NCBI GenBank assembly: GCA_963836755.1
Contig: CAWIKF010000002.1
Span: forward strand, 1,920,001-1,984,000
Direction of reading: 5' to 3'
From: an uncultured Verrucomicrobiae bacterium
GTDB taxonomy: Bacteria > Verrucomicrobiota > Verrucomicrobiia > Chthoniobacterales > Chthoniobacteraceae
DNA: 64,000 bases
Part shown: positions 1 to 64,000 of the stretch, in pieces
Position numbering within the stretch: the stretch's first letter is position 1
Layout of the letters: every line of letters begins with the position of its first letter
The notes under the pieces: generated by a model
What the model was told of the DNA's origin: nothing
The model's database searches: none
What the model saw: only the letters and a program-made list of their open reading frames with translations
Position numbers and translations under genes: made by a program

Positions 1-126
1 GGTCACATCGGCGCCGTCGATGCGCACGCTTTTGACGAGCCCGAACGAGACGATGTCGCGCGTGAAGCCAGGGTATTTTACGGACGAGAGCCGCTCACGA
101 ATCTGAGCGTCGGTGAGAGCTGCCAT
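1..126 (-). CDS. mrp: Mrp/NBP35 (ApbC) Fe-S cluster carrier ATPase, N-terminal fragment (runs off window)
   Basis: Hand translation MAALTDAQIRERLSSVKYPGFTRDIVSFGLVKSVRIDGADVT matches the Mrp N-terminal 'VKYPGFxRDIVSFG' motif. Confidence 0.85.
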   Translation of the reverse strand, partial: MAALTDAQIRERLSSVKYPGFTRDIVSFGLVKSVRIDGADVT

Positions 127-162
127 TGAAGCGGCAAATCTCCGCTCTCCGGCACAGTGAAG

Positions 163-1566
163 TCAATACTGCTTGCGCATGTTGCTCGGCAGGATGCCGA
201 GTTCCGTGCGGTATTTTGCCACGGTTCGGCGCGCGATTGGGATGCCGCGCTTGCTCAAAATTTCCACAATCTCCTTGTCGCTGAGCGGAATTTTCGTGTC
301 CTCGTTTTTCACGAGCTCGGCAATGGCTTCTTTGACGCTCGTGTTGCTCATCGACGCGCCGGCGGAGGTTTGATAGCCGGGCGTGAAGAAATACTTCATG
401 TCAAAAACTCCCTGCGGCGTCGCCATGTATTTGCCGGAAATTGCGCGGCTAACCGTGGTTTCGTGGACGCCGACCACGTCCGCGATTTGCACCATCGTCA
501 GCGGCTTCAGCGCCGAGGACCCTTTGGCCAAAAACTCTTTTTGCCGCGCGACAATTTCATGCGCGATGTTCGAGATCGTCTGCTGGCGCTGGTGGATCGA
601 TTTGATGAGAAATTTGCCGCTGCGGATTTTGTCGCGGATGTATTCTTTGACCTCGTTGCCGCTGCCGTCCTTCGCCATCAAGTCCTTGTAGGTATTGCTG
701 ATGCGCAAATGTGGAATCTGCTCGCCGTTGAGCGTGATTTGATAATCGTCCTCGCCGACTTTTTCGACGTTGACATCCGGCAACACGTAGTTGTTCGGGT
801 CGGCTGTGAAAATTTGCCCGGGCTTCGGATCGAGCGTGCTAATGAAATTCTGGCAGCGCTGCACTTGATCCACAGTCGTGCCGAGGCGACGTGCGATTTC
901 CGGGAAACGGCGCTTGCCCAAATCGTCGAGATGTTTCTCGACGATGCGATATTCGAGCGTGCCTTCCTTGCCGATGCGGCGCAGTTGGATGAGCAAACAA
1001 TCGCGCAGGTCGCGCGCCCCGACGCCGATTGGGTGAAAAGTTTGGATGATCCCGAGCACGCGCTCAAGATCGGGCAGATCGAGGCCGGAATTTTGCGCGA
1101 TGTCTTCCGGCGAAGTTTGCAGGAAACCGATGTCGTCAATGTTGCCAATGATCAGCTCGGCGATTTTTCTGTCCTGATCTTCGAGGTCGCCGCCGTGGAC
1201 TTGCTCGAGCAAATGCTGCTGGAGCGTTTCGTGTGAAATGATCGAGTCAAAGAAAAACTGCCGGCGATCCTCTTCGTCCTGTGACTTTGCGGAATAGGAA
1301 TTGTTCTGCGCCATGTAATCGCGCCACTCTTCGTCGAGCTTGGCAAGGCGCTCGAATTCCTCCTTGAATTCGTCCTGCTCCTGCTGGCGGTCCTCGATGC
1401 TCGGCTCCGTGATTTCCTCCTCGAGCACCGGATTCGTCTGAATTTCCTGCTGCACGAGATTGCGCAACTCGAGCATCGGCACCTGGAGAATCTGGAGACT
1501 TTGCTGCAACTGAGGTGCGAGCACCTGTTGCATCGATACGCTTAAATTTTGCTGCATTCCGGCCAT
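163..1566 (-). CDS. rpoN: RNA polymerase sigma-54 factor
   Basis: Q-rich region I (PQLQQSLQILQ), HETTVSRA HTH, RpoN box ARRTVAKYR. Confidence 0.99.
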   Translation of the reverse strand: MAGMQQNLSVSMQQVLAPQLQQSLQILQVPMLELRNLVQQEIQTNPVLEEEITEPSIEDRQQEQDEFKEEFERLAKLDEEWRDYMAQNNSYSAKSQDEEDRRQFFFDSIISHETLQQHLLEQVHGGDLEDQDRKIAELIIGNIDDIGFLQTSPEDIAQNSGLDLPDLERVLGIIQTFHPIGVGARDLRDCLLIQLRRIGKEGTLEYRIVEKHLDDLGKRRFPEIARRLGTTVDQVQRCQNFISTLDPKPGQIFTADPNNYVLPDVNVEKVGEDDYQITLNGEQIPHLRISNTYKDLMAKDGSGNEVKEYIRDKIRSGKFLIKSIHQRQQTISNIAHEIVARQKEFLAKGSSALKPLTMVQIADVVGVHETTVSRAISGKYMATPQGVFDMKYFFTPGYQTSAGASMSNTSVKEAIAELVKNEDTKIPLSDKEIVEILSKRGIPIARRTVAKYRTELGILPSNMRKQY

Positions 1567-1604
1567 AATTTTAAAGGGAGTTGCTAATCTGAGAAAATAC
1601 TATG

Positions 1605-1621
1605 AGCAGGTTCCGCGCCAG
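1605..1621 (-). promoter_or_regulatory. Putative sigma54 -24/-12 promoter upstream of rpoN
   Basis: Minus strand CTGGCGCGGAACCTGCT = GG-N10-GC, close to TGGCACG-N4-TTGC. Confidence 0.65.
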
Positions 1622-1639
1622 CTCTTTTTTCCGCTTCTG

Positions 1640-1655
1640 CGGCCCGTGAAATGCT
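1640..1655 (+). promoter_or_regulatory. Putative sigma54 -24/-12 promoter for the microprotein pair
   Basis: CGGCCCGTGAAATGCT = GG-N10-GC, about 25 nt before the ORF start. Confidence 0.55.
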
Positions 1656-1682
1656 TGAATTTCCCTTGAAGTTCAAATGCCC

Positions 1683-1910
1683 ATGAAAAAAAACTATCTT
1701 CATCCACTCCTCTGCGGCCTTGTGCTGCTCGGAACTTCCGCGGCTGTCCATGCGGAACCTGATGCCACCGCCGCGGTGGCGCAGGAGGTTCTCCTTCAGC
1801 AAAAGGTGATCGCCGACAACCAGTCGAAAATTGACACGAAGCTTGCTGAAATCGCCGAAGATTTGCGCGTCGCTCGCATTTTCGTTTCCCGCGCGGGAGG
1901 TCGGAAATGA
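1683..1910 (+). CDS. Small secreted coiled-coil protein A
   Basis: Signal peptide MKKNYLHPLLCGLVLLGTSAAVHA, heptad-like helix; ATGA overlap with next ORF; alternative start 1677. Confidence 0.8.
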   Translation: MKKNYLHPLLCGLVLLGTSAAVHAEPDATAAVAQEVLLQQKVIADNQSKIDTKLAEIAEDLRVARIFVSRAGGRK

Positions 1911-2125
1911 AACGCGTTGCCGTCCGACTTTTCGCCACCGTCATCCTCGCGGGAGCGACTGCAAATTCACAAGCGCCCAGCGCTGCGGCTTCGCTCTTGA
2001 GCCAGCTTCAGGCCGTGCAGGCTGCGAACAAAGTCCTCATCGATCAGCAGCAAAAAACTTTGCAGATGCTGGACGAAATGAAGGCAACTGCCGAGCAGTT
2101 GAAGACTTTCGGTAAGCGCGGCTAG
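1907..2125 (+). CDS. Small secreted coiled-coil protein B (paralog of A)
   Basis: Signal-peptide-like N-terminus, Q-rich helix; aligns without gaps to protein A. Confidence 0.8.
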   Translation: MKRVAVRLFATVILAGATANSQAPSAAASLLSQLQAVQAANKVLIDQQQKTLQMLDEMKATAEQLKTFGKRG

Positions 2126-2132
2126 CGCTACT

Positions 2133-3515
2133 TTAGCGCCTCGCGGGGACGCGCGGCATCTTCACATCGAGCTTGCGATAAAGCGTCGCCATGCTGATGC
2201 CGAGCATCTTCGCGGCCTTTTCGCGGGAGCCGCCGTTGAACTTAATCGTCTCGTCGATGTAGGTGCGTTCCTGCTCGCGAATGTATTCATCGAGGGACTG
2301 TCCGATTGGCAGGGAGCTCGATTTTTCCTCCGACGGCGCGTTGGCGAGACGCACCACGTGAGGCGGGAGATCTGAGGTTTTGATCAATCCATCCTCGCAC
2401 AAAGCGCATGCCCGCTCGATCGCATTTTCAAGCTCCCGCACATTTCCCGGCCACGGATAGCGCGCTAAAACCTCGAGCGCTTTTCCATCAATCTTCTTTG
2501 GCTCGAGCCCGGTTTGCACCGCGTTCTTGTGGATGAAATGATTGACGAGCAGCGGGATGTCCTCGATCCGTTCGCGCATCGCCGGCATTTCCAGCGGGAT
2601 CACCGCGAGCCGGTAATACAAATCCTCGCGGAAATCTCCGTGCTTGGTTTTTTCCAAAAGCGATTCATTCGTCGCGGCGAGCACGCGGACATTGATCGGC
2701 ATGCTCTTCGTTTCTCCGACGCGCCGAATTTGCCGCTCCTGCAGCACCCGCAGCAACTTTGTCTGCAGCGGCTGCGCCATCGAATTCACTTCATCCAGAA
2801 AAATCGTCCCATGCGACGCCTCCTCGAACAGCCCGACCTTGTCCTGCACCGCGCCGGTAAATGCGCCTTTTTTGTGGCCGAAAAGTTCGCTCTCCAGCAA
2901 GTTTTCCGGCAGCGCTGAGCAGTTGATCGCGACGAATGGCTGATGCTGCCGCGCGGAGTTGAAATGAAGCGCGCGTGCGACTAGTTCCTTGCCCGTGCCG
3001 CTTTCGCCCTGAATTAAAATCGTGCTGTCCGTGTCCGCTATTTTTGCGATCAGGTTGTAAATTTCCTGCATCTTCTCGCTCGTGCCGATGATGTTTTCGA
3101 ACCGATACTTTTCCTTCACTGCCTGCCGCAATGTCCGGTTTTCTTTTTCCAAATGCTGGTGATCTAGCGCCCGCTGGATCGTCAGCTGCAGTTCGTCGAT
3201 CTTGAACGGCTTCACGATGTAATCGAAAGCGCCCGACTTCAGCGCTTCGACCGCGGTTTCGACTTTTGCAAAAGCCGTGATCATGATGAAAGGCGTCTGC
3301 GGCAGCGCTTCCTGACATTCCTTGAGCACATCGAAGCCGCCCACTTTTTCCATCTTCATGTCGCAAATCACCAACTGCGGCGCGACCGACCCGAGTGTCT
3401 CGATTGCCTTGACGCCGGAGTTGCATGGAATCGGTTCGTGGCCTCGGTCGCGGCAGATTGTGGAAATGACATCCACCATCGCCGGCTCGTCGTCAATAAT
3501 CATGATTCTCGCCAT
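2133..3515 (-). CDS. Sigma54-dependent response regulator (NtrC/AtoC family)
   Basis: Receiver domain (IIDDE, ICDMKM, KPF), GESGTGKE, GAFTGA, WPGNVREL, Fis-type HTH. Confidence 0.97.
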   Translation of the reverse strand: MARIMIIDDEPAMVDVISTICRDRGHEPIPCNSGVKAIETLGSVAPQLVICDMKMEKVGGFDVLKECQEALPQTPFIMITAFAKVETAVEALKSGAFDYIVKPFKIDELQLTIQRALDHQHLEKENRTLRQAVKEKYRFENIIGTSEKMQEIYNLIAKIADTDSTILIQGESGTGKELVARALHFNSARQHQPFVAINCSALPENLLESELFGHKKGAFTGAVQDKVGLFEEASHGTIFLDEVNSMAQPLQTKLLRVLQERQIRRVGETKSMPINVRVLAATNESLLEKTKHGDFREDLYYRLAVIPLEMPAMRERIEDIPLLVNHFIHKNAVQTGLEPKKIDGKALEVLARYPWPGNVRELENAIERACALCEDGLIKTSDLPPHVVRLANAPSEEKSSSLPIGQSLDEYIREQERTYIDETIKFNGGSREKAAKMLGISMATLYRKLDVKMPRVPARR

Positions 3516-3610
3516 AGTTTCAGAGTGATTCGCAGAAACGAAACTGTTTCAACGATGAGAAAAGTAAAGTTTTATTTTTGCGAAAAAGGTTTTTGCTCTT
3601 TCGCTTGCCG

Positions 3611-4258
3611 CTAGCTTTGTAACCTCGCCAAAGCGGCCTCATGCACTGTTGCCGATTCGTCGGGCGAGGTGACCGTGACATCGAGGTCGCGGATCAATCC
3701 GTCTTTCAATCCATACACCCAGCCGTGCACGCAAAGGTCTTGGCCGGCTGCCCACGCATCGGCGACAACGTTTGTGCGGCAGACATTTGCGACCTGCTCG
3801 ATTACGTTCAGCTCACACAGGCGATCGGCGGCTTCCGTTTCATCCGTGAAACCCGTGAGATGAGTGGCGTATTTTGCCTGCACGTCCTGCACGTGACGCA
3901 GCCAATTATCGGCGAGCCCAATACGCCTGCGCTGCAGCACGGCTCTCACTCCGCTGCAGCCGTAATGCCCGCAGACGATAATGTGGCGGACTTTCAGAAT
4001 TTCCACGGCGAACTGGAGCACCGAGAGGCAGTTGAGGTCCGAGTGCACCACGATGTTCGCGACGTTCCGATGAACGAAAAGTTCGCCCGGCAGCAGGCCG
4101 ACGATTTCGTTTGCCGGGACACGGCTGTCGGCGCATCCGATCCACAGATAGCTGGGCGATTGCTGGGCGGAGAGTTTGAGAAAAAAATCGGGATCGCGCT
4201 GACGGATACTGTCCGCCCAAGCCTTGTTCTTTTCAAAAAGGATGCTGAGAGTTCTCAT
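3611..4258 (-). CDS. can: Beta-class carbonic anhydrase
   Basis: CADSRVP and GHYGCSG zinc-ligand motifs. Confidence 0.97.
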   Translation of the reverse strand: MRTLSILFEKNKAWADSIRQRDPDFFLKLSAQQSPSYLWIGCADSRVPANEIVGLLPGELFVHRNVANIVVHSDLNCLSVLQFAVEILKVRHIIVCGHYGCSGVRAVLQRRRIGLADNWLRHVQDVQAKYATHLTGFTDETEAADRLCELNVIEQVANVCRTNVVADAWAAGQDLCVHGWVYGLKDGLIRDLDVTVTSPDESATVHEAALARLQS

Positions 4259-4318
4259 AACCCACGTGGGCTTAGGCTGTCCGCGCGCCGCTTTGCAATC
4301 CTTAAAGTGCAGCGCCGG

Positions 4319-4765
4319 CTACGCTTGAGGTTTCGCCAGCGTCTCGTCCACGAGCTCCGCGACGAGCGTCACCGTCGTATCACCGCGCAGCGCCTTTGAA
4401 TAAGGGCAGGTCTCGTGGGCCGCAGTCATCATGCGCTCGACTTCCGGTAGATCGATGCCCGGCAATTGCGCATGCAGCTCGACACCGAGGCGATAGCCAC
4501 CGTCTTCTTCCTCGATCAAGCTGACGAGCGCGCGAACGGTGGAATCTTTCAGCTTCACGTCCATGCGCTTTGCGGCATTGAGCAGCGCGCCGTGATAACA
4601 AGCGGAGTAGGCGCCGGCGAAAAGAAGTTCCGGGCTTGGGCCGCCCTTTTCAGCGCCTTCCTCGAGCGGATTGCCGAGGGTCACATCAAGCAGGTGATCG
4701 GGATTCGAAATGCTGCCGGAGCGGCCGCCTTTCGAGATCGCCTCGCTGGTAAACAAAGTTTTCAT
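4319..4765 (-). CDS. ohr: Organic hydroperoxide resistance protein (Ohr/OsmC family)
   Basis: GGRSG, PELLFAGAYSACY, AHETCPYSKALRG. Confidence 0.93.
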   Translation of the reverse strand: MKTLFTSEAISKGGRSGSISNPDHLLDVTLGNPLEEGAEKGGPSPELLFAGAYSACYHGALLNAAKRMDVKLKDSTVRALVSLIEEEDGGYRLGVELHAQLPGIDLPEVERMMTAAHETCPYSKALRGDTTVTLVAELVDETLAKPQA

Positions 4766-4859
4766 GCCCAATCATCGTTCCGATTCCACGCGATGGCTGT
4801 GCGGACGCCGCGCATATTTTGCTCGGAAGCGGCGAAGCGTCCGGCGCACATTCCCCGGC

Positions 4860-5423
4860 ATGACGCGCTGCCCTTGGGCCACGGCCGAGCCGAACATCAC
4901 CTATCACGACTGCGAGTGGGGTGTGCCGGAGCATGATGATCGGAAGCTGTTCGAGTTTTTGATTTTGGAAGGAGCGCAGGCCGGGCTAAGCTGGACGACG
5001 ATTTTGAAAAAGCGTGCGAATTATCGGGCGGCGTTTGCACAATGGGATGTGCAAGCCGTGGCAGACTTTGACGCGCAAGACGTGGCGCGGCTGCAGGGCG
5101 ACGCCGGCATCGTGCGCAATCGGTTGAAAATCGCCGCAGCCATCCGCAACGCGCAGGCATTTCTCGAAGTGCAAAAGGAATGCAAAAGTTTTGACGCCTA
5201 TCTCTGGAGCTTTGTCGGCGGGAAGCCGTTGCAAAGCCGCCGGCGCTCGATCGCCGATGTGCCTGCGCGCACTGCCGAATCGGACGCGTTGAGCGAAGAC
5301 CTGCGGCGGCGCGGTTTCAAATTTGTAGGCACGACCATTTGCTACGCGATGATGCAGGCGTGCGGGCTCGTGAACGATCATCTCGTGACCTGCCCGCGCT
5401 GCACGGAGCTGGATGGTGGATAG
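4860..5423 (+). CDS. tag: DNA-3-methyladenine glycosylase I
   Basis: MTRCPW..YHDxEWG, LEGAQAGLSW, NDHLVTC; start taken at MTRCPW. Confidence 0.96.
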   Translation: MTRCPWATAEPNITYHDCEWGVPEHDDRKLFEFLILEGAQAGLSWTTILKKRANYRAAFAQWDVQAVADFDAQDVARLQGDAGIVRNRLKIAAAIRNAQAFLEVQKECKSFDAYLWSFVGGKPLQSRRRSIADVPARTAESDALSEDLRRRGFKFVGTTICYAMMQACGLVNDHLVTCPRCTELDGG

Positions 5424-5563
5424 CTGGAACTTTGTGCTTGCGCGCGTTCCGAAATTGATGTGGATGGAAAGCAATCCCACCCCGTCTGTGCGCATGTGCC
5501 TTTCGCTCAACTCTCGTCGTTGCGTCCCAGTGCCGCGAGCAGGCCTCGCGAACTTTTAAAGCT

Positions 5564-6808
5564 ATGAAAATCAAAAAATACACCATCGGAATGGGCGACC
5601 GCTTCGCTCATCAAGGCAACGCGCAGCTCACGGCAGTGCTCCAGGCGCGGGACGCCGGCGTCGAAATCTACCCGGTCTGGAACAAGTCCAACCGCGAACA
5701 CACGATCGTCAAAAGCAAGCCGGCCGACCTGCGCGCGGAAGCTGATGCGGCTGTGGCTGCGCTCGGATGGAAGGAAGCTTACTATGTGGACGCCGACCAT
5801 ATCGGTTTGAAGACCGTGGATAGCTTCATCGACGGCAGCGACTTTTACACGCTAGATGTGGCGGACTTCACGGGAAAAGCCGCCGATGAGGCGACGATCG
5901 AGAAGTTCGTCAAATCGATGGATGACTACCTCGGCTCGCTGGAAATCGCCGGCATCGACGACCCGATCGAACTGACGGAAGTTTCCGTGCGTGCGGCGGC
6001 TGGAAAGTTCCTTCTTGCGACGCAGGAAGCAGGGCGCATTTACCGTCACATCGAAGCCAAAAAGGGCGCCGGGAATTTCGTGACCGAAGTCTCAGTCGAC
6101 GAAACCGATACTCCGCAAACTCCAGTGGAGTTGTTTTTGATCCTGGCCATGATCGCAGCCGAAGGAGTCCCGGCACAAACAGTAGCTCCAAAGTTCACCG
6201 GCCGATTCAACAAAGGTGTCGATTATGTGGGTAACCTTGCGCAGTTTGAAAAGGAGTTCGACGAAGACCTTTGCGTCATCGCCTTTGCCATCCGAGAGTT
6301 CGGCTTGCCGGATAGCTTGAAACTAAGTGTCCATTCCGGCAGCGATAAGTTTTCACTCTATTCAATCATCAACCGCCTCGTCAAAAAGCACGACGCAGGT
6401 CTTCACGTGAAGACTGCTGGAACCACGTGGCTTGAGGAAGTCATAGGTCTCGCTGAAGCGGGCGGCGAGGGATTGGTGATCGCAAAGGAAGTCTATGCCG
6501 GAGCTTATGCGCGGTTCGATGAACTGACCGGGCCCTATGCAACAGTGATCGACATTGACAAGGCGAAGCTGCCGAAGCCGGAGGCGGTAGAGCAGTGGGA
6601 TTCGGTGAAATACGTGAATACATTGCGCCATGTGCAAAGCAACCCGGACTATAACCAACACTTCCGGCAGTTGATCCACGTGGGATTCAAAGTAGCCGCC
6701 GAAATGAAGACCCGCTACACCGACGCCCTTGCTGCCAATGAAGCGATCATCGCTAGAAACGTGACCGGCAACCTTTACGACCGTCACATCAAGCCCATCT
6801 TCGGATAG
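5564..6808 (+). CDS. uxaE: D-tagaturonate/D-fructuronate epimerase (UxaE family)
   Basis: GMGDRF, DADH, EVSVDET, KGVDY, LSVHSGSDKFS, HVKTAGTTWLE motifs. Confidence 0.92.
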   Translation: MKIKKYTIGMGDRFAHQGNAQLTAVLQARDAGVEIYPVWNKSNREHTIVKSKPADLRAEADAAVAALGWKEAYYVDADHIGLKTVDSFIDGSDFYTLDVADFTGKAADEATIEKFVKSMDDYLGSLEIAGIDDPIELTEVSVRAAAGKFLLATQEAGRIYRHIEAKKGAGNFVTEVSVDETDTPQTPVELFLILAMIAAEGVPAQTVAPKFTGRFNKGVDYVGNLAQFEKEFDEDLCVIAFAIREFGLPDSLKLSVHSGSDKFSLYSIINRLVKKHDAGLHVKTAGTTWLEEVIGLAEAGGEGLVIAKEVYAGAYARFDELTGPYATVIDIDKAKLPKPEAVEQWDSVKYVNTLRHVQSNPDYNQHFRQLIHVGFKVAAEMKTRYTDALAANEAIIARNVTGNLYDRHIKPIFG

Positions 6809-6820
6809 AACTAAGTCAGG

Positions 6821-7765
6821 ATGAAATATCGCAAACTCGGCAACACTGGCCTTGAAGTATCGGTGCTAGGCTTCGGCGGTTCCTCGCTCGGCTCTGTCTT
6901 CAAGGCCATCAATGAATCCGAAGGCATTAAGGCAGTCCACGTTGCCATTGATCATGGGATCAACATTATCGACACAGCTCCCTACTACGGTGCGACCACC
7001 GCGGAAGCTGTTTTAGGTAAGGCGTTGAAGGAGATTCCGCGCGAGAAGTATTACCTCGCTACCAAAGTCGCGCGCTATGGCGATGAGATCAAAGACTTTG
7101 ACTTCTCGGCGGCGCGAGTGATGCAAAGTGTCGAGCAAAGTCTGCAAAGGTTGAACGTCGACTATCTCGACTTCATACAGGTGCACGACATGGAGTTCGG
7201 CGATATCGACGTGATAGTCAATGAAACCATTCCGGCTTTGCGCAAGATGCAAAGGGAAGGCAAGGCTCGTTTCGTTGGAATTACTTGCCTGCCAGTCTGG
7301 CTGTTTGAAAAAGTAATGGATCAGGTGGAGGTGGATCAAATCCAATCCTACTGTCACTACTGCCTCAACGATACGGCCCTCGCGGGAATGCTACCTTACT
7401 TTCAGCAGAAAGGAGTTGGCATCTTTAATTCCGCGCCGCTGGCGATGCGTCTTCTAAGCGATGAAGGCCCGCCCAAGTGGCATCCCGCGCCTGCCGAGGT
7501 TCGCGAGAAGTGTGCCGAAGCTGCAAGATACTGCCGCGAGCGCGGTGCGGACATTGGAAAGCTAGCTTTGCAGTTTTCGGTAGCTAATCCCGCCATCCAT
7601 ACCAACATTGTCGGCACTGCAAATCCTAATCGCATACTCCAAAACATCCGCGAGATGGAAGAACCACTGGACGAGGAGTTGTTGCACGGAGTCTTGGAAC
7701 TCCTAAGGCCGATTCATAACCGAACCTGGGCTTCGGGACGCCCGGAAAACAATCACCCATGCTGA
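6821..7765 (+). CDS. Aldo/keto reductase, L-galactose dehydrogenase subfamily
   Basis: LGSVF, DTAPYYG, HDMEF, ETIPAL, SYCHY, GPPKWHPA resemble plant and Bacteroides L-galactose dehydrogenases. Confidence 0.88.
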   Translation: MKYRKLGNTGLEVSVLGFGGSSLGSVFKAINESEGIKAVHVAIDHGINIIDTAPYYGATTAEAVLGKALKEIPREKYYLATKVARYGDEIKDFDFSAARVMQSVEQSLQRLNVDYLDFIQVHDMEFGDIDVIVNETIPALRKMQREGKARFVGITCLPVWLFEKVMDQVEVDQIQSYCHYCLNDTALAGMLPYFQQKGVGIFNSAPLAMRLLSDEGPPKWHPAPAEVREKCAEAARYCRERGADIGKLALQFSVANPAIHTNIVGTANPNRILQNIREMEEPLDEELLHGVLELLRPIHNRTWASGRPENNHPC

Positions 7766-8151
7766 AGAGCGGTATCTTAAACCCGCAGATCAACTCACTG
7801 CTAAGTCGAGTGCGTCATACGAATGCGCTGGTCATTTCCGATCTTGGTTTTCCATTCTGGCCGATGGTTGAAACAGTGGACATCTCCTTGGTGAAAGGCG
7901 TGCCGACTATTCCGCAGCTACTTGCGGCGATCCTGCCGAACTTTAACGCCGGAGAAGCTTTCATGGCCGAAGAATTCCTGGCGAACAATGACCAAGCTGC
8001 TTGCGCCGTCTTTACAGAAGCGTTGGGTAATGTGCCTCTAACCTTCGAGCCTCATGAGGCAAAGTTTAAAAAACGAGTGCCTTCAGCCATAGGTCTTATT
8101 CGAACTGGTGATGCGACGCCTTATGGGAACATCATTCTAGTTTCGGCCTAG
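7759..8151 (+). CDS. RbsD/FucU-family sugar pyranase/mutarotase
   Basis: GILN..RVRHTN.LVISD.GFP and IRTGDATPYGNIILVS. Confidence 0.9.
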   Translation: MLKSGILNPQINSLLSRVRHTNALVISDLGFPFWPMVETVDISLVKGVPTIPQLLAAILPNFNAGEAFMAEEFLANNDQAACAVFTEALGNVPLTFEPHEAKFKKRVPSAIGLIRTGDATPYGNIILVSA

Positions 8152-8154
8152 GTC

Positions 8155-8808
8155 ATGAAGCTCCTTGATTTATCGCAGCCTATTTACCACGGAGGTCCAA
8201 ACTGCCCCGCGCATCCGCCCGTAAAGAGCGAGATCATCGCCGACCATCCCGTTGACGGCTGGCGATTGGAACTGCTAACTCTTGCGAGCCACACTGGCAG
8301 TCATGTAGATGCTCCATTGCATAAGGTAGCCGGCGGGGCGGACATTGACGGAATTGCACTTGACTCCTTTGTAGGTCCTGCTTGCGTCGTGGACATACGA
8401 GGTATTGGCGCGAACGAGCCAATTACCCCGCAACTATTGGATCAACATCTTCAACTGCGCTTGGATGACACCATCGTCCTTCTCGCTACCGGCTGGGGAA
8501 CGAAGCGCGCAAAGACGGATGAATGGCATCATCACTCGCCATACCTTTCGCCGGCCGCGGCGCAATGGCTGGCTGAGAAAAATGTGCGCGGAGTTGGAAT
8601 CGACCACTACTCCATCGGCGGCAGCCGTGATCCCGATAACACTCGGACACACGAGATTCTGCTGGGCGCGAACGTGTGGGTGGTGGAGGATTTGAATTTC
8701 CCGGCAGAGGTATGGAGCTTGCGGCAGCCTTTTACATTCTGGGCCTTGCCGGTTAACTTAAAGAACCATTCGGGCGCTTTCTGCCGACCGGTGGCGCTTG
8801 TTGAATAA
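8155..8808 (+). CDS. Cyclase-family (kynurenine formamidase-like) metal hydrolase
   Basis: HTGSHVDAP motif, GIDHYS, H..LL....VVE.L. Confidence 0.92.
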   Translation: MKLLDLSQPIYHGGPNCPAHPPVKSEIIADHPVDGWRLELLTLASHTGSHVDAPLHKVAGGADIDGIALDSFVGPACVVDIRGIGANEPITPQLLDQHLQLRLDDTIVLLATGWGTKRAKTDEWHHHSPYLSPAAAQWLAEKNVRGVGIDHYSIGGSRDPDNTRTHEILLGANVWVVEDLNFPAEVWSLRQPFTFWALPVNLKNHSGAFCRPVALVE

Positions 8809-8832
8809 CGTGAACATGAAACCCTTGTAAAA

Positions 8833-9645
8833 ATGAGCGCTAACCTATTTGATCTTTCAGGTGAAGTGGCAGTTGTCATCGGCGCAACGGGTGCGCTAGG
8901 TGGAGCGCTGGCCGCAGGTTTAGGAAAGGCGGGAGCATCAGTCGCCGTGCTCGGACGCAATGTAGAACGCGGTGAAGCTTGTGCGAATGGCATCAACGGA
9001 AATGGCGGAAGCGCGAAATTTTTCCAAACGGATGCTATCGATGCTGCGAGCCTCGCGACGGCACATCGAGCAATCGAGACGGCTTTCGGCGCGACGACGG
9101 TGCTCGTGAATGCTGCCGGCGGCAACGACCCGAAAGTGACGGTCACGGCCGAGCGACCTTTTGAAAAAATCACGGCTGAAGATTGGCGCGCGGGCTTCGA
9201 CCTCAACCTTGTCGGCGGTTCTCTCCTGCCGTGCCAGGAGTTTGGACCGGCGATGACGCAGCGGGGAAAAGGGAGCATCATCAACATCGCCAGCGTGTCG
9301 GCGCACTTGCCGCTAAGCCGCGTGGTTGCTTATTCCGCGGCCAAGGCCGCCGTGATCAGCCTCACGCAATTCCTCGCGCGCGAGTGGGCGCCGCGCGGTG
9401 TGCGCGTCAATTCCATCACGCCCGGTTTTTTCCCCGCCGAGCAAAATCGCGCGCTGCTTTTCAACCCCGACGGAACGCCGACGGCGCGTGCCGCATCGAT
9501 TCTCGGCCATACGCCTATGGCACGTTTTGGCACTTCGCAAGAGTTGGTGGGCGCCGCGATTTTTCTCGCCAGTCAACACGCGAGCAGCTTTGTCACCGGC
9601 ATCGATCTGCGCGTCGACGGCGGATTTTTGTCGCAAACGATCTAA
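8833..9645 (+). CDS. uxuB: SDR-type D-mannonate oxidoreductase / fructuronate reductase
   Basis: NAAGGNDP, PLSRVVAYSAAKAA, PGFFPAEQNRALL, ILGHTPMARFG typical of SDR-type UxuB. Confidence 0.82.
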   Translation: MSANLFDLSGEVAVVIGATGALGGALAAGLGKAGASVAVLGRNVERGEACANGINGNGGSAKFFQTDAIDAASLATAHRAIETAFGATTVLVNAAGGNDPKVTVTAERPFEKITAEDWRAGFDLNLVGGSLLPCQEFGPAMTQRGKGSIINIASVSAHLPLSRVVAYSAAKAAVISLTQFLAREWAPRGVRVNSITPGFFPAEQNRALLFNPDGTPTARAASILGHTPMARFGTSQELVGAAIFLASQHASSFVTGIDLRVDGGFLSQTI

Positions 9646-9652
9646 GTCTAAA

Positions 9653-10951
9653 ATGCCCCTCGAAGTCCTTTCCCGCATCGGAGCAAATGGCGGCGCTGTC
9701 ACTGCCAATGAAATCCGTGACCTTGTCGTTGAGGCTTGTCCCGCGGCGGATTATCGCAATCGGAAGGTTCTTGTCATTGTTCCCGATGCCACCCGAACCG
9801 CGCCGGTGGACCTCTTTTTTAAAGCGCTGCACACGCAGATCGGCGCGACGTGCCAGCACTTTGACGTCATGATCGCGCTCGGCACGCATCCGCCAATGAG
9901 CGATGCGGCAATCTGCGAAAGGCTTGGCCTCACTCCGGAAGAAAGGCACGAGCGTTATCCTAATGTTCAGTTTCTGAATCACGAGTGGGACAATCCCGGC
10001 GCGCTCACCTCGCTGGGAGTGATTCCAGCGGCGGAAATCAGTGCGCTCTCGGGCGGACTTTTTGCCATGGATGTGGAAGTGCGCGTCAATCGCCGCCTGT
10101 TCGACTACGATCAAATCATCATTGTCGGGCCGGTCTTTCCGCACGAGGTTGTCGGTTTTTCCGGCGGTAACAAATACCTTTTTCCGGGCGTGAGCGGACC
10201 CGAAGTGCTCAACTTTTTTCACTGGCTCGGCGCCGTGGTCACGAACCCGATGATCATTGGAAATAAGTGGACGCCGGTTCGCAAAGTAGTCGATCGAGCC
10301 GCCTCGATGGTGAAGGTGCCGAAGCTCTGTTTTTGTCTCGTAGTGAAAGGTGCGGACTTGGCCGGCGCATTCGTCGGCACCCCGGAAGCCGCATGGACAG
10401 AGGCTTCGGAGCTTTCGCGGCAATTGCACATTGTTTACAAGGAGAAGCCTTTTCACACGATTCTGTCCTGCGCGCCGAAGATGTATGACGAACTTTGGAC
10501 GGGTGGAAAGTGCATGTATAAGCTTGAGCCCGTCCTCGCGGACGGCGGCGAGCTGATCATTTATGCGCCGCATATTTCGGAAGTCTCCATCACGCACGGA
10601 CGCGTGATTGAAGAACTCGGCTATCACTGCCGGGACTATTTTTTGAAGCAGTGGGACAAATTTAAAAGCTATCCGTGGGGCACGCTGGCCCATTCAACTC
10701 ATGTCCGTGGCATCGGCGAGTTTGACGAAAAGACCGGCGTCGAAAAATGCCGCGCACGTGTCACGCTTGCCACACGAATCCCGCGAGAGATTTGCGAGAA
10801 AATCAACATGGGCTACCGCGATCCTGACTCGATCGACGTCGAGAGTTTCGCCAATCGCGAAGAAGAGGGCATCTTGCTCGTGCGCAAGGCTGGCGAGATG
10901 CTTTATCAGTTGCGTGAACCGCCGGAGTGGGCGCGTGGAGGATCAGCATGA
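9653..10951 (+). CDS. LarA-family (nickel-pincer nucleotide) 2-hydroxyacid racemase/epimerase, GntE-like
   Basis: PDATRT, ALGTH, NHEW, PHEVVGFSGGNKYLFPG; start MPLEV after the SDR stop. Confidence 0.88.
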   Translation: MPLEVLSRIGANGGAVTANEIRDLVVEACPAADYRNRKVLVIVPDATRTAPVDLFFKALHTQIGATCQHFDVMIALGTHPPMSDAAICERLGLTPEERHERYPNVQFLNHEWDNPGALTSLGVIPAAEISALSGGLFAMDVEVRVNRRLFDYDQIIIVGPVFPHEVVGFSGGNKYLFPGVSGPEVLNFFHWLGAVVTNPMIIGNKWTPVRKVVDRAASMVKVPKLCFCLVVKGADLAGAFVGTPEAAWTEASELSRQLHIVYKEKPFHTILSCAPKMYDELWTGGKCMYKLEPVLADGGELIIYAPHISEVSITHGRVIEELGYHCRDYFLKQWDKFKSYPWGTLAHSTHVRGIGEFDEKTGVEKCRARVTLATRIPREICEKINMGYRDPDSIDVESFANREEEGILLVRKAGEMLYQLREPPEWARGGSA

Positions 10952-11466
10952 GTGAGTTTGTGGTCATGGGTGTCGCAGGTTGTGGTAAGACAAGTGTAGC
11001 TCGCTGTTTGGCGGAAAAATCGAACGGTATCTACTTTGACGCCGATGAATTTCATCCAGCTGCCAACAAGGAAAAAATGGCGGCGGGAATCCCACTGACT
11101 GATGATGACCGCTGGCCGTGGTTGGATCTTCTGAATGAAAAATTAAAGGCACTCTCAAGAAAAGAGATGCCTGTTTTTCTGGCATGCTCCGCGTTGCGCC
11201 AGAGCTATCGCGACCGGCTCGGTGTCGGCATTCCCAGGCTGCGCTTCATTTACTTGAGAGGCTCGACGGAGCTGATTCGTCAGCGGCTCGAATCGCGAAG
11301 AGATCACTTCATGCCTCCGTCTTTGCTCGACAGCCAGTTTGCGACATTGGAAGAGCCGAAGGATGCGATAGTCGCACCAATCGAGGAACCGGTGCCGGTG
11401 GTTGTCGAAAAAATCCTCTCGCAGATCAAAGCACTCTCCTGGCAATCAACCCTAAAAAATTCATGA
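10948..11466 (+). CDS. gntK: Gluconokinase (GntK/IdnK type)
   Basis: MGVAGCGKT, DADEFHP, PLTDDDRWPWL, ACSALR, HFMP..LLDSQFATLE. Confidence 0.95.
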   Translation: MSEFVVMGVAGCGKTSVARCLAEKSNGIYFDADEFHPAANKEKMAAGIPLTDDDRWPWLDLLNEKLKALSRKEMPVFLACSALRQSYRDRLGVGIPRLRFIYLRGSTELIRQRLESRRDHFMPPSLLDSQFATLEEPKDAIVAPIEEPVPVVVEKILSQIKALSWQSTLKNS

Positions 11467-12485
11467 AAACCATCCGACTCGAAGAACCTGGAACCTTGGC
11501 CTTTCTCGAAACCGACGCGCCCTCTCCGCAGTTGGCCGCAGAAGATGCACTCGTCCGCGTGCATCGGATAGGAGTCTGCGGCACAGACATTCATGCCTTC
11601 CGAGGTAAGCAGCCATTTTTTTCCTATCCTCGAATCCTAGGTCATGAGTTGGCTGTTGAAGTAGTTCAAGTAGGCAGCGAAGTAACCAATCTATCTCCCG
11701 GTGATCGCTGTTCCGTCGAACCCTATATCAACTGCGAAAAGTGCATCGCGTGCCGCCGCGGCAAGCCCAATTGCTGCACAGACATCAAAGTGCTCGGCGT
11801 GCACACGGATGGCGGCATGCGCGAGCAGTTTGTCATGCCAGCTCGCAAGCTGCATAGTTCGAGCAAGCTAAGTCTCGACCAACTTGCGCTAGTTGAAACA
11901 CTCGGCATCGGCGCTCATGCCGTCGAGCGGGCGCAGGTGGAAAGGGATGAGTTCGCGCTGGTCATTGGCGCAGGTCCCATAGGTCTCGCCGCAATGCAAT
12001 TTGCGCTCGAGAAAGGCGCGAAGGTCATCGTGCTGGACATCAATGACGCACGGTTGGAGTTTTGCCGCCAGCAGCTACTCGTGCCTCACACAATCAATGG
12101 CGCCAAGGAAATTCCACTGGAGGCATTGAAAAAAATCACCAACGGAGATCTTCCAACCGTCGTCTTCGATGCAACGGGCAGTCCAAAATCCATGATGGCT
12201 TCTTTCGAATATCCGGCTCATGGCGGCCGGCTCGTTTTCATTGGGCTGTTCCAAGGAGAGGTGACATTTAATGACCCGAACTTTCATCGGCGTGAGTTGA
12301 CGTTGCTCGCCAGTCGAAATGCGCAGCCCGGAGACTTCACGCGCATCATCCAGCTCATCGAAGCCGGGCGCATCAATACCACGCCATGGATTACTCATCG
12401 GGCTAAGTTTGACGAAGTGGTAGACGTATTTGCGAGTTGGACGAACCCGCAAACGGGTGTGATTAAGGCCATGATCGAGATCTAG
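11463..12485 (+). CDS. Zn-dependent dehydrogenase, L-galactonate 5-dehydrogenase (LgoD/YjjN)-like
   Basis: CGTDIHA..G.QPFFSYPRILGHE, Cys cluster, GVHTDGG, FHRRELTLLASRNA. Confidence 0.87.
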   Translation: MKTIRLEEPGTLAFLETDAPSPQLAAEDALVRVHRIGVCGTDIHAFRGKQPFFSYPRILGHELAVEVVQVGSEVTNLSPGDRCSVEPYINCEKCIACRRGKPNCCTDIKVLGVHTDGGMREQFVMPARKLHSSSKLSLDQLALVETLGIGAHAVERAQVERDEFALVIGAGPIGLAAMQFALEKGAKVIVLDINDARLEFCRQQLLVPHTINGAKEIPLEALKKITNGDLPTVVFDATGSPKSMMASFEYPAHGGRLVFIGLFQGEVTFNDPNFHRRELTLLASRNAQPGDFTRIIQLIEAGRINTTPWITHRAKFDEVVDVFASWTNPQTGVIKAMIEI

Positions 12486-12492
12486 GTCTACA

Positions 12493-15129
12493 GTGAAGCA
12501 ACCCTCTTGTTTCTTGCTTTTCCTTAGCTATTGCTTGCTTGCGGCACTGACTCATTCAGCAATGGGCGAGACGTCACCTCGCGAGCGGATTCTTTTGACT
12601 TCGAACTGGCTTTTCAAGAAGGACGACCCGGCCGGCGCGGGTGAAAGTTTTGCATACGATAAGCTAAAGCCATGGGTGCTTCCCGCCGCGAATGCGTTCT
12701 CCTCGAAACAGGTTCGGCGGCCTGCGGGCGAGGCGCCGGGCGAAAATGTAGATTATACCCAAGGCTCCTACGACGATTCTTCATGGCGAAAGGTGAACCT
12801 GCCGCACGACTGGGCGATAGAAGGTCCTTTCAAACAAGAATATCCGGGCAGCACCGGAAAGCTTGCTTATTGGGGCGTTGGCTGGTATCGCAAACACTTT
12901 ACCTCGCCGAGTGCTGACAAAGGCAGGCAAGTCTTTTTGGATATCGACGGCGCAATGTCCTACTCGGCAGTCTGGTTAAACGGCAAGTTTGTTGGCGGCT
13001 GGCCCTATGGCTACTCATCCTACCGTCTGGATCTTACGCCTTATCTTAAAATAGGAGCTGACAACGTCATCTCCATCCGCCTCGACAACCCTAAGAATTC
13101 CTCGCGGTGGTATCCCGGCGCCGGCATCTATCGCAACGTCTGGCTCGTCAAAACTGCTCCAGTTCATGTCGCTCATTGGGGAGTGATAATCAAAACGGTC
13201 AATGCGAGCAAAGATGAAGCGACTATTCAGATATCAGCCAACATAGACCAACCTCCGGACACGAGCATTGCGGTCGCGGAAACCATTTATGAGTTGAAGC
13301 CAGACGGCACGAGGGGAGGGGAACCAGTTGCCAAAGGTATGCCTTTGGCGAGCGACGTGCTTGTGAAAACAGGAGTGCAGTTGACTGAGTTAAAAGTTAA
13401 AAAGCCGAAGGTCTGGAATTTGGATTCTCCCAACCTCTACTGTGTCGTGACGGATGTTCTTAAAGACGGAAAGGTGGTTGATCAATGTGTGACCGCCTTC
13501 GGCATACGCACTATCGAATTCACAGCCGACAAAGGGTTTTCATTGAACGGGAAGAAGGTAAAGCTAAATGGCACCTGCAATCATTCTGATCTCGGAGCGC
13601 TTGGAATAGCAGTCAATGTCCGCGGGCTCCAGCGCCAGATTGAGATCCTCAAGGAGATGGGCTGCAATGCGATTCGCACCAGTCACAACATGCCGGCACC
13701 TGAGTTGTTAGACCTTTGTGATCGGATGGGGATGCTCGTCATGGATGAATCTTTCGACTGCTGGCAACGCGCCAAAACTCCGGGCGACTACCATCTTCTT
13801 TTTAACGATTGGCATGAGCCAGATATCCGCGCGGAAGTGCGTCGCGACCGCAACCATCCTTCCATAGTTCTCTGGAGCATTGGCAATGAAATTCCGGAGC
13901 AGGGAAGTCCAAAAGGGAGTTCAATTGCGGCGGAGCTAACTCATATCATTCACGAAGAGGATTCCACGAGATACTCTACCGTCGCTTGCAGTTCCACCAC
14001 CGCCGGCTATACGGATTACGCAAAAGCCGTCGATGTCTTTGGCTATAACTATAAACCTGATGAGTATACGAAATTTCATGAGACCAACCCGCTCATACCG
14101 CTCTTTGGCAGCGAAACTTCCTCCACTGTCAGCACGCGCGGCGAATACTTTTTTCCGTTGAATACGGAACTTGAGGATTTTCAGGTAACTTCCTATGACA
14201 CCTACAAGCCGCACTGGGCGACTCTTCCGGATACTGAGTTCGCCGGGCAGGAAAAGAACCCTTTCGTGGCAGGTGAGTTTGTGTGGACTGGTTTTGACTA
14301 CATGGGCGAGCCAACTCCCTATAACAAGGATAGCAGCATACTTCTCAACTTTTCCACTCCAAAAGAAAAAGCCAAGGCCGAAGCCGACCTGAAGGCTTCT
14401 CAGAAGATACCTGTTCCTTCGCGGAGTTCCTACTTTGGAATCGTCGATTTGTGTGGGTTTAAAAAAGACCGTTTCTACCTCTACCAATCCGTTTGGCGCC
14501 CGGATTATCCAATGGCCCACATTGTTCCGCATTGGAACTGGCCTGAGCGCGTCGGTCAGCAGACGCCGGTCTTTGTCTATACTTCTGGCGACGAGGCTGA
14601 ACTTTTTCTCAACGGCGCTTCGCTCGGTAAAAAGAAGAAGGATCCATTTCAATACAGGATCGGCTGGGACGAGGTGACTTATCAGCCAGGGGAATTGAAA
14701 GTGGTTGCTTACAAAAATGGCAAAGAGTGGGCGACCGATCGCGTGAAGACTACAGGACAGCCGGCAAAGATTCTGCTGGCGCCCGACCGAAAATCTATCA
14801 TGGGCGATGGCCGCGACCTTTGCTTTGTGACGGTAAGCATCGTGGATCAAAATGGACTTTCGGTTCCGCGCTCTCATCCGAAGCTGCAATTTGCTATCAC
14901 CGGGCCCGGAGAGATCGTTGCGACCGACAACGGCGATCCGACCGATCAAACCTCTTTCCCGTCCACCGAACGCGCCGCTTTCAACGGTATGGCTCTTGTC
15001 ATTATTCGAGCCAAACCCGGTGCCGCGGAAAAGATCACCCTCCATGCAATCGGGGAAGGACTGCCAGCGAGCGATACAGTGATTCTGCCGACGAGCTCGG
15101 TAGTCTCGCCTTTAACTCCTGAAGGTTGA
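12493..15129 (+). CDS. Secreted GH2 glycoside hydrolase (beta-galactosidase-like)
   Basis: Signal peptide, LPHDWAI, SRWYPGAGIYR, IRTSHN, WSIGNE acid/base, GSET nucleophile, WTGFDY.GEP. Confidence 0.95.
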   Translation: MKQPSCFLLFLSYCLLAALTHSAMGETSPRERILLTSNWLFKKDDPAGAGESFAYDKLKPWVLPAANAFSSKQVRRPAGEAPGENVDYTQGSYDDSSWRKVNLPHDWAIEGPFKQEYPGSTGKLAYWGVGWYRKHFTSPSADKGRQVFLDIDGAMSYSAVWLNGKFVGGWPYGYSSYRLDLTPYLKIGADNVISIRLDNPKNSSRWYPGAGIYRNVWLVKTAPVHVAHWGVIIKTVNASKDEATIQISANIDQPPDTSIAVAETIYELKPDGTRGGEPVAKGMPLASDVLVKTGVQLTELKVKKPKVWNLDSPNLYCVVTDVLKDGKVVDQCVTAFGIRTIEFTADKGFSLNGKKVKLNGTCNHSDLGALGIAVNVRGLQRQIEILKEMGCNAIRTSHNMPAPELLDLCDRMGMLVMDESFDCWQRAKTPGDYHLLFNDWHEPDIRAEVRRDRNHPSIVLWSIGNEIPEQGSPKGSSIAAELTHIIHEEDSTRYSTVACSSTTAGYTDYAKAVDVFGYNYKPDEYTKFHETNPLIPLFGSETSSTVSTRGEYFFPLNTELEDFQVTSYDTYKPHWATLPDTEFAGQEKNPFVAGEFVWTGFDYMGEPTPYNKDSSILLNFSTPKEKAKAEADLKASQKIPVPSRSSYFGIVDLCGFKKDRFYLYQSVWRPDYPMAHIVPHWNWPERVGQQTPVFVYTSGDEAELFLNGASLGKKKKDPFQYRIGWDEVTYQPGELKVVAYKNGKEWATDRVKTTGQPAKILLAPDRKSIMGDGRDLCFVTVSIVDQNGLSVPRSHPKLQFAITGPGEIVATDNGDPTDQTSFPSTERAAFNGMALVIIRAKPGAAEKITLHAIGEGLPASDTVILPTSSVVSPLTPEG

Positions 15130-15207
15130 CTGAAGCATTCGCGTAGTCCTCGCTGTATTTGTTTTCCCGCATCCGATATGCCTTGCCCTTCTTTATGACT
15201 TATTCAA

Positions 15208-16347
15208 ATGCGACTAAGTAGACTTATAGGAATTTTCTGGTGTGGACTGCTCGCCACTGCAGGCTGCGAACGCAGTTCTGGAGTCCCGTCGGCGACTACG
15301 GATGGTCACAAAAAAGTCCGCGTCGGCTACATCGGTATCACGTGTGAAGCGCCGATATTTTGCGCGGTCGAGAACGGCTTCTTCAAAGAGGAAGGCCTCG
15401 ACGTCGAGCTCGTCAAATGCGAATGGTCGAAATACAAGGACGTCCTTGCGCTGGGCGGGTTCGATGTCACGCATCATCTCGTGATGTATTTTTTGAAACC
15501 CATCGAGCAGGGGCTTGATGTAAAATTCACTGCAGGAATTCATCGTGGCTGTCTGCGCCTGCAATCCGGAACCGATGGAAATGTGCGCACGGTGCGCGAC
15601 CTGCGCGGCAAGCGAATCGGTGTGCCAGGGATGGGAACTCCGCCTTTCATTTTCGCAACGCGCGTGCTCGCTGCGAATGGCGTCGACGCGAGAAAAGAGA
15701 TCGAGTGGCGGGTTTTTCCTGCGGGCGAACTTGGCCTGGCGCTCGAAAAAGGCGAGGTGGATGCGGTGGCGGATTCGGAGCCAATCGGAAGTTTGCTACT
15801 GCACGATGGAAAGGTGCGTAATGTCGCCGACCAGGCCACGGACGCGCCTTACAGCAGTGAATATTGCTGTGCGATCATCGTGAACGGAAAATTCCTGACA
15901 GCGAATCCACAAGCAGCGGCCGGCGCGACCCGCGCGCTGCTGAAGGGCGCGAAATGGGTGGAGGCAAATCCGGCGGCTGCGGCAAGATTGTCGGTCGAGA
16001 AAAAATACCTCGCGTCAAACCCGGAGCTTAACACGCTTGCAATCTCGCACTTGCGTTATGAGCCGAGCGTGTCGGGCGCAGAAGCAGCCGTAAGTTCGGC
16101 GGCAGCGGAAATGAAAATGGCTGGGATGCTCAGCCCGACGACCGATGTTCCGGCGCTCGCGAAACGCGCCTTCGCGCATCTCGACGGCGTGACCGACGAA
16201 TGGATTCAAAGTTTGCACGTGGAAAAAGTTGCAGGTGGCCAGTTGCCGCCGGACGAGGATCTTCGTGTGACCGATGAGCTCGCCCGCCAGCGTGGCCCGC
16301 TCGTGATTTCATCGTGCTGCGCTCCGGTGATCGCGGTGGCAAAGTGA
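15208..16347 (+). CDS. NitT/TauT-family ABC transporter substrate-binding lipoprotein
   Basis: Lipobox-like LATAGC, GFFKEEGLDVEL, DLRGKRIGV, GEVDA. Confidence 0.88.
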   Translation: MRLSRLIGIFWCGLLATAGCERSSGVPSATTDGHKKVRVGYIGITCEAPIFCAVENGFFKEEGLDVELVKCEWSKYKDVLALGGFDVTHHLVMYFLKPIEQGLDVKFTAGIHRGCLRLQSGTDGNVRTVRDLRGKRIGVPGMGTPPFIFATRVLAANGVDARKEIEWRVFPAGELGLALEKGEVDAVADSEPIGSLLLHDGKVRNVADQATDAPYSSEYCCAIIVNGKFLTANPQAAAGATRALLKGAKWVEANPAAAARLSVEKKYLASNPELNTLAISHLRYEPSVSGAEAAVSSAAAEMKMAGMLSPTTDVPALAKRAFAHLDGVTDEWIQSLHVEKVAGGQLPPDEDLRVTDELARQRGPLVISSCCAPVIAVAK

Positions 16348-17360
16348 GCACCTCCGCGAACATAGCCGCGAATGTAATGGTGCGTGGCGTGCCCGAGCCA
16401 AACGCCTCGCGGCGCAATGGAAACGCACGCACTTTTGTCCTCCTTCCCACCGCGCTGATCCTCGCGCTCGTCGTGCATTTGGTCGTCTCGAAAAATGAAC
16501 CGCCGATCGAAACTCATGCGTATTCTGCTTTGCTCTGCATCATTTTCGCCGCTGCGCTTTTCCAAAGTATTGCGCAATTTTTTTGGAAGAAGCTGCGCGA
16601 TTGGATGCGAGAGACGGGGCCGATTCTCACAGCAGCTGTCATCCTCTTTTGCATTTGGGAATTGCTGACGACAGGCTTCCGATTGCTGCCGTTGCCCTAT
16701 TTTCCAAGCCCTGCCGGCGTTTGGCAAAGCATGCTCAGCGATCGCGAGCTGCTTTTTGACAGCACATGGCATTCGCTCGTGCTGCTGCTCACTGGATACG
16801 TGCTGGGAGTCGTCGCCGGCATCATCTCCGGCGTCTGCATCGGCTGGTTTGAACCCGCGCGCTATTGGGGGATGCCGGTGCTGAAAATCGTCGGCCCGAT
16901 TCCCGCGACCGCGTGGATTCCGCTCGCGATGGTCGTTTCGCCATCGGCACTTTTTTCCGCGGCCAGTTTGATCGCGCTGGCGGTCTGGTTTCCCGTCACG
17001 ATGCTCACCGCGTCAGGCGTTTCAAACACACGCGCATCTTATCTCGACGTCGCGCGCACGCTCGGCGCCGGCCGCGCTTATTTGATTTTTCGCGTCGCGA
17101 TTCCCGCGGCGATGCCAAACATTTTCGTCGGACTTTTCATGGGACTCGGCGCGTCGTTTCTCACGCTCGTTGTCGCCGAAACCGTCGGCGTCAAATCCGG
17201 CCTCGGCTGGTATGTGAGCTGGGCGCAGGGCTGGGCGGAATATGGAAAAGTTTTTGCAGCGCTCGTCATCATGGCCGCGTTTTTTTCCACGATCATGACG
17301 GCGCTCTTCAAAGTGCGCGACCGCGTGCTCGTGTGGCAAAAAGGGATGATCAAATGGTGA
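16344..17360 (+). CDS. NitT/TauT-family ABC transporter permease
   Basis: Multiple TM helices, PIPATAWIP, EAA-like loop DVARTLGA; GTGA overlap with SBP. Confidence 0.92.
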   Translation: MSTSANIAANVMVRGVPEPNASRRNGNARTFVLLPTALILALVVHLVVSKNEPPIETHAYSALLCIIFAAALFQSIAQFFWKKLRDWMRETGPILTAAVILFCIWELLTTGFRLLPLPYFPSPAGVWQSMLSDRELLFDSTWHSLVLLLTGYVLGVVAGIISGVCIGWFEPARYWGMPVLKIVGPIPATAWIPLAMVVSPSALFSAASLIALAVWFPVTMLTASGVSNTRASYLDVARTLGAGRAYLIFRVAIPAAMPNIFVGLFMGLGASFLTLVVAETVGVKSGLGWYVSWAQGWAEYGKVFAALVIMAAFFSTIMTALFKVRDRVLVWQKGMIKW

Positions 17361-18151
17361 GCGCGCTGGAACGCGTCGCCGAGGGTTCCTCGCTCCGCGT
17401 GCTCGATGTCCGGAAAAGTTTTGCTGCTTCGGACAAAGCAGAAACTTTTTCGCCCGCTCTGGACGGAGTTTATTTTTCCGCGCGCGCGGGAGAATTGATT
17501 TCACTCATCGGTCCGAGTGGTTGCGGTAAATCAACCCTTTTGCGGCTGATGGCCGGTCTCGATTCGCCGACTGCTGGAGAGCTTTTTGTCGGCGACGAAC
17601 CGATCACCGGCCCAAGTGCAAAACGTGGTCTCGTCTTTCAAGATCCAAATCTTTTCCCATGGCTGAGCGTGCGCCGCAATATCGAAGCAGGGCTCGTGGC
17701 GCGCGGCGCGCTGCGTGAAAAACGTCACGAAGTCGACGATTTCATCCGATTGGTCGGGCTGCAGGATTTTGCAGAAAGCTATCCGCATCATCTTTCCGGC
17801 GGCATGGCTCAGCGCGCCGCCCTCGCGCGAGCGTTGATCAATCATCCGCAAGTGCTTTTGCTCGATGAGCCGCTTGGCGCGCTCGATGCATTCACGCGGA
17901 TGCGTATGCAGGACGAGGTGCTACGGCTCTGGCACGCGCGCCGCACGACGATGGTGCTCGTCACGCATGACATCGACGAGGCCATTTATATGAGCGACGC
18001 GATCGCGATCATGACGCCGCGTCCGGGAAAAATTGAGCGCACGATCCGTGTCGACATCGCCCGTCCGCGCGATCGCAGCAGCACTGAATTTTTGCAGCTT
18101 CGCGGCGAGATTCTCGAGCTGCTCCACTTTGCAGGAAGTGCCGCGGCGTAA
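17354..18151 (+). CDS. NitT/TauT-family ABC transporter ATP-binding protein
   Basis: GPSGCGKST, LSGGM, LLLDEP, VTHD. Confidence 0.95.
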   Translation: MVSALERVAEGSSLRVLDVRKSFAASDKAETFSPALDGVYFSARAGELISLIGPSGCGKSTLLRLMAGLDSPTAGELFVGDEPITGPSAKRGLVFQDPNLFPWLSVRRNIEAGLVARGALREKRHEVDDFIRLVGLQDFAESYPHHLSGGMAQRAALARALINHPQVLLLDEPLGALDAFTRMRMQDEVLRLWHARRTTMVLVTHDIDEAIYMSDAIAIMTPRPGKIERTIRVDIARPRDRSSTEFLQLRGEILELLHFAGSAAA

Positions 18152-18186
18152 ATTTTCACAAAGCGACGCTTGGTAACGTCGTAATA

Positions 18187-20772
18187 TCAGCTTTCCGCGC
18201 TTTCTTCCGCTGGCTCTTCTTCCATGCTGACCACCGGGGCGATGGACTGAAGTTTTTCACCCTCGCGCGGCGAAATAAGTTTCACGCCTTGCGCGTTGCG
18301 GCCGGTCTCCCGGATTTCGCTGACGCGCGTGCGCACCATCTGCCCTTTGTTCGTGATGAGCATCAATTCATCCGTGTCGCGCACCGTTAGCGCTCCGATG
18401 ACGTCGCCCGTTTTATCGCCCGTCTTCATCGTGATGATGCCTTTGCCGCCGCGCGACTGCGTTCGGTATTCCTCAAACTTCGTGCGCTTTCCGATTCCAT
18501 TTTCGCCAGCGACGAGGAGCATTGCGTCATTGTTCACCAGCGCCATGTCCACGACGTGGTCGCCGGGCTGCGGGCGGATGCCCCAGACGCCGACGGTATT
18601 GCGTCCTTGATCCCGGAGCTGATCCTCGCTGAAGCGGAGACTGATGCCATCCTTTGTGATCAAAACAATTTCGTCCTGGCCGGTGGTGAGCGAAGCATTA
18701 ATGAGGCAATCTCCTTCCTCCACCTGCTGCGCGATGATGCCGCCTTTGCGGATGTTTTTAAAGTCGGACAGGTTCGACTTTTTCACAATGCCCGTGCGTG
18801 TGGCGAAGACGATGTGAAAGTTTTCATCCCATGTTTGATCGACAGCATTCGGCCCAGTGCCGGTGATTTTCGATTGGACGCGAATGGTCGCCGCGATTTT
18901 CTCGTCGGTGCGGAGCTCCAGTAAATTGGCAATGGAGCGGCCTTTTGCAGCGCGACCCATCTCGGGGATCTCGTAAACTTTTTCCACATAGCAACGGCCA
19001 GACTGTGTGAAAAACATCAGATAGTCATGCGTTGTCGCTGTGAAAAGGTGCTCGACGAAATCGCCTTCGTCCTGCTCGGTCGCGCCTTCGCGCGTTGTCA
19101 TACCCATGACCCCTTTGCCGCCGCGGCGTTGCGCACGATACGAGCTGACGGCGGTCCGCTTGATGAAGCCGCCGTGCGTGATGGTGATGATGCAGCCTTC
19201 GTTCGCGATCAAGTCCTCCATGTTGATCTCGCCCTCGTCCGGCACGAGCTGCGTGAGCCGCGGCGTCGCCCATTTCTTCTGCACTTCCCGCAACTCGGTT
19301 TTGATGATGCGCATCACGCGCGCTTCCTTTGCGAGGATGTCCACCAGGTCTTTGATCGTTTCGATCAGCGCGCGATATTCCGCATCAATTTTGTCGCGCT
19401 CGAGGCCGGTGAGTTGATAAAGGCGCAGGTCCAAAATGGCGTTCGCCTGACGTTCGCTAAAGACGTAACGGCCATCAATGAGACGCGCTTCGTCGCGGAT
19501 CAAAATTCCGATCTGCTCAACTTGGCGGCGCGTGAACTCAAATGCGAGCAGCTTGATGCGCGCTTCCTCACGATTCGCTGATTCGCGGATGATGCGAATA
19601 AACTCATCCATGCGCGCGAGCGCAATGAGGTAACCTTCAAGCAGTTCCGCACGTTCCTCCGCTTGTTTCAAAAGAAAGCGCGTGCGCCGCAGAACCACTT
19701 CGCGACGATGCTCGATGTAGCAAGCGATCGCGTCCTTGAGCGAAAGCAGCTTCGGCTTTCCATGATCGATCGCCAGCATCGCGACCGCGAATGACGATTC
19801 CAGCGCCGTGTGCTTGTAGAGATTGTTGATGACGACTTTCGGCAGCGCGTCGCGCTTTAACTCAATGACGACACGCGTATTTTCGTCCGACTCGTCGCGG
19901 ATCGCCGAGATGTCCGTGATGATTTTCTCGTTTACCAACTGCGCGATGCGCTCGACGAGCGTCGCACGGTTCACGTTGTAAGGAATTTCGGTGACGACGA
20001 TTTGCTCGCGCCCGCCTTTCAATTCCTCGACCCCGGCTTTGCCCCGAACTTTTAAACTTCCGCGACCGGTTTCGAAATACTGCCGGATCCCTGCGAGGCC
20101 GCAGAGCATGCAACCGGTCGGGAAGTCCGGCCCTTTCACATGCGCCATCAATCCCTCGATCGTGATCTCCGGATCGTCGATCTGCGCGCAAATGCCGTCG
20201 ATGATCTCGCTGAGATTGTGCGGCGGCATGTTTGTCGCCATGCCGACGGCGATGCCGGTGCCGCCGTTGACCAAAAGATTCGGGAACGCCGCGGGAAAGA
20301 CTTTGGGCTCAGTGCGCGTCTCGTCGTAGTTGGGAACAAAGTCGACGGTATCCTTGTCCATGTCCTCCATCAGCGCCGCGCCGAGATGCGTCATGCGCGC
20401 CTCGGTGTAACGCATCGCAGCCGGTGGATCGCCCTCGACCGAGCCGAAATTTCCCTGGCCGTCGACCAGCCGCTCGCGCATCGCCCATGGCTGCGCCATG
20501 TGCACGAGTGTGGGGTAGATCACCGCCTCGCCGTGCGGATGGTAATTGCCGCTCGTGTCACCGCAAATCTTCGCGCATTTCCGATGCTGCCGATTCGGAA
20601 AAAGCGACAGATCGTGCATCGCGTAGAGGATGCGGCGCTGGCTCGGTTTTAATCCGTCACGCGCATCCGGCAGCGCGCGCGAAATGATGACCGACATCGA
20701 GTAGTCGAGGAACGACTTCGACATCTCCTCCGCCACATTGATTTTTTCGACTTTTTCGTTTTGGGTATACAC
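18187..20772 (-). CDS. gyrA: DNA gyrase subunit A
   Basis: [13 protein letters not shown] catalytic Tyr, GyrA box QRRGGKG, C-terminal pinwheel repeats. Confidence 0.98.
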
Positions 20773-20818
20773 GGAAGGGGTGGAAAAAAGAAAGCGTCAG
20801 CGCTCGCGACGGCTGTAT

Positions 20819-20974
20819 CTAAGCGGCTGGAGCGGCATCTGAAGAAGCCGCCGATTTTTTCGGCGCGCGCGTTTTCGGCTTCGGTTTTACGGCTGCTTTC
20901 GCGATTTCTTTTTTGCGCTCAAGGTAAGTTTCGCGACGGCGGCGCTTCTGGATTTTGTTCGATTGTTGTCCCAT
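20819..20974 (-). CDS. Small highly basic protein (51 aa)
   Basis: MGQQSNKIQKRRRRETYLERKK... fills the gap upstream of gyrA. Confidence 0.7.
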   Translation of the reverse strand: MGQQSNKIQKRRRRETYLERKKEIAKAAVKPKPKTRAPKKSAASSDAAPAA

Positions 20975-21075
20975 AAAGTAGAGCCCGCCTTTATATGCGC
21001 CGCCCGCGATGCGAGCAACGCATTTCGCCGCAAAAACCTTGTCATCGCGCGGCACGTTTGAAACTTTACGCGCCT

Positions 21076-21687
21076 ATGCCAACCGACTCCGAAATTCCCG
21101 TCACCTCTGGCTTCGAGCCGCAAATTTTTTGGGACGCACACAAGAGCAAAATCATTGTTTACGGAGCGTTGCTGATTGGTGCGCTTTTGATTTTTTCGAT
21201 TTACCAATACACCACCTCGCAGCGCCTCGAGGCTTCTGGCACACTTTTCGCGCAGGCGAAAACGGCTGCCGATTACCAGGCAGTGATTGACAAATATCCG
21301 CACACGATCAGTGCAGGAAACGCCTCACTTCTTCTGGCCAAAGTTTTGCGCGATGAAAAAAAATACGATGAGGCTGTGGCGACGCTCCGCAAATTTACGC
21401 AGGATTTTCCGGATCATCCGCTCGTCAGCACAGGCTGGCTCAGCCTCGCAGAAACCTTGGAAGTGCAGGGGAAAACGGCTGAAGCCGATTCCACTTTTCA
21501 ACAGGTCACGGCAAAGTTTCCCGACAGTTACAGCGCGCCGATTGCAGCTTTGGAAGAAGCCAACTCGCTCAGGATTAGAGGGAAAAATGAAGAAGCGCGC
21601 GTCGCTTACGAAAACATTCTGACACAGTATCGCGAGAGTTATTGTGCGCAGGAAGCGACGCGCGACCTGCGACTCCTGCACAAGTAA
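21076..21687 (+). CDS. Membrane-anchored tetratricopeptide repeat protein (YfgM-like)
   Basis: N-terminal FW..HK + TM, repeated 'YP/FP' TPR helices. Confidence 0.85.
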   Translation: MPTDSEIPVTSGFEPQIFWDAHKSKIIVYGALLIGALLIFSIYQYTTSQRLEASGTLFAQAKTAADYQAVIDKYPHTISAGNASLLLAKVLRDEKKYDEAVATLRKFTQDFPDHPLVSTGWLSLAETLEVQGKTAEADSTFQQVTAKFPDSYSAPIAALEEANSLRIRGKNEEARVAYENILTQYRESYCAQEATRDLRLLHK

Positions 21688-21702
21688 GCGTGAGACGCTT
21701 CG

Positions 21703-22524
21703 TTAAACAACTGCGAGCGACTGCTGCTCCCCGCGGCCGCCACCTGCTTTTTTCCTGGCTGGTTTCGGCTTCGGCGGGAGCAATTCCGGTTGCTCCAGTT
21801 CGCTCTGGCCGATGAAAAGATCGCCGTGGAAAATGCCGCCTTTTTCAATCTTGATCGATTTCGCGTGGACGCTGCCGTCGAGCTCGCCGGTCTGGCTTAT
21901 CTTTACGGAATCGGCGTAAAGCCGCGCAGAAACCTTGCCCTCAATTTCGATCGACGTGACCCGCAACGGCCGCACGAACTCGATCTCCGAACGCTTCTCG
22001 ATGATCAAAGTTCGCGCCTCGATTGCACCCGTTACTCGGCCGTGCATTCGCACACGCGCCGTGCCGGTGCATTGAAGATTGCCGTGAACTTTGCCAAAAA
22101 TCAGCGCCTCGCCGCAAAGAATTTTTGAGCTCGTGACGTCGCCACTTTTTCCGACCGTCAGCGTCCCGTGCGTCTGCACTGCGCGGCTGAAATTTCCGTT
22201 GATTTTGAAATCGCGCAGATCCATGTAGGTCCCGCAATGCGCGCAGCTGCCGGACTCGGCGAAACTGCTCACCGTTTGCTGCGCATCGCAACTAAAGCAG
22301 CGGATTTCGCGAAAAGTTTCACGCCGCAGCAAGCGCGTAAACTTTTGAAAAAACCCGGGACTTTCACTCGCGGTCGGCGCCACCTGCGGCTGCGTCGCGA
22401 GCTTGCGCAGATCCATATGCTTGCCGCATTTGCGGCAAAACGTGGACCGCGCAAAGGCAGATTCCGCCTGCTTCGCGTGGCAGTGGGGGCACGCGACGGT
22501 GATCTGGCCGGGGCCTTTCGCCAT
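21703..22524 (-). CDS. Bactofilin with two N-terminal zinc ribbons
   Basis: CPHC..CRKC, CFSC..CAHC followed by beta-helix repeats ending IEKGGIFHG. Confidence 0.85.
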   Translation of the reverse strand: MAKGPGQITVACPHCHAKQAESAFARSTFCRKCGKHMDLRKLATQPQVAPTASESPGFFQKFTRLLRRETFREIRCFSCDAQQTVSSFAESGSCAHCGTYMDLRDFKINGNFSRAVQTHGTLTVGKSGDVTSSKILCGEALIFGKVHGNLQCTGTARVRMHGRVTGAIEARTLIIEKRSEIEFVRPLRVTSIEIEGKVSARLYADSVKISQTGELDGSVHAKSIKIEKGGIFHGDLFIGQSELEQPELLPPKPKPARKKAGGGRGEQQSLAVV

Positions 22525-22543
22525 CGACGTCTGGCGCCGCGCC

Positions 22544-22945
22544 CTAGCGACCGCCGACTGCTTTCGAGTTCTCCGGCTGCCGCACGATTTCTGGTTTCAT
22601 CTGCGCGACTTTGTTCGGCGTGACTTCGGATTTGCCGACAAAAGTGGCGCCTTCCTCGATGACGAGGCGTGCCGCTTTGAGGTCGCCGAAAAGTTGTGCA
22701 CGACCGCGAAGTTCGCAGCGTTCGTCGACGGTGATGTTTCCGTTAACCTTGCCCAAAACCGTCACGGATTTTGTTTTGATTTCACCGCGGAGCTCGGCCA
22801 TTTCGCCGATCGTCAACGCGCCGTCTTCGGAAGTGATTTCGCCTTCGATCTTTCCGTCGAGGGTCAGGTTGTTGCGAAATTTGATCGTTCCTTTGATGTC
22901 TACTTCGCTGCTCAGAATGTTTTTTGTCGTGTTTGCTTCAGCCAT
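22544..22945 (-). CDS. Bactofilin (polymer-forming cytoskeletal protein)
   Basis: IKGTI..LTLDGKIEGEI...LVIEEGATFVG. Confidence 0.95.
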   Translation of the reverse strand: MAEANTTKNILSSEVDIKGTIKFRNNLTLDGKIEGEITSEDGALTIGEMAELRGEIKTKSVTVLGKVNGNITVDERCELRGRAQLFGDLKAARLVIEEGATFVGKSEVTPNKVAQMKPEIVRQPENSKAVGGR

Positions 22946-23019
22946 AAATTTCTTTCGTTGAGCCGGACGCGCCGGCGGTTGGTGTTATGTCTGCCTCGTT
23001 TCGACGCAGGCCTTTTGGG

Positions 23020-23048
23020 ACTATTAGACCCCGCGAAACCGATGTCAA
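23020..23048 (-). promoter_or_regulatory. Putative sigma70 promoter of the bactofilin operon
   Basis: TTGACA-17 nt-AATAGT on the minus strand. Confidence 0.5.
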
Positions 23049-23077
23049 CGCCCGTTTCGATTTATGCGAAAAACAGG

Positions 23078-24508
23078 CTATTTCGGCATCAAAGGAGCAC
23101 CGCCGCCGGCAAGTTCTTCTGCGGGATAAGTCCAGATTTCGCTCAACGTAGGATGATAATGCGGCACGCGCGCGAGGTCGGCCGCGGTCGCGTGAAAGTG
23201 CATCGCCACCGCGATTTCGTGGATCAATTCGCCCGCTTCCGGCCCGATCGCCGCGCCGCCAAGAATCTCGCCGCCGTGCTCGCGCCCGATCAATTTCACA
23301 AAGCCTTCCGTCTCGCCGAGCACGATCGATTTTCCATGATCATTGAACGGATACGACGCCACGACATATTCCGCGCCGGCGCTGATCAGCTCCTTTTCCG
23401 TCAAGCCGACGGACGCGATTTGGGGCTCGGTGAAAACGACAAAAAGTTTGAGGCGATAATCGATTTCCTCGAGCGGCTCCGCGCTGCCGCGCACGATGCG
23501 CGCTGCGTTTCGCGCGGCCAGCTCGCCTTGCAGGATCGCGATGTGGACGATCTCGTAAGGCCCCGCCGCATCCCCGGCCGCAAACACATGTTCAACGCCT
23601 GTTTGCTGGCGCGCATTCGTCGCGACATGGCCACCGGCCGGCTCCAGCCCCGCATTTTCTAACTGCAGCCCGTCGAGCTGCGGCGAGCGGCCAAGCGCAT
23701 AGATAATCTCCTCGGCCTCGACGAACTTTTCGTCCCCTTCGTGACAAAAATGCACGCGCTTTCCCGTCGAGGTTTTTTCGATGCGCCGCAAAGTGGTGTG
23801 GAAAAAAAGTCGCATGCCACGTCGCGTAAATGCATCGGTGACGGCACACGCCACGTCGCCATCCATCTCTTTCAAAACCTGCCCGCCGCGCTGCAAAATC
23901 GTCACTTCGCAGCCGAGCGCGGAATAAAAATGCGAGAACTCCAGCGCGGTCGGTCCGGCGCCGAGCACGATCACCGATTTCGGAATGTGCGTCGAATCGA
24001 GCACCGCGTCGCTGTCGAGAAAACAGGTCTCGTCGCAGCCCTCGATGTCGATGTGCGTGAGCTTTGATCCGGTCGCGATCAAAAAAGTTTTGCTCGTGAT
24101 GCGGCGCGCATTTTCTCCGCGAACCTCGAGCGTGTGCGCGTCTGAAAAACTCGCCCAGCCGCGGATGAAGTCGAACGCGCCTTTCTCCAGTTGCTCCTGA
24201 CGATAATTCGCAAACTCCGCCACGAGCCGTCGCTTTCGCTCAATGATTTCCGTGCCATGCGCCTCAGCATTTTCCATCGAAAGCCCAAACTCCTTCGCGC
24301 GGCGGATCGTCAAAAAACGGTTCGCCGATTGGATCAAAGTCTTGCTCGGCATGCACCCGCGCAAAATGCAGAGCCCGCCAACATCGCGACCGCCTTCGAC
24401 GACCGCGGTTTTCAATCCGAGCTTTGACGCGGTCGCCGCGGCCGAATAGCCCGCGCTGCCGCCACCGATCACAACAAAATCGAAATCAAAATCGTAATCT
24501 TCATTCAT
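23078..24508 (-). CDS. Pyridine nucleotide-disulfide oxidoreductase (dihydrolipoamide dehydrogenase/MerA-like)
   Basis: GGGSAG, GGLCILRGCMPSK, AAGD, HPTLSE. Confidence 0.93.
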   Translation of the reverse strand: MNEDYDFDFDFVVIGGGSAGYSAAATASKLGLKTAVVEGGRDVGGLCILRGCMPSKTLIQSANRFLTIRRAKEFGLSMENAEAHGTEIIERKRRLVAEFANYRQEQLEKGAFDFIRGWASFSDAHTLEVRGENARRITSKTFLIATGSKLTHIDIEGCDETCFLDSDAVLDSTHIPKSVIVLGAGPTALEFSHFYSALGCEVTILQRGGQVLKEMDGDVACAVTDAFTRRGMRLFFHTTLRRIEKTSTGKRVHFCHEGDEKFVEAEEIIYALGRSPQLDGLQLENAGLEPAGGHVATNARQQTGVEHVFAAGDAAGPYEIVHIAILQGELAARNAARIVRGSAEPLEEIDYRLKLFVVFTEPQIASVGLTEKELISAGAEYVVASYPFNDHGKSIVLGETEGFVKLIGREHGGEILGGAAIGPEAGELIHEIAVAMHFHATAADLARVPHYHPTLSEIWTYPAEELAGGGAPLMPK

Positions 24509-26064
24509 GGCGTTGCCGATTGGTTGACGGCGAAAACTTTGTAGATTTGATTCGCATAAACCAGCGAAAGATAACCCGGCGCTATGTGCGGACGCTCATA
24601 AAGCATTTGTGTGACAGTCGTCGTGGGCAGCGGCTGGAAAAGCAATTCGGCCGAACTTTCCACGATCGGTCCTGGATCGCCAATGACGATCGCGCCGACC
24701 GCGCGCTTTTCTAAAATTTTGTGCGCGTCGGCGAAATTCGACGCCGTGAAAAATCGCGCGCTGTCCACGATTCCGCTCAATCCCTCGTGCGCGCTGCCCG
24801 CGATCGCTGGCTGCCCAGACCAATAAACAAGCGGCGGCGAAATCCACCACGGCGCGAGCAGCGGAACAGTTTCCTTCATCCGCAAATGCTCCGCGACATC
24901 GCGCAGCGCCACGGCTTGCTGGCGCTTTTGCGTTAGAAGAACCACGCGCGCCTCATCGGGAAACAAACGGCCATCCCAATCCCGCAGCACCGGCCACAAG
25001 CTCAAGATGAACAGCGGCCAGACCAGCCACTGTTTACGAAAAAGCGAAAGCTGCCACGGCAGGCTCATTGCAAAAACGAGCGCGAAAAAATAGCCCCAGC
25101 GCACTTGCGTGATCGTGAGCGTGAATGTCACCGCGAGCAGCGCCAGCAAAAGAATCGAGCGCTTCGCATCGCGAATCCGCGCGATCAATAACAGCGGCGC
25201 CGCGAACAGACCGAAGCCGACCCACGAAAAAAGCAGCGATTGAAAAATGCTGCCCGGCGAAAGTTTCCACATCGGCGACATCTCGCCGATCTGCTGTTTC
25301 CACGAGCCGAAATAGTGCAACATCGTCGCGTCCGGCAAAGTCATGTGCCAGCGCTCGATCAGCAGTGCGACGGCGACGATGGCCAGCAACAGCACGTGCC
25401 CCCGCAGACGCGCGCGCGAGAAAAGTTGCGCGCGAAAAAACAGCAGCTTCGTCACCAAAATTGTCGCCATCAAAATCAACGGCTCATAAAGCGAAACCCA
25501 CAATCCGAGACCCCACGCTGCGCCCGCGATCGTGCTCCATTTCACCGATGGGTCGCGCGCTTGCGCCAGCTCCGCGGCAAGCGCGACCGTCATTAAAAAA
25601 ATGAGCAGCGACTGATGGTCGGGTCGGCCGAGATTCGTCCCGTGCACGAGGATCGGGCTCAGCGAGACGAGCAGCAGCATGAGTCTCCGATAGCGCTGCA
25701 GCAGCTCGCGCGACCAATACCAGAGGAAGCCGGTGGTCATCACTCCGAGCAGCGGTGAGATGATCGCGCCGGCCAGATCAACGTAGTATTTCGTGAAAGG
25801 CTTCAGCATCCACGCGAGCACCGCGATCAGGTAATCGAACGGAGCAGTCGCGTGCGAAGAAATGCCTTCGGGATAATTTTCAAAATCGTGATGCCGGATG
25901 ATCGTGCCCGGCGCGTCCATCACCATCCGCACGCGCGTCATCCGTGAATAACAATCGGCGTCGATGAAATAAACGTTGCCGCCGACGAAAACATCCGCGT
26001 GATTTGCGCAGCGCGTCGCCAGCGTCAGCGCAAGAAAAAAGCAGAGCCAAAGCGCAGATTTCAT
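24505..26064 (-). CDS. STT3/AglB-like GT-C membrane glycosyltransferase
   Basis: DADCYSR, NYPEG, GRPDHQ, QIGE, QVRW, APWWISP in a multi-TM protein with C-terminal soluble domain. Confidence 0.72.
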   Translation of the reverse strand: MKSALWLCFFLALTLATRCANHADVFVGGNVYFIDADCYSRMTRVRMVMDAPGTIIRHHDFENYPEGISSHATAPFDYLIAVLAWMLKPFTKYYVDLAGAIISPLLGVMTTGFLWYWSRELLQRYRRLMLLLVSLSPILVHGTNLGRPDHQSLLIFLMTVALAAELAQARDPSVKWSTIAGAAWGLGLWVSLYEPLILMATILVTKLLFFRAQLFSRARLRGHVLLLAIVAVALLIERWHMTLPDATMLHYFGSWKQQIGEMSPMWKLSPGSIFQSLLFSWVGFGLFAAPLLLIARIRDAKRSILLLALLAVTFTLTITQVRWGYFFALVFAMSLPWQLSLFRKQWLVWPLFILSLWPVLRDWDGRLFPDEARVVLLTQKRQQAVALRDVAEHLRMKETVPLLAPWWISPPLVYWSGQPAIAGSAHEGLSGIVDSARFFTASNFADAHKILEKRAVGAIVIGDPGPIVESSAELLFQPLPTTTVTQMLYERPHIAPGYLSLVYANQIYKVFAVNQSATP

Positions 26065-26099
26065 CCGGCGCGGAGCGTTTCAGAACGCGCAACGAGTGT

Positions 26100-27476
26100 C
26101 TATGAAACTGTCGGCAGAGTGGGTGAACGTTCAGCGAACGCAGCGTTAACGGCGTGAAATTTTGCGAGACACTCGATGAAGCCGGTCGCGAAGTCTTGCG
26201 GCCGCTTCTTGAGCCAGCGCTCGATCAAGTTGATCGGGAAAAATCCGCCGCATTCGATCTCCGCGCGGCTGAGCGCAAACGGGCCTTCATGCCGTGCGCG
26301 GTAAAGTTGCACGAATTCCCATCCGGTGTTCGCGCAGGCGGAAATTTTCGCAACGGATTCCAGCGGCGCGCTCACGCCGAGCTCCTCGATGATTTCGCGC
26401 GCCGCAGTCTCGTCGTAACTTTGACCCGCGTCGACATGCCCAGCCGCGCTCGAATCCCATTTCAGCGGATGCATGTCTTTGCGATGCGAACGCTTTTGCA
26501 AAAAGAGTTCGCCCGCGCGATTGAAGACAAAAATGTGGACGGCGCGGTGCCGAAGATTTTGTGTATGGACTTCGTGGCGCGTGGCGATGCGTTCCGCGCG
26601 ATCCGTTTCGTCGACGACATCAAACTGCTCGCGGTGCACGTCCTGCGCGGCTTCCGGCTCAGCGCGCGCCAGCAAATTCGTGAGCGCGATCCATTGCTCG
26701 AGTGAAAGTTCCTCTGCGCGTGCGGTCGCGGTCGCCCCAATCTGCGCGGCGAGCGGCGGCCAATTTTGCACGCGGTCGGCGAGCATTTTGTGAAGCTGTT
26801 TGCGACGTTGTGAGAAACCTTGTTTGACAATCGCTCGGAAGAGCGCGTCATCGCATTCCGGCAAGTCGCCGGCTCCGCGCGGCGTCAGACGCAGCACCGC
26901 CGATTCGACTTTCGGCGCAGGAAAAAAAACGTCGCCGGGCAGCGTGCGCAGATATTCCACGCGCCAGCGCCGTTGCACGAGGAGCGTGAGCGCGCCGTAA
27001 TCTTTGGTGCGCGGTTTTGCGGAGAGCCGTTCGGCAAATTCGCGCTGCGTGGTGATCAGGATGCAGCTGATCGGCGTCGGCTCGGCGGTGAAATGAAAAA
27101 GAACCGGGCTCGTAATGTTGTAAGGCAGGTTGCCGAGCAGCTTCACGGGCGCGTTTGGGAAAAGGCCGCGCGGATCAAAGTCCAGCGCGTCCTGCTGCCG
27201 CACTTCCACGCGATCGCTCGCAAAACGCGCGCTCAATGCATTCGCAAGACGGCGATCTTTTTCGATCAAAGTCGCGGAGCCGCAGCGCGCGAGGGCTGAT
27301 TCGGTGAGAGCTCCGAGGCCGGGGCCAATCTCCACGAGATGATCCTCCGGCGTGAGCGCGAGCTGCTCGACGATCCAGTTCGCGGCATTTTGATCGTGAA
27401 GAAAATTTTGCCCGAGACTTTTGCTCGGATGCAAATCGAGCGCGGCCAACTCCCGCCGGATTGCCGAAAGATTCAC
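26100..27476 (-). CDS. rsmA: 16S rRNA dimethyltransferase RsmA fused to C-terminal NUDIX (Idi-like) domain
   Basis: LGQNFL, EIGPGLG, GNLPYNI, QRRKQL; then HRAVH, LQKRS..KD, AGHVDAG..AAREIIEELG. Confidence 0.95.
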   Translation of the reverse strand: MNLSAIRRELAALDLHPSKSLGQNFLHDQNAANWIVEQLALTPEDHLVEIGPGLGALTESALARCGSATLIEKDRRLANALSARFASDRVEVRQQDALDFDPRGLFPNAPVKLLGNLPYNITSPVLFHFTAEPTPISCILITTQREFAERLSAKPRTKDYGALTLLVQRRWRVEYLRTLPGDVFFPAPKVESAVLRLTPRGAGDLPECDDALFRAIVKQGFSQRRKQLHKMLADRVQNWPPLAAQIGATATARAEELSLEQWIALTNLLARAEPEAAQDVHREQFDVVDETDRAERIATRHEVHTQNLRHRAVHIFVFNRAGELFLQKRSHRKDMHPLKWDSSAAGHVDAGQSYDETAAREIIEELGVSAPLESVAKISACANTGWEFVQLYRARHEGPFALSRAEIECGGFFPINLIERWLKKRPQDFATGFIECLAKFHAVNAAFAERSPTLPTVS

Positions 27477-28048
27477 TCGATGCGCGCGGGCGCGAGAAGC
27501 TTGGGTGAGGATTTTAATTTGCCGCGTTTGCGGAAAATCGCTCGCGCATCTTTCATCGAAACGCCTTCGATAAAGTAAGCCATCGCTGCTTTTCCAAGCG
27601 CGTAGGTGCCCGCGCCCGCGATCGCGCCGGAGACGGCGTTGCCCCAGCCGGGAACGAATTTCAGAACGGCGCGGGAACTTTCGCGCAGCACCAATCCGAC
27701 GCTGACATTGGTGCCAAGCGTGGCGATGAATTCCGCCGCGGCGCGCCGGCTGAGTGAGCGCCCGCTGACATACGCGATGCCGCAGACCATCGAGAACTGG
27801 ACGCTCGTCAGCAGCGGAAAATCAGCGAAGGGAATCGGCTCGAAACCAATCGTCGTGCATAGTGCCGCGCTCGTCTCGACGATGGTCCGCGAAGCTTCGA
27901 GTTTGACGGCCGGATCGTGCGAACGCCGCGCCGCATCGAGTTTTCCGTGCGAGAATAGGTCCCGCACCGCCCGCACATGATCGAGCACAGACCCGCGGAT
28001 CGCACCCGGCAGTTTATCGAGGAGTTTTTCGAGATGCGGAATTTTCAC
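27473..28048 (-). CDS. DUF697/YcjF-like protein
   Basis: PIPFADFPLL..Q, KFVPGWG....GAIAGAGTYALG. Confidence 0.8.
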   Translation of the reverse strand: MKIPHLEKLLDKLPGAIRGSVLDHVRAVRDLFSHGKLDAARRSHDPAVKLEASRTIVETSAALCTTIGFEPIPFADFPLLTSVQFSMVCGIAYVSGRSLSRRAAAEFIATLGTNVSVGLVLRESSRAVLKFVPGWGNAVSGAIAGAGTYALGKAAMAYFIEGVSMKDARAIFRKRGKLKSSPKLLAPARIE

Positions 28049-28143
28049 CTGTGGCTATTGCTCACGATTTTGGTCTGCCGCTTTTAAAAAAGCAGCCGCC
28101 AACTTTGATTTCAGAGGTTCACCGACGCGCAGCAAACGGCACG

Positions 28144-28515
28144 CTACCACCTGTAAACGTGATCGTGCCGATCGTGATCGTAACCGCCGGCGCGGTTCCG
28201 CAAATCGACCTCGATGTCGCTGAGCAAATCGGAGGCGTCAGAAGCAAGGTCCCTGAGCTTCCGCGGATCTGCATCGCGATCCTCAAGACCTCTTCGTAAC
28301 TTTTTCATCATATTGTCGAACCGCCCGATCTTGTCGTTGATCCGGACGTTGGCGCCGTAGCGGTCGCGCATGTCGAGCACATGATTGTAGCGGTCTTTCA
28401 GAACCTCGTATTGCCCGGCCGCCGCACGATAATCGTCGCTGCGGGGATGGTATGCCTGCGCGGGCGGGGCAAAAATCGGCAGCAGCACCACCAGGAGGAG
28501 AAGAAGTTTTTTCAT
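28144..28515 (-). CDS. Secreted helical hypothetical protein
   Basis: Signal peptide MKKLLLLLVVLLPIFAPPAQA. Confidence 0.75.
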   Translation of the reverse strand: MKKLLLLLVVLLPIFAPPAQAYHPRSDDYRAAAGQYEVLKDRYNHVLDMRDRYGANVRINDKIGRFDNMMKKLRRGLEDRDADPRKLRDLASDASDLLSDIEVDLRNRAGGYDHDRHDHVYRW

Positions 28516-28556
28516 GGTTTTATTTTGCAAGCAGACGGCGTGAAATCCAGTTTTAT

Positions 28557-29507
28557 TCAATTGCCCACGAGCGCCAGCCCGAGCCGAATCCATAGCGGCG
28601 CGGTGGCAATGGAAACGATGGTTGTGGCGAGCACAATCTGGAGTGCGATTTTCGGATCGCCGCCATAATGTTTCGAGATGATGACCGGCAGCATGCCCGC
28701 CGGCACCGCGGCCTGGACGACGATGATGTGCTTGAGCGCGAGCGAGCAGGGGAGCCACTTCGCGAGCGCGAGAAACAAAAGCGGGAGCACGCCGAGCCGC
28801 AGCATGCAAGCCATGGCGGCCATTGGCAGACCTCCGCGCGGATGCAGCTCCGCAACTTGATCGGAAAAAGTTGCGCCTGTTAAAATAAGCGCAAGCGGCA
28901 CGGCGCAACTGCCGAGCGAATGGACGCTGCCTAGAAAAATGTCCGGCAGCCACGTATTTGCGCGAACAAAGTTGAGCGCGACGAAAATCAAAATCGCGAT
29001 GACGGGCGGGCTGAAAATTTTCCGCAAATCGCGATGCGAGGAGGCGCCGGCAAGGATTAGGCTCGCGCCGAGCCAGAATGCGATTTCGACGCCGAGGTTG
29101 TGCGTGAAAAGCACACCCATTGTCTCTTTGTCAAACAACGCCTGCACCATTGGAATCCCGATGTAACCGTAATTATAAATGCCGACTCCAAAGCAAAAGG
29201 TGCGTGTTTTCGGGCCCGGCTCCAGCCGCAGCACCCGCGCGCCAAGCCACGCGCAGCCGAAGCCGAGGAAGCAGGTGAAAAATCCTACGAGCGGCGGCCA
29301 CGTCAGGTTTCCGATTTTTTCCAGCGACGGATTTCCAAGGATCGAATCGGCGATCAATGCCGGGATCAGCAGGTTGACCGTGAGCCGCAGCAAGCTGTGA
29401 TCAGCCTCCGCGGTCAGCCATCGGCAGCGACGGATGAAAAAGCCGGCGAGCACGATCGCGTAGACCGGCGCCACAGCGTTAAATATTGTTGCGTAACCGA
29501 AACTCAT
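28557..29507 (-). CDS. AEC (auxin efflux carrier)-family transporter
   Basis: About 10 TM helices, NYGYIGIP, QAAVPAG. Confidence 0.9.
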   Translation of the reverse strand: MSFGYATIFNAVAPVYAIVLAGFFIRRCRWLTAEADHSLLRLTVNLLIPALIADSILGNPSLEKIGNLTWPPLVGFFTCFLGFGCAWLGARVLRLEPGPKTRTFCFGVGIYNYGYIGIPMVQALFDKETMGVLFTHNLGVEIAFWLGASLILAGASSHRDLRKIFSPPVIAILIFVALNFVRANTWLPDIFLGSVHSLGSCAVPLALILTGATFSDQVAELHPRGGLPMAAMACMLRLGVLPLLFLALAKWLPCSLALKHIIVVQAAVPAGMLPVIISKHYGGDPKIALQIVLATTIVSIATAPLWIRLGLALVGN

Positions 29508-29568
29508 CGGCAATCGAGGAAACTGCGTCGTCGCGGCGACTTTTGCGACATCACGCCGCCGATGATGC

Positions 29569-30036
29569 TCAGCGTTTTTTAGGCTTCCCGAGCACAGGGA
29601 ATTTTTTTGAGAGCAGGTCGATGTCGTTCTGCGTGAGCCCGCTTCCGATCGTGATGATGCCGTCGCTCACTTTCTTGTCGATGAGCATGTCGATGACCTG
29701 CCGGCCATTGACCACGGCGATGATCGAGCTGCCGCGCCGGTCGGTGCTCACGGCCTCGAGATCGAAGGTGCCGTGTTCATTGAGTTTGAACGCGCAGCCC
29801 ATCGTGCCGTCGTTCGCGGGGAATGGATAGATCGAGCTGACGTCGCGCTCGCTGAGCGTGGGAATTTTTTCCACGAAAGCTTCTCGGGGCGGATTTTTCA
29901 AAGTCACCGGTGTTGAAAATGTGGAGGTGTCGCGCGCGTTCGCCTCGAGGAAAAAACGCACCGTCAGTGGCGGCTCTTTTTTTCCAGCAGCGACAAAGGC
30001 GAGAGCGAGCAACGGGAGCAAAAAGCGAGAGCGCAT
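29569..30036 (-). CDS. Secreted protein resembling a stand-alone SecDF P1 head subdomain
   Basis: Signal peptide; FKLNEHG...IIAVVNG....I...VSDG.I.I.SGLT..D pattern. Confidence 0.6.
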   Translation of the reverse strand: MRSRFLLPLLALAFVAAGKKEPPLTVRFFLEANARDTSTFSTPVTLKNPPREAFVEKIPTLSERDVSSIYPFPANDGTMGCAFKLNEHGTFDLEAVSTDRRGSSIIAVVNGRQVIDMLIDKKVSDGIITIGSGLTQNDIDLLSKKFPVLGKPKKR

Positions 30037-30093
30037 GCAGCATTCTGTGCGGCGGCAAATGCGTTTGCAACCCGTGAAGGTGTCCGCTAGGAG

Positions 30094-30621
30094 ATGCGAA
30101 TGAGTCTTCGCTTCCTCGCTTCGGTTTTCGTCTGCCTGCTGCTGGTCACGCGCGCCGGGGCCTCAGGCAATGATGCCAAGAAACCGACGCTGCTCAGCCG
30201 CACGTTGCAGGCGATGCATCTCGGGCCGCATCCTGCATCCAGCGATGTGCATTCGAGTAATCTCACGCTCAGCATGGACCTCGCGCCGCAGCCGCTGAAG
30301 CTTTCTGAAGCGCGGCAGCTCAAGGTGACGCTCGAGCTCGCCAATCACTCGAAAAAGCATGTGCACCTGGAATTTCCGACCACGCAGCGGATCGAAGTCA
30401 TCGTCCGCAATCAGGCGGCGAAAACAATTGCACAGTGGTCGGAGGATCAGTCATTCACGGCCGAGCCCGGATACGTGACGGTGAACCCCGGCGAGCACAT
30501 TGAATACAGCGCGCTCATTTCCACACGCGACATGGCCGCGGGCCAGACCTACATCGTGGAAGGCTTTTTTCCGAACTTCACTCAGCTGAAGATTCAGAAG
30601 TCGATTGCGCCGCAGAAGTAG
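30094..30621 (+). CDS. Secreted BsuPI (intracellular proteinase inhibitor)-domain protein
   Basis: L.N.S...V.LEFPTTQRIEV.V....QWSEDQSFT....V.PGE. Confidence 0.75.
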   Translation: MRMSLRFLASVFVCLLLVTRAGASGNDAKKPTLLSRTLQAMHLGPHPASSDVHSSNLTLSMDLAPQPLKLSEARQLKVTLELANHSKKHVHLEFPTTQRIEVIVRNQAAKTIAQWSEDQSFTAEPGYVTVNPGEHIEYSALISTRDMAAGQTYIVEGFFPNFTQLKIQKSIAPQK

Positions 30622-31981
30622 ACGCCACGGGCGTTGCAGGCGCTTCGACCGTCTCGAGTTTTGCCTCGAGCGGCAACTCGAGCCGACCATTGTGAAACTC
30701 GATGATCCGGCCGGCATCGAGCAGCCAGCGCAGGTCCGTCGCGAGAGCCGCCTTGCGTTTCGCGGCTTCATCCGCGTCTTCGATTTTACCAAGAATCTCC
30801 GCGGCTAGTTCCGCGCGCGTGCATTTTGGAACGGTAATAACCATGCGTAAAATCTCCGCAATGTTTGGCGAAAAAGTTTTGTCCTTGAACGGCTCGGGCC
30901 GCGTGACGGAGATGAACTGGTTCCGTTTCCGATGTTTAAAGGAATGCAGGCCAAAGTGGACGAGCTGATGCCGCAAGTGAAACATCAGCTGAGCCGGAAA
31001 TCCGCGCTCTTTTTCCCACGCTTGACGCACCGCATTCGCGATCGCGCGGTCGGGGAGACTGCGGCTGGTTTCGCCCGGAATGTCAAAACTCATGCCACTG
31101 TGCACGAGCGCGTCTAAATGTGTGGTTCGAAAATGTTGCTCCGCCTCCGCAGCGGTCGCGAACTCAACCGGCGCGGCTTCATCGAGCGTTCGATATGACG
31201 TCACGCTCCGCGCCTCCTGCTTCCACGCTTCGACCGCTGCAGGGTCGTTCACCGTTTCGATTTCGCGCTGAAAATCTGAGAATGGCATGCGCCGACTGAA
31301 GCGCTCCTCGTAAAGTTTCCGCAGCGCCGGCTGAAACCCGTGATGGTTCGTCGGCCCGAGCCATGTGCCCGTCAATTTGCAGCGCGCGACGTTTGAAAAG
31401 TTTCCCTTGATCGGTTCGCGCTCCGTTTTTTCTTCCGCGTAAAATTTTGCGCGCATGATGTCGAACGCGGCTCGTTCCAGCGCGCCGCGCTGGAAGGCGA
31501 CCGGCCCATTTTCACCGAGTTGAAACAGCGGCGCTGTCGCATCCGTCGAGACAATGCGGACACGATGCCGCGAGGGCTTTTCCAAAAACATCCGCGCAAG
31601 ATCGTAAAGCGGATACGCGCGGCCCGTGCTCTTGATTTGATGCGCCACGCTTTCGACGAAAATCGCCTCGGGTAAAAATTCCACACGCACCGGCGCCGGC
31701 TTTTGCTCGACCGGTGGACGGGGTCCATCCTGGCGCGGAGGGCGGGATTTTTCATCGCGCGGCGGGCGCGGAAAATCCCGTTTTTGGCCCTGCGGTTTCG
31801 GACCGCGCTGCTCTTTGCGCCGCTGTCCTTGATCGCCTCGCGGCGGGCGCGGGCGTTCGCCAAAGTCGCGTCGCGGCCGCTCTTCGCGCACTTCGTAATC
31901 CGCATACGGATTTTTCACCGGCGTCTCCTTCAGCCAGTCCGGCATCAGCTTTAGATCGAAATCCGGCGGCGGCGTTTCCAT
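30578..31981 (-). CDS. Hypothetical protein with R/P-rich disordered N-terminus
   Basis: Long ORF with host-like codon style; LGPTNHH-containing globular region. Confidence 0.8.
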   Translation of the reverse strand: METPPPDFDLKLMPDWLKETPVKNPYADYEVREERPRRDFGERPRPPRGDQGQRRKEQRGPKPQGQKRDFPRPPRDEKSRPPRQDGPRPPVEQKPAPVRVEFLPEAIFVESVAHQIKSTGRAYPLYDLARMFLEKPSRHRVRIVSTDATAPLFQLGENGPVAFQRGALERAAFDIMRAKFYAEEKTEREPIKGNFSNVARCKLTGTWLGPTNHHGFQPALRKLYEERFSRRMPFSDFQREIETVNDPAAVEAWKQEARSVTSYRTLDEAAPVEFATAAEAEQHFRTTHLDALVHSGMSFDIPGETSRSLPDRAIANAVRQAWEKERGFPAQLMFHLRHQLVHFGLHSFKHRKRNQFISVTRPEPFKDKTFSPNIAEILRMVITVPKCTRAELAAEILGKIEDADEAAKRKAALATDLRWLLDAGRIIEFHNGRLELPLEAKLETVEAPATPVASTSAAQSTSESSAE

Positions 31982-32121
31982 GCGGAGGCTAATAAATCGC
32001 ATTCGCGCCAAAAGTCCAACCTTCGACGTTTTTGCCGCGCCCGATGCGTTTTCGGCCGCGCAAAATAATTTGTTGCCAAAGCATTGCGCGCTCTTTAAAG
32101 CAAACGTCTCACCACAAATTT

Positions 32122-32367
32122 ATGGCAGACAAAACCGTTGAAGAAAAAGTCAAAGACATCATCGTCGAGCAGCTCGGAGTGAATCCCGAGCAGGTCACCA
32201 CGAGCGCGTCATTCATTGAAGATTTGGGCGCTGATTCGCTCGATACCGTCGAGCTCGTGATGGCGTTCGAGGAGGAATTTTCCGTCGAAGTTCCCGATGA
32301 GGATGCTGAGAAATTGCAGACCGTCGGCGACGTCGTGAAATACATCGAGGAGAAAACCGGGAAGTAG
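32122..32367 (+). CDS. acpP: Acyl carrier protein
   Basis: [20 protein letters not shown]. Confidence 0.99.
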
Positions 32368-32388
32368 TTTCTCGCAAACAATTTACCG

Positions 32389-32430
32389 AAAAGCGCCACC
32401 CGGCTGAATGCTCGTGGCGCTTTTTCTTTT
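32389..32430 (+). terminator. Rho-independent terminator after acpP (possibly bidirectional)
   Basis: AAAAGCGCCAC...GTGGCGCTTTT inverted repeat with T tract. Confidence 0.8.
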
Positions 32431-32439
32431 CCCGGCGAC

Positions 32440-33255
32440 TCAGGATTTTCCGGCGCGCATCCGAATCGCGCCAATGTTCAGAAAAAGGCGCAGGATGAAC
32501 ATCGGCGTGATGCAGATCAGGACCGCGAGGAAACTCATGGCCATTCCTGGGACGATCCGCGCCCGATCCCGCCGCACCGCGAGCAATGCGAGCTCGACGA
32601 CGTTTTCCGGCGAGACGACAAAGATTTCCGGCGAATCAAGGTTGCCGTCGGCGTCACGTTTCGCCACCTCATTGAACTCCGTCTCGACCGGCCCGGGACA
32701 AAGTGCAGTCACGGAAACGCCGGTGCCGCGCAGTTCTGCGCGAAGTGCCTCGGAAAAACTCGTCACGTAAGCCTTCGTCGCCGCATACACCGCGAAGTGC
32801 GGCACCGGCAAAAAGCTGGCGCTCGACGAGACGTTGAGGATCGCCGCATCGCCGAAACTGCGCAGCATCGGCAGCAGCCGGTGCGTGAGTTTCGTGAGCG
32901 CGGAGATGTTCACATCGAGCATCATCTTGATTTTATTCCAGTCGCCGCTTTGGAACTCGCCGCGATCGCCGAGGCCCGCGTTGTTGATGAGAAAATTGAC
33001 GCGCAGCCCTTCATTCCAGAGCCAGCGCAGGAACGCGTCGATCGCTGCGTCGTCGCTCAAGTCGATGCCATAACTATAAACATTTACGCTCGGATGTTGT
33101 TGCAGCAGCTCGGCCTTCAGCGCATCGAGCCGGTCAATCCGGCGCGCCACGAGAATCAGCGTCGACGCGTGCGGCGCGAGCTGTTTTGCGAATTCCGATC
33201 CGAGTCCCGACGAGGCTCCGGTGACCAATGCGGTGCAGCCGCTGAAAGTTTTCAT
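32440..33255 (-). CDS. Short-chain dehydrogenase/reductase
   Basis: TGASSGLG, NNAG, YAATK. Confidence 0.95.
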   Translation of the reverse strand: MKTFSGCTALVTGASSGLGSEFAKQLAPHASTLILVARRIDRLDALKAELLQQHPSVNVYSYGIDLSDDAAIDAFLRWLWNEGLRVNFLINNAGLGDRGEFQSGDWNKIKMMLDVNISALTKLTHRLLPMLRSFGDAAILNVSSSASFLPVPHFAVYAATKAYVTSFSEALRAELRGTGVSVTALCPGPVETEFNEVAKRDADGNLDSPEIFVVSPENVVELALLAVRRDRARIVPGMAMSFLAVLICITPMFILRLFLNIGAIRMRAGKS

Positions 33256-33357
33256 GCGCAGTGCACCGAACTTATCGCGGCCGAAAAAGTTGGCGAGCTA
33301 AAGCGGCGCGCAAAATATTCCTGTTCATCCGCGGCGTGCCTGCAAAAACTTCGCGCC

Positions 33358-34152
33358 GTGAATCGGATCGACGAAAAATTTACGCAACTGCGCAGCCGCG
33401 GCGAGAAAGCGTTCATCGCTTACATCAGCGCGGGCGATCCGACGCTTGCCGCGACTTGCGCGCTGACTTTTGCGCTCGAAAAAGCGGGCGTCGATATTCT
33501 CGAGCTCGGCGTTCCATTTTCAGATCCGCTCGCCGATGGCATCGTAAACCAGCTCGCGGCGCAGCGCGCGCTCGAAGCGGGCGCGACGCCGCGCGGCGTG
33601 CTCGATTGCGTGCGCGAAATCCGACGCGATTCCCAGATCCCGATCGTGCTCTACACTTACATGAATCCACTTTACGCATTTGGTTTCGCGGCTTTTCATC
33701 GCGAGGCTGAAAGAGCGGGCGTCGATGGTTTGCTCATTCTCGATTTGCCGCCGGACGAAGATCGGGGCGAGTTGTCGGCCACGGAAAATTTGAAACGGAT
33801 TCGACTCATCGCACCGACCACGCCGCTCGCACGCATTGCGGAAATCACGGCGCGCGCGGACGGCTTTATATATTACGTCTCACGCGAAGGAGTAACGGGC
33901 GAGCAAAGCGCCGTGGCTGATTCGCTTGGCGAACGCGTTGCGGCGATTCGGGAGACAACGACGCTGCCAATCGCGGTTGGATTCGGCGTTTCAAATCCGA
34001 GCCAGGCGCGCGAGATCGCACGAATCGCGGACGGCGTCGTCGTCGGAAGCGCGATCGTAAAGCGCGTGGCTGAGCATGGACACGCTGCAGATCTCGCGGA
34101 GCGCGTCGCGGAGTTCGTCCGGCCGCTTGCACAGGCTGTTAAACAGCTGTGA
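33358..34152 (+). CDS. trpA: Tryptophan synthase alpha chain
   Basis: ELGVPFSDPLADG, YYVSREGVTG, GFGV, VVGSAIV; GTG start. Confidence 0.97.
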   Translation: MNRIDEKFTQLRSRGEKAFIAYISAGDPTLAATCALTFALEKAGVDILELGVPFSDPLADGIVNQLAAQRALEAGATPRGVLDCVREIRRDSQIPIVLYTYMNPLYAFGFAAFHREAERAGVDGLLILDLPPDEDRGELSATENLKRIRLIAPTTPLARIAEITARADGFIYYVSREGVTGEQSAVADSLGERVAAIRETTTLPIAVGFGVSNPSQAREIARIADGVVVGSAIVKRVAEHGHAADLAERVAEFVRPLAQAVKQL

Positions 34153-34158
34153 ATGGTG

Positions 34159-34950
34159 TCAAAGTCCGCACTTTGCCCTCGCTTCGGCGAAGCTCGATGC
34201 GCGCCAAGTCAGGCTCCCGAGATACGCGTCAACGTCCGGCGCGGCCTTGATCCGGGCGAGGTTCACCGGATTTTTCAACCGCGAAAAAATCGCCTGCGCA
34301 ATCTTTTTACGAGCCACTGATTTCTCGCCGTAGCCGGCGGGAACGTTGCTCGACCAAAACCGGACGTATTCGCCATCTGCGCGTTGCTCTCGTCCCAGAT
34401 AGATTACCGAATGCCCGTGCTCCGATTTCCCGACTTCCGATGTCCAAAAAATTTTCATGAAATCGCCCGGTTGCGCGTGCGCGAAGTCGGCAAAATTCGG
34501 CCCGAGATCGAGCTCAAAAAAAAGCCGCGCCGTTCCCGGCCCGTTCGCATTCCAGCGGCCCCAAATTCCCTGGCCGTCCCGCTGCCCGTGGATCATCAGC
34601 GCGTTCAGCGTCTCCGGATCGAGCGCCAGCGAGCCGTCGCGCCGCAGAGATTCGATCGTTTTCAGAAAAACGAGATACGTCGCGCCGGAGCAATAGCTCG
34701 GCGACGCGGCATTCGGCAGCACGAAAAACTTTCCCTGCTCGAAATGCGCCGCCTGTTGCAGCGCGACAGTCGCCACGTGCGTCGCCGCATAATTTCCGCC
34801 CGTCGGCATCTGCCGGATTTGCTCGAGCACCAATGCGTTGTAATCGCGCGGAGACTGCGCGCGCAGCGGCCCCGCAGCCAGCGCCAGCGCGGCCGCCGCG
34901 GCGATGGACTTTAAAAACAAACGCACGCGGACAGCTTCCGCATCCGGCAC
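34159..34950 (-). CDS. Secreted hypothetical protein with NlpC/P60-like Cys-His motifs
   Basis: Signal peptide; SYCSG, QPGDF, GHSVIYLG; exact start uncertain. Confidence 0.7.
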   Translation of the reverse strand: MPDAEAVRVRLFLKSIAAAAALALAAGPLRAQSPRDYNALVLEQIRQMPTGGNYAATHVATVALQQAAHFEQGKFFVLPNAASPSYCSGATYLVFLKTIESLRRDGSLALDPETLNALMIHGQRDGQGIWGRWNANGPGTARLFFELDLGPNFADFAHAQPGDFMKIFWTSEVGKSEHGHSVIYLGREQRADGEYVRFWSSNVPAGYGEKSVARKKIAQAIFSRLKNPVNLARIKAAPDVDAYLGSLTWRASSFAEARAKCGL

Positions 34951-35022
34951 AGACGCGCAAACAATTTCCGCCGCGCGGCTGGCGCGGGTGACACGGGCGC
35001 CGCCGTGTGGTAGGGAAAGCTA

Positions 35023-35826
35023 ATGTTAAAATTCACCAAGATGAACGGCGCGGGCAATGACTTCGTGCTGCTCGATAATCGCGACGGCGCGTTGCGGCTC
35101 GATGCGCAAAAAATCGCGCGTCTTTGCGACCGGCATCGTGGCATTGGCGCCGACGGCTTGCTGATGGTGGAAAGATCGGACGACGGCGTGGATTTTCGCA
35201 TGCGTTATTATAATGCGGACGGTGGCGAGGCCGAGATGTGCGGCAACGGCGCGCGATGCTTCGCCCGTTTCGTCAACCGGATTGCAGGCCCGCGGGATGC
35301 GATCAATTTTGCAACGCAAGCGGGCGAGATTCGCGCCAGTTTCGTCGGCGGTTCCGTGCGGCTCGCGATGAGCGATCCGAAAGAATTGCGCTTGAATGAA
35401 CGCCTGAACTTAAAGCAGCAAACCCTGACTGTGGACTCGATCAATACGGGCGTTCCTCACGCGGTGATTTTCGTCGAGAACCTCGAGAACGCTTCGGTGC
35501 AGCGGCTTGGCGCCGAGATCCGCCATCACGCGCACTTTGCGCCGAAGGGGACCAACGTTAATTTTGCGATGCAGCTCGACCGTCGAAACATCGCGATCCG
35601 CACGTATGAGCGCGGGGTCGAGGCCGAGACGCTCGCGTGCGGCACGGGCGTGGTCGCGAGCGCATTGATTTTTCACGAGATGACCGCGGCGAAATCGCCG
35701 GTGTGCGTGCACGTGAATGGCGGAGAAACGCTGGAGGTCTCCTTTGAAAAAGGTGCCGACGGCTATCACGACGTCACGTTGACCGGCCCGGCAGACTTTG
35801 TCTTCGACGGCGAGATCGCGCTTTAA
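35023..35826 (+). CDS. dapF: Diaminopimelate epimerase
   Basis: GNDF, EMCGNG, ETLACGTG. Confidence 0.98.
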   Translation: MLKFTKMNGAGNDFVLLDNRDGALRLDAQKIARLCDRHRGIGADGLLMVERSDDGVDFRMRYYNADGGEAEMCGNGARCFARFVNRIAGPRDAINFATQAGEIRASFVGGSVRLAMSDPKELRLNERLNLKQQTLTVDSINTGVPHAVIFVENLENASVQRLGAEIRHHAHFAPKGTNVNFAMQLDRRNIAIRTYERGVEAETLACGTGVVASALIFHEMTAAKSPVCVHVNGGETLEVSFEKGADGYHDVTLTGPADFVFDGEIAL

Positions 35827-35871
35827 AAAGCCCTCGACACCCGGCACACGTCTCCAGACACTTTGCGCCCC

Positions 35872-36750
35872 ATGTTTCGCGGCACTTTCACAGCTTTGGT
35901 CACGCCATTTCGCGACGGCAGAGTGGATGAGGACGCGTTTGAAAAACTCATTGCCTGGCAGATCGAAAGCGGCATTTCCGGCGTCGTCCCCGTCGGCACC
36001 ACCGGCGAATCGCCCACGCTGGATCACGCCGAGCACACGCGCGTCATCGAGCTGGCAGTCCGCGCCGCGAAAGGCCGCTGCACCGTGATCGGCGGGACCG
36101 GTTCCAACTCCACCGCCGAAGCAATCGCACTGACGCAGGAGGCGGAAAATGTCGGCGCCGACGCCGCGCTGCTCGTCGCGCCATACTACAACAAGCCGTC
36201 GCAGGAAGGTTTGTTCCGCCATTTCAAAGCGATCGCGGATGCGACGAAATTGCCGCTCGTTCTTTACAGCATCCCCGGCCGATGCGGCATCGAAATCGGT
36301 GTCGAAACCGTGCGACGTCTCGCCGAGGCATGTCCAAATGTCGCGGCGATCAAAGAGTCCGGCGGGAGCGTCGAGCGCGTGAATGCGCTGCGTGCCGCCC
36401 TGCCCGAGACTTTTGATATTTTGTCCGGCGACGATTTCATCACGCTCGCATTCATGGCAGCCGGCGCGCGCGGTGTCGTCAGCGTCGCGTCAAACATTGT
36501 CCCGCGGGAAATGGTGGAAATGGTTCGCGCATTCGCCGACGGCCGGGTCGCGGAGGCGCAGAAAATTCAGGCTAAACTTTACCCGCTTTTCCGCGATTTA
36601 TTCATCGAGCCAAATCCTGTCCCGATCAAAACTGCTCTCGGCTGGGCTGGCAGAATGGAGCCGGGCGTGCGGCTGCCGCTTTGCGAGATGACCGTGGCGA
36701 ATGCAGAAAAACTGCACGAGACGTTACAGCGTTTGGACCTCGTAAAATGA
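35872..36750 (+). CDS. dapA: 4-hydroxy-tetrahydrodipicolinate synthase
   Basis: GTTGES, PYYNKP, IKES, PNPVP. Confidence 0.98.
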   Translation: MFRGTFTALVTPFRDGRVDEDAFEKLIAWQIESGISGVVPVGTTGESPTLDHAEHTRVIELAVRAAKGRCTVIGGTGSNSTAEAIALTQEAENVGADAALLVAPYYNKPSQEGLFRHFKAIADATKLPLVLYSIPGRCGIEIGVETVRRLAEACPNVAAIKESGGSVERVNALRAALPETFDILSGDDFITLAFMAAGARGVVSVASNIVPREMVEMVRAFADGRVAEAQKIQAKLYPLFRDLFIEPNPVPIKTALGWAGRMEPGVRLPLCEMTVANAEKLHETLQRLDLVK

Positions 36751-37487
36751 CTCCGCTGCGGATTTTAATGAATGGCGCGCGTGGCCGCATGGGGCGCACA
36801 ATCATCGCGTGCGCGAAGGCCGACCCCGAAGTTTCCATCGCGGCTGAAGTCGATGAAGGAGACGATTTTCTCGCCGCGATCGAAGGTTGCGATTGTGTCG
36901 TCGATTTCACGCATCACAGCGCCATCGGCTCCATCGCTGACGCGTGCGTTGCGGGGAAAAAGTTTCTGGTGATCGGCACTACCGGCCACACCGACGCCGA
37001 AGTTGATGTCATCAAACGCGCCGCGGCATCGATTCCCATTGTATTCGCGCCAAATTTTTCGGTTGGCGTGAACACATTGTTTTGGCTGACGCAGAAAGCT
37101 GCAGAAATTCTCGGGCCTAACTTTGATCTCGAGGTCGTGGAGATGCATCACCGTTTGAAAAAAGACGCACCAAGTGGCACTGCGAAACGGCTTGCGGAAA
37201 TTTTAGCCGAGGTGCGCGGATTGCAATATCAGAACGATGTGCGGCACGGGCGGGATGGGATTGTGGGTGAACGGCCGCTCGCCGAGATCGGGATGCACGC
37301 GCTGCGCGGAGGCGATGTCGTGGGAGATCACACGGTGATTTTCGCGGGAAATGGAGAACGACTCGAGCTCACGCACAAAGCTGCCAGTCGTGACACATTC
37401 GCAAACGGAGCGTTGCGTGCTGCAAAATGGGTTCGCTCTCAAAACGCCGGCCTTTACGACATGCAGGATGTGCTCGCGCTGAAATGA
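36747..37487 (+). CDS. dapB: 4-hydroxy-tetrahydrodipicolinate reductase
   Basis: GARGRMG, EMHHRLKKDAPSGTA. Confidence 0.98.
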   Translation: MTPLRILMNGARGRMGRTIIACAKADPEVSIAAEVDEGDDFLAAIEGCDCVVDFTHHSAIGSIADACVAGKKFLVIGTTGHTDAEVDVIKRAAASIPIVFAPNFSVGVNTLFWLTQKAAEILGPNFDLEVVEMHHRLKKDAPSGTAKRLAEILAEVRGLQYQNDVRHGRDGIVGERPLAEIGMHALRGGDVVGDHTVIFAGNGERLELTHKAASRDTFANGALRAAKWVRSQNAGLYDMQDVLALK

Positions 37488-37497
37488 CGGGACGTGC

Positions 37498-37998
37498 ATG
37501 AGGGCCGGCATCGCCCTCGGTTCCAATGTCGGCGACCGCTGGCAAAACCTTCGCGACGCGCACGCGCGTCTGCTCGCGCTGCCGATTTGCCGCGAGCCGG
37601 TAAACAGCTCGCGCATCTATGAAACTGAACCGGTCGACGGCGCACCCGGCACGCTTTGCTATTTAAATGCAGTGATCGAAATGGAATACGACGGCTCGCC
37701 TGTCACGTTGCTCGATGCGTTGCAGAAAATCGAAATCGGGCTTGGTCGGCCCTCCAAACGCCCGCGCAACGCGCCGCGCATCATCGACCTCGATCTTTTG
37801 TATGTCGGCAACCTCGCGCTCGCGAATGACGAAATGGTGATCCCTCATCCGCGTATGCACCTGCGCCGGTTCGTGCTCGCACCGCTTGCTGAGATTTGCC
37901 CCGAACTCGTTTTGCCTGGCCAACACGGGACGGTCGCAGAGCTGCTTGCGGGATTGCCCGCGCATCCCGCGGCTGCAATTTTCGCGGAGCCGATTTAA
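37498..37998 (+). CDS. folK: 2-amino-4-hydroxy-6-hydroxymethyldihydropteridine diphosphokinase
   Basis: LGSNVG, PRIIDLDLL, PHPR..RRFVL. Confidence 0.97.
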   Translation: MRAGIALGSNVGDRWQNLRDAHARLLALPICREPVNSSRIYETEPVDGAPGTLCYLNAVIEMEYDGSPVTLLDALQKIEIGLGRPSKRPRNAPRIIDLDLLYVGNLALANDEMVIPHPRMHLRRFVLAPLAEICPELVLPGQHGTVAELLAGLPAHPAAAIFAEPI

Positions 37999-38009
37999 CT
38001 TTCACCCGC

Positions 38010-38786
38010 ATGGACGACCGCATTCAAAAGCTGCTCGCGATGAAAAGGGATGGTGAAAAAGTTGCGATGCTCACGGCGTATGATTATCCGGTTGCGCGGC
38101 TGCTTGATGAAAGCGGTGTCGACGTCATCCTCGTCGGAGATTCCGTTGGCATGGTCGTGCTTGGATTTCCAGACACAACTTTTGTGACGATGGAGCAGAT
38201 GATTCATCACACATCAGCTGTGTCGCGTGGAGTTAAACGGGCGTTGATTGTCGCGGACCTGCCGTTCGCGAGTTATGAAACTCCTTCACTGGCTGTGGAA
38301 AACGCGCGAAGGCTGATTGCAGCAGGCGCAAACGCGGTCAAGCTCGAGGGCGGATGCGCGCGTGCCGAGCAAATCGCCGCGATCACAGAAAGCGCAATTC
38401 CTGTGATGGCGCACCTCGGGATGCTACCGCAAAATGTGCGTATCGAAGGGGGCTACAAAACCAAGGGTAAAACTCCGGAGGAAGCGGAGGCGTTACTGGC
38501 CGATGCCCGTTCGGTTGAGGCCGCGGGAGCTTTTGCGATCGTGCTGGAACTCGTGCAGCCGGAAGTCGCCGAAAAAATCACAAGCTTGGTTGCGATTCCA
38601 ACGATCGGCATTGGCGCTGGCCCGCAATGCGATGGGCAGGTGCTTGTGACGCATGATTTGATTGGGCTCTTTCCCTGGTTCAAGCCGAGGTTTGTGACGC
38701 GCGAGGCGGAAGTGGCGAGCGAGATCAGCCGTGCGGTTTCCGCGTTTGTGAGGCAGACGAAAAGAGGCAGCGCGTTGAGCGATTGA
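38010..38786 (+). CDS. panB: 3-methyl-2-oxobutanoate hydroxymethyltransferase
   Basis: LTAYD, LVGDS, KLEGG, IGIGAG..CDGQVLV. Confidence 0.98.
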   Translation: MDDRIQKLLAMKRDGEKVAMLTAYDYPVARLLDESGVDVILVGDSVGMVVLGFPDTTFVTMEQMIHHTSAVSRGVKRALIVADLPFASYETPSLAVENARRLIAAGANAVKLEGGCARAEQIAAITESAIPVMAHLGMLPQNVRIEGGYKTKGKTPEEAEALLADARSVEAAGAFAIVLELVQPEVAEKITSLVAIPTIGIGAGPQCDGQVLVTHDLIGLFPWFKPRFVTREAEVASEISRAVSAFVRQTKRGSALSD

Positions 38787-38816
38787 CGAAAAGTCCGGGT
38801 AGAAAAGCCGCGTCTG

Positions 38817-39794
38817 CTACGTTCCGTTGCTGCCGATATCGTCGGCGAATTCGCCGATCTGGCGGAACTTCGCGTAGCGCTGAGGCAGCAATTTTTCCAG
38901 CGGCATTTTCGTCAGCGCCTGTAGATGCTTGAGGAGAGATTTTTTCAAAGCCGTCGCCGTCTGCGAGGAATTTTGATGCGCGCCGCCCATCGGTTCGGGA
39001 ATCACTTCGTCGATCAATTTTAATTCTTCGAGATCGTTCGCGGTGAGTTTCAACGCCTCCGCAGCCTCGGGTGCGTGGCTTCGATGTTTCCATAAAATCG
39101 CAGCGCAGCCTTCCGGAGAAATGACGGAGTAGTAGGCATTTTCGAGCATGAGCACGCGATCGGCGACGCCAATGCCGAGCGCGCCGCCCGATCCGCCTTC
39201 GCCGATGACCACGGAGATGATCGGAGTTTTTAAAATCATCATCTCGCGCAGGTTCACGGCGATCGCTTCACTGATGTGGCGCTCCTCCGCGCCGATGCCG
39301 GGATAGGCGCCGGGCGTGTCGATAAGCGCAACGACGGGCAGGCCGAATTTTTCGCCGAGTCGCATGAGACGAAGCGCTTTGCGGTAACCTTCGGGATGCG
39401 CGCTGCCGAAATTGCGCTTGAGATTTTCCTTCGTGTCGCGCCCTTTTTGATGGCCGATGACGACGCAGCGGAAGTCACCGATGGTCGCAAGCCCGCCGGG
39501 CATCGATCGATCTTCTCCGAAAAGTCGGTCGCCGTGCAGCTCGATGAAATCGGTAAAAACCGTGGTCAGATAATCGAGGGTGTAAGGGCGCTGTGGATGC
39601 CGTGCGATTTGCACACGCTGCCACGCGGTGAGCCGCTCGTAAGTATTTCTTTTCAGCTCCTCGATTTTCACCTGCATGCGCTTGACCTCGGGGTCGAGGT
39701 TGATGTCCTGCGCGCGCGAATGGCGCTTGAGATCATCGAGTTTGCGCTCGAGCTCGAGGATCGGTTTTTCAAATTCGAGCGGCTGCGTCTTCAT
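38817..39794 (-). CDS. accA: Acetyl-CoA carboxylase carboxyltransferase alpha subunit
   Basis: LEFEKPI, ARHPQRP, GEGGSGGAL. Confidence 0.98.
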   Translation of the reverse strand: MKTQPLEFEKPILELERKLDDLKRHSRAQDINLDPEVKRMQVKIEELKRNTYERLTAWQRVQIARHPQRPYTLDYLTTVFTDFIELHGDRLFGEDRSMPGGLATIGDFRCVVIGHQKGRDTKENLKRNFGSAHPEGYRKALRLMRLGEKFGLPVVALIDTPGAYPGIGAEERHISEAIAVNLREMMILKTPIISVVIGEGGSGGALGIGVADRVLMLENAYYSVISPEGCAAILWKHRSHAPEAAEALKLTANDLEELKLIDEVIPEPMGGAHQNSSQTATALKKSLLKHLQALTKMPLEKLLPQRYAKFRQIGEFADDIGSNGT

Positions 39795-39801
39795 AAGCTC
39801 G

Positions 39802-40629
39802 TCAGCGAATCGTGACGGGAACGCCTTTGGTAAGCAACGCGGAAAGTTCCTGCATGTCCGTTGCACTCAGCGCGATGCCTGCGGCCGTTTTCTCGCCGCC
39901 CTCGGCGGGATCGGTGAAAAGCGTGTAATTTGCCGCGCTCAGCTGCACCCAGAATGACGCGCCAGCGTATTCCTTGGTCCCGAACGCGACGCGCGAGCCA
40001 TGGTTCCACGCCGCGACGTTGGCGACTTTCGCTGTGATCGGCGCGTTGTTTTTCGGCGGCGGCACGGCCCATGTTTTCGCATGATATTGCTTAAAAAATT
40101 TGCCGTGATTGTAGAGCGTGATCATTTTTTCCTTGCGGTTGATCACAACGACGAATTCCGGATGCGAGACGTAGAGCACCTGTCCGATGCTGAGCCGGCG
40201 CGGATCTTCGAGGTTGTTCGAGCGCATGATCAGCTCGCCCGAAACTTTTAATTTCTTCTCGATCTTGATCAACGCATCGCCGCGCTGGATCGTGTATTGC
40301 TCCTTTTCCGGCGAAGGCGTGGCCGAGAAAAAAATATCGACGTTGATTTCGCCGATCGCGTCTTTCGCCGCCTCGAGCTTCGTCGAACCGGGAGAATTTT
40401 CGATGAAGTTTTCAAACGCCGCCCGCGCCTCCACGAGCTTGTGCTGATTTTTCAAAGCCATGCATTTTTCAAATGCCGGGATGGTCGGATCCGGTGGGGG
40501 AGTCGGCGTGCCGAACGCCGCTTCCTCTTTCAATTCCTGCTGCGGCTTGATGAAAAGATCGTAGCCGAAATACGCTGCGCCTCCGAAAATGGCCGCGGCC
40601 AAAATGAGGATGAAGAGCGCCTTTAACAT
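39802..40629 (-). CDS. Membrane-anchored LysM protein with degenerate L,D-transpeptidase (YkuD)-like domain
   Basis: TM, helical region, LysM (YTIQRGD...LSIGQVL), YkuD-like VVINRKEKMITLY...KQY. Confidence 0.8.
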   Translation of the reverse strand: MLKALFILILAAAIFGGAAYFGYDLFIKPQQELKEEAAFGTPTPPPDPTIPAFEKCMALKNQHKLVEARAAFENFIENSPGSTKLEAAKDAIGEINVDIFFSATPSPEKEQYTIQRGDALIKIEKKLKVSGELIMRSNNLEDPRRLSIGQVLYVSHPEFVVVINRKEKMITLYNHGKFFKQYHAKTWAVPPPKNNAPITAKVANVAAWNHGSRVAFGTKEYAGASFWVQLSAANYTLFTDPAEGGEKTAAGIALSATDMQELSALLTKGVPVTIR

Positions 40630-40666
40630 GAGCTGCGGCGCAATTTACACGCGCGTGTCATCGCGT

Positions 40667-41191
40667 CTAAATCAAACCGCGCCGATGCAAATCGCCGAGA
40701 TTTCCGCGGGACGACCGCTGAATGAGATCGACGCTGAACTTCAGCAGACACACTTCCCACGCATCGTCCACGCCTTGGATGATCGTCCGCAGCGGCTCAT
40801 CTTCGGCAGCCGCTTGCTCGCGAACGCGCTCGATCACATCCGTCAGCGGGCTCTGCACGATTTTTTCCACGACATCGGTTTTGCGAAACTGGAAACCGTA
40901 TTTCAAAATCGCAAACTGCTCGGTGTGCGTCTCGATCCAATCGGCAAACTCGCGCGCTTTTTCGCCGAAGCCTTCCAGCAGCAGCCGCGAATAATGGCCC
41001 GGCGTCAGGAGTTGCGGCCGCTCCGCGTGGATGCGGCCATCGCGCACGCGCACTTCATCAACGCGGTCCATCAGCTCGGAGATGAGGTAAAAGCGGAAGC
41101 TCGTCTGGCCGAAAGTCTCGATGCTTTGCTGCGGCGCGAGGAGAATATGCGTGTTTTCGACAGCGTAATTAAAATCGTCCCGACTGAACAT
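40667..41191 (-). CDS. Hypothetical protein
   Basis: Plausible ORF between nadE and the LysM gene; IETFG, GVDDAWEVCLLKF. Confidence 0.85.
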   Translation of the reverse strand: MFSRDDFNYAVENTHILLAPQQSIETFGQTSFRFYLISELMDRVDEVRVRDGRIHAERPQLLTPGHYSRLLLEGFGEKAREFADWIETHTEQFAILKYGFQFRKTDVVEKIVQSPLTDVIERVREQAAAEDEPLRTIIQGVDDAWEVCLLKFSVDLIQRSSRGNLGDLHRRGLI

Positions 41192-41247
41192 TGGCCGCGG
41201 AACATAAGGGCGCCCCGCGCACCGCGCGAGTTATTTTCCGCGCCCGC

Positions 41248-42873
41248 TCAATCGACGAAACGCTGCGCGATCGGCATGCGACGGCCGACGCCGAACGCGC
41301 GGCTCGTCACCTTCAAGCCGGGCGCAGCCTGCGCGCGCTTCCATTCATTTAAATCAACGCGGCGCGTGATCCAGCGCACGATTTTTTCTTCAAAGCCGCG
41401 CGCGATGATGTCTCGCGCCGCCATATTTTCCTCGACGTAAAGCTGCAAAATTTCGTCGAGCAAATCATACGGCGGCAAAGTATCCAGATCGCGCTGATCG
41501 GGTTTCAATTCAGCGCTCGGCGGTTTTTCAATCGTGTTCGCCGGAATGATTTCGCGCTCGCGATTGATCCAGCGCGCGAGTTCGTAAATTTTCGTCTTCG
41601 GCACGTCGCTGATGACTGCGAGGCCGCCGGCCATGTCGCCATAAATCGTGCAATAGCCGACCGCCAGTTCGCTTTTGTTCCCCGTCGTCAAAAGCAGATG
41701 TCCGAACTTGTTTGAGAGCGCCATCAGCGTCATCGCGCGCAATCGCGGCTGCATATTTTCCTCAGTCGTATCCTCCGGCAAACCGGCAAAAATGTTCGTG
41801 AACTGTTGTTTAAAAGATTCAAAGGCGCGTTGGATCGAAATTTCATGGCATTTGATGCCGATCTTTTTCGCGAGCGCGAGCGAATCTTCGATGCTGCCGC
41901 GCGAGGAAAACTGCGTCGGCATCGTCACGCCGAGCACATTTTCAGCGCCGAGCGCCGCGGCCGCGATGACTGCGGTCACGGCGGAATCGATGCCGCCGCT
42001 CAATCCAAGCACGACGGATTTGAAGCCGCATTTTTGAATGTAATCGCGCAGCCCAAGCACGAGTGCGTGAAACAATTCCTCCGGCTCATTTTGAAAGTTT
42101 GATTCCATCGCAGCGCTCTCAGAATCAACGATTGCGACCATTTCTTGAAATGCCGGGAGCTGCGCGATGAGCTCGCCGCGCGCGTTGAATGCGACGGAAT
42201 TTCCATCGAAAATCAGCTGGTCGTTTCCGCCCACCGCGTTGCAATAAAAGATCGGGCAGCCGTGCTCCCGCGCGAGTCCGGAAAGCATGTCGTGACGCCG
42301 GCGCGGCTTGCCGAGATTGAACGGCGACGCGCTGATATTTAGAATCATCTCCGCACTTTTTTCCACGAGACAGCCGACCGGATCGCCCGCGTAAAGCCGT
42401 CGCGGCAGATATTTGTGCGTCCAGATGTCCTCGCAAATCGTCAGCCCAAAACTGGTGCCGAGAAACGCCAGCGGTCGCACGCCATCAGCTGGCTCGAAGT
42501 AGCGGTCTTCGTCAAAAACGTCGTAGGTCGGCAGCAGCGACTTGAAGATTTTCTCAGCAGCGCGCCCTCGCTGCAAGATCGCGGCGGCGTTGCGAAAAGG
42601 TCGGCCCGGGCCTTCGTTACAATCGATGTAGCCGGTCACGAGAGGAACGTCGCCGATCTCGCGGTGCAGCTGGTCGAGAATCTCGAGGTTGAGCGGGACG
42701 AAGCGCGATTTGAAAACCAAGTCCTGCGGCGGATAGCCGGTGATCGCTAGCTCAGGCGTGAGCACGATTTGCGCACCGCGGGCCGCCGCGTCGCGATAGG
42801 CGTTTAGGATTTTTTGATGATTCCCAGGCAGGTCGCCGACGACGGGATTGATCTGCGCGAACCCAACTTTCAC
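41248..42873 (-). CDS. nadE: Glutamine-dependent NAD+ synthetase
   Basis: Nitrilase domain (PEL..GYPP, ICED) plus SGGIDS, GNKSE, PPSAEL. Confidence 0.98.
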   Translation of the reverse strand: MKVGFAQINPVVGDLPGNHQKILNAYRDAAARGAQIVLTPELAITGYPPQDLVFKSRFVPLNLEILDQLHREIGDVPLVTGYIDCNEGPGRPFRNAAAILQRGRAAEKIFKSLLPTYDVFDEDRYFEPADGVRPLAFLGTSFGLTICEDIWTHKYLPRRLYAGDPVGCLVEKSAEMILNISASPFNLGKPRRRHDMLSGLAREHGCPIFYCNAVGGNDQLIFDGNSVAFNARGELIAQLPAFQEMVAIVDSESAAMESNFQNEPEELFHALVLGLRDYIQKCGFKSVVLGLSGGIDSAVTAVIAAAALGAENVLGVTMPTQFSSRGSIEDSLALAKKIGIKCHEISIQRAFESFKQQFTNIFAGLPEDTTEENMQPRLRAMTLMALSNKFGHLLLTTGNKSELAVGYCTIYGDMAGGLAVISDVPKTKIYELARWINREREIIPANTIEKPPSAELKPDQRDLDTLPPYDLLDEILQLYVEENMAARDIIARGFEEKIVRWITRRVDLNEWKRAQAAPGLKVTSRAFGVGRRMPIAQRFVD

Positions 42874-43086
42874 GCCCCGATCATTGCCTTGCTATCGTGC
42901 GCGCGTCGAGGGCGTCGTTTGATAAAGGCTGGTTTTCCAACCGTCATTCGACTCGTAAAACGCCTCCTGCACGATGTGCACATAAACGTAAAAAAGGCAC
43001 GCGGCGAAGAACGAGCAAATCATCGTCAGTAAAACTTTTTGAAAAAACGTGGCCTGCATTTGATGGAGTGGTTTGTTTAAAGCTTG

Positions 43087-43758
43087 TCACCAAAATCCCC
43101 ACTGGCGGGTTTGCATGACGTAGATACCCAAAAGCAGGTTTGTGGCCGCGTGCGCGAAAAAACACGAGGCAAGGCTACGAGTCCGGTAGGCGACAAAGTT
43201 AAATGCCGCGCCGGTGACCAGTGCCGACACGAACTCCGGCCCGGAATGCGCGAGAGCGAAAAGGACGCTCACGGCCGTGAAAGAAAAAAGTGAAAAAGTG
43301 CCAAAAGGAACTTGTTCAAAATCGCGATCGACAAGCTCGCGCAACAAAAAACCGCGCCAAAAAATTTCCTCGAGCAAAGGCACGACGATCACAAGCCGCA
43401 CGAAGCGCAGACTCAGCACCGTGACGAAAAGTGGATGATTGTTTTGAAAAAGTGTCGGATCAAATCCATCGCGGCGCGCAGCGATGTGGAAGAGCGCCTG
43501 TGGCGAAATCCAGATTACGAAGACGAGAATCGCGATGGCTGTCGCGAAGCAGATTTTCTTCACATCGCCGAAGTCGTAGCGCCTCCAAAAAAATAGCAGC
43601 AGCGCTCCGCAGACGAGCGTTTGAATCGGAAAAATAATCTGCTGCGGAGCGTTGGCGTAAGGCGAGTGTGGAGCAATGCTGCTGACGAGCGGCGTTACGG
43701 CCAGCAGCAACATGAAGACGGCAAATGGCGCGATGTAAGCTGTGTAGTGTCTCGTCAT
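43087..43758 (-). CDS. CAAX prenyl protease-related (CPBP/Abi) membrane protein
   Basis: EEIFWRG, FALAH, HAATN. Confidence 0.92.
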   Translation of the reverse strand: MTRHYTAYIAPFAVFMLLLAVTPLVSSIAPHSPYANAPQQIIFPIQTLVCGALLLFFWRRYDFGDVKKICFATAIAILVFVIWISPQALFHIAARRDGFDPTLFQNNHPLFVTVLSLRFVRLVIVVPLLEEIFWRGFLLRELVDRDFEQVPFGTFSLFSFTAVSVLFALAHSGPEFVSALVTGAAFNFVAYRTRSLASCFFAHAATNLLLGIYVMQTRQWGFW

Positions 43759-44017
43759 GCGCGACCTTCACGCTACCGAGCCGGCCTTTGGAAAACCAGA
43801 AATCGATCCCGAGCAATTGCTGAAACTGCTCGACCTGCAACTCGTGGCGCAGCGCGGCAAGCGGCATGAACACAGCAATCGCACGGCATTCCGCGTCGGC
43901 GCGCTGGTTCTGATCGTGGTGATGACTGTGGTCGCTTTGCTGATGCTACAATGGATGATGCCGCCCGCGCCGCCACGATCCGCGCCATCAGCAAAAGTGT
44001 CTGAAGCCGCGCGGTAA
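43757..44017 (+). CDS. Small single-pass membrane protein
   Basis: PEQLLKLLDLQL..R + TM + P-rich tail; start uncertain. Confidence 0.55.
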   Translation: MRDLHATEPAFGKPEIDPEQLLKLLDLQLVAQRGKRHEHSNRTAFRVGALVLIVVMTVVALLMLQWMMPPAPPRSAPSAKVSEAAR

Positions 44018-44043
44018 TCTCATTTCGTAGAAACACAGCGGCA

Positions 44044-44059
44044 CGGCATTCAATCTGCT
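44044..44059 (+). promoter_or_regulatory. Putative sigma54 promoter of the pilM-like operon
   Basis: CGGCATTCAATCTGCT = GG-N10-GC. Confidence 0.5.
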
Positions 44060-44071
44060 TTTTAAAGATCG

Positions 44072-45109
44072 ATGGCTAAAATTCCCAGTTCGGTAATCGG
44101 CGTAGACCTCGGCCGCTTTTCGCTGAAGTCCGTTTCCTTGCAGCGTAAAGGCGCGAACCGTTTCGTGCTCAACAATTACGCGTTGCGCATTATGCAAAAG
44201 ACGCCGGAGACGGCTGACGATCTCGCGGCGGAGCTGAAGCTGCTTTTTAAGGACATGGGCGGCGCGGCGAAAAATTGCGTCGTCGCAGTATCAAGTGCGG
44301 AATCGCTCATTCGCATCATCGAGCAACCGGAAACGCCGACGGAAATTTTGCGCGATGCGCTGCGTCTCAACGGCATGACTTTGCTCAACCAGGACGTGAA
44401 GGAATTCGTGCTGGACTGCGATCCGGTCACGCCGATCACGCCTGCTGCGGAAGGCATGCCGGCGGTCGGCCGCTATCTCGTCTGCGGAATTCCGCGGGCG
44501 CATCTCGCGCAGGTCGACGAGGCATTTCAAAAGCACAGGAAAAACTCCGTGCACAACGTGCAGCTCGCGCCGGTCTGCATTTTCAACGCTTTCGAATTTG
44601 CCAATCCCGAGACTTTCAACAACGAAGCGTTCGTGCTGGTCGACATCGGGCATCGGGCGGCGACCGTGACGGTCGGCGTCAAAAAAGAATTGATGCTCGT
44701 GCGCGCCATCGAATTCGGCGGTCAGACTTTGATCGATTCACTCATCAGCAATGGCGCGCCGGACAGCGAGGCAGCGCTTTTGCATCTCGAGGAAAATGAT
44801 GAGCTGACCGTGGACGCCGCGCGTCTGGCGCTGACGATCCTCACGCGGGAGATCAGCAGTTCGATTGGATTTTTCGAAGGCCGACGCGAGGAGACGATTC
44901 CGAAGATTTTTGTTTCCGGCGGCATCGCGCGCTCGAAGGCGCTGCTGCGGATTTTGTCGGAGGAATTGGAAATGCCGTGCGAGGCATGGGACCCGTTCAA
45001 GTCGTGCGAGCTTTCGCTGCCGGCGAATCGGAAAAAGTTGCTCGCGGAAGATTTGGTCAGCCTGAACGTCGCGTGCGGCGCGGCGGCGGAGGCTTTGAAA
45101 GGAATCTAA
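44072..45109 (+). CDS. pilM: Type IV pilus assembly protein PilM-like (actin/FtsA fold)
   Basis: IGVDLG..SLK, VDIGH, IFVSGG, WDPF, ACGAA. Confidence 0.85.
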   Translation: MAKIPSSVIGVDLGRFSLKSVSLQRKGANRFVLNNYALRIMQKTPETADDLAAELKLLFKDMGGAAKNCVVAVSSAESLIRIIEQPETPTEILRDALRLNGMTLLNQDVKEFVLDCDPVTPITPAAEGMPAVGRYLVCGIPRAHLAQVDEAFQKHRKNSVHNVQLAPVCIFNAFEFANPETFNNEAFVLVDIGHRAATVTVGVKKELMLVRAIEFGGQTLIDSLISNGAPDSEAALLHLEENDELTVDAARLALTILTREISSSIGFFEGRREETIPKIFVSGGIARSKALLRILSEELEMPCEAWDPFKSCELSLPANRKKLLAEDLVSLNVACGAAAEALKGI

Positions 45110-45110
45110 A

Positions 45111-45767
45111 ATGGCACTGCGCATCAATCTTTACCACGAGGCGCTCAAGCAGCAGCAGGCGCGCCGGCGCGACCCGCTGAAGCTCGGGATGTTTGGCCTG
45201 GCTTTCATCGGCGTCTGCTTTGTCCTCTATTATATTTGCCGCTTGAGCACGGTGCATGATTTGAACAATCGCGTGGCCGTGCTGCAGCAGGAGTGGGCGA
45301 AATGTGAGCCGCGCGAAAAAGCCGCGAAGGCTCGCGAGGACGAATTGGAGACGAAGAAGAAACTGACCGACGCGCTGGTCGCGCGGATTGAAACGCGGTT
45401 TTATTGGGCGCCCGTTCTCGATGAAATTCTCGAAAGTGTGCCGCGCGAAATTCAGCTCACGCGTCTCGATGGTGGGCTGGTAAAAGATCACGAAGGCGAG
45501 GTGACGCTGATGGTGAATGGGATTTCCGGAAGCGCTGCGCCGCGTCAGGCGGCGGAGGAATTGCGCACGACGATCGATGAAAAATTCGGCACGAAGTTCA
45601 AGAAAGTCGCATCGCATTTCAACCTGCTCGATGACTCGGATGTCAGCGTCACGCTCGACGGCCAAACGCGAGCGACGGCGAATTTCGCGATAGAATTTCA
45701 ACTGCACACACAACCGGAAACCGTTCCCGCCGCAACGCAGGTTCGTCACAAAATCGCCGCCCAATGA
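45111..45767 (+). CDS. PilN-like protein
   Basis: RINL N-terminal motif, TM, coiled coil, RFYW..VL.EI..VP; follows pilM. Confidence 0.75.
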   Translation: MALRINLYHEALKQQQARRRDPLKLGMFGLAFIGVCFVLYYICRLSTVHDLNNRVAVLQQEWAKCEPREKAAKAREDELETKKKLTDALVARIETRFYWAPVLDEILESVPREIQLTRLDGGLVKDHEGEVTLMVNGISGSAAPRQAAEELRTTIDEKFGTKFKKVASHFNLLDDSDVSVTLDGQTRATANFAIEFQLHTQPETVPAATQVRHKIAAQ

Positions 45768-46315
45768 AACTCGGAAAAGAAGAAATCCAGAAAATCGTCC
45801 TCAGCGTCATGCTCTTCGCCGGCGTGATTTACGGCTACTTTTCATTCTTGCTCGGCCCGCTGGATAAGTCGGAGGCGAACGCGAAAGCAACGATCGCGAC
45901 TCTCGAGCCGCAAATCGCGGAGGCAAAAAAGCAATCGATCAAAACGTCGGCGATGGAACACGACGCGTCGGCGACCGATCAAATGCTCAACCGAATCAAC
46001 GCGCTGATTCCCGAGGGCGCGCCGGTGGCGTGGTTTCCTCCGCGCATGGCGGAATTTTTCAAGCAGCACGGTATCGATAAAGCGGTGACGCATCTCACGA
46101 CCGAGGCGCCGGAAAAAGATCTGACCGGTTTCCGCAAGCTCGGCTGGACGATCGATTTGCCGAGGGCTGAGTTTGCCACGCTTGGCGCGGCGCTCGCGGC
46201 GCTGGAAAACGATGAGCCGCTGCTCGAGATCAACAATGTCAGCGTGGATGCCGGCAAGGAAGAACCGCAGTTCCAGCATGCAACGCTGATCGTTTCAACT
46301 CTCGTCAAACAATGA
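45764..46315 (+). CDS. PilO/GspM-like protein
   Basis: TM, coiled coil, F..LG..LA.LEN..PL.I. Confidence 0.72.
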   Translation: MKLGKEEIQKIVLSVMLFAGVIYGYFSFLLGPLDKSEANAKATIATLEPQIAEAKKQSIKTSAMEHDASATDQMLNRINALIPEGAPVAWFPPRMAEFFKQHGIDKAVTHLTTEAPEKDLTGFRKLGWTIDLPRAEFATLGAALAALENDEPLLEINNVSVDAGKEEPQFQHATLIVSTLVKQ

Positions 46316-46746
46316 ACCGCACACTGTCTACCTTTGTTATCTTAGCAGCATCGATCGCGCTCCACGCGAACGCCGGAGATTTTCCGCTGAAAAATCAGTC
46401 AACTTTTGCGCGGGACAACGGGAAGCACAATCCGTTTTGGCCGATCGGCTGGTCGAAAACTGCCGTCGCGACTTCGACGTCGACTGCGCCTGCGCCGTTG
46501 GTCAAACCCGGCGACTTTGTTGTCACCAGCATTTTACTCAATCAGCCGCCGATCGCGGTGATCAATGGCAAAGAAATGGTCGAGGGCGAAGTTGTTGCGA
46601 TGAATTTTGGCGGACAAAAAGTGAACGTGCAGCTCACCGCTGTGCAGGATGGCCAGGTGATCCTGCGCTACCAGGATCAAAATCTCGTCGTGCCACTGCG
46701 CCGGCGTGAAATCAAGCCCTTCGGCGGCCCGACTGCGACGCGCTGA
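46312..46746 (+). CDS. PilP/GspC-like secreted protein
   Basis: Signal peptide, NPF, VTSIL....AVING.....GE motif. Confidence 0.65.
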   Translation: MNRTLSTFVILAASIALHANAGDFPLKNQSTFARDNGKHNPFWPIGWSKTAVATSTSTAPAPLVKPGDFVVTSILLNQPPIAVINGKEMVEGEVVAMNFGGQKVNVQLTAVQDGQVILRYQDQNLVVPLRRREIKPFGGPTATR

Positions 46747-47934
46747 TCACGCGGCTTTGCTCGCGGTGCGGCATTCGCCGACGAATTCGCCAATGCGCTT
46801 CAACGCGATTTTGATCTGCTCCAGACTGGTCGCGTAGCACGCGCGCACATGGCCTTCACCGCTCGGGCCAAACGCCGGGCCGGGCACAACGGCCACCTGT
46901 TTTTCACGCAAAAGCCGCAACGAAAATTCACGGCTGCTCAAACCGGTGCTCGTGATCTTTGGAAAGACGTAAAACGAGCCGTGCGGCTGGAAGCATTCGA
47001 GCCCGAGGTCATTCAAGCCGCGGACGATGAAATTGCGCCGATGCTCATATTCGCGGCGCATCGCTTCGACATCCGCAGCGCCATTTTCGAGCGCCTCGAG
47101 CGCACCATCCTGCGCGGTGATTGACGCGCACAAAATTCCGTATTGATGAATTTTCATCATCGCCTCGATGAGCGGGGCAGGGGCGCACGCGTAGCCGATC
47201 CGCCAGCCGGTCATCGCGAAGGCCTTCGAAAATCCGTGCAGAAAAATCGTCTGCTCGCGCATGCCCGGTAGCGACGCGATGCTCACGTGCTCCGCGCCGT
47301 CGTAAGTCAGCTCACTGTAGATCTCATCGGTGAGGACGATGAGGTCGTGCTTGATCGCGAGCGCGGCAATTTTTTCGAGCTCCTCGCGGCTCTGCGTCGC
47401 GCCGGTTGGGTTGCACGGAAAATTCAGCATAAGCACCTTAGACGCGGGTGTGATTTTCTTTTCCAATTCACGCGCTGTTAAACGAAAGTTATCGGCAGCG
47501 AATGTCGACACCGCGACGGGAACGCCGTGCGAAAGCGTGATGCTCGGCGCGTAGCTGACGTAGCACGGCTCATGGTAAAGCACCTCGTCGCCAGGATTCA
47601 GCAGCGCGCGCAACGCGAGATCGAGCGCCTCGGAAACGCCGACGGTCACGAGCACTTCGGTCGACGCGTGATATTCGACGGCAAACTTTTTCGCAACGTA
47701 TGCGGCGATCGCGTCGCGCAATTGCGGGAGCCCGAGATTCGATGTGTAACCGGTGCGTCCTTTTTCCAGCGAGTAAATCGCAGCTTCGCGGATGTGCCAC
47801 GGCGTGTCGAAATCCGGCTCGCCGATGCCGAGCGAGATCACATTTTTCATCGACTGCACGATCTCGAAAAAGTCGCGAATGCCCGAGCGCGGGATGTCGC
47901 GCACGTGGTCGGCGATGCGTTTCTGCACGTCCAT
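46747..47934 (-). CDS. Class I/II PLP aminotransferase (YugH-like)
   Basis: SGIR.FF, GEPDF, NPTG, DEIY, GFSKAFAMTGWRIG. Confidence 0.95.
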   Translation of the reverse strand: MDVQKRIADHVRDIPRSGIRDFFEIVQSMKNVISLGIGEPDFDTPWHIREAAIYSLEKGRTGYTSNLGLPQLRDAIAAYVAKKFAVEYHASTEVLVTVGVSEALDLALRALLNPGDEVLYHEPCYVSYAPSITLSHGVPVAVSTFAADNFRLTARELEKKITPASKVLMLNFPCNPTGATQSREELEKIAALAIKHDLIVLTDEIYSELTYDGAEHVSIASLPGMREQTIFLHGFSKAFAMTGWRIGYACAPAPLIEAMMKIHQYGILCASITAQDGALEALENGAADVEAMRREYEHRRNFIVRGLNDLGLECFQPHGSFYVFPKITSTGLSSREFSLRLLREKQVAVVPGPAFGPSGEGHVRACYATSLEQIKIALKRIGEFVGECRTASKAA

Positions 47935-47936
47935 TT

Positions 47937-48416
47937 TTACGGGGCGACTGCGAGACGGACCTCGCGCTTCTCACGATGCAATAGCGCGCCGTTTTCCTTG
48001 TAAGCTTTCAGACGAAAGTGCGACGCGGTGGAAATGACGCCTTTGATCGTGCTCAATTTTTCCGCGATGAATGTGGCCACGGACTGCAACGTCGCGCCCT
48101 CGGCGATGACCAGAAGGTCGTAGCCGCCGCTCATGAGATAGCAGCTTTGCACTTCGCTAAATTTCGCGATGCGCGCGGCGAGCCGATCAAAACCGCCGCC
48201 GCGCTCCGGTGTGATTTTGACCTCAATGACTGCGGTGACGGCGCCGTTGCCAAGCTTCGCGGGATCGACGATCGCCTGGTAGCCGAGGATCACGCCGTCG
48301 CTCTCGAGCTTCGCGATGCGCGCGGTCACATCGGCTTCGCTGAGGTTGAGTTCGCGCGCGAGATCGCCCACGGGAGCGTGCGCGTCCGATTTTAAAAGCT
48401 TGAGCAATTCGTCCAT
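47937..48416 (-). CDS. Lrp/AsnC-family regulator (YugG-like)
   Basis: HTH then YLMSGGYDL, HF.LK.YK. Confidence 0.93.
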   Translation of the reverse strand: MDELLKLLKSDAHAPVGDLARELNLSEADVTARIAKLESDGVILGYQAIVDPAKLGNGAVTAVIEVKITPERGGGFDRLAARIAKFSEVQSCYLMSGGYDLLVIAEGATLQSVATFIAEKLSTIKGVISTASHFRLKAYKENGALLHREKREVRLAVAP

Positions 48417-48521
48417 GAAGGACGGAAAATGTCGGACGGCGCGTTGAGAATGTCGAATATTTTTCCGCCGGGGGCACGTGAAATTCCGACGAGATGTTAA
48501 ACGAACAGGTTCGTTTTGTTT

Positions 48522-49601
48522 TTAGTCGCCGAAGGAAATTTCGACGGCGCGCGCGGTCTGGACCATCTGGCTGTTCGGCTGCACGAGGCGCAGGCGGCTT
48601 ACCGCTTCGGAAATCGGGACATCGGTCACGAGATAGTTTTGATACGAAACCATGTGGCCGAATTTGCCCTGGTTGATCATTTCCACGGCATGCACGCCGA
48701 AACGCGTGCCGAGGATACGGTCGAGCGTGGTCGGTGCGCCGCCGCGCTGCAAGTGGCCGAGCACGCAGGTGCGCGTTTCCTTGCCAGTGCGCGCGGCGAC
48801 TTCGCGCGCGACGACTTCCGCGATGCCGCCAAGCCGGTATTCGCCGCTTTCGGTTTTGTGCATCAGCTCGGAGCCATCTTTTGGCCGAGCTCCTTCTGCG
48901 ACGACGATCAATGTGCTCAGGCATCCATCGGCGTCGCGCTGCCGCACGGCTGCGGCAACTTTTTCGTAATCGAACGGAATTTCCGGCAGCAAAATAATGT
49001 CGGCGCCGCCGGCGAGACCGCCGTAAAGTGCGATCCATCCGGCGTGGCGTCCCATCACTTCGATGACCATCGCGCGCCGATGGCTGCTGGCCGTGGTGTG
49101 CAACCGATCGAGCGCGTCCGCGACACATGCGACCGCGGAATCGAACCCGAACGTCATCGCTGTTGCTTCCAGGTCGTTATCGATTGTTTTCGGCACGCCT
49201 ACCGTCGGAATGCCGGCCTCCGTGAGCTGAAGCGCAGTCGTCAGCGACCCATCACCACCGACGACGATGAGGCCCTCGACGCGCAAGCCGTTCAAAACTT
49301 TTCGCGCGTCCTCGATGATCTCGCTGGCAATGACGGCTTTCTCGCCCGCGCCAACTTTCGCGACAAAGTGCCCTTTGTTCGTCGTGCCGATAATGGTCCC
49401 GCCGAGCGGCATGATGCCGGCGGTTTTGTGCCGGTCGAGCATGATGAAATGACCGGGCGGTAGCAACCCCTCAAAGCCTTCCTTGAAGCCGACGACCTCC
49501 CAGCCGAGCGCCTGCGCGGCGCGGACGACGCCGCGAAGGACTGCGTTGAGCCCGGGGCAGTCTCCGCCACTTGTTAAAACTCCGATGCGTCTGCGTTGCA
49601 T
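48522..49601 (-). CDS. pfkA: 6-phosphofructokinase (group III type)
   Basis: TSGGDCPG, GGDGS, PKTIDND, MGR, LGHLQRGG. Confidence 0.96.
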   Translation of the reverse strand: MQRRRIGVLTSGGDCPGLNAVLRGVVRAAQALGWEVVGFKEGFEGLLPPGHFIMLDRHKTAGIMPLGGTIIGTTNKGHFVAKVGAGEKAVIASEIIEDARKVLNGLRVEGLIVVGGDGSLTTALQLTEAGIPTVGVPKTIDNDLEATAMTFGFDSAVACVADALDRLHTTASSHRRAMVIEVMGRHAGWIALYGGLAGGADIILLPEIPFDYEKVAAAVRQRDADGCLSTLIVVAEGARPKDGSELMHKTESGEYRLGGIAEVVAREVAARTGKETRTCVLGHLQRGGAPTTLDRILGTRFGVHAVEMINQGKFGHMVSYQNYLVTDVPISEAVSRLRLVQPNSQMVQTARAVEISFGD

Positions 49602-49610
49602 ATTGTTAGA

Positions 49611-50543
49611 TTATTGTTCGCCGCGTGCGAGCGGGCGGCCGGCGGCGCTCCAGTTGTCGTATGCCTGCCAGCCGCTGTGCAGGAGCGACAACGCCAGTCC
49701 GAACCGATCGCTGGCGCCGAGCACCACCACGATCAATCGCCGTGGCGTGATCTCGACTTTATTTTCGCCGATTGGTTTCGACTCCGGCGCGCGGGCAGCG
49801 GAGATGATTGCGCACTCGCCGGCGCGCGCGGTTGTGCCAGTCTTGACGCCATCGATTGCTTCCGTTCCGAGCAGCTGATTCGTGTTGTGCAATTGCCAGC
49901 CGCTCTGCGTGCCGTCCGCGTGCAGCACGATAATGTCGCGATCTTTTTGCGAAACGAAAAACCGGAACTGCGATTTCGCCATTGCGTAAGCCGTCAGATG
50001 GGCGAGGTCGGCGGCCGTGGAGTAGGGGAGCTTGCGCTCATTTGCATCGAGGCCGTGCGGATTGACGAAAAGCGTCCGCGTCATGCGCAGATGCCGCGCG
50101 AGAGCATTCATCTGCGCGACGAAGCGGATGAGCGGCGTGCCGCCGTCCGCCGCGCGAAGCGTCTCGCCGACATGCTCGGCGAGTGTGGCGGCCGCGATGT
50201 TGTCGCTTTGCAGCAATGCCGCGTAAAGCAAATCGCGCATCGAAAGGCGATCGCCAGGCTGCAGTCCGAGCGGGTTCGGCCCTTGCGGAAAATTTTGCGC
50301 GGGCACTGTCACAATCTGACCGATGTCGCCGTGCCGAACGTCGAGCCAATCAAAGACAACAGCAGCGGTCGCGATTTTTGTGAGACTGCCGACCTGCAAC
50401 TTTTTCTCGACATTTGACGAGAGTAAAACGTGGCCGGTGTTGCTATCGGTGACTGCGTAGGCGGCTGCGGATTGCGCGGGCGATTTCGCGGCAAGGCCGA
50501 TGAACAGAGCTCCGGCGACAAATACGAGACGGAAAAATTTCAT
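49611..50543 (-). CDS. D-alanyl-D-alanine carboxypeptidase (peptidase S11)
   Basis: SLTK, SDN, NPHGLD, KTG motifs, signal peptide. Confidence 0.93.
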   Translation of the reverse strand: MKFFRLVFVAGALFIGLAAKSPAQSAAAYAVTDSNTGHVLLSSNVEKKLQVGSLTKIATAAVVFDWLDVRHGDIGQIVTVPAQNFPQGPNPLGLQPGDRLSMRDLLYAALLQSDNIAAATLAEHVGETLRAADGGTPLIRFVAQMNALARHLRMTRTLFVNPHGLDANERKLPYSTAADLAHLTAYAMAKSQFRFFVSQKDRDIIVLHADGTQSGWQLHNTNQLLGTEAIDGVKTGTTARAGECAIISAARAPESKPIGENKVEITPRRLIVVVLGASDRFGLALSLLHSGWQAYDNWSAAGRPLARGEQ

Positions 50544-50650
50544 TTGCGAAGCCGCAGAGCGTATCGCGCGCTCGCGAATTGGCAATAGGCAAACCGGGCC
50601 GCTTACCCGCCGCTAAACTGGCTCAATCCGCACGGTGGCGGAGAGCCGAA

Positions 50651-51181
50651 TTAGTGACCAGCGGCCGTGCGCGGATTCAAGACGGCTTTCATCCCGTCGG
50701 GCGAATACGCTTCGCCGATCAACTTGTCGCCTTCGTAAACCTGTGCGGCGACGCCAATTAACTTTGTTCCCGTGGCGCGAATGTGCTTTCCCTTGTCGTT
50801 GTAGGCGCCGGTCGAACTCGCGGAAACTTCCTTTGTCGTCAACGTCGTCTTCGCGTTCGGCCCGACGTCAGCGGGCATGTCGCCTTGCGATTCGACGCCA
50901 GCCTCGTGCGTCGCGAAATTGCGCGAGAGGAAAAAATATTTGACCTTCAATCCCTTCAAATCCCTCGTCGTTTGGTTTTGGATTACGATCTCAATCTTTG
51001 CGCGCTCGGTTTCGGCAGCCGGCGGCTTTTTCTTCGGGTCGGGCGTCGCGCGGTCCTTCGCGGTAGTCGTATTGATTTTATGAATTTCGACGCCGACATC
51101 ACTCGCGCGCACGCTCGGTGCTGCGGCGCAGAAAATGGCTCCGGCGAAGATCGCGGCTGTGAAAAAGGAGGAACGTTTCAT
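50651..51181 (-). CDS. Secreted hypothetical beta-rich protein
   Basis: Signal peptide MKRSSFFTAAIFAGAIFCAAAPSVRA. Confidence 0.75.
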   Translation of the reverse strand: MKRSSFFTAAIFAGAIFCAAAPSVRASDVGVEIHKINTTTAKDRATPDPKKKPPAAETERAKIEIVIQNQTTRDLKGLKVKYFFLSRNFATHEAGVESQGDMPADVGPNAKTTLTTKEVSASSTGAYNDKGKHIRATGTKLIGVAAQVYEGDKLIGEAYSPDGMKAVLNPRTAAGH

Positions 51182-51259
51182 GGCAAAAAGAAAACACAGG
51201 AAACGTCGGCGCGTCAACAAGCGTATGCGTTTGTTCACAACCCTCGATGTTCCGTCACC

Positions 51260-51295
51260 AAAAAAAACGGGGAGCCCAAAGCCTTGGACTCCCCG
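51260..51295 (-). terminator. Rho-independent terminator
   Basis: CGGGGAG...CTCCCCG stem followed by T8 on the minus strand. Confidence 0.88.
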
Positions 51296-51330
51296 CTGAC
51301 GCGGCGGTGCTGTGACGGAAATTTTCTCGC

Positions 51331-52005
51331 TTATCTGATGGTCGGGGACGTGCGGATGCCGTAGCCGTGCGGGTCGGGCGTGAGCGCCTCATAGATGCGC
51401 TCGGCCGCGTTGCGATAATCAAAGGGCGGCGCGTAGCCGAGGCCGGGCGCAGTGACGGAGCCGAATTTGCCGGTCTCGCGGCTGCCGCCGGCAACATCGA
51501 ATTCATAAATAATCGCGCCGTGCGTGGTCTGGACGGCTTCGGAAACTGCGTTGCCATCCTTGTCTTTGCCGTCGGTGAGGACGCCGCGCGTTTCGAGATC
51601 GATGACGCGGACGTGGATGATGACTTTTGACGACCCGACGCCAAAAACATTGCCGGGAAGCGAGCGCTCAGTTGGGCTGCCGGCGTCGACGCGATCAATG
51701 TCGCCCTCGACCAGCCAGCCGGTGCGCGGCCTTTCGTCATCTTTCAAAACCATCGCCGGAGCGATTTGCTCGAGCTGTTCCTTCAAAATTTCCGCAAATT
51801 CCGCGGGCGCCAGCGAGCGGCGGATCGCGCGTTCACCGATGCTGTGATGGCTGCCGCGGAAATCGGTGTGGCTGACATCGAAGGGGCGGATGTAAATGGA
51901 GCGCGGGTTCGTTGCGCCGGTGGCAACGTCAGTGTGTGTGACTTTGACGCCGGCGCACGAGGCCAGGAGGAATGCCGAGCAGATCGCTAAAAGGTGATGT
52001 TTCAT
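51331..52005 (-). CDS. Lipoprotein, DUF4410-like
   Basis: Lipobox LASC; IYIRPF, LVEG.I.RVDAGS...R....FGVG.S. Confidence 0.75.
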   Translation of the reverse strand: MKHHLLAICSAFLLASCAGVKVTHTDVATGATNPRSIYIRPFDVSHTDFRGSHHSIGERAIRRSLAPAEFAEILKEQLEQIAPAMVLKDDERPRTGWLVEGDIDRVDAGSPTERSLPGNVFGVGSSKVIIHVRVIDLETRGVLTDGKDKDGNAVSEAVQTTHGAIIYEFDVAGGSRETGKFGSVTAPGLGYAPPFDYRNAAERIYEALTPDPHGYGIRTSPTIR

Positions 52006-52025
52006 ACGCAGTTCCGGCATGAGAG

Positions 52026-52042
52026 TGCAGGAAGCGTGCCGG
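52026..52042 (-). promoter_or_regulatory. Sigma54 -24/-12 promoter of the lipoprotein gene
   Basis: Minus strand CCGGCACGCTTCCTGCA, near consensus, 20 nt before ATG. Confidence 0.75.
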
Positions 52043-52081
52043 GAGGTTTTGAATTTTGATTTTGAACGGAGCCTCCGCGAG

Positions 52082-52534
52082 TTAGTCGGAAATTTCCAGC
52101 CGCGGCGCGTGGTTAGGGTGCCAAGGATTTCGCTGAAAATCACTTGCCGCGATTTCCTCCGCATGCTGCGCGCAAAGCTCGCAAAGCGCGGCGACATCAA
52201 AGCTGAGATGGTGCGGGCGATACGCGTCAAGGTTCCGCGCAGCCAGCAAAAAAAGCCGCGCGGCGGGCCTGAGCCGGCGCCCATCTTTCGCATGCGATGG
52301 CCGCAGGAATTGCTTTTGCAAATGAACGAACGCGCCCGCAGCCTGGATGAGGCCTTTATAATAAGCGTAATTTTCGTCGCGGCCTTGAAGCCAGAGATGC
52401 TCGAGCACGTCATGCGCTTCGTAATAGCGCTGCTCGTTGAAGCATTGAAAAAAGCCGGTGTAGCACGGGTCGAGCGCAGGGTGCGCCGCGCCGAGCTGCT
52501 CCACGAATGCCGTCATGCGATCCGCTTTTTTCAT
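52082..52534 (-). CDS. DUF309 domain protein
   Basis: FN...YYEAHDVLE.LW, YKGLIQAA. Confidence 0.9.
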   Translation of the reverse strand: MKKADRMTAFVEQLGAAHPALDPCYTGFFQCFNEQRYYEAHDVLEHLWLQGRDENYAYYKGLIQAAGAFVHLQKQFLRPSHAKDGRRLRPAARLFLLAARNLDAYRPHHLSFDVAALCELCAQHAEEIAASDFQRNPWHPNHAPRLEISD

Positions 52535-52553
52535 CGCCGCTTGTCTCGGCCGA

Positions 52554-52581
52554 CAAATCGCAAATTGCAAATCGCAAATCG
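52554..52581 (+). repeat. Intergenic heptamer tandem repeat (CAAATYG)x4
   Basis: CAAATCG CAAATTG CAAATCG CAAATCG. Confidence 0.85.
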
Positions 52582-52603
52582 GAAACGATAATCGGCGAGC
52601 TTC

Positions 52604-53851
52604 ATGTCCGCAGGGGCGCTCGTTGTCATTCTCATCGTGCTCGCGGCTGTCTCGGCGCTTTTTTCGGCGATCGAAACGGCCATGTTTTCGCTGCAGGCCT
52701 ATCAAATCCAGCGGCTGCACCAGCGCAACCCGCACCTCGCCCAGGCGCTCAATCGGCTCATGGAAAATCCGCGCCGGCTCCTGAGCGCGATCCTGCTCGG
52801 CGATGCGTTCGCGAATCTCCCACTGATCGCGCTCTCGATTTTTTTGATCCGCGAAAAACTTTCGCACGCCGTTCCATTCTGGCTGGCGGCGCTCGTGATC
52901 TTTGCGCTCATCGTGCTCGTGTGCGATCTCGGGCCAAAGATGCTCGCTCTCGCGCAGCCGTATCGCGTTTCAAAAATCGGCGTCCTCGTGATGCAGCTCG
53001 TGATGCCGCTTTTCGACCCGCTCGCGCGGCTGCTCCAGCGCCTGAGCGAGACGGTTGCGAATGCGCTGGCGACGCCGCGTTTGACGCCGAATCAACATTT
53101 GAGCGAGGAGGAGCTCGAAACGCTCGTGCAGCTGAGCACCGAGGACGGCGAACTCGCGGCCGAGGAAAGCGAGATGATTCAGGAAATCATCAAGCTCGGC
53201 GACAAAACCGTGAAAGACTGCATGACGCCGCGCGTTGATGCGTTCACGCTGCCGGACGATTTGACCAACGAGGAGGCGATCGCGCAGCTGAAATTGAAAC
53301 GCCATCGGCGCGTGCCGGTCTACGCGGAAACGCCCGACGACATCCTCGGCATCATCGACGTGCCCGCATTCCTGCTCGATCCGCGCGAACACTACACCGC
53401 CACGATGATCGCGCCGTCCTTCGTGCCGGAGACAATGAAAGCGCTCGATTTGCTCCGCGGTTTTTTGCGGCTTCCGCAAGGCCTCGCAGTCATCGTCGAT
53501 GAGTTCGGCGGCACCGAAGGAATCGTCACGCTCAGCGACATCATCGAGGAAATCATCAGCGACGCTGTGCCGGCCGCCGACCAGGCGCTCTACATCGAGG
53601 CCGCTGGCGATGGACGCGTCATCGCCAGCGGCCGCACGCGACTCGACGATCTCGAGGAGCTGGGATTCACATTTTCCGCCGACGGCGTCGATACAATCGG
53701 CGGCCTCATTTTCAACCGTCTCGGTTTTCTGCCAAAAGCCGGCGCGACTTTGCGCATCGGCGATTGCGATCTCAACGTCCGGCGCAGCTCGCGCAAAGGC
53801 GTCGAGGAAGTTTTGATTACGCGCGAAAAAGTTTCGGAGGATGCCGCATGA
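52604..53851 (+). CDS. CNNM/CorB-family transporter (DUF21-CBS-CorC)
   Basis: FSAIETA, MTPR, FVPE, VDEFGGTEGIVT, DTIGG. Confidence 0.93.
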   Translation: MSAGALVVILIVLAAVSALFSAIETAMFSLQAYQIQRLHQRNPHLAQALNRLMENPRRLLSAILLGDAFANLPLIALSIFLIREKLSHAVPFWLAALVIFALIVLVCDLGPKMLALAQPYRVSKIGVLVMQLVMPLFDPLARLLQRLSETVANALATPRLTPNQHLSEEELETLVQLSTEDGELAAEESEMIQEIIKLGDKTVKDCMTPRVDAFTLPDDLTNEEAIAQLKLKRHRRVPVYAETPDDILGIIDVPAFLLDPREHYTATMIAPSFVPETMKALDLLRGFLRLPQGLAVIVDEFGGTEGIVTLSDIIEEIISDAVPAADQALYIEAAGDGRVIASGRTRLDDLEELGFTFSADGVDTIGGLIFNRLGFLPKAGATLRIGDCDLNVRRSSRKGVEEVLITREKVSEDAA

Positions 53852-54801
53852 CATGGTTCGCGATCGCAGGTTGCCTGATGATTTCGTTTATTTTTTCCGG
53901 CATCGAAGCGGGAATTTTGTCCCTCAATCGCGTCCGTCTGCGGCATCGTTTGAAAATCAAGGATCCCGCCGCGATCAAGCTGCAGCGCCTGCTCGCGCAA
54001 CCGGAGCGACTGTTCGTGACGGTGTTGCTCGTCACCAATTTCATGAACATCTGCGCGCTGATTCTTGCCGCGCAAGAGTTCGTTCGGCGCTTTGGAAATA
54101 TCGGCTACGTCATGGCCGCCGCGGTGGCGCTGCCGATTTATTTGCTCGGCCTCGAGCTGCTGCCGAAATCTCTTTTTCGCCGCTTCCCGTATCGCGCGCT
54201 CGCCGCGCTTTCGGAGCCGCTGCGTCTCATCGATTTGCTACTTTCACCGCTTTTCGCGGTCGTCTGGTGGCTCGTGAAACCTCTCGTTGCGCAAAAAAGC
54301 GAACAGCCGAAAAAACTTTTCGTCGCGCGCGAGGATTTCAAATATTTCACGATCGAAAGCGAACGACAGGGAACGCTGACCAAAGTTGAGCGCCAGATGA
54401 TTCACAACGTCGTCGACTTCCGTAAAATTCGCGCGAAGGAAGTGATGGTGCCAATGGAAAAAGTGCGCGCCGTCAGCTCCGACGCGACGACTGCGCAGGT
54501 GCTGCAAATCTTTCGCGAAACAAAAGTGGATCGGCTTCCCGTCGTTTCCGCGTCAGGCGAAATCACAGGGCTCGTCAATGTTTTCGAGGTGCTCGTCGAG
54601 CCGTTGCAAAGCGAAAAAGTCAGCGCGTATCAACGCCGCATCGTGACCGCCGGCGAAAACGAAGAGGCATATCACGTGATCCGAAAGTTGCGTGCAGCGC
54701 GCAGCACCCTCGCGGCTGTCGTCGACGCATCTGCCAAGCCGCTCGGCATCGTGAGCTCGGAAGATTTACTCAACCGCCTGGTCAACACCGCGGTAGCGTA
54801 A
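53848..54801 (+). CDS. CNNM-family protein (DUF21-CBS, no CorC domain)
   Basis: FSGIEAG, ELLPK, VMVP, GIVSSEDLL; ATGA overlap. Confidence 0.9.
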   Translation: MTWFAIAGCLMISFIFSGIEAGILSLNRVRLRHRLKIKDPAAIKLQRLLAQPERLFVTVLLVTNFMNICALILAAQEFVRRFGNIGYVMAAAVALPIYLLGLELLPKSLFRRFPYRALAALSEPLRLIDLLLSPLFAVVWWLVKPLVAQKSEQPKKLFVAREDFKYFTIESERQGTLTKVERQMIHNVVDFRKIRAKEVMVPMEKVRAVSSDATTAQVLQIFRETKVDRLPVVSASGEITGLVNVFEVLVEPLQSEKVSAYQRRIVTAGENEEAYHVIRKLRAARSTLAAVVDASAKPLGIVSSEDLLNRLVNTAVA

Positions 54802-54804
54802 ACT

Positions 54805-56394
54805 TTATTCCCACTCAATCGTCGCCGGCGGTTTGCTTGAGATATCGTAGCAAACACGGTTCACACCTTTGACTTCATTGATGATGCGGCTGGAAATTTT
54901 GCCGAGCAATTCATACGGAAGCCGCACCCAATCCGCCGTCATCCCGTCCTGACTTTCCACGATGCGCAGCGCGATCGTATTTTCATAAGTCCGCTCGTCG
55001 CCCATCACGCCGACACTGCGCACGGGCAGCAGCACCGCAAAGCTTTGCCAGACGCGATAATACCAGTCGCTCGCCTTCATCTCGCTCACGACGATTGCGT
55101 CTGCGTCGCGCAAAATGCGAAGCCGCTCGCGCGTGATCTCGCCCAAAATTCGCACCGCGAGACCCGGCCCCGGAAACGGCTGGCGATGGACGATTTCGTT
55201 CGGCAGGCCAAGCTGTATGCCGACCTGGCGCACTTCGTCTTTGAAAAGCTGGCGCAGCGGCTCAACGAGTTTCAGCTTCATCCGCTTCGGCAAACCGCCG
55301 ACGTTGTGATGCGATTTGATGAGTGCCGCGGGATTGCCGGAGATCGAGACACTTTCGATCACGTCGGGATACAGCGTGCCCTGAGCCAAGAATTTAAACT
55401 TCGCTTTTTTATTTTTGGAAAGCGAGACGACGGCGTCGTCGAAAACGCGGATGAATTCGTTGCCGATGATTTTTCGTTTTCGTTCCGGATCGGTCACTCC
55501 TTTTAGCTTTGTTAAGAAACGTGTGGAGGCATCGATGTATTTTAACTTCACGCGGAAATTTTCGCCGAAAACCCGCTGGACAACCTCCGCTTCCTTCGAG
55601 CGCAGCAGTCCATTGTTCACGAAGATGCAGGTGAGATTGTCGCCGATTGCCTTGTGCAAAAGTGCCGCGGCCACGCTCGAATCGACGCCGCCGCTGAGCC
55701 CGAGCACGACGTGATCGTCGCCCACCAGCGCACGCACTTCCGCGCATGTTTGCTCAATGAACGAACCCATCGTCCAATCCATTTTGCAGCCGCAGATTTG
55801 AAACACGAAATTCTGGAGGATTTCCTTTCCGCGCGGCGTGTGCGCGACCTCAGGATGAAACTGCAGGCCGTAAAACTTCCGTTTAAAGTCCGCAATCGCC
55901 GCGAAGGGCGAGTTGTCAGTCTTCGCGATGGCTGCGAAACCGCGCGGAAGTTTCGTGAGCTTGTCGCCATGCGAGTTCCAGACCTCGATGGTGGCGGGCA
56001 GGCCGTGGAAAAGTTCGCCGCCGTGCGCATCTTTTTGCCCATTTAAATGAAGTGTGCCGGCGCCGTATTCGCGTCGCTCGGAGTGCTCAACTTTGCCGCC
56101 AAGATGAAAACCCATCAGCTGCATGCCGTAGCAAATTCCCAGCACGGGCAGGCCGAGCTTGAAAATATCGCGATCGATCTGCGGCACATTTTTTCCATAA
56201 ACGCTGGCCGGTCCGCCCGACAGAATGATTCCGCTAGCGCCGAGTTTCTTGAGCTCCCGCGCGGGCAGATCGAAACGGACGATCTGCGAAAAAACCTGGC
56301 ACTCGCGGACGCGGCGCGCGATGACCTGCGTGTATTGCGAGCCGAAGTCGAGGATCGCGATTTTTGCCCCGTGGAATGCGTCTGCTTGTGCCAT
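54805..56394 (-). CDS. guaA: GMP synthase (glutamine-hydrolysing)
   Basis: [31 protein letters not shown]. Confidence 0.99.
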
Positions 56395-56441
56395 GAAATG
56401 TGTTGGCAAAAAGCGCACATCCCGCGCAACGAAAATCGGCC

Positions 56442-56515
56442 TGCGCCCGGCGGGGGTCGAACCCACAACCTTCGGCTTCGGAGGCCGACGCTCTATCCAG
56501 TTGAGCTACGGACGC
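56442..56515 (-). tRNA. tRNA-Arg(CCG), CCA not encoded
   Basis: GCGTCCGTAGCTCAACTGGATAGAGC-GTCGGC CT CCG AA GCCGA-...GGTTCGACCCC...GGGCGCA cloverleaf. Confidence 0.97.
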
Positions 56516-56620
56516 GTGAGTGGCGCATGCTACCGGCGCGCGCGGTGCAGCGCAAGGGCCCGAATGCAGAATTTGGCTGGCATTGACGCGGCCGCAATGG
56601 CGAGGCTTACTAAAGGTGCG

Positions 56621-56935
56621 ATGAAAACGTTGTTAATCGTTCTGTTCGCGGCCGGTTGCGCCGTGCTTTGGTCACAATTGCAAAACAAAACCAAAGAGCT
56701 CGCGGATACAAACGAGTCGCTTGCAACAGCACAAGCTTTGCTCCAGCAGACGCAGGTTGCGTTGAAAAAAACGCAGGACCAATTGAAGAACCTTATCGCC
56801 GCTTCCGCGAGGACTGGAGCCGCGGGACAAGTCGCGCAGCCTGGTTCAACCGCCACGCCGGTGCCCGGCTGGTTCCAGGAGAGGATGCAGGAAAATGAGC
56901 CGACGTTAAAAAGCATGGCGCCGAAAAAACTTTGA
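56621..56935 (+). CDS. Small membrane-anchored or secreted coiled-coil protein
   Basis: Hydrophobic N-terminus followed by Q/L heptads. Confidence 0.7.
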   Translation: MKTLLIVLFAAGCAVLWSQLQNKTKELADTNESLATAQALLQQTQVALKKTQDQLKNLIAASARTGAAGQVAQPGSTATPVPGWFQERMQENEPTLKSMAPKKL

Positions 56936-56945
56936 CGCCAAGCAT

Positions 56946-57791
56946 TCACGCCTTGCCGCCGCTCGTGTGAACGTCGCGCACCGATTCGCTTTCGTCGCCG
57001 TCAAACTCCCACAGCAGCCAGTCGTCATTTTGCACGTAACGCTTTTGCTTGTTGTCCCATCGCTGCGGCAATTGGCGTGAAAGTTTTTCCAAAAACGGCA
57101 GCAAAGGATTTTGCGGAACGTGACGCTGCTCGAGCGCATCCATTGGGCTCGCCGGCCAATGAAAACGGCTGGCGTATGCGCTGAAGCCGAAGCCGTCGAA
57201 AAAATTGTCGCCGCCGACCAGCGGCATATACCAGAGGCTCGGGATGCCGCGCGGGTTTGATTTGATCGGCACCTCTGCGGCCAACTGATCGAGGAGTGCG
57301 AGCGCATTTTCATCTGCTTGCAGATGTGCGCGCAATTGCTCCATCGCCGGAAAAATCACCGGCGGGCTGACGAAGAGCACCGGCTTCCACTGCAGCCGTG
57401 AGAGGACGATCTCGTGCACGGTGCCGACGCTGTAAATATTCGTCGGCACGAATGCGATGGTGAAATCGCTTGTGTCAACCATGCGCAAATCGATGTGCAA
57501 AGTTTCCCAAAATTTCTCTGCGCATGCCGCTCGCGTTTCGTCGCCCGACTGGCCCTGCTCAAAAGTCCAGTGCTCGCGAACGTCAATCGTATGCACATCC
57601 TCGAGGCCGTATTCCTGGAGACCGCGCACCGACGGTTTGAACCACGGATCAAACACAACCGCGCCGAACGAGCGCAGAAAATCGCCCACACGATTGCGCC
57701 AGCCGAATTTTTTCTCGTCGGAGCGCGACGCCACGAAATCCATCGGCCCGGAGAGGTAAACGCGAGCGCCGCGCAGGAAGTTTTGACTCAT
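56946..57791 (-). CDS. Nucleoside 2-deoxyribosyltransferase-like (NDT/Rcl fold) protein
   Basis: VYLSGPM, FDP, IDLRMVDTSD, SVGTVHEI, KPV. Confidence 0.7.
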   Translation of the reverse strand: MSQNFLRGARVYLSGPMDFVASRSDEKKFGWRNRVGDFLRSFGAVVFDPWFKPSVRGLQEYGLEDVHTIDVREHWTFEQGQSGDETRAACAEKFWETLHIDLRMVDTSDFTIAFVPTNIYSVGTVHEIVLSRLQWKPVLFVSPPVIFPAMEQLRAHLQADENALALLDQLAAEVPIKSNPRGIPSLWYMPLVGGDNFFDGFGFSAYASRFHWPASPMDALEQRHVPQNPLLPFLEKLSRQLPQRWDNKQKRYVQNDDWLLWEFDGDESESVRDVHTSGGKA

Positions 57792-57821
57792 GCGCGAGTT
57801 AACGCGAAGCGCGGAAAAATT

Positions 57822-58811
57822 TCAAAGCGGACGAATCGAAACTGGCCGCTGTGCTTTCGAATCCTGCGGCATCAGCGCCGCCACGCGCTCCATCGACTGA
57901 CGCGCGTTCTGCACAAACGTGTTGTTCTCTCCAAACTTTGCCCACGGTCCCTGCGGCACTTCGTCGAAGTCGACGAATTTCCAATCCGTCACGTCCGTTC
58001 CGTTCATGCCCAGATAATCGCGGACAGCCGGCGAAACATCGAGGCCCGCGCCCTGATTCAGATTCGGCTTCGGACGTTCGCTGCCGAAAACATACTCGAC
58101 GTGATCGGTGCGGAAAGGCCCGGCATCTTCCCACTGCGCGTAGCAGACTTTGTTTCCAAAGCGAATCGCGATCCACCGGTCTTTGCAAACCGACTTGTCC
58201 GGCCCTTTATAATCTTTTTGAAACCAGGGAATCTTTTTCGATGCCTCGGCTTTGTGAGCGCCGTGCTCCATATCATTATAGGGAAGCGCGATGTAGAAAG
58301 GATTCTGCGCCGGCGTAAATGCCGCAGGCGTAAAGTCGCTCGTGCGGTTCGCCATTTTCGGTTCGTCGGTGCCGCCATAATTTTTCGCCCATTTCGGATC
58401 CCACGAACTCGCCTGGTTGGGCACCGGATTATTTTTTGACGGATTTTCGCCAACCCAAAATGTCGTAGTCACGATCTGCCGCTTCCACGGATAACGCGTG
58501 TTCATGTCTTCCGCCGATAACGGCACCGTCGTCTTGTTGAGGACGCTGCTCGGCACGCTCGATTCCGCAGCGTTCATGATCGAGCGATTGAGTTTCAAAG
58601 GCGCCGCGTCATCCTTTGTCGGAGGAGGATCCAGCGACGCATCGCCGGCCGTAAGGCCCGAGCCGTTGTGCCGATGCGATTTGCTAAACTCGCTTTCGCT
58701 GCCTTTCTTGGCTTTTTTTTGCACTTCCGGCTTGGCCTGACCGTGCGAAATCATCGCGGCAAGCGACGAAAAAATAATCGCGACGACGTGGAGGAATCGT
58801 TTCGGAATCAT
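57822..58811 (-). CDS. Secreted protein with RlpA/double-psi beta-barrel-like C-terminal domain
   Basis: Signal peptide; YIALP, AQWEDAGP, LDVSPAV..LG; alternative start 58844. Confidence 0.7.
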   Translation of the reverse strand: MIPKRFLHVVAIIFSSLAAMISHGQAKPEVQKKAKKGSESEFSKSHRHNGSGLTAGDASLDPPPTKDDAAPLKLNRSIMNAAESSVPSSVLNKTTVPLSAEDMNTRYPWKRQIVTTTFWVGENPSKNNPVPNQASSWDPKWAKNYGGTDEPKMANRTSDFTPAAFTPAQNPFYIALPYNDMEHGAHKAEASKKIPWFQKDYKGPDKSVCKDRWIAIRFGNKVCYAQWEDAGPFRTDHVEYVFGSERPKPNLNQGAGLDVSPAVRDYLGMNGTDVTDWKFVDFDEVPQGPWAKFGENNTFVQNARQSMERVAALMPQDSKAQRPVSIRPL

Positions 58812-58929
58812 AATTTTTCTCCTCTGCGGCGCCCTTGTCTCCATCTAGCCGCCAACTAATATTCGCTTCAGGCGCGCGTTATGCGCCCTTCCGCGTCAAT
58901 TTTCAGCGGCTTTGTGCCACAACCTTTGA

Positions 58930-60324
58930 CTATGCCGCAGCTGCCGGTTTTCGCAAGGCTTGACGCAAAAAGTTCGCGCCCAAATCCCACATCGGCCCCG
59001 GAAATTTTCGGCAGTCGTTCATCACCGCGTCGAGTGCATCCACAAATAACCCGACTTCTTTTTCGCCAATCATCAACGGCGGCAAAATTTTGATCACGTC
59101 GAGCCCGTGCGCGGCCACCTGCGACAGGATCCGGTGCTTGTTCAACAAAGCGGTAACCACCATTTGGGCGAACAACTCGGACTCGATCTTGTGCAAAATT
59201 TTCCATCCCGCCCGCAGCGCCAACTCGCGCGGCTCGTGGAATTCGACCGCGATGATCAAACCCTTTCCGCGGACTTCCTTGATGAAAGAATGTTTCGCCT
59301 TCAGCGCCTCGAGCCGCTGCACGAGCAGTGCACCCATTCGCGCCGCGTTTTCCACCAGCTTTTCCTCCTCGATCACCTGCAGCGTCGCGAGCCCGCATGC
59401 CATCGCGAGATTGTTGCGACCAAAGGTCGAGGAATGCACGACGCAGCGGTCGAGCCGGCTGAAAGTTTTCTGGTAAATGGCGCGCCGCATCACAATTGCG
59501 CCGACCGGCACGTAGCCGCCGCTCAGCGATTTCGCAATCGTGATGATGTCCGGCTCGAGATCGTAATTTTCAAAACCCCACCAGCGGCCGGTGCGGCCGA
59601 GCCCGGTCTGCACCTCGTCGCAAATCAGCAGCGAGCCATGCTTGCGGCAAAGATGCTGCGCCTCGCGAAAAAAGTCGTCCCGCGGAAACTGCACCCCTTT
59701 TCCTTGCACCGCTTCGATCACGACTGCCGCGTGACGGCCCGTTGCAAGCTCTGCCTGGAGCGTCGAAAGATCGCCGGTCTTTAGCCGCGTGCAGTCTTCG
59801 AGAAACGGTCCGAATCCCTCGCGAAACGAATCGTTTCCCATCAGCGAAAGCGCGCCCATGCTCAACCCGTGAAACGCGCCGCTGAGCGAAATGAATCCGG
59901 CTCTGCCAGTCGCGGCGCGCGCAAACTTTAACGCGCCTTCCAACGCCTCAGCACCGGAATTGCAGAAAAAGACCGCGTCCAGATGGGCCGGAAGCCGCTT
60001 CAGCAAAGCCTCCGCGAGCAATCCGCTCAACAGCGAGCAATCCATTTGAACCATGTTCGGCAAGTCCAGATCGAGCGCGTCGCGCAGCGCCTTCTTCACC
60101 GCCGGATGGTTACGACCGATGTTGAACACGCTGTAACCGCTCAGAAAATCGAGATAAGCGTTTCCGTCGAGATCGTAAAGATAGGCGCCCTGCGCATTCG
60201 CGTAAATTTTGTCAAAACCGATCATCCGCTGCACCTGCACGAGCGTGCGATTGATGTGACGTTCGTGCAGATCGTAATTCTCGCCGAGGCGTTCGGCCAC
60301 GAGCTGTTTGAGGTCGAGCGGCAT
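58930..60324 (-). CDS. hpnO: Class III aminotransferase, HpnO-like (aminobacteriohopanetriol synthase)
   Basis: LH.RHIN..LV.V...IGFD, LDLPNMVQMD.S.L.G.LA, DEVQTG.GRTG, VVH.STFG.N. Confidence 0.75.
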   Translation of the reverse strand: MPLDLKQLVAERLGENYDLHERHINRTLVQVQRMIGFDKIYANAQGAYLYDLDGNAYLDFLSGYSVFNIGRNHPAVKKALRDALDLDLPNMVQMDCSLLSGLLAEALLKRLPAHLDAVFFCNSGAEALEGALKFARAATGRAGFISLSGAFHGLSMGALSLMGNDSFREGFGPFLEDCTRLKTGDLSTLQAELATGRHAAVVIEAVQGKGVQFPRDDFFREAQHLCRKHGSLLICDEVQTGLGRTGRWWGFENYDLEPDIITIAKSLSGGYVPVGAIVMRRAIYQKTFSRLDRCVVHSSTFGRNNLAMACGLATLQVIEEEKLVENAARMGALLVQRLEALKAKHSFIKEVRGKGLIIAVEFHEPRELALRAGWKILHKIESELFAQMVVTALLNKHRILSQVAAHGLDVIKILPPLMIGEKEVGLFVDALDAVMNDCRKFPGPMWDLGANFLRQALRKPAAAA

Positions 60325-60336
60325 AAGTCGCGGAAT

Positions 60337-61287
60337 CTAAATTGCGCTCGATGAGGGGTCAACCGCCAGCGCCTCGCGCGCCGCGATCGCATCCCGCGCG
60401 ATCTGCGCTTTCAGCTCATCCAGCCCGGCAAATTTTTGTTCCGGCCGGAGGAATTTTCGAAAAAAAATCTCCACTTCATCACCATAAATATCTTCGTGAA
60501 AATCGAAGAGGTGAAGCTCCAGCAGCCGCTTCCCAGCTGATTCCGCGACTGTCGGCCGAACGCCGATATTCGCCACGCCGCGGAGCACGCGCGCGCGGTG
60601 GCGCGCCTCGACCGCATAGACGCCGTCGGGCGGAAATTGTTCGTTATGCGCGGAGAGATTCGCGGTTGGGAAGCCGAGTGTGCGACCGATTCCATCACCT
60701 TTGACGACGGTGCCCAGAATGGAATACTCGCGGCCCAAAAACTTCGCCGCGCGCGCAAAATCGCCGTTTTCGATCGCGCTGCGGATCAAAGTGCTGCTGA
60801 CAATTTCCTCGCCGGCTCGCACTGCAGCGACGCCGACTTCATCGAAACCGAGTTTGCCGCCGAGGCGCTTCAAAAGCGCCAAATCTCCCGAACGGCTTTT
60901 GCCGAAACACCATTCGTAGCCGACGCAAATTTCCCGCAACGGATGACAGGCGTCATGCAGCTGTTCAACAAACTGATCAGGCTCCATGTCGGCAAAGTTT
61001 GGCGTAAAGTTGATCACGAGCGCGTGCTCGATCCCGAGCAACGCGATCAACTGCAACTTGTGTTGCGTGGCTGTCAGCAATCGCGGCGCGTTCTCCGGAC
61101 GCAGGACGCGCGCAGGATGCGGATCAAAGGTGACGGCGACCGCCGTGCCGCCATGTTTCTGAGCATCCGCGGCGGCCCGGCCGATCACGGCCTGGTGCCC
61201 GAGATGCACGCCATCGAACACGCCGATCGCCAGGAAAATCGGCCCGGGAATGTCCGCAAGTTCCGGAATGGAATGCAGAACTCTCAT
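60337..61287 (-). CDS. ribF: Bifunctional riboflavin kinase/FAD synthetase
   Basis: FDGVHLGH, SSTLIR, GFPTAN, GVRPT. Confidence 0.97.
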   Translation of the reverse strand: MRVLHSIPELADIPGPIFLAIGVFDGVHLGHQAVIGRAAADAQKHGGTAVAVTFDPHPARVLRPENAPRLLTATQHKLQLIALLGIEHALVINFTPNFADMEPDQFVEQLHDACHPLREICVGYEWCFGKSRSGDLALLKRLGGKLGFDEVGVAAVRAGEEIVSSTLIRSAIENGDFARAAKFLGREYSILGTVVKGDGIGRTLGFPTANLSAHNEQFPPDGVYAVEARHRARVLRGVANIGVRPTVAESAGKRLLELHLFDFHEDIYGDEVEIFFRKFLRPEQKFAGLDELKAQIARDAIAAREALAVDPSSSAI

Positions 61288-61295
61288 TGAGGGCG

Positions 61296-62009
61296 TTACG
61301 CGCCACGAAGACGCGAAACTTCCGGGAGCGTCAAAATTCTGTCGGCGATGTCGCTCGGATCTTTCGTAAGCAAATCGTCGACAGTCACGGAGCGGGTCAA
61401 GTCGAAGCGGCCCGATTTTGTGCGGCGCAAATTTTTCAAATGCGCTCCGCATCCAAGCTCTGCGCCAATGTCGTGCGCATAAGTGCGGACGTAAAAACCT
61501 TTGCTGCACACGACGCGAAAATCGATTTCCGGCAGCCGCACATTTTGAATTTCGTGTGCAAAGACATGCACGAAACGCGGCTCCCGCTCGACCGTTTTGC
61601 CTTGCCGCGCGAGCTTGTAAAGCGCGACGCCGTCTTTCTTGATCGCCGAAACCATCGGTGGCATCTGGTAAAAATCGCCGTCAAACTTTTTGAAAGCCGC
61701 TTCGATTTTTGCCGGCTCCAGCTCAGGCACCGGCAACGTTTTCAGCACTTCGCCATCCGCGTCCTGGCTCGCGGTGGTGACGCCGAGCCGCAGCGTGCCG
61801 ATGTATTCCTTGTCCTCGGCCATGAGCAAATCCTGGATCTTTGTCCCGCGTCCGAGGACGATGATCAACAGGCCGGTTGCAAGCGGGTCGAGCGTGCCGC
61901 AATGGCCGACTTTTCTGAAATTCAGCTGCCGGCGCACGATCGCGACGACGTCATGCGAAGTCATCGCCGGCGCTTTGTCCACGAGGAGGACGCCATCAAG
62001 TTCAGTCAT
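61296..62009 (-). CDS. truB: tRNA pseudouridine(55) synthase
   Basis: GHCGTLDP, PPMVSAIK, CSKG.YVR. Confidence 0.98.
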   Translation of the reverse strand: MTELDGVLLVDKAPAMTSHDVVAIVRRQLNFRKVGHCGTLDPLATGLLIIVLGRGTKIQDLLMAEDKEYIGTLRLGVTTASQDADGEVLKTLPVPELEPAKIEAAFKKFDGDFYQMPPMVSAIKKDGVALYKLARQGKTVEREPRFVHVFAHEIQNVRLPEIDFRVVCSKGFYVRTYAHDIGAELGCGAHLKNLRRTKSGRFDLTRSVTVDDLLTKDPSDIADRILTLPEVSRLRGA

Positions 62010-62979
62010 TAATTTCATCAGCGATAGCTTGTAAAACTTTGTCACGCACGTCGTTGATTGAGCCACTCGTGCGTGCGCCTGCGGCGAGTGTGTGTCCGCC
62101 GCCGCCGAAGAGTGCGCAAACTTTGCAGACATCGACGCGCGGACTTTTCGAACGAAGGCTGATGCGCACTTTTTCGCCGGGGAGTTCTTCGAAAAAAGCC
62201 GCAACAAGCACGCCATCGATCGCGCGGATGTGATCGATCAGTCCCTCAGTGTCCTCCGGTTGCGCGGCGGCGCGGTTCATCATTTCCGCCGTGAGTGCAA
62301 AGCTTGCGACACGCGAGTTGGAAGTAAATTGCAGGACGTTCAGCAGCTGACGCAATAGTTCGATGCGGCGCAGCGGATAGCTCTCATACATCTGCTGCGA
62401 AAGTTTGCCGACATTGACGCCAGCTTTGGTCAGCTCTGCGCCGATTTCGTAAGTTCGTGCGGTGGTGCTTGGATATTGAAACGAGCCGGTGTCGGTCGAG
62501 ATGGCGACAAAAAGATTTTCGGCCATCTCGCGATCGAGCGGCAGATTTTGCGATGCGAACAATTCATACAGAATCTGTCCGGTCGCTGGCGCTAATGTGT
62601 CGATGAATGCGAGATCGCCGTAACTATTGTTGCTGACGTGATGATCGATGTTGATCCAAGTCGAAGCACGTTTGACGGCCGTTAAACAAGTGCCAAGACG
62701 CTCCTGGGCGGCTGTGTCGAGCGCGATCGCGACGTCGAATTCCTGTGGCTCGGCGGGCGGCTGCATGATCAAATCGGAGCAGGGGAGGAAGGCATATTTT
62801 TTAATCATCCCGTCCTGATTCCAGACCGTCACGTCTTTGCCGAGTCGGCGTAAACAAAGAGCCATCGCGAGCTCGCAGCCCAACGCATCTCCGTCGGGTC
62901 GCACGTGGCTCATGACTACGAAGCGTTGCTGTTTGTGCAACACTGCCGCGATCTCGCCAAGCGAGCAGCTACTCTTCAT
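62002..62979 (-). CDS. nrnA: DHH/DHHA1 phosphoesterase (NrnA-like nanoRNase)
   Basis: HVRPDGDA, IDHH, TDTGSF, GGGH..AAG. Confidence 0.93.
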   Translation of the reverse strand: MKSSCSLGEIAAVLHKQQRFVVMSHVRPDGDALGCELAMALCLRRLGKDVTVWNQDGMIKKYAFLPCSDLIMQPPAEPQEFDVAIALDTAAQERLGTCLTAVKRASTWINIDHHVSNNSYGDLAFIDTLAPATGQILYELFASQNLPLDREMAENLFVAISTDTGSFQYPSTTARTYEIGAELTKAGVNVGKLSQQMYESYPLRRIELLRQLLNVLQFTSNSRVASFALTAEMMNRAAAQPEDTEGLIDHIRAIDGVLVAAFFEELPGEKVRISLRSKSPRVDVCKVCALFGGGGHTLAAGARTSGSINDVRDKVLQAIADEIND

Positions 62980-63319
62980 CCGGCGGGATTTCGATCTGGT
63001 TCAAAATTTCGATGATCCGCGCGCCGCGCTCAATCGATTCGTCGAGGCGGAAATGCAGGTGCGGCGTGTATTTTAAAATCACGCGCTTCGAGACTTCGTG
63101 CTGCAGGAGCCGCCGGTTTTCCGCGAGCTTCGTAATGACAGAATTCCGTTCCGCGTCCGACCCGATCGCGCTCACATAGACGTGCGCGTTTTTCAAATCC
63201 GGCGTGACGTCGACGCTCTGCACGGTCACGAGCGTGGCCTTGAAAGTGACTTCGCGTGGGATGATTTCGCCGAGTTCTCGCTTGAGGATTTCGTTGACGC
63301 GTTCGAGCCGATGTTTCAT
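62969..63319 (-). CDS. rbfA: Ribosome-binding factor A
   Basis: RLERVNE, VTPDL..A.VY, YTP.L.F..D.SIERG. Confidence 0.97.
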   Translation of the reverse strand: MKHRLERVNEILKRELGEIIPREVTFKATLVTVQSVDVTPDLKNAHVYVSAIGSDAERNSVITKLAENRRLLQHEVSKRVILKYTPHLHFRLDESIERGARIIEILNQIEIPPDEE

Positions 63320-63388
63320 GGAATGAGAATGGTTATGACGGCTTGAGGACGACGTTTCCGTCCGCCAATCCACCGTCCGTCTGCGCGC

Positions 63389-64000
63389 TTACAGCTTCTG
63401 CGCGACCTTCTCCAGCGTGTAGCACTCGATGATGTCGCCGGGTTCGTATTCGGTGAAATCGCCGAGTTTGATGCCGCATTCGAGACCGTTGCGGACTTCT
63501 TTGACGTCGTCCTGGAAACGACGCAGCGTCGCGATGCCGCCGTCGTAAATCGGCTGCTTCCCGCGCAGCACGCGGGCGCGGGCGGAACGCGAGATGCGGC
63601 CGTCGATGACAATGGATCCGGCGACGAGGCCGCGCGACAGCTCGAACACTTTTTTGACTTCGGCGTGGCCGATAGTCGTTTCGCGCGTCTCGGGATCGAG
63701 CAGGCCGGCCATCGCTTCCTTCACCTGATCGATCAACTCGTAGATGATCGAGTAAAGTTTGATCTGCACGCCTTCACGCTTTGCCGCGTTTGATGCGCTG
63801 TTTTCGACTTTGACGTTGAAGCCGATCACGATCGCATTCGACGCGGTCGCGAGCAAAATATCCGATTCCGTGACAGGACCGACCGCGCTGTGGATGATCT
63901 CGAGATCGATCTTTTTGCTATCGATTTGCTTGAGCGAATGGAGCAGCGCTTCGAGCGAACCTTGCACGTCGGCCTTTAAAACAACGTTTAACGACTTGCG
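63389..64000 (-). CDS. infB: Translation initiation factor IF-2, C-terminal part (runs off window)
   Basis: KADVQGS, YSIIYEL, LRRFQDDVKEV..G.ECGI. Confidence 0.98.
   Translation of the reverse strand, partial: RKSLNVVLKADVQGSLEALLHSLKQIDSKKIDLEIIHSAVGPVTESDILLATASNAIVIGFNVKVENSASNAAKREGVQIKLYSIIYELIDQVKEAMAGLLDPETRETTIGHAEVKKVFELSRGLVAGSIVIDGRISRSARARVLRGKQPIYDGGIATLRRFQDDVKEVRNGLECGIKLGDFTEYEPGDIIECYTLEKVAQKL

Follow-up and report, generated by a model that had tools for sequence, protein, structure and literature searches.

A close-packed Verrucomicrobial gene cluster predicted to convert L-galactose to 6-phosphogluconate without a dehydratase

We analyzed a 64,000-nucleotide stretch of DNA (the window) from an uncultured Verrucomicrobiae bacterium and found a gene cluster that, with a probability of roughly 0.7, encodes a route that leads from L-galactose to 6-phospho-D-gluconate without a dehydratase, a reading in which every enzyme activity in the organism is predicted from gene content, residues, genome inventory, and co-conservation. 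In this route, an RbsD-like protein would provide the suitable anomer of L-galactose, an aldo-keto reductase (AKR) would convert L-galactose and NADP+ to the lactone, a cyclase-fold hydrolase would open the lactone, and a Zn-dehydrogenase would oxidize C5 to yield D-tagaturonate. UxaE would then invert C3 to give D-fructuronate, an SDR would reduce C5 to give D-mannonate, a nickel-pincer LarA homologue would invert C2 to give D-gluconate, and GntK would phosphorylate C6 to produce 6-phosphogluconate, which Gnd, encoded elsewhere in the genome, would pass into the pentose phosphate pathway. The preliminary description of this DNA had counted two epimerizations, which fits UxaE (C3) and GntE (C2), but three of the four stereocenters would be inverted, with C5 inverted by oxidation and then reduction. 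Provided that the Zn-dehydrogenase and the SDR draw on one cofactor pool, the net reaction would be L-galactose + NADP+ + ATP -> 6-phosphogluconate + NADPH + ADP, a balance equal to that for D-glucose via a kinase and Zwf. Each of the eight steps, as originally proposed, is backed by sequence or context evidence, and none of the outcomes named at that time as contrary to the route (for example, an AKR preferring L-fucose or genes that are not co-conserved) emerged as far as computation can test.

The cluster comprises nine ORFs, all on the + strand and each with a single stop at its end, separated in ORF order by 12, −7, 3, 24, 7, −4, −4, and 7 nt. These intact ORFs with gaps of −7 to +24 nt bear out the earlier claim of nine co-oriented, close-packed genes, and profile matches for all nine agree with the family labels given then. 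The grouping is not a chance one, because the eight metabolic genes recur together elsewhere in a different order. The two halves of the route had been described as joined in one operon; the joining is confirmed, and we infer co-transcription of the nine ORFs from their spacing. Promoter and terminator matches in the cluster were about as frequent as in shuffled sequence (6 vs 5.5 and 16 vs 14.7, respectively), and no transporter or regulator gene lies within it. One DNA read run covered 30 of 30 bins; its contigs were short and none spanned the cluster. The ninth gene (12493..15129, +) encodes an accessory GH2 beta-galactosidase of the GalB type (model NF041463, 1133 bits, cut-off 900), whose best solved relatives are the GH2 enzymes 5T98 and 9BEY. 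A GH2 match with at least 30% identity, on the same strand and within 7 kb of the AKR, was present in 1 of 110 AKR loci, that of the window itself, which rules out this gene as a core member.

The AKR (6821..7765, +; PF00248) is of the L-galactose 1-dehydrogenase type. Its five best solved relatives are all L-galactose dehydrogenases (354–312 bits, with the next entry at 116 bits), led by the Luteolibacter enzyme 9W7A. All eight published site residues are kept: the tetrad D51/Y56/K82/H122, the binding residues S21, D123, and W220 (W223 in Lu-LGDH/BVU0219-type numbering), and M209 (Met212). Met209 together with Trp220 corresponds to the predicted L-galactose-preferring state. The RbsD/FucU-family protein (7759..8151, +) matched PF05025 at 93 bits and the RbsD equivalog at 88 bits, under its cut-off of 93; an rbsD-type gene is the AKR's neighbor in 35 of 110 loci, and the protein is a putative L-galactose mutarotase. 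The Zn-dependent dehydrogenase (11463..12485, +), a candidate L-galactonate 5-dehydrogenase, is 39% identical to E. coli LgoD compared to 33% and 24% for RspB and IdnD, and it grouped with LgoD (FastTree support 0.889), apart from RspB and IdnD, in a 60-sequence tree drawn without LguD and BVU0222, in keeping with its earlier assignment. In the joined clusters of other families of the order, the GH29 protein has as its best match the exo-alpha-L-galactosidase BpGH29 (239 bits), with all other entries, each named fucosidase, at 164 bits or less. L-fucose as the entry sugar was rejected on this match and on chemistry, as L-fucose would end as a 6-deoxy acid, which GntK is unable to phosphorylate.

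The cyclase-fold protein (8155..8808, +) belongs to PF04199 and hence lacks the Amidohydro_2 fold of BVU0220 and the L-fuconolactonase-type sugar lactonases, although it may act like one. H46, H50, D52, H56, H166, and E178 are invariant in 17 of 17 aligned sequences, and its model (pLDDT 88) matched the KynB, isatin hydrolase, and C-PTE folds in a search that supported the fold, not the substrate. Genomic context suggests that this KynB-fold metallohydrolase opens L-galactonolactone. Near the AKR, the cyclase and the amidohydrolase lactonase occurred in 12 and 22 of 88 AKR groups and in 5 and 12 of 21 further loci, never both. It is conceivable, albeit doubtful, that the pathway holds but this protein serves in housekeeping or repair, with the lactone opening spontaneously or via a lactonase elsewhere. 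Its solved relatives, either amidohydrolases or a phosphotriesterase, include no sugar lactonase, an amidohydrolase lactonase homologue is encoded at G000:C1:723712 in the window's genome (G000), and the cyclase-fold gene is unlinked to the AKR in two of the eight other genomes that have it. In five of these eight, however, it lies between the AKR and Zn-dehydrogenase, twice with rbsD adjoining, and in a sixth it is ~5 kb from the AKR. Moreover, of the 34 AKR groups that had complete flanks and contained a Zn-dehydrogenase, 8 had the cyclase, 18 the amidohydrolase, 8 neither, and none both (p 7e-4, with kin that are not independent). The housekeeping reading concerns one step only and overlaps the best explanation; the Luteolibacter sp. 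LG18 cluster functions without any listed lactonase gene (PMC12632266). A literature search found no sugar-lactone activity for the PF04199 Cyclase family, and we consider the protein a probable new kind of lactonase, apparently undescribed.

The lower half begins with a UxaE-family tagaturonate/fructuronate C3-epimerase (5564..6808, +; PF16257, 186 bits; best solved relatives 6IL9/6ILA, E 1e-29), in which E45 and D78 align with catalytic Glu126 and Asp159 of the Cohnella enzyme. This is a short form of 414 aa compared to ~490 aa for the assayed enzymes, from which it is distant (107 bits); it lacks the first ~77 profile positions, its match beginning at profile position 78 and, against 6IL9, at residue 92, and thus does not share the full-length architecture, but the same subfamily is found in many relatives. 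The SDR (8833..9645, +) matched the D-mannonate oxidoreductase model PRK08277 (fructuronate reductase, UxuB function) at 313 bits (cut-off 281), and none of the matches in its structure search was named as a mannonate reductase. The LarA-superfamily, NPN-dependent 2-epimerase (9653..10951, +; Lar_N PF09861) is nearest T. maritima GntE2 (4NAR, 234 bits, compared to 29 bits or less for lactate/malate racemases). Its catalytic and cofactor residues D45, R48, H79, H164, K174, H190, and K286 and its E165-V166 loop are invariant in 91 of 91 sequences, and it has the catalytic/NPN residues, EV/S loop, and alpha11 Trp of GntE (LarAH groups 19/20). By-eye reading against Dataset S2 assigns its signature to Desguin group 19; the match to LarAH group 18 (NF052594) reached 180 bits, below the cut-off of 500, and the signature is W-T-G-K vs W-L-N-K in group 18. 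The NPN biosynthesis genes that this homologue needs, larB, larC, and larE, are all present above cut-off in the window's genome. The GntK/IdnK-type gluconokinase (10948..11466, +; TIGR01313, 179 bits, cut-off 114) is 40% identical to E. coli IdnK.

The window's genome is 96% complete and encodes UxaC and Gnd elsewhere; the lower half is probably also its exit for hexuronates (galacturonate, glucuronate). Models of UxuA or the UxaA family had no match in this genome, although control models matched, and no Edd was found, as the sole IlvD/Edd-family gene is IlvD. No hidden ManD or Edd scored above cut-off. The claim that the route avoids dehydratases was thus upheld genome-wide for UxuA, the UxaA family, and Edd, although KdgK, absent from the cluster, exists elsewhere in the genome. 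In an unlikely alternative, the upper half holds, whereas mannonate or some earlier acid would exit via an unrecognized dehydratase to KDG and the LarA homologue would use another sugar acid (such as an aldarate or a mannonate isomer). Such an exit would suit the high KM for mannonate of the tested group 19 member GntE1 (120 mM, compared to 17 mM for the group 20 member), for which its authors suggest a different native substrate, as well as the presence of KdgK, Eda, and an uncharacterized enolase-family gene at G000:C2:170745, adjoining a second LgoD-like gene. That enolase paralogue, however, scored 138 bits against a ManD cut-off of 550 and best matched 3TJ4. In the 80 closest LarA-homologue loci, eda lies downstream of larA in 7, but the SDR mannonate reductase (at least 40% identity) is present in 43, and 8 have a gluconokinase or FGGY kinase gene after larA (3 gntK, 5 FGGY). 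One genome (G022, 96% complete) keeps uxaE, AKR, lactonase, and Zn-dehydrogenase with no GntE, UxuA, or UxaA match, and therefore another exit may exist; 36 of 42 GntE genomes, conversely, have no UxuA match. The other six, which include both same-genus genomes, do have a UxuA match, and exclusion of UxuA by GntE across genomes was unsupported (p 1.0). The cluster as a whole is not conserved around the closest relatives of the LarA homologue, with the AKR in 0 and uxaE in 1 of the 80 loci; the union of the halves is visible only when loci are anchored on the AKR.

Anchored in this way, the loci swap parts within fixed slots, holding either uxaE or uxaA plus uxaB and either the cyclase-fold protein or the amidohydrolase lactonase. 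This swap points to tagaturonate as an intermediate, because UxaA plus UxaB and UxaE both start from it. Near the AKR, uxaE and uxaA/uxaB occurred in 18 and 6 of 88 groups, and uxaE and uxaA in 10 and 4 of 21 further loci, never together, an exclusion that by itself is not significant (p 0.31, 53 groups). The joined cluster recurs in two further families of the order with differing gene orders; G602 and G589, in another family, have another order and other UxaE and Zn-dehydrogenase clades, and G652 has a joined cluster without the cyclase, RbsD, and GntK. Co-conservation of the eight genes was thus found in another gene order, although the halves are physically joined in a minority of genomes only. 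These data also make it quite improbable that the entry is another L-hexose or acid (L-gulose/L-gulonate leading directly to fructuronate, or L-glucose), with UxaE serving galacturonate only. The characterized relatives are loose, as LguA and LguD also accept L-glucose and L-gluconate and LgoD is active on L-gulonate, and UxaC would give UxaE a role without L-galactose. But the Met209/Trp220 state, the linked alpha-L-galactosidase-like GH29, and the replacement of AKR-linked uxaE by enzymes that use tagaturonate, not fructuronate, all favor L-galactose. No IolO/LguG-like C4-epimerase was found in G000, and therefore L-glucose could not reach tagaturonate and was ruled out as the entry sugar. 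It is highly improbable that the same product forms with the last steps reversed, by a kinase acting on mannonate before epimerization of 6-phosphomannonate: kinase-first conversion was demonstrated in Lactobacillus suebicus extracts, with genes unidentified in the available part of PMC6978723, and the kinase next to larA differs between loci (GntK or FGGY), but both tested GntEs use free mannonate, the window kinase passes the cut-off as a typical GntK/IdnK, and that part reports that E. coli GntK does not use mannonate.

Sister clusters carry an additional gene for an IolO-like C4-epimerase, and their AKR is altered in that Ala replaces the Met that disfavors L-glucose. An IolO/LguG-like C4-epimerase was found in 17 of 17 genomes with an Ala-type AKR, all of them kin, and a close copy in 0 of the 12 remaining AKR genomes; the gene adjoins uxaE in 14 of 18 cases. 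UxaE and GntE without a UxuA/UxaA match occurred in 5 of the 17 and a UxaA/GarD-family gene in 11. This pattern suggests conversion of L-glucose to D-gluconate, although the keto acid for the C4-epimerase could instead derive from inositol. More tentatively, the window may belong to a modular Verrucomicrobial system through which L-hexoses enter the pentose phosphate pathway by stereo-inversion alone, with the first cyclase-family sugar lactonase and a sister version that takes L-glucose to D-gluconate by inverting all four stereocenters to the mirror image.

If correct, the proposed L-galactose route would be a second bacterial fate of this sugar, one that keeps all six carbons as 6-phosphogluconate, bypasses dehydratases, and has a redox yield like that of glucose. 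Group 19 nickel-pincer epimerases and short-form UxaE would gain a physiological role, and a subgroup of the Cyclase family would gain a lactonase function that can be tested. The 36 GntE genomes without a UxuA match suggest that many Chthoniobacterales-like bacteria may need nickel for uronate use. The eight enzymes would form a ready-made one-pot cascade in which an L-sugar becomes a D-sugar acid, and the sister clusters would offer a direct handle on natural L-glucose metabolism.

The combination had been put forward as undescribed; no searched paper describes the union, which thus appears new, but both halves are known separately. The L-galactose pathway of Phocaeicola (Bacteroides) vulgatus was reportedly the work of Hobbs in 2014. 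As presented in PMC12632266 and the available part of PMC13661200, it has the same upper half as the window. The lgu pathway of Luteolibacter sp. LG18, in the same phylum as the labelled relatives, likewise proceeds through an AKR L-galactose dehydrogenase, lactone hydrolysis, and a Zn L-galactonate 5-dehydrogenase to D-tagaturonate, but then uses tagaturonate reductase, altronate dehydratase, KDG kinase, and an aldolase (PMC12632266) in place of UxaE, SDR, GntE, and GntK. In contrast to both systems, the window fills the lactonase slot with a cyclase-fold protein; its fold and metal ligands are those of the Cyclase family (kynurenine formamidase, isatin hydrolase, C-PTE) as given in the available part of PMC12135135, whereas its position is that of a lactonase. 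The E. coli L-galactonate pathway (lgoD, uxaB, uxaA) shares the LgoD-type oxidation of C5 that yields tagaturonate (39% identity) but starts from the acid and relies on dehydration through UxaB/UxaA; the UxaB/UxaA pair of the LG18 and E. coli schemes was not found in the window's genome, where a UxaB query gave nothing above 60 bits. The isomerase-phosphoketolase route of L. suebicus, as far as described in the available part of PMC6978723, resembles the window in UxaE, UxuB, a 6-phosphogluconate product, and no use of a dehydratase, but places the kinase before the epimerase, has no identified genes, and lacks L-galactose entry. The lower four steps match the published Thermotoga maritima route, proposed by Rodionova 2012 according to that part of PMC6978723. 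The gnd-uxaR-uxaE-uxaD-gntE-gntK locus, in the available part of PMC3750489, likewise runs from tagaturonate through fructuronate, mannonate, and gluconate to 6-phosphogluconate, and both systems have a nickel-pincer 2-epimerase, with the activity of T. maritima GntE2 demonstrated (PMC7583248). T. maritima differs in its pectin/galacturonate feed, long UxaE, group 20 GntE (a group whose context has a COG1070-type sugar kinase), and additional UxuA, compared to L-galactose, a short UxaE, a group 19 signature, and a GntK/IdnK-type kinase in the window; the gene set of its GntE route is nevertheless present here, with uxaE, SDR, gntE, and kinase in the cluster and uxaC and gnd elsewhere in the genome.

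The nine-gene cluster (5564-15129, + strand) is real and recurrent. All nine open reading frames of the preliminary description are there, intact and in one orientation, with gaps of 12, -7, 3, 24, 7, -4, -4, and 7 nt (range -7 to +24 nt). Their Pfam and NCBIfam labels are UxaE, AKR, RbsD/FucU, cyclase, D-mannonate oxidoreductase, LarA-family, gluconokinase, Zn-dehydrogenase, and GH2. The flanking genes, encoding a 3-methyladenine glycosylase upstream and an ABC substrate-binding protein downstream, are unrelated to the cluster, which itself contains no transporter gene. The upstream interval 5424-5563 lacks an AraC regulator, whereas many relatives have one, and the relatives' regulator used as a query gave no match above 60 bits in G000, the window's own genome.

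We predict, with a probability of about 0.72, that the cluster converts L-galactose (and hexuronates) to 6-phosphogluconate through stereo-inversion. In Fischer projections, C2 to C5 are L,R,R,L in L-galactonate and R,L,R,R in D-gluconate. L-galactonate would be oxidized at C5 to D-tagaturonate, which would be inverted at C3 to D-fructuronate, reduced at C5 to D-mannonate, and inverted at C2 to D-gluconate; the two inversions originally counted thus become three changed centres. L-fucose was rejected as the entry sugar, as its end product would be a 6-deoxy acid unusable by GntK. The cluster is built of known modules, plus one probable new enzyme assignment.

For the upper half of the route, from L-galactose to tagaturonate, the solved structures closest to the AKR are five L-galactose dehydrogenases, which scored 354 to 312 bits; the following one scored 116. 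The top relative has the sequence of 9W6Y/9W7A, the latter being the enzyme of Luteolibacter strain LG18 according to PMC13661200, and mapping by alignment to the solved relative showed that all eight published site residues are kept in the window AKR. These similarities support the proposed L-galactose dehydrogenase assignment. The Zn-dehydrogenase shares 39% identity with LgoD of E. coli. In a tree of 60 sequences from which matches with <85% coverage or with stops were excluded, it clustered with LgoD at a support of 0.889, and RspB and IdnD fell elsewhere, in line with the LgoD type originally proposed. A second Zn-dehydrogenase clade, ~35% identical to the window's, pairs with the same AKR (L102, L141, L150, L195, and other loci), nearly always with an amidohydrolase lactonase alongside.

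Related clusters provide a control for the identity of the substrate. Ala replaces Met at the Met212 site (Met209 in the window) in 17 of 110 AKRs, which form a separate clade at 44-48% identity. A TIM-barrel protein was found in 17/17 genomes with an Ala-type AKR, with a close copy in 0/12 other AKR genomes; its best matches are TM0416 and a model of 5-keto-L-gluconate epimerase (222 bits, where the cut-off is 300), and it adjoins uxaE in 14/18 genomes. These sister clusters combine uxaE, the IolO/LguG-like epimerase, an RbsD-like gene, and the Ala-type AKR (L107, L110, L113, L120, L123; G004:C22:21623-25052; G026:C10:52028-55963), mostly with a Zn-dehydrogenase and a lactonase too. Their composition fits L-glucose entry with C4 epimerization, a candidate route from L-glucose to D-gluconate. 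The window AKR keeps Met and G000 contains no TIM-barrel C4-epimerase-like protein, and thus the window's substrate would already have the C4 configuration of tagaturonate.

The cyclase protein, which retains the metal ligands (compared with C-PTE; PMC12135135) and fold of its family, is best read as a putative lactonase, and we consider this role likely. Among 301 phylum and 151 family genomes searched, eight others encode it, between the AKR and Zn-dehydrogenase in five, nearby in one, and unlinked in two (one at a contig end). Full-text search returned no description of a cyclase-family lactonase in the matching passages. GH29 proteins linked to related clusters are nearest to the BpGH29 exo-alpha-L-galactosidase (7SNK and 7LJJ are identified in bioRxiv 2023.03.30.534863); G000 has two GH29 homologues, both outside the cluster. 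L-galactose occurs in rhamnogalacturonan II (PMC6353982) and in porphyran, on which GH29 and a GH2 beta-galactosidase act in turn (bioRxiv 2023.03.30.534863), which may explain the GH2 gene in the window.

For the lower half, the UxaE protein is a short form (414 aa) in which E45 and D78 align with Glu126 and Asp159, the catalytic residues reported for the Cohnella enzyme (PMC11194214). The SDR and GntK proteins score above the D-mannonate oxidoreductase and gluconokinase cut-offs, respectively. The nearest relatives of the LarA protein carry mostly Verrucomicrobiota titles (Chthoniobacterales or Spartobacteria at the top). T. maritima GntE2 (4NAR) matched it with 234 bits, and no lactate or malate racemase exceeded 29. 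All 91 full-length homologues share, unchanged, the EV loop and seven catalytic or cofactor residues described in PMC7583248. These comparisons agree with the proposed UxaE and GntE functions. Judged by eye, the signature is that of LarAH group 19; the residue preceding the catalytic lysine is Gly, a feature of group 20. The LarA homologue is the weakest link of the lower half, because the assayed group 19 enzyme epimerizes mannonate with a KM of 120 mM and its authors suspect a different native substrate (PMC7583248); further GntEs are reported in PMC11770544.

The inventory of G000 (completeness 96.1%) bears on where the route leads. The window gene is its sole LarA homologue by tblastn, and larC, larE, and larB lie above cut-off in three separate places (C2:267901, C2:88842, and C3:75236). 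Homologues of KdgK, Eda, KduI, and KduD fit the use of lyase-derived uronates and would also allow a KDG route, provided that a dehydratase was missed. UxuA and UxaA-family models had no match in G000, although controls were detected, and no Edd was found, the single IlvD/Edd-family gene being IlvD. Three of five enolase-family matches exceeded the cut-off; the two of these scanned fell below the ManD cut-off, and the third resembles a dipeptide epimerase by eye. As uxaC and gnd are present and UxuA/UxaA were not matched, the lower four genes, in addition to the predicted L-galactose route, probably serve as the galacturonate and glucuronate exit.

Other G000 loci carry related genes. A second LgoD-like dehydrogenase (43% to LgoD) overlaps one of the enolase-family genes mentioned above, with best match 3TJ4 (L092:7271-9393; G000:C2:169270-171392), adjoining a GH106-like rhamnosidase. 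An SDR, a 460 aa protein that matches nothing in Pfam or NCBIfam, and a cupin precede kdgK and eda in L094:6352-11869 (G000:C2:986351-991868); this trio is also found after gntK in L143, L203, L205, L263, and L265. An SDR, an amidohydrolase lactonase, and a RhaT-type transporter (L228:7720-10796; G000:C1:722720-725796) are probably a separate deoxy-sugar module.

To describe conservation, we anchored comparisons on the AKR in 110 loci (29 genomic, 80 metagenomic, and the window; 88 groups at 90% identity). Neighbours across the 88 groups included Zn-dehydrogenase (53), RbsD (26, plus 8 with a second RbsD type), amidohydrolase lactonase (22), uxaE (18), cyclase (12), GH29 (10), and uxaA (6). 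Cyclase and amidohydrolase share one position (L100 vs L096), as do uxaE and uxaA+uxaB (L143 vs L161), and neither pair co-occurs in any of the 88 groups; p is 0.04 for the lactonases in 53 full-flank groups and 7e-4 in the 34 with Zn-dehydrogenase, and 0.31 for uxaE/uxaA in the 53. A close AKR occurs in 27 of 401 genomes of the order; in 21 loci from the 20 of these that were new to the comparison, the counts were uxaE 10, uxaA 4, cyclase 5, and amidohydrolase 12, again without overlaps. The halves are joined in 4/27, within fetched stretches of which many are short. All eight genes of the two halves recur in two f13-family genomes (G602 and G589) and three metagenomic loci (L143, L203, L205; L143 is not independent of G602, their AKRs being identical in the tree), in the order AKR-rbsD-cyclase-uxaE-Zn-SDR-larA-gntK, preceded by a GH29 and an AraC gene. 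G652, a frameshift-rich f6 assembly, has uxaE-AKR-Zn-amidohydrolase-SDR-larA. UxuA had no match in G602, G589, G652, G510, or G040. The f13 UxaE, AKR, and Zn-dehydrogenase belong to clades different from the window's, suggesting that the clusters were assembled separately. G589 carries both uxaA+uxaB and uxaE-SDR-larA-gntK versions (G589:C148, L261; G589:C2, L265), by true duplication or binning mixture. A 542 aa protein without Pfam/NCBIfam match recurs near AKR clusters (L208:7143-8768; L105, L203, L205, L214).

The joined arrangement emerged with the AKR as anchor and not with the LarA homologue: the best 80 of 592 LarA loci had SDR (at least 40% identity) in 43, gntK in 3, uxaE in 1, and AKR in 0, with an FGGY kinase following in 5 and eda in 7. 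SDR-gntE is the conserved core of these loci. An FGGY-family kinase takes GntK's place directly after larA in L018:7644-9086, L025, L043, L061, and L256. Six Opitutales-labelled loci (L052, L066, L068, L078, L081, L091) have larA then eda, mostly kdgK too, with kduI/kduD near and without uxuB-type SDR or gluconokinase. Among 61 genomes we found GntE in 42, UxaE in 39, AKR in 29, UxuA in 9, UxaA/GarD-family proteins in 15, and LarC in 49; GntE genomes, which are kin and not independent, had UxaE in 36/42, LarC in 39/42, and no UxuA match in 36/42. Mutual exclusion of GntE and UxuA was not borne out across this related set. One 96% complete genome has uxaE-AKR-lactonase-Zn-dehydrogenase (L096; G022:C1:3917091-3921000) with no GntE, UxuA, or UxaA match, and may use another exit from fructuronate or mannonate.

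Full-text search found each half separately and no report of the two joined, although the Rodionova 2012 and Hobbs 2014 supplements could list the neighbourhood; the matching passages of one review containing both L-galactose and uxaE do not connect them. PMC6978723 describes a 2012 proposal that coupled UxaE/GntE-type steps to 6-phosphogluconate. The lower half has the same run as the T. maritima pectin locus, uxaE-uxaD-gntE-gntK with gnd (PMC3750489). In LG18, enzymes of the AKR and Zn-dehydrogenase types turn L-galactose into tagaturonate (PMC12632266); there, tagaturonate exits via UxaB/UxaA-type enzymes, whereas the window cluster has UxaE, SDR, a GntE type, and GntK instead.
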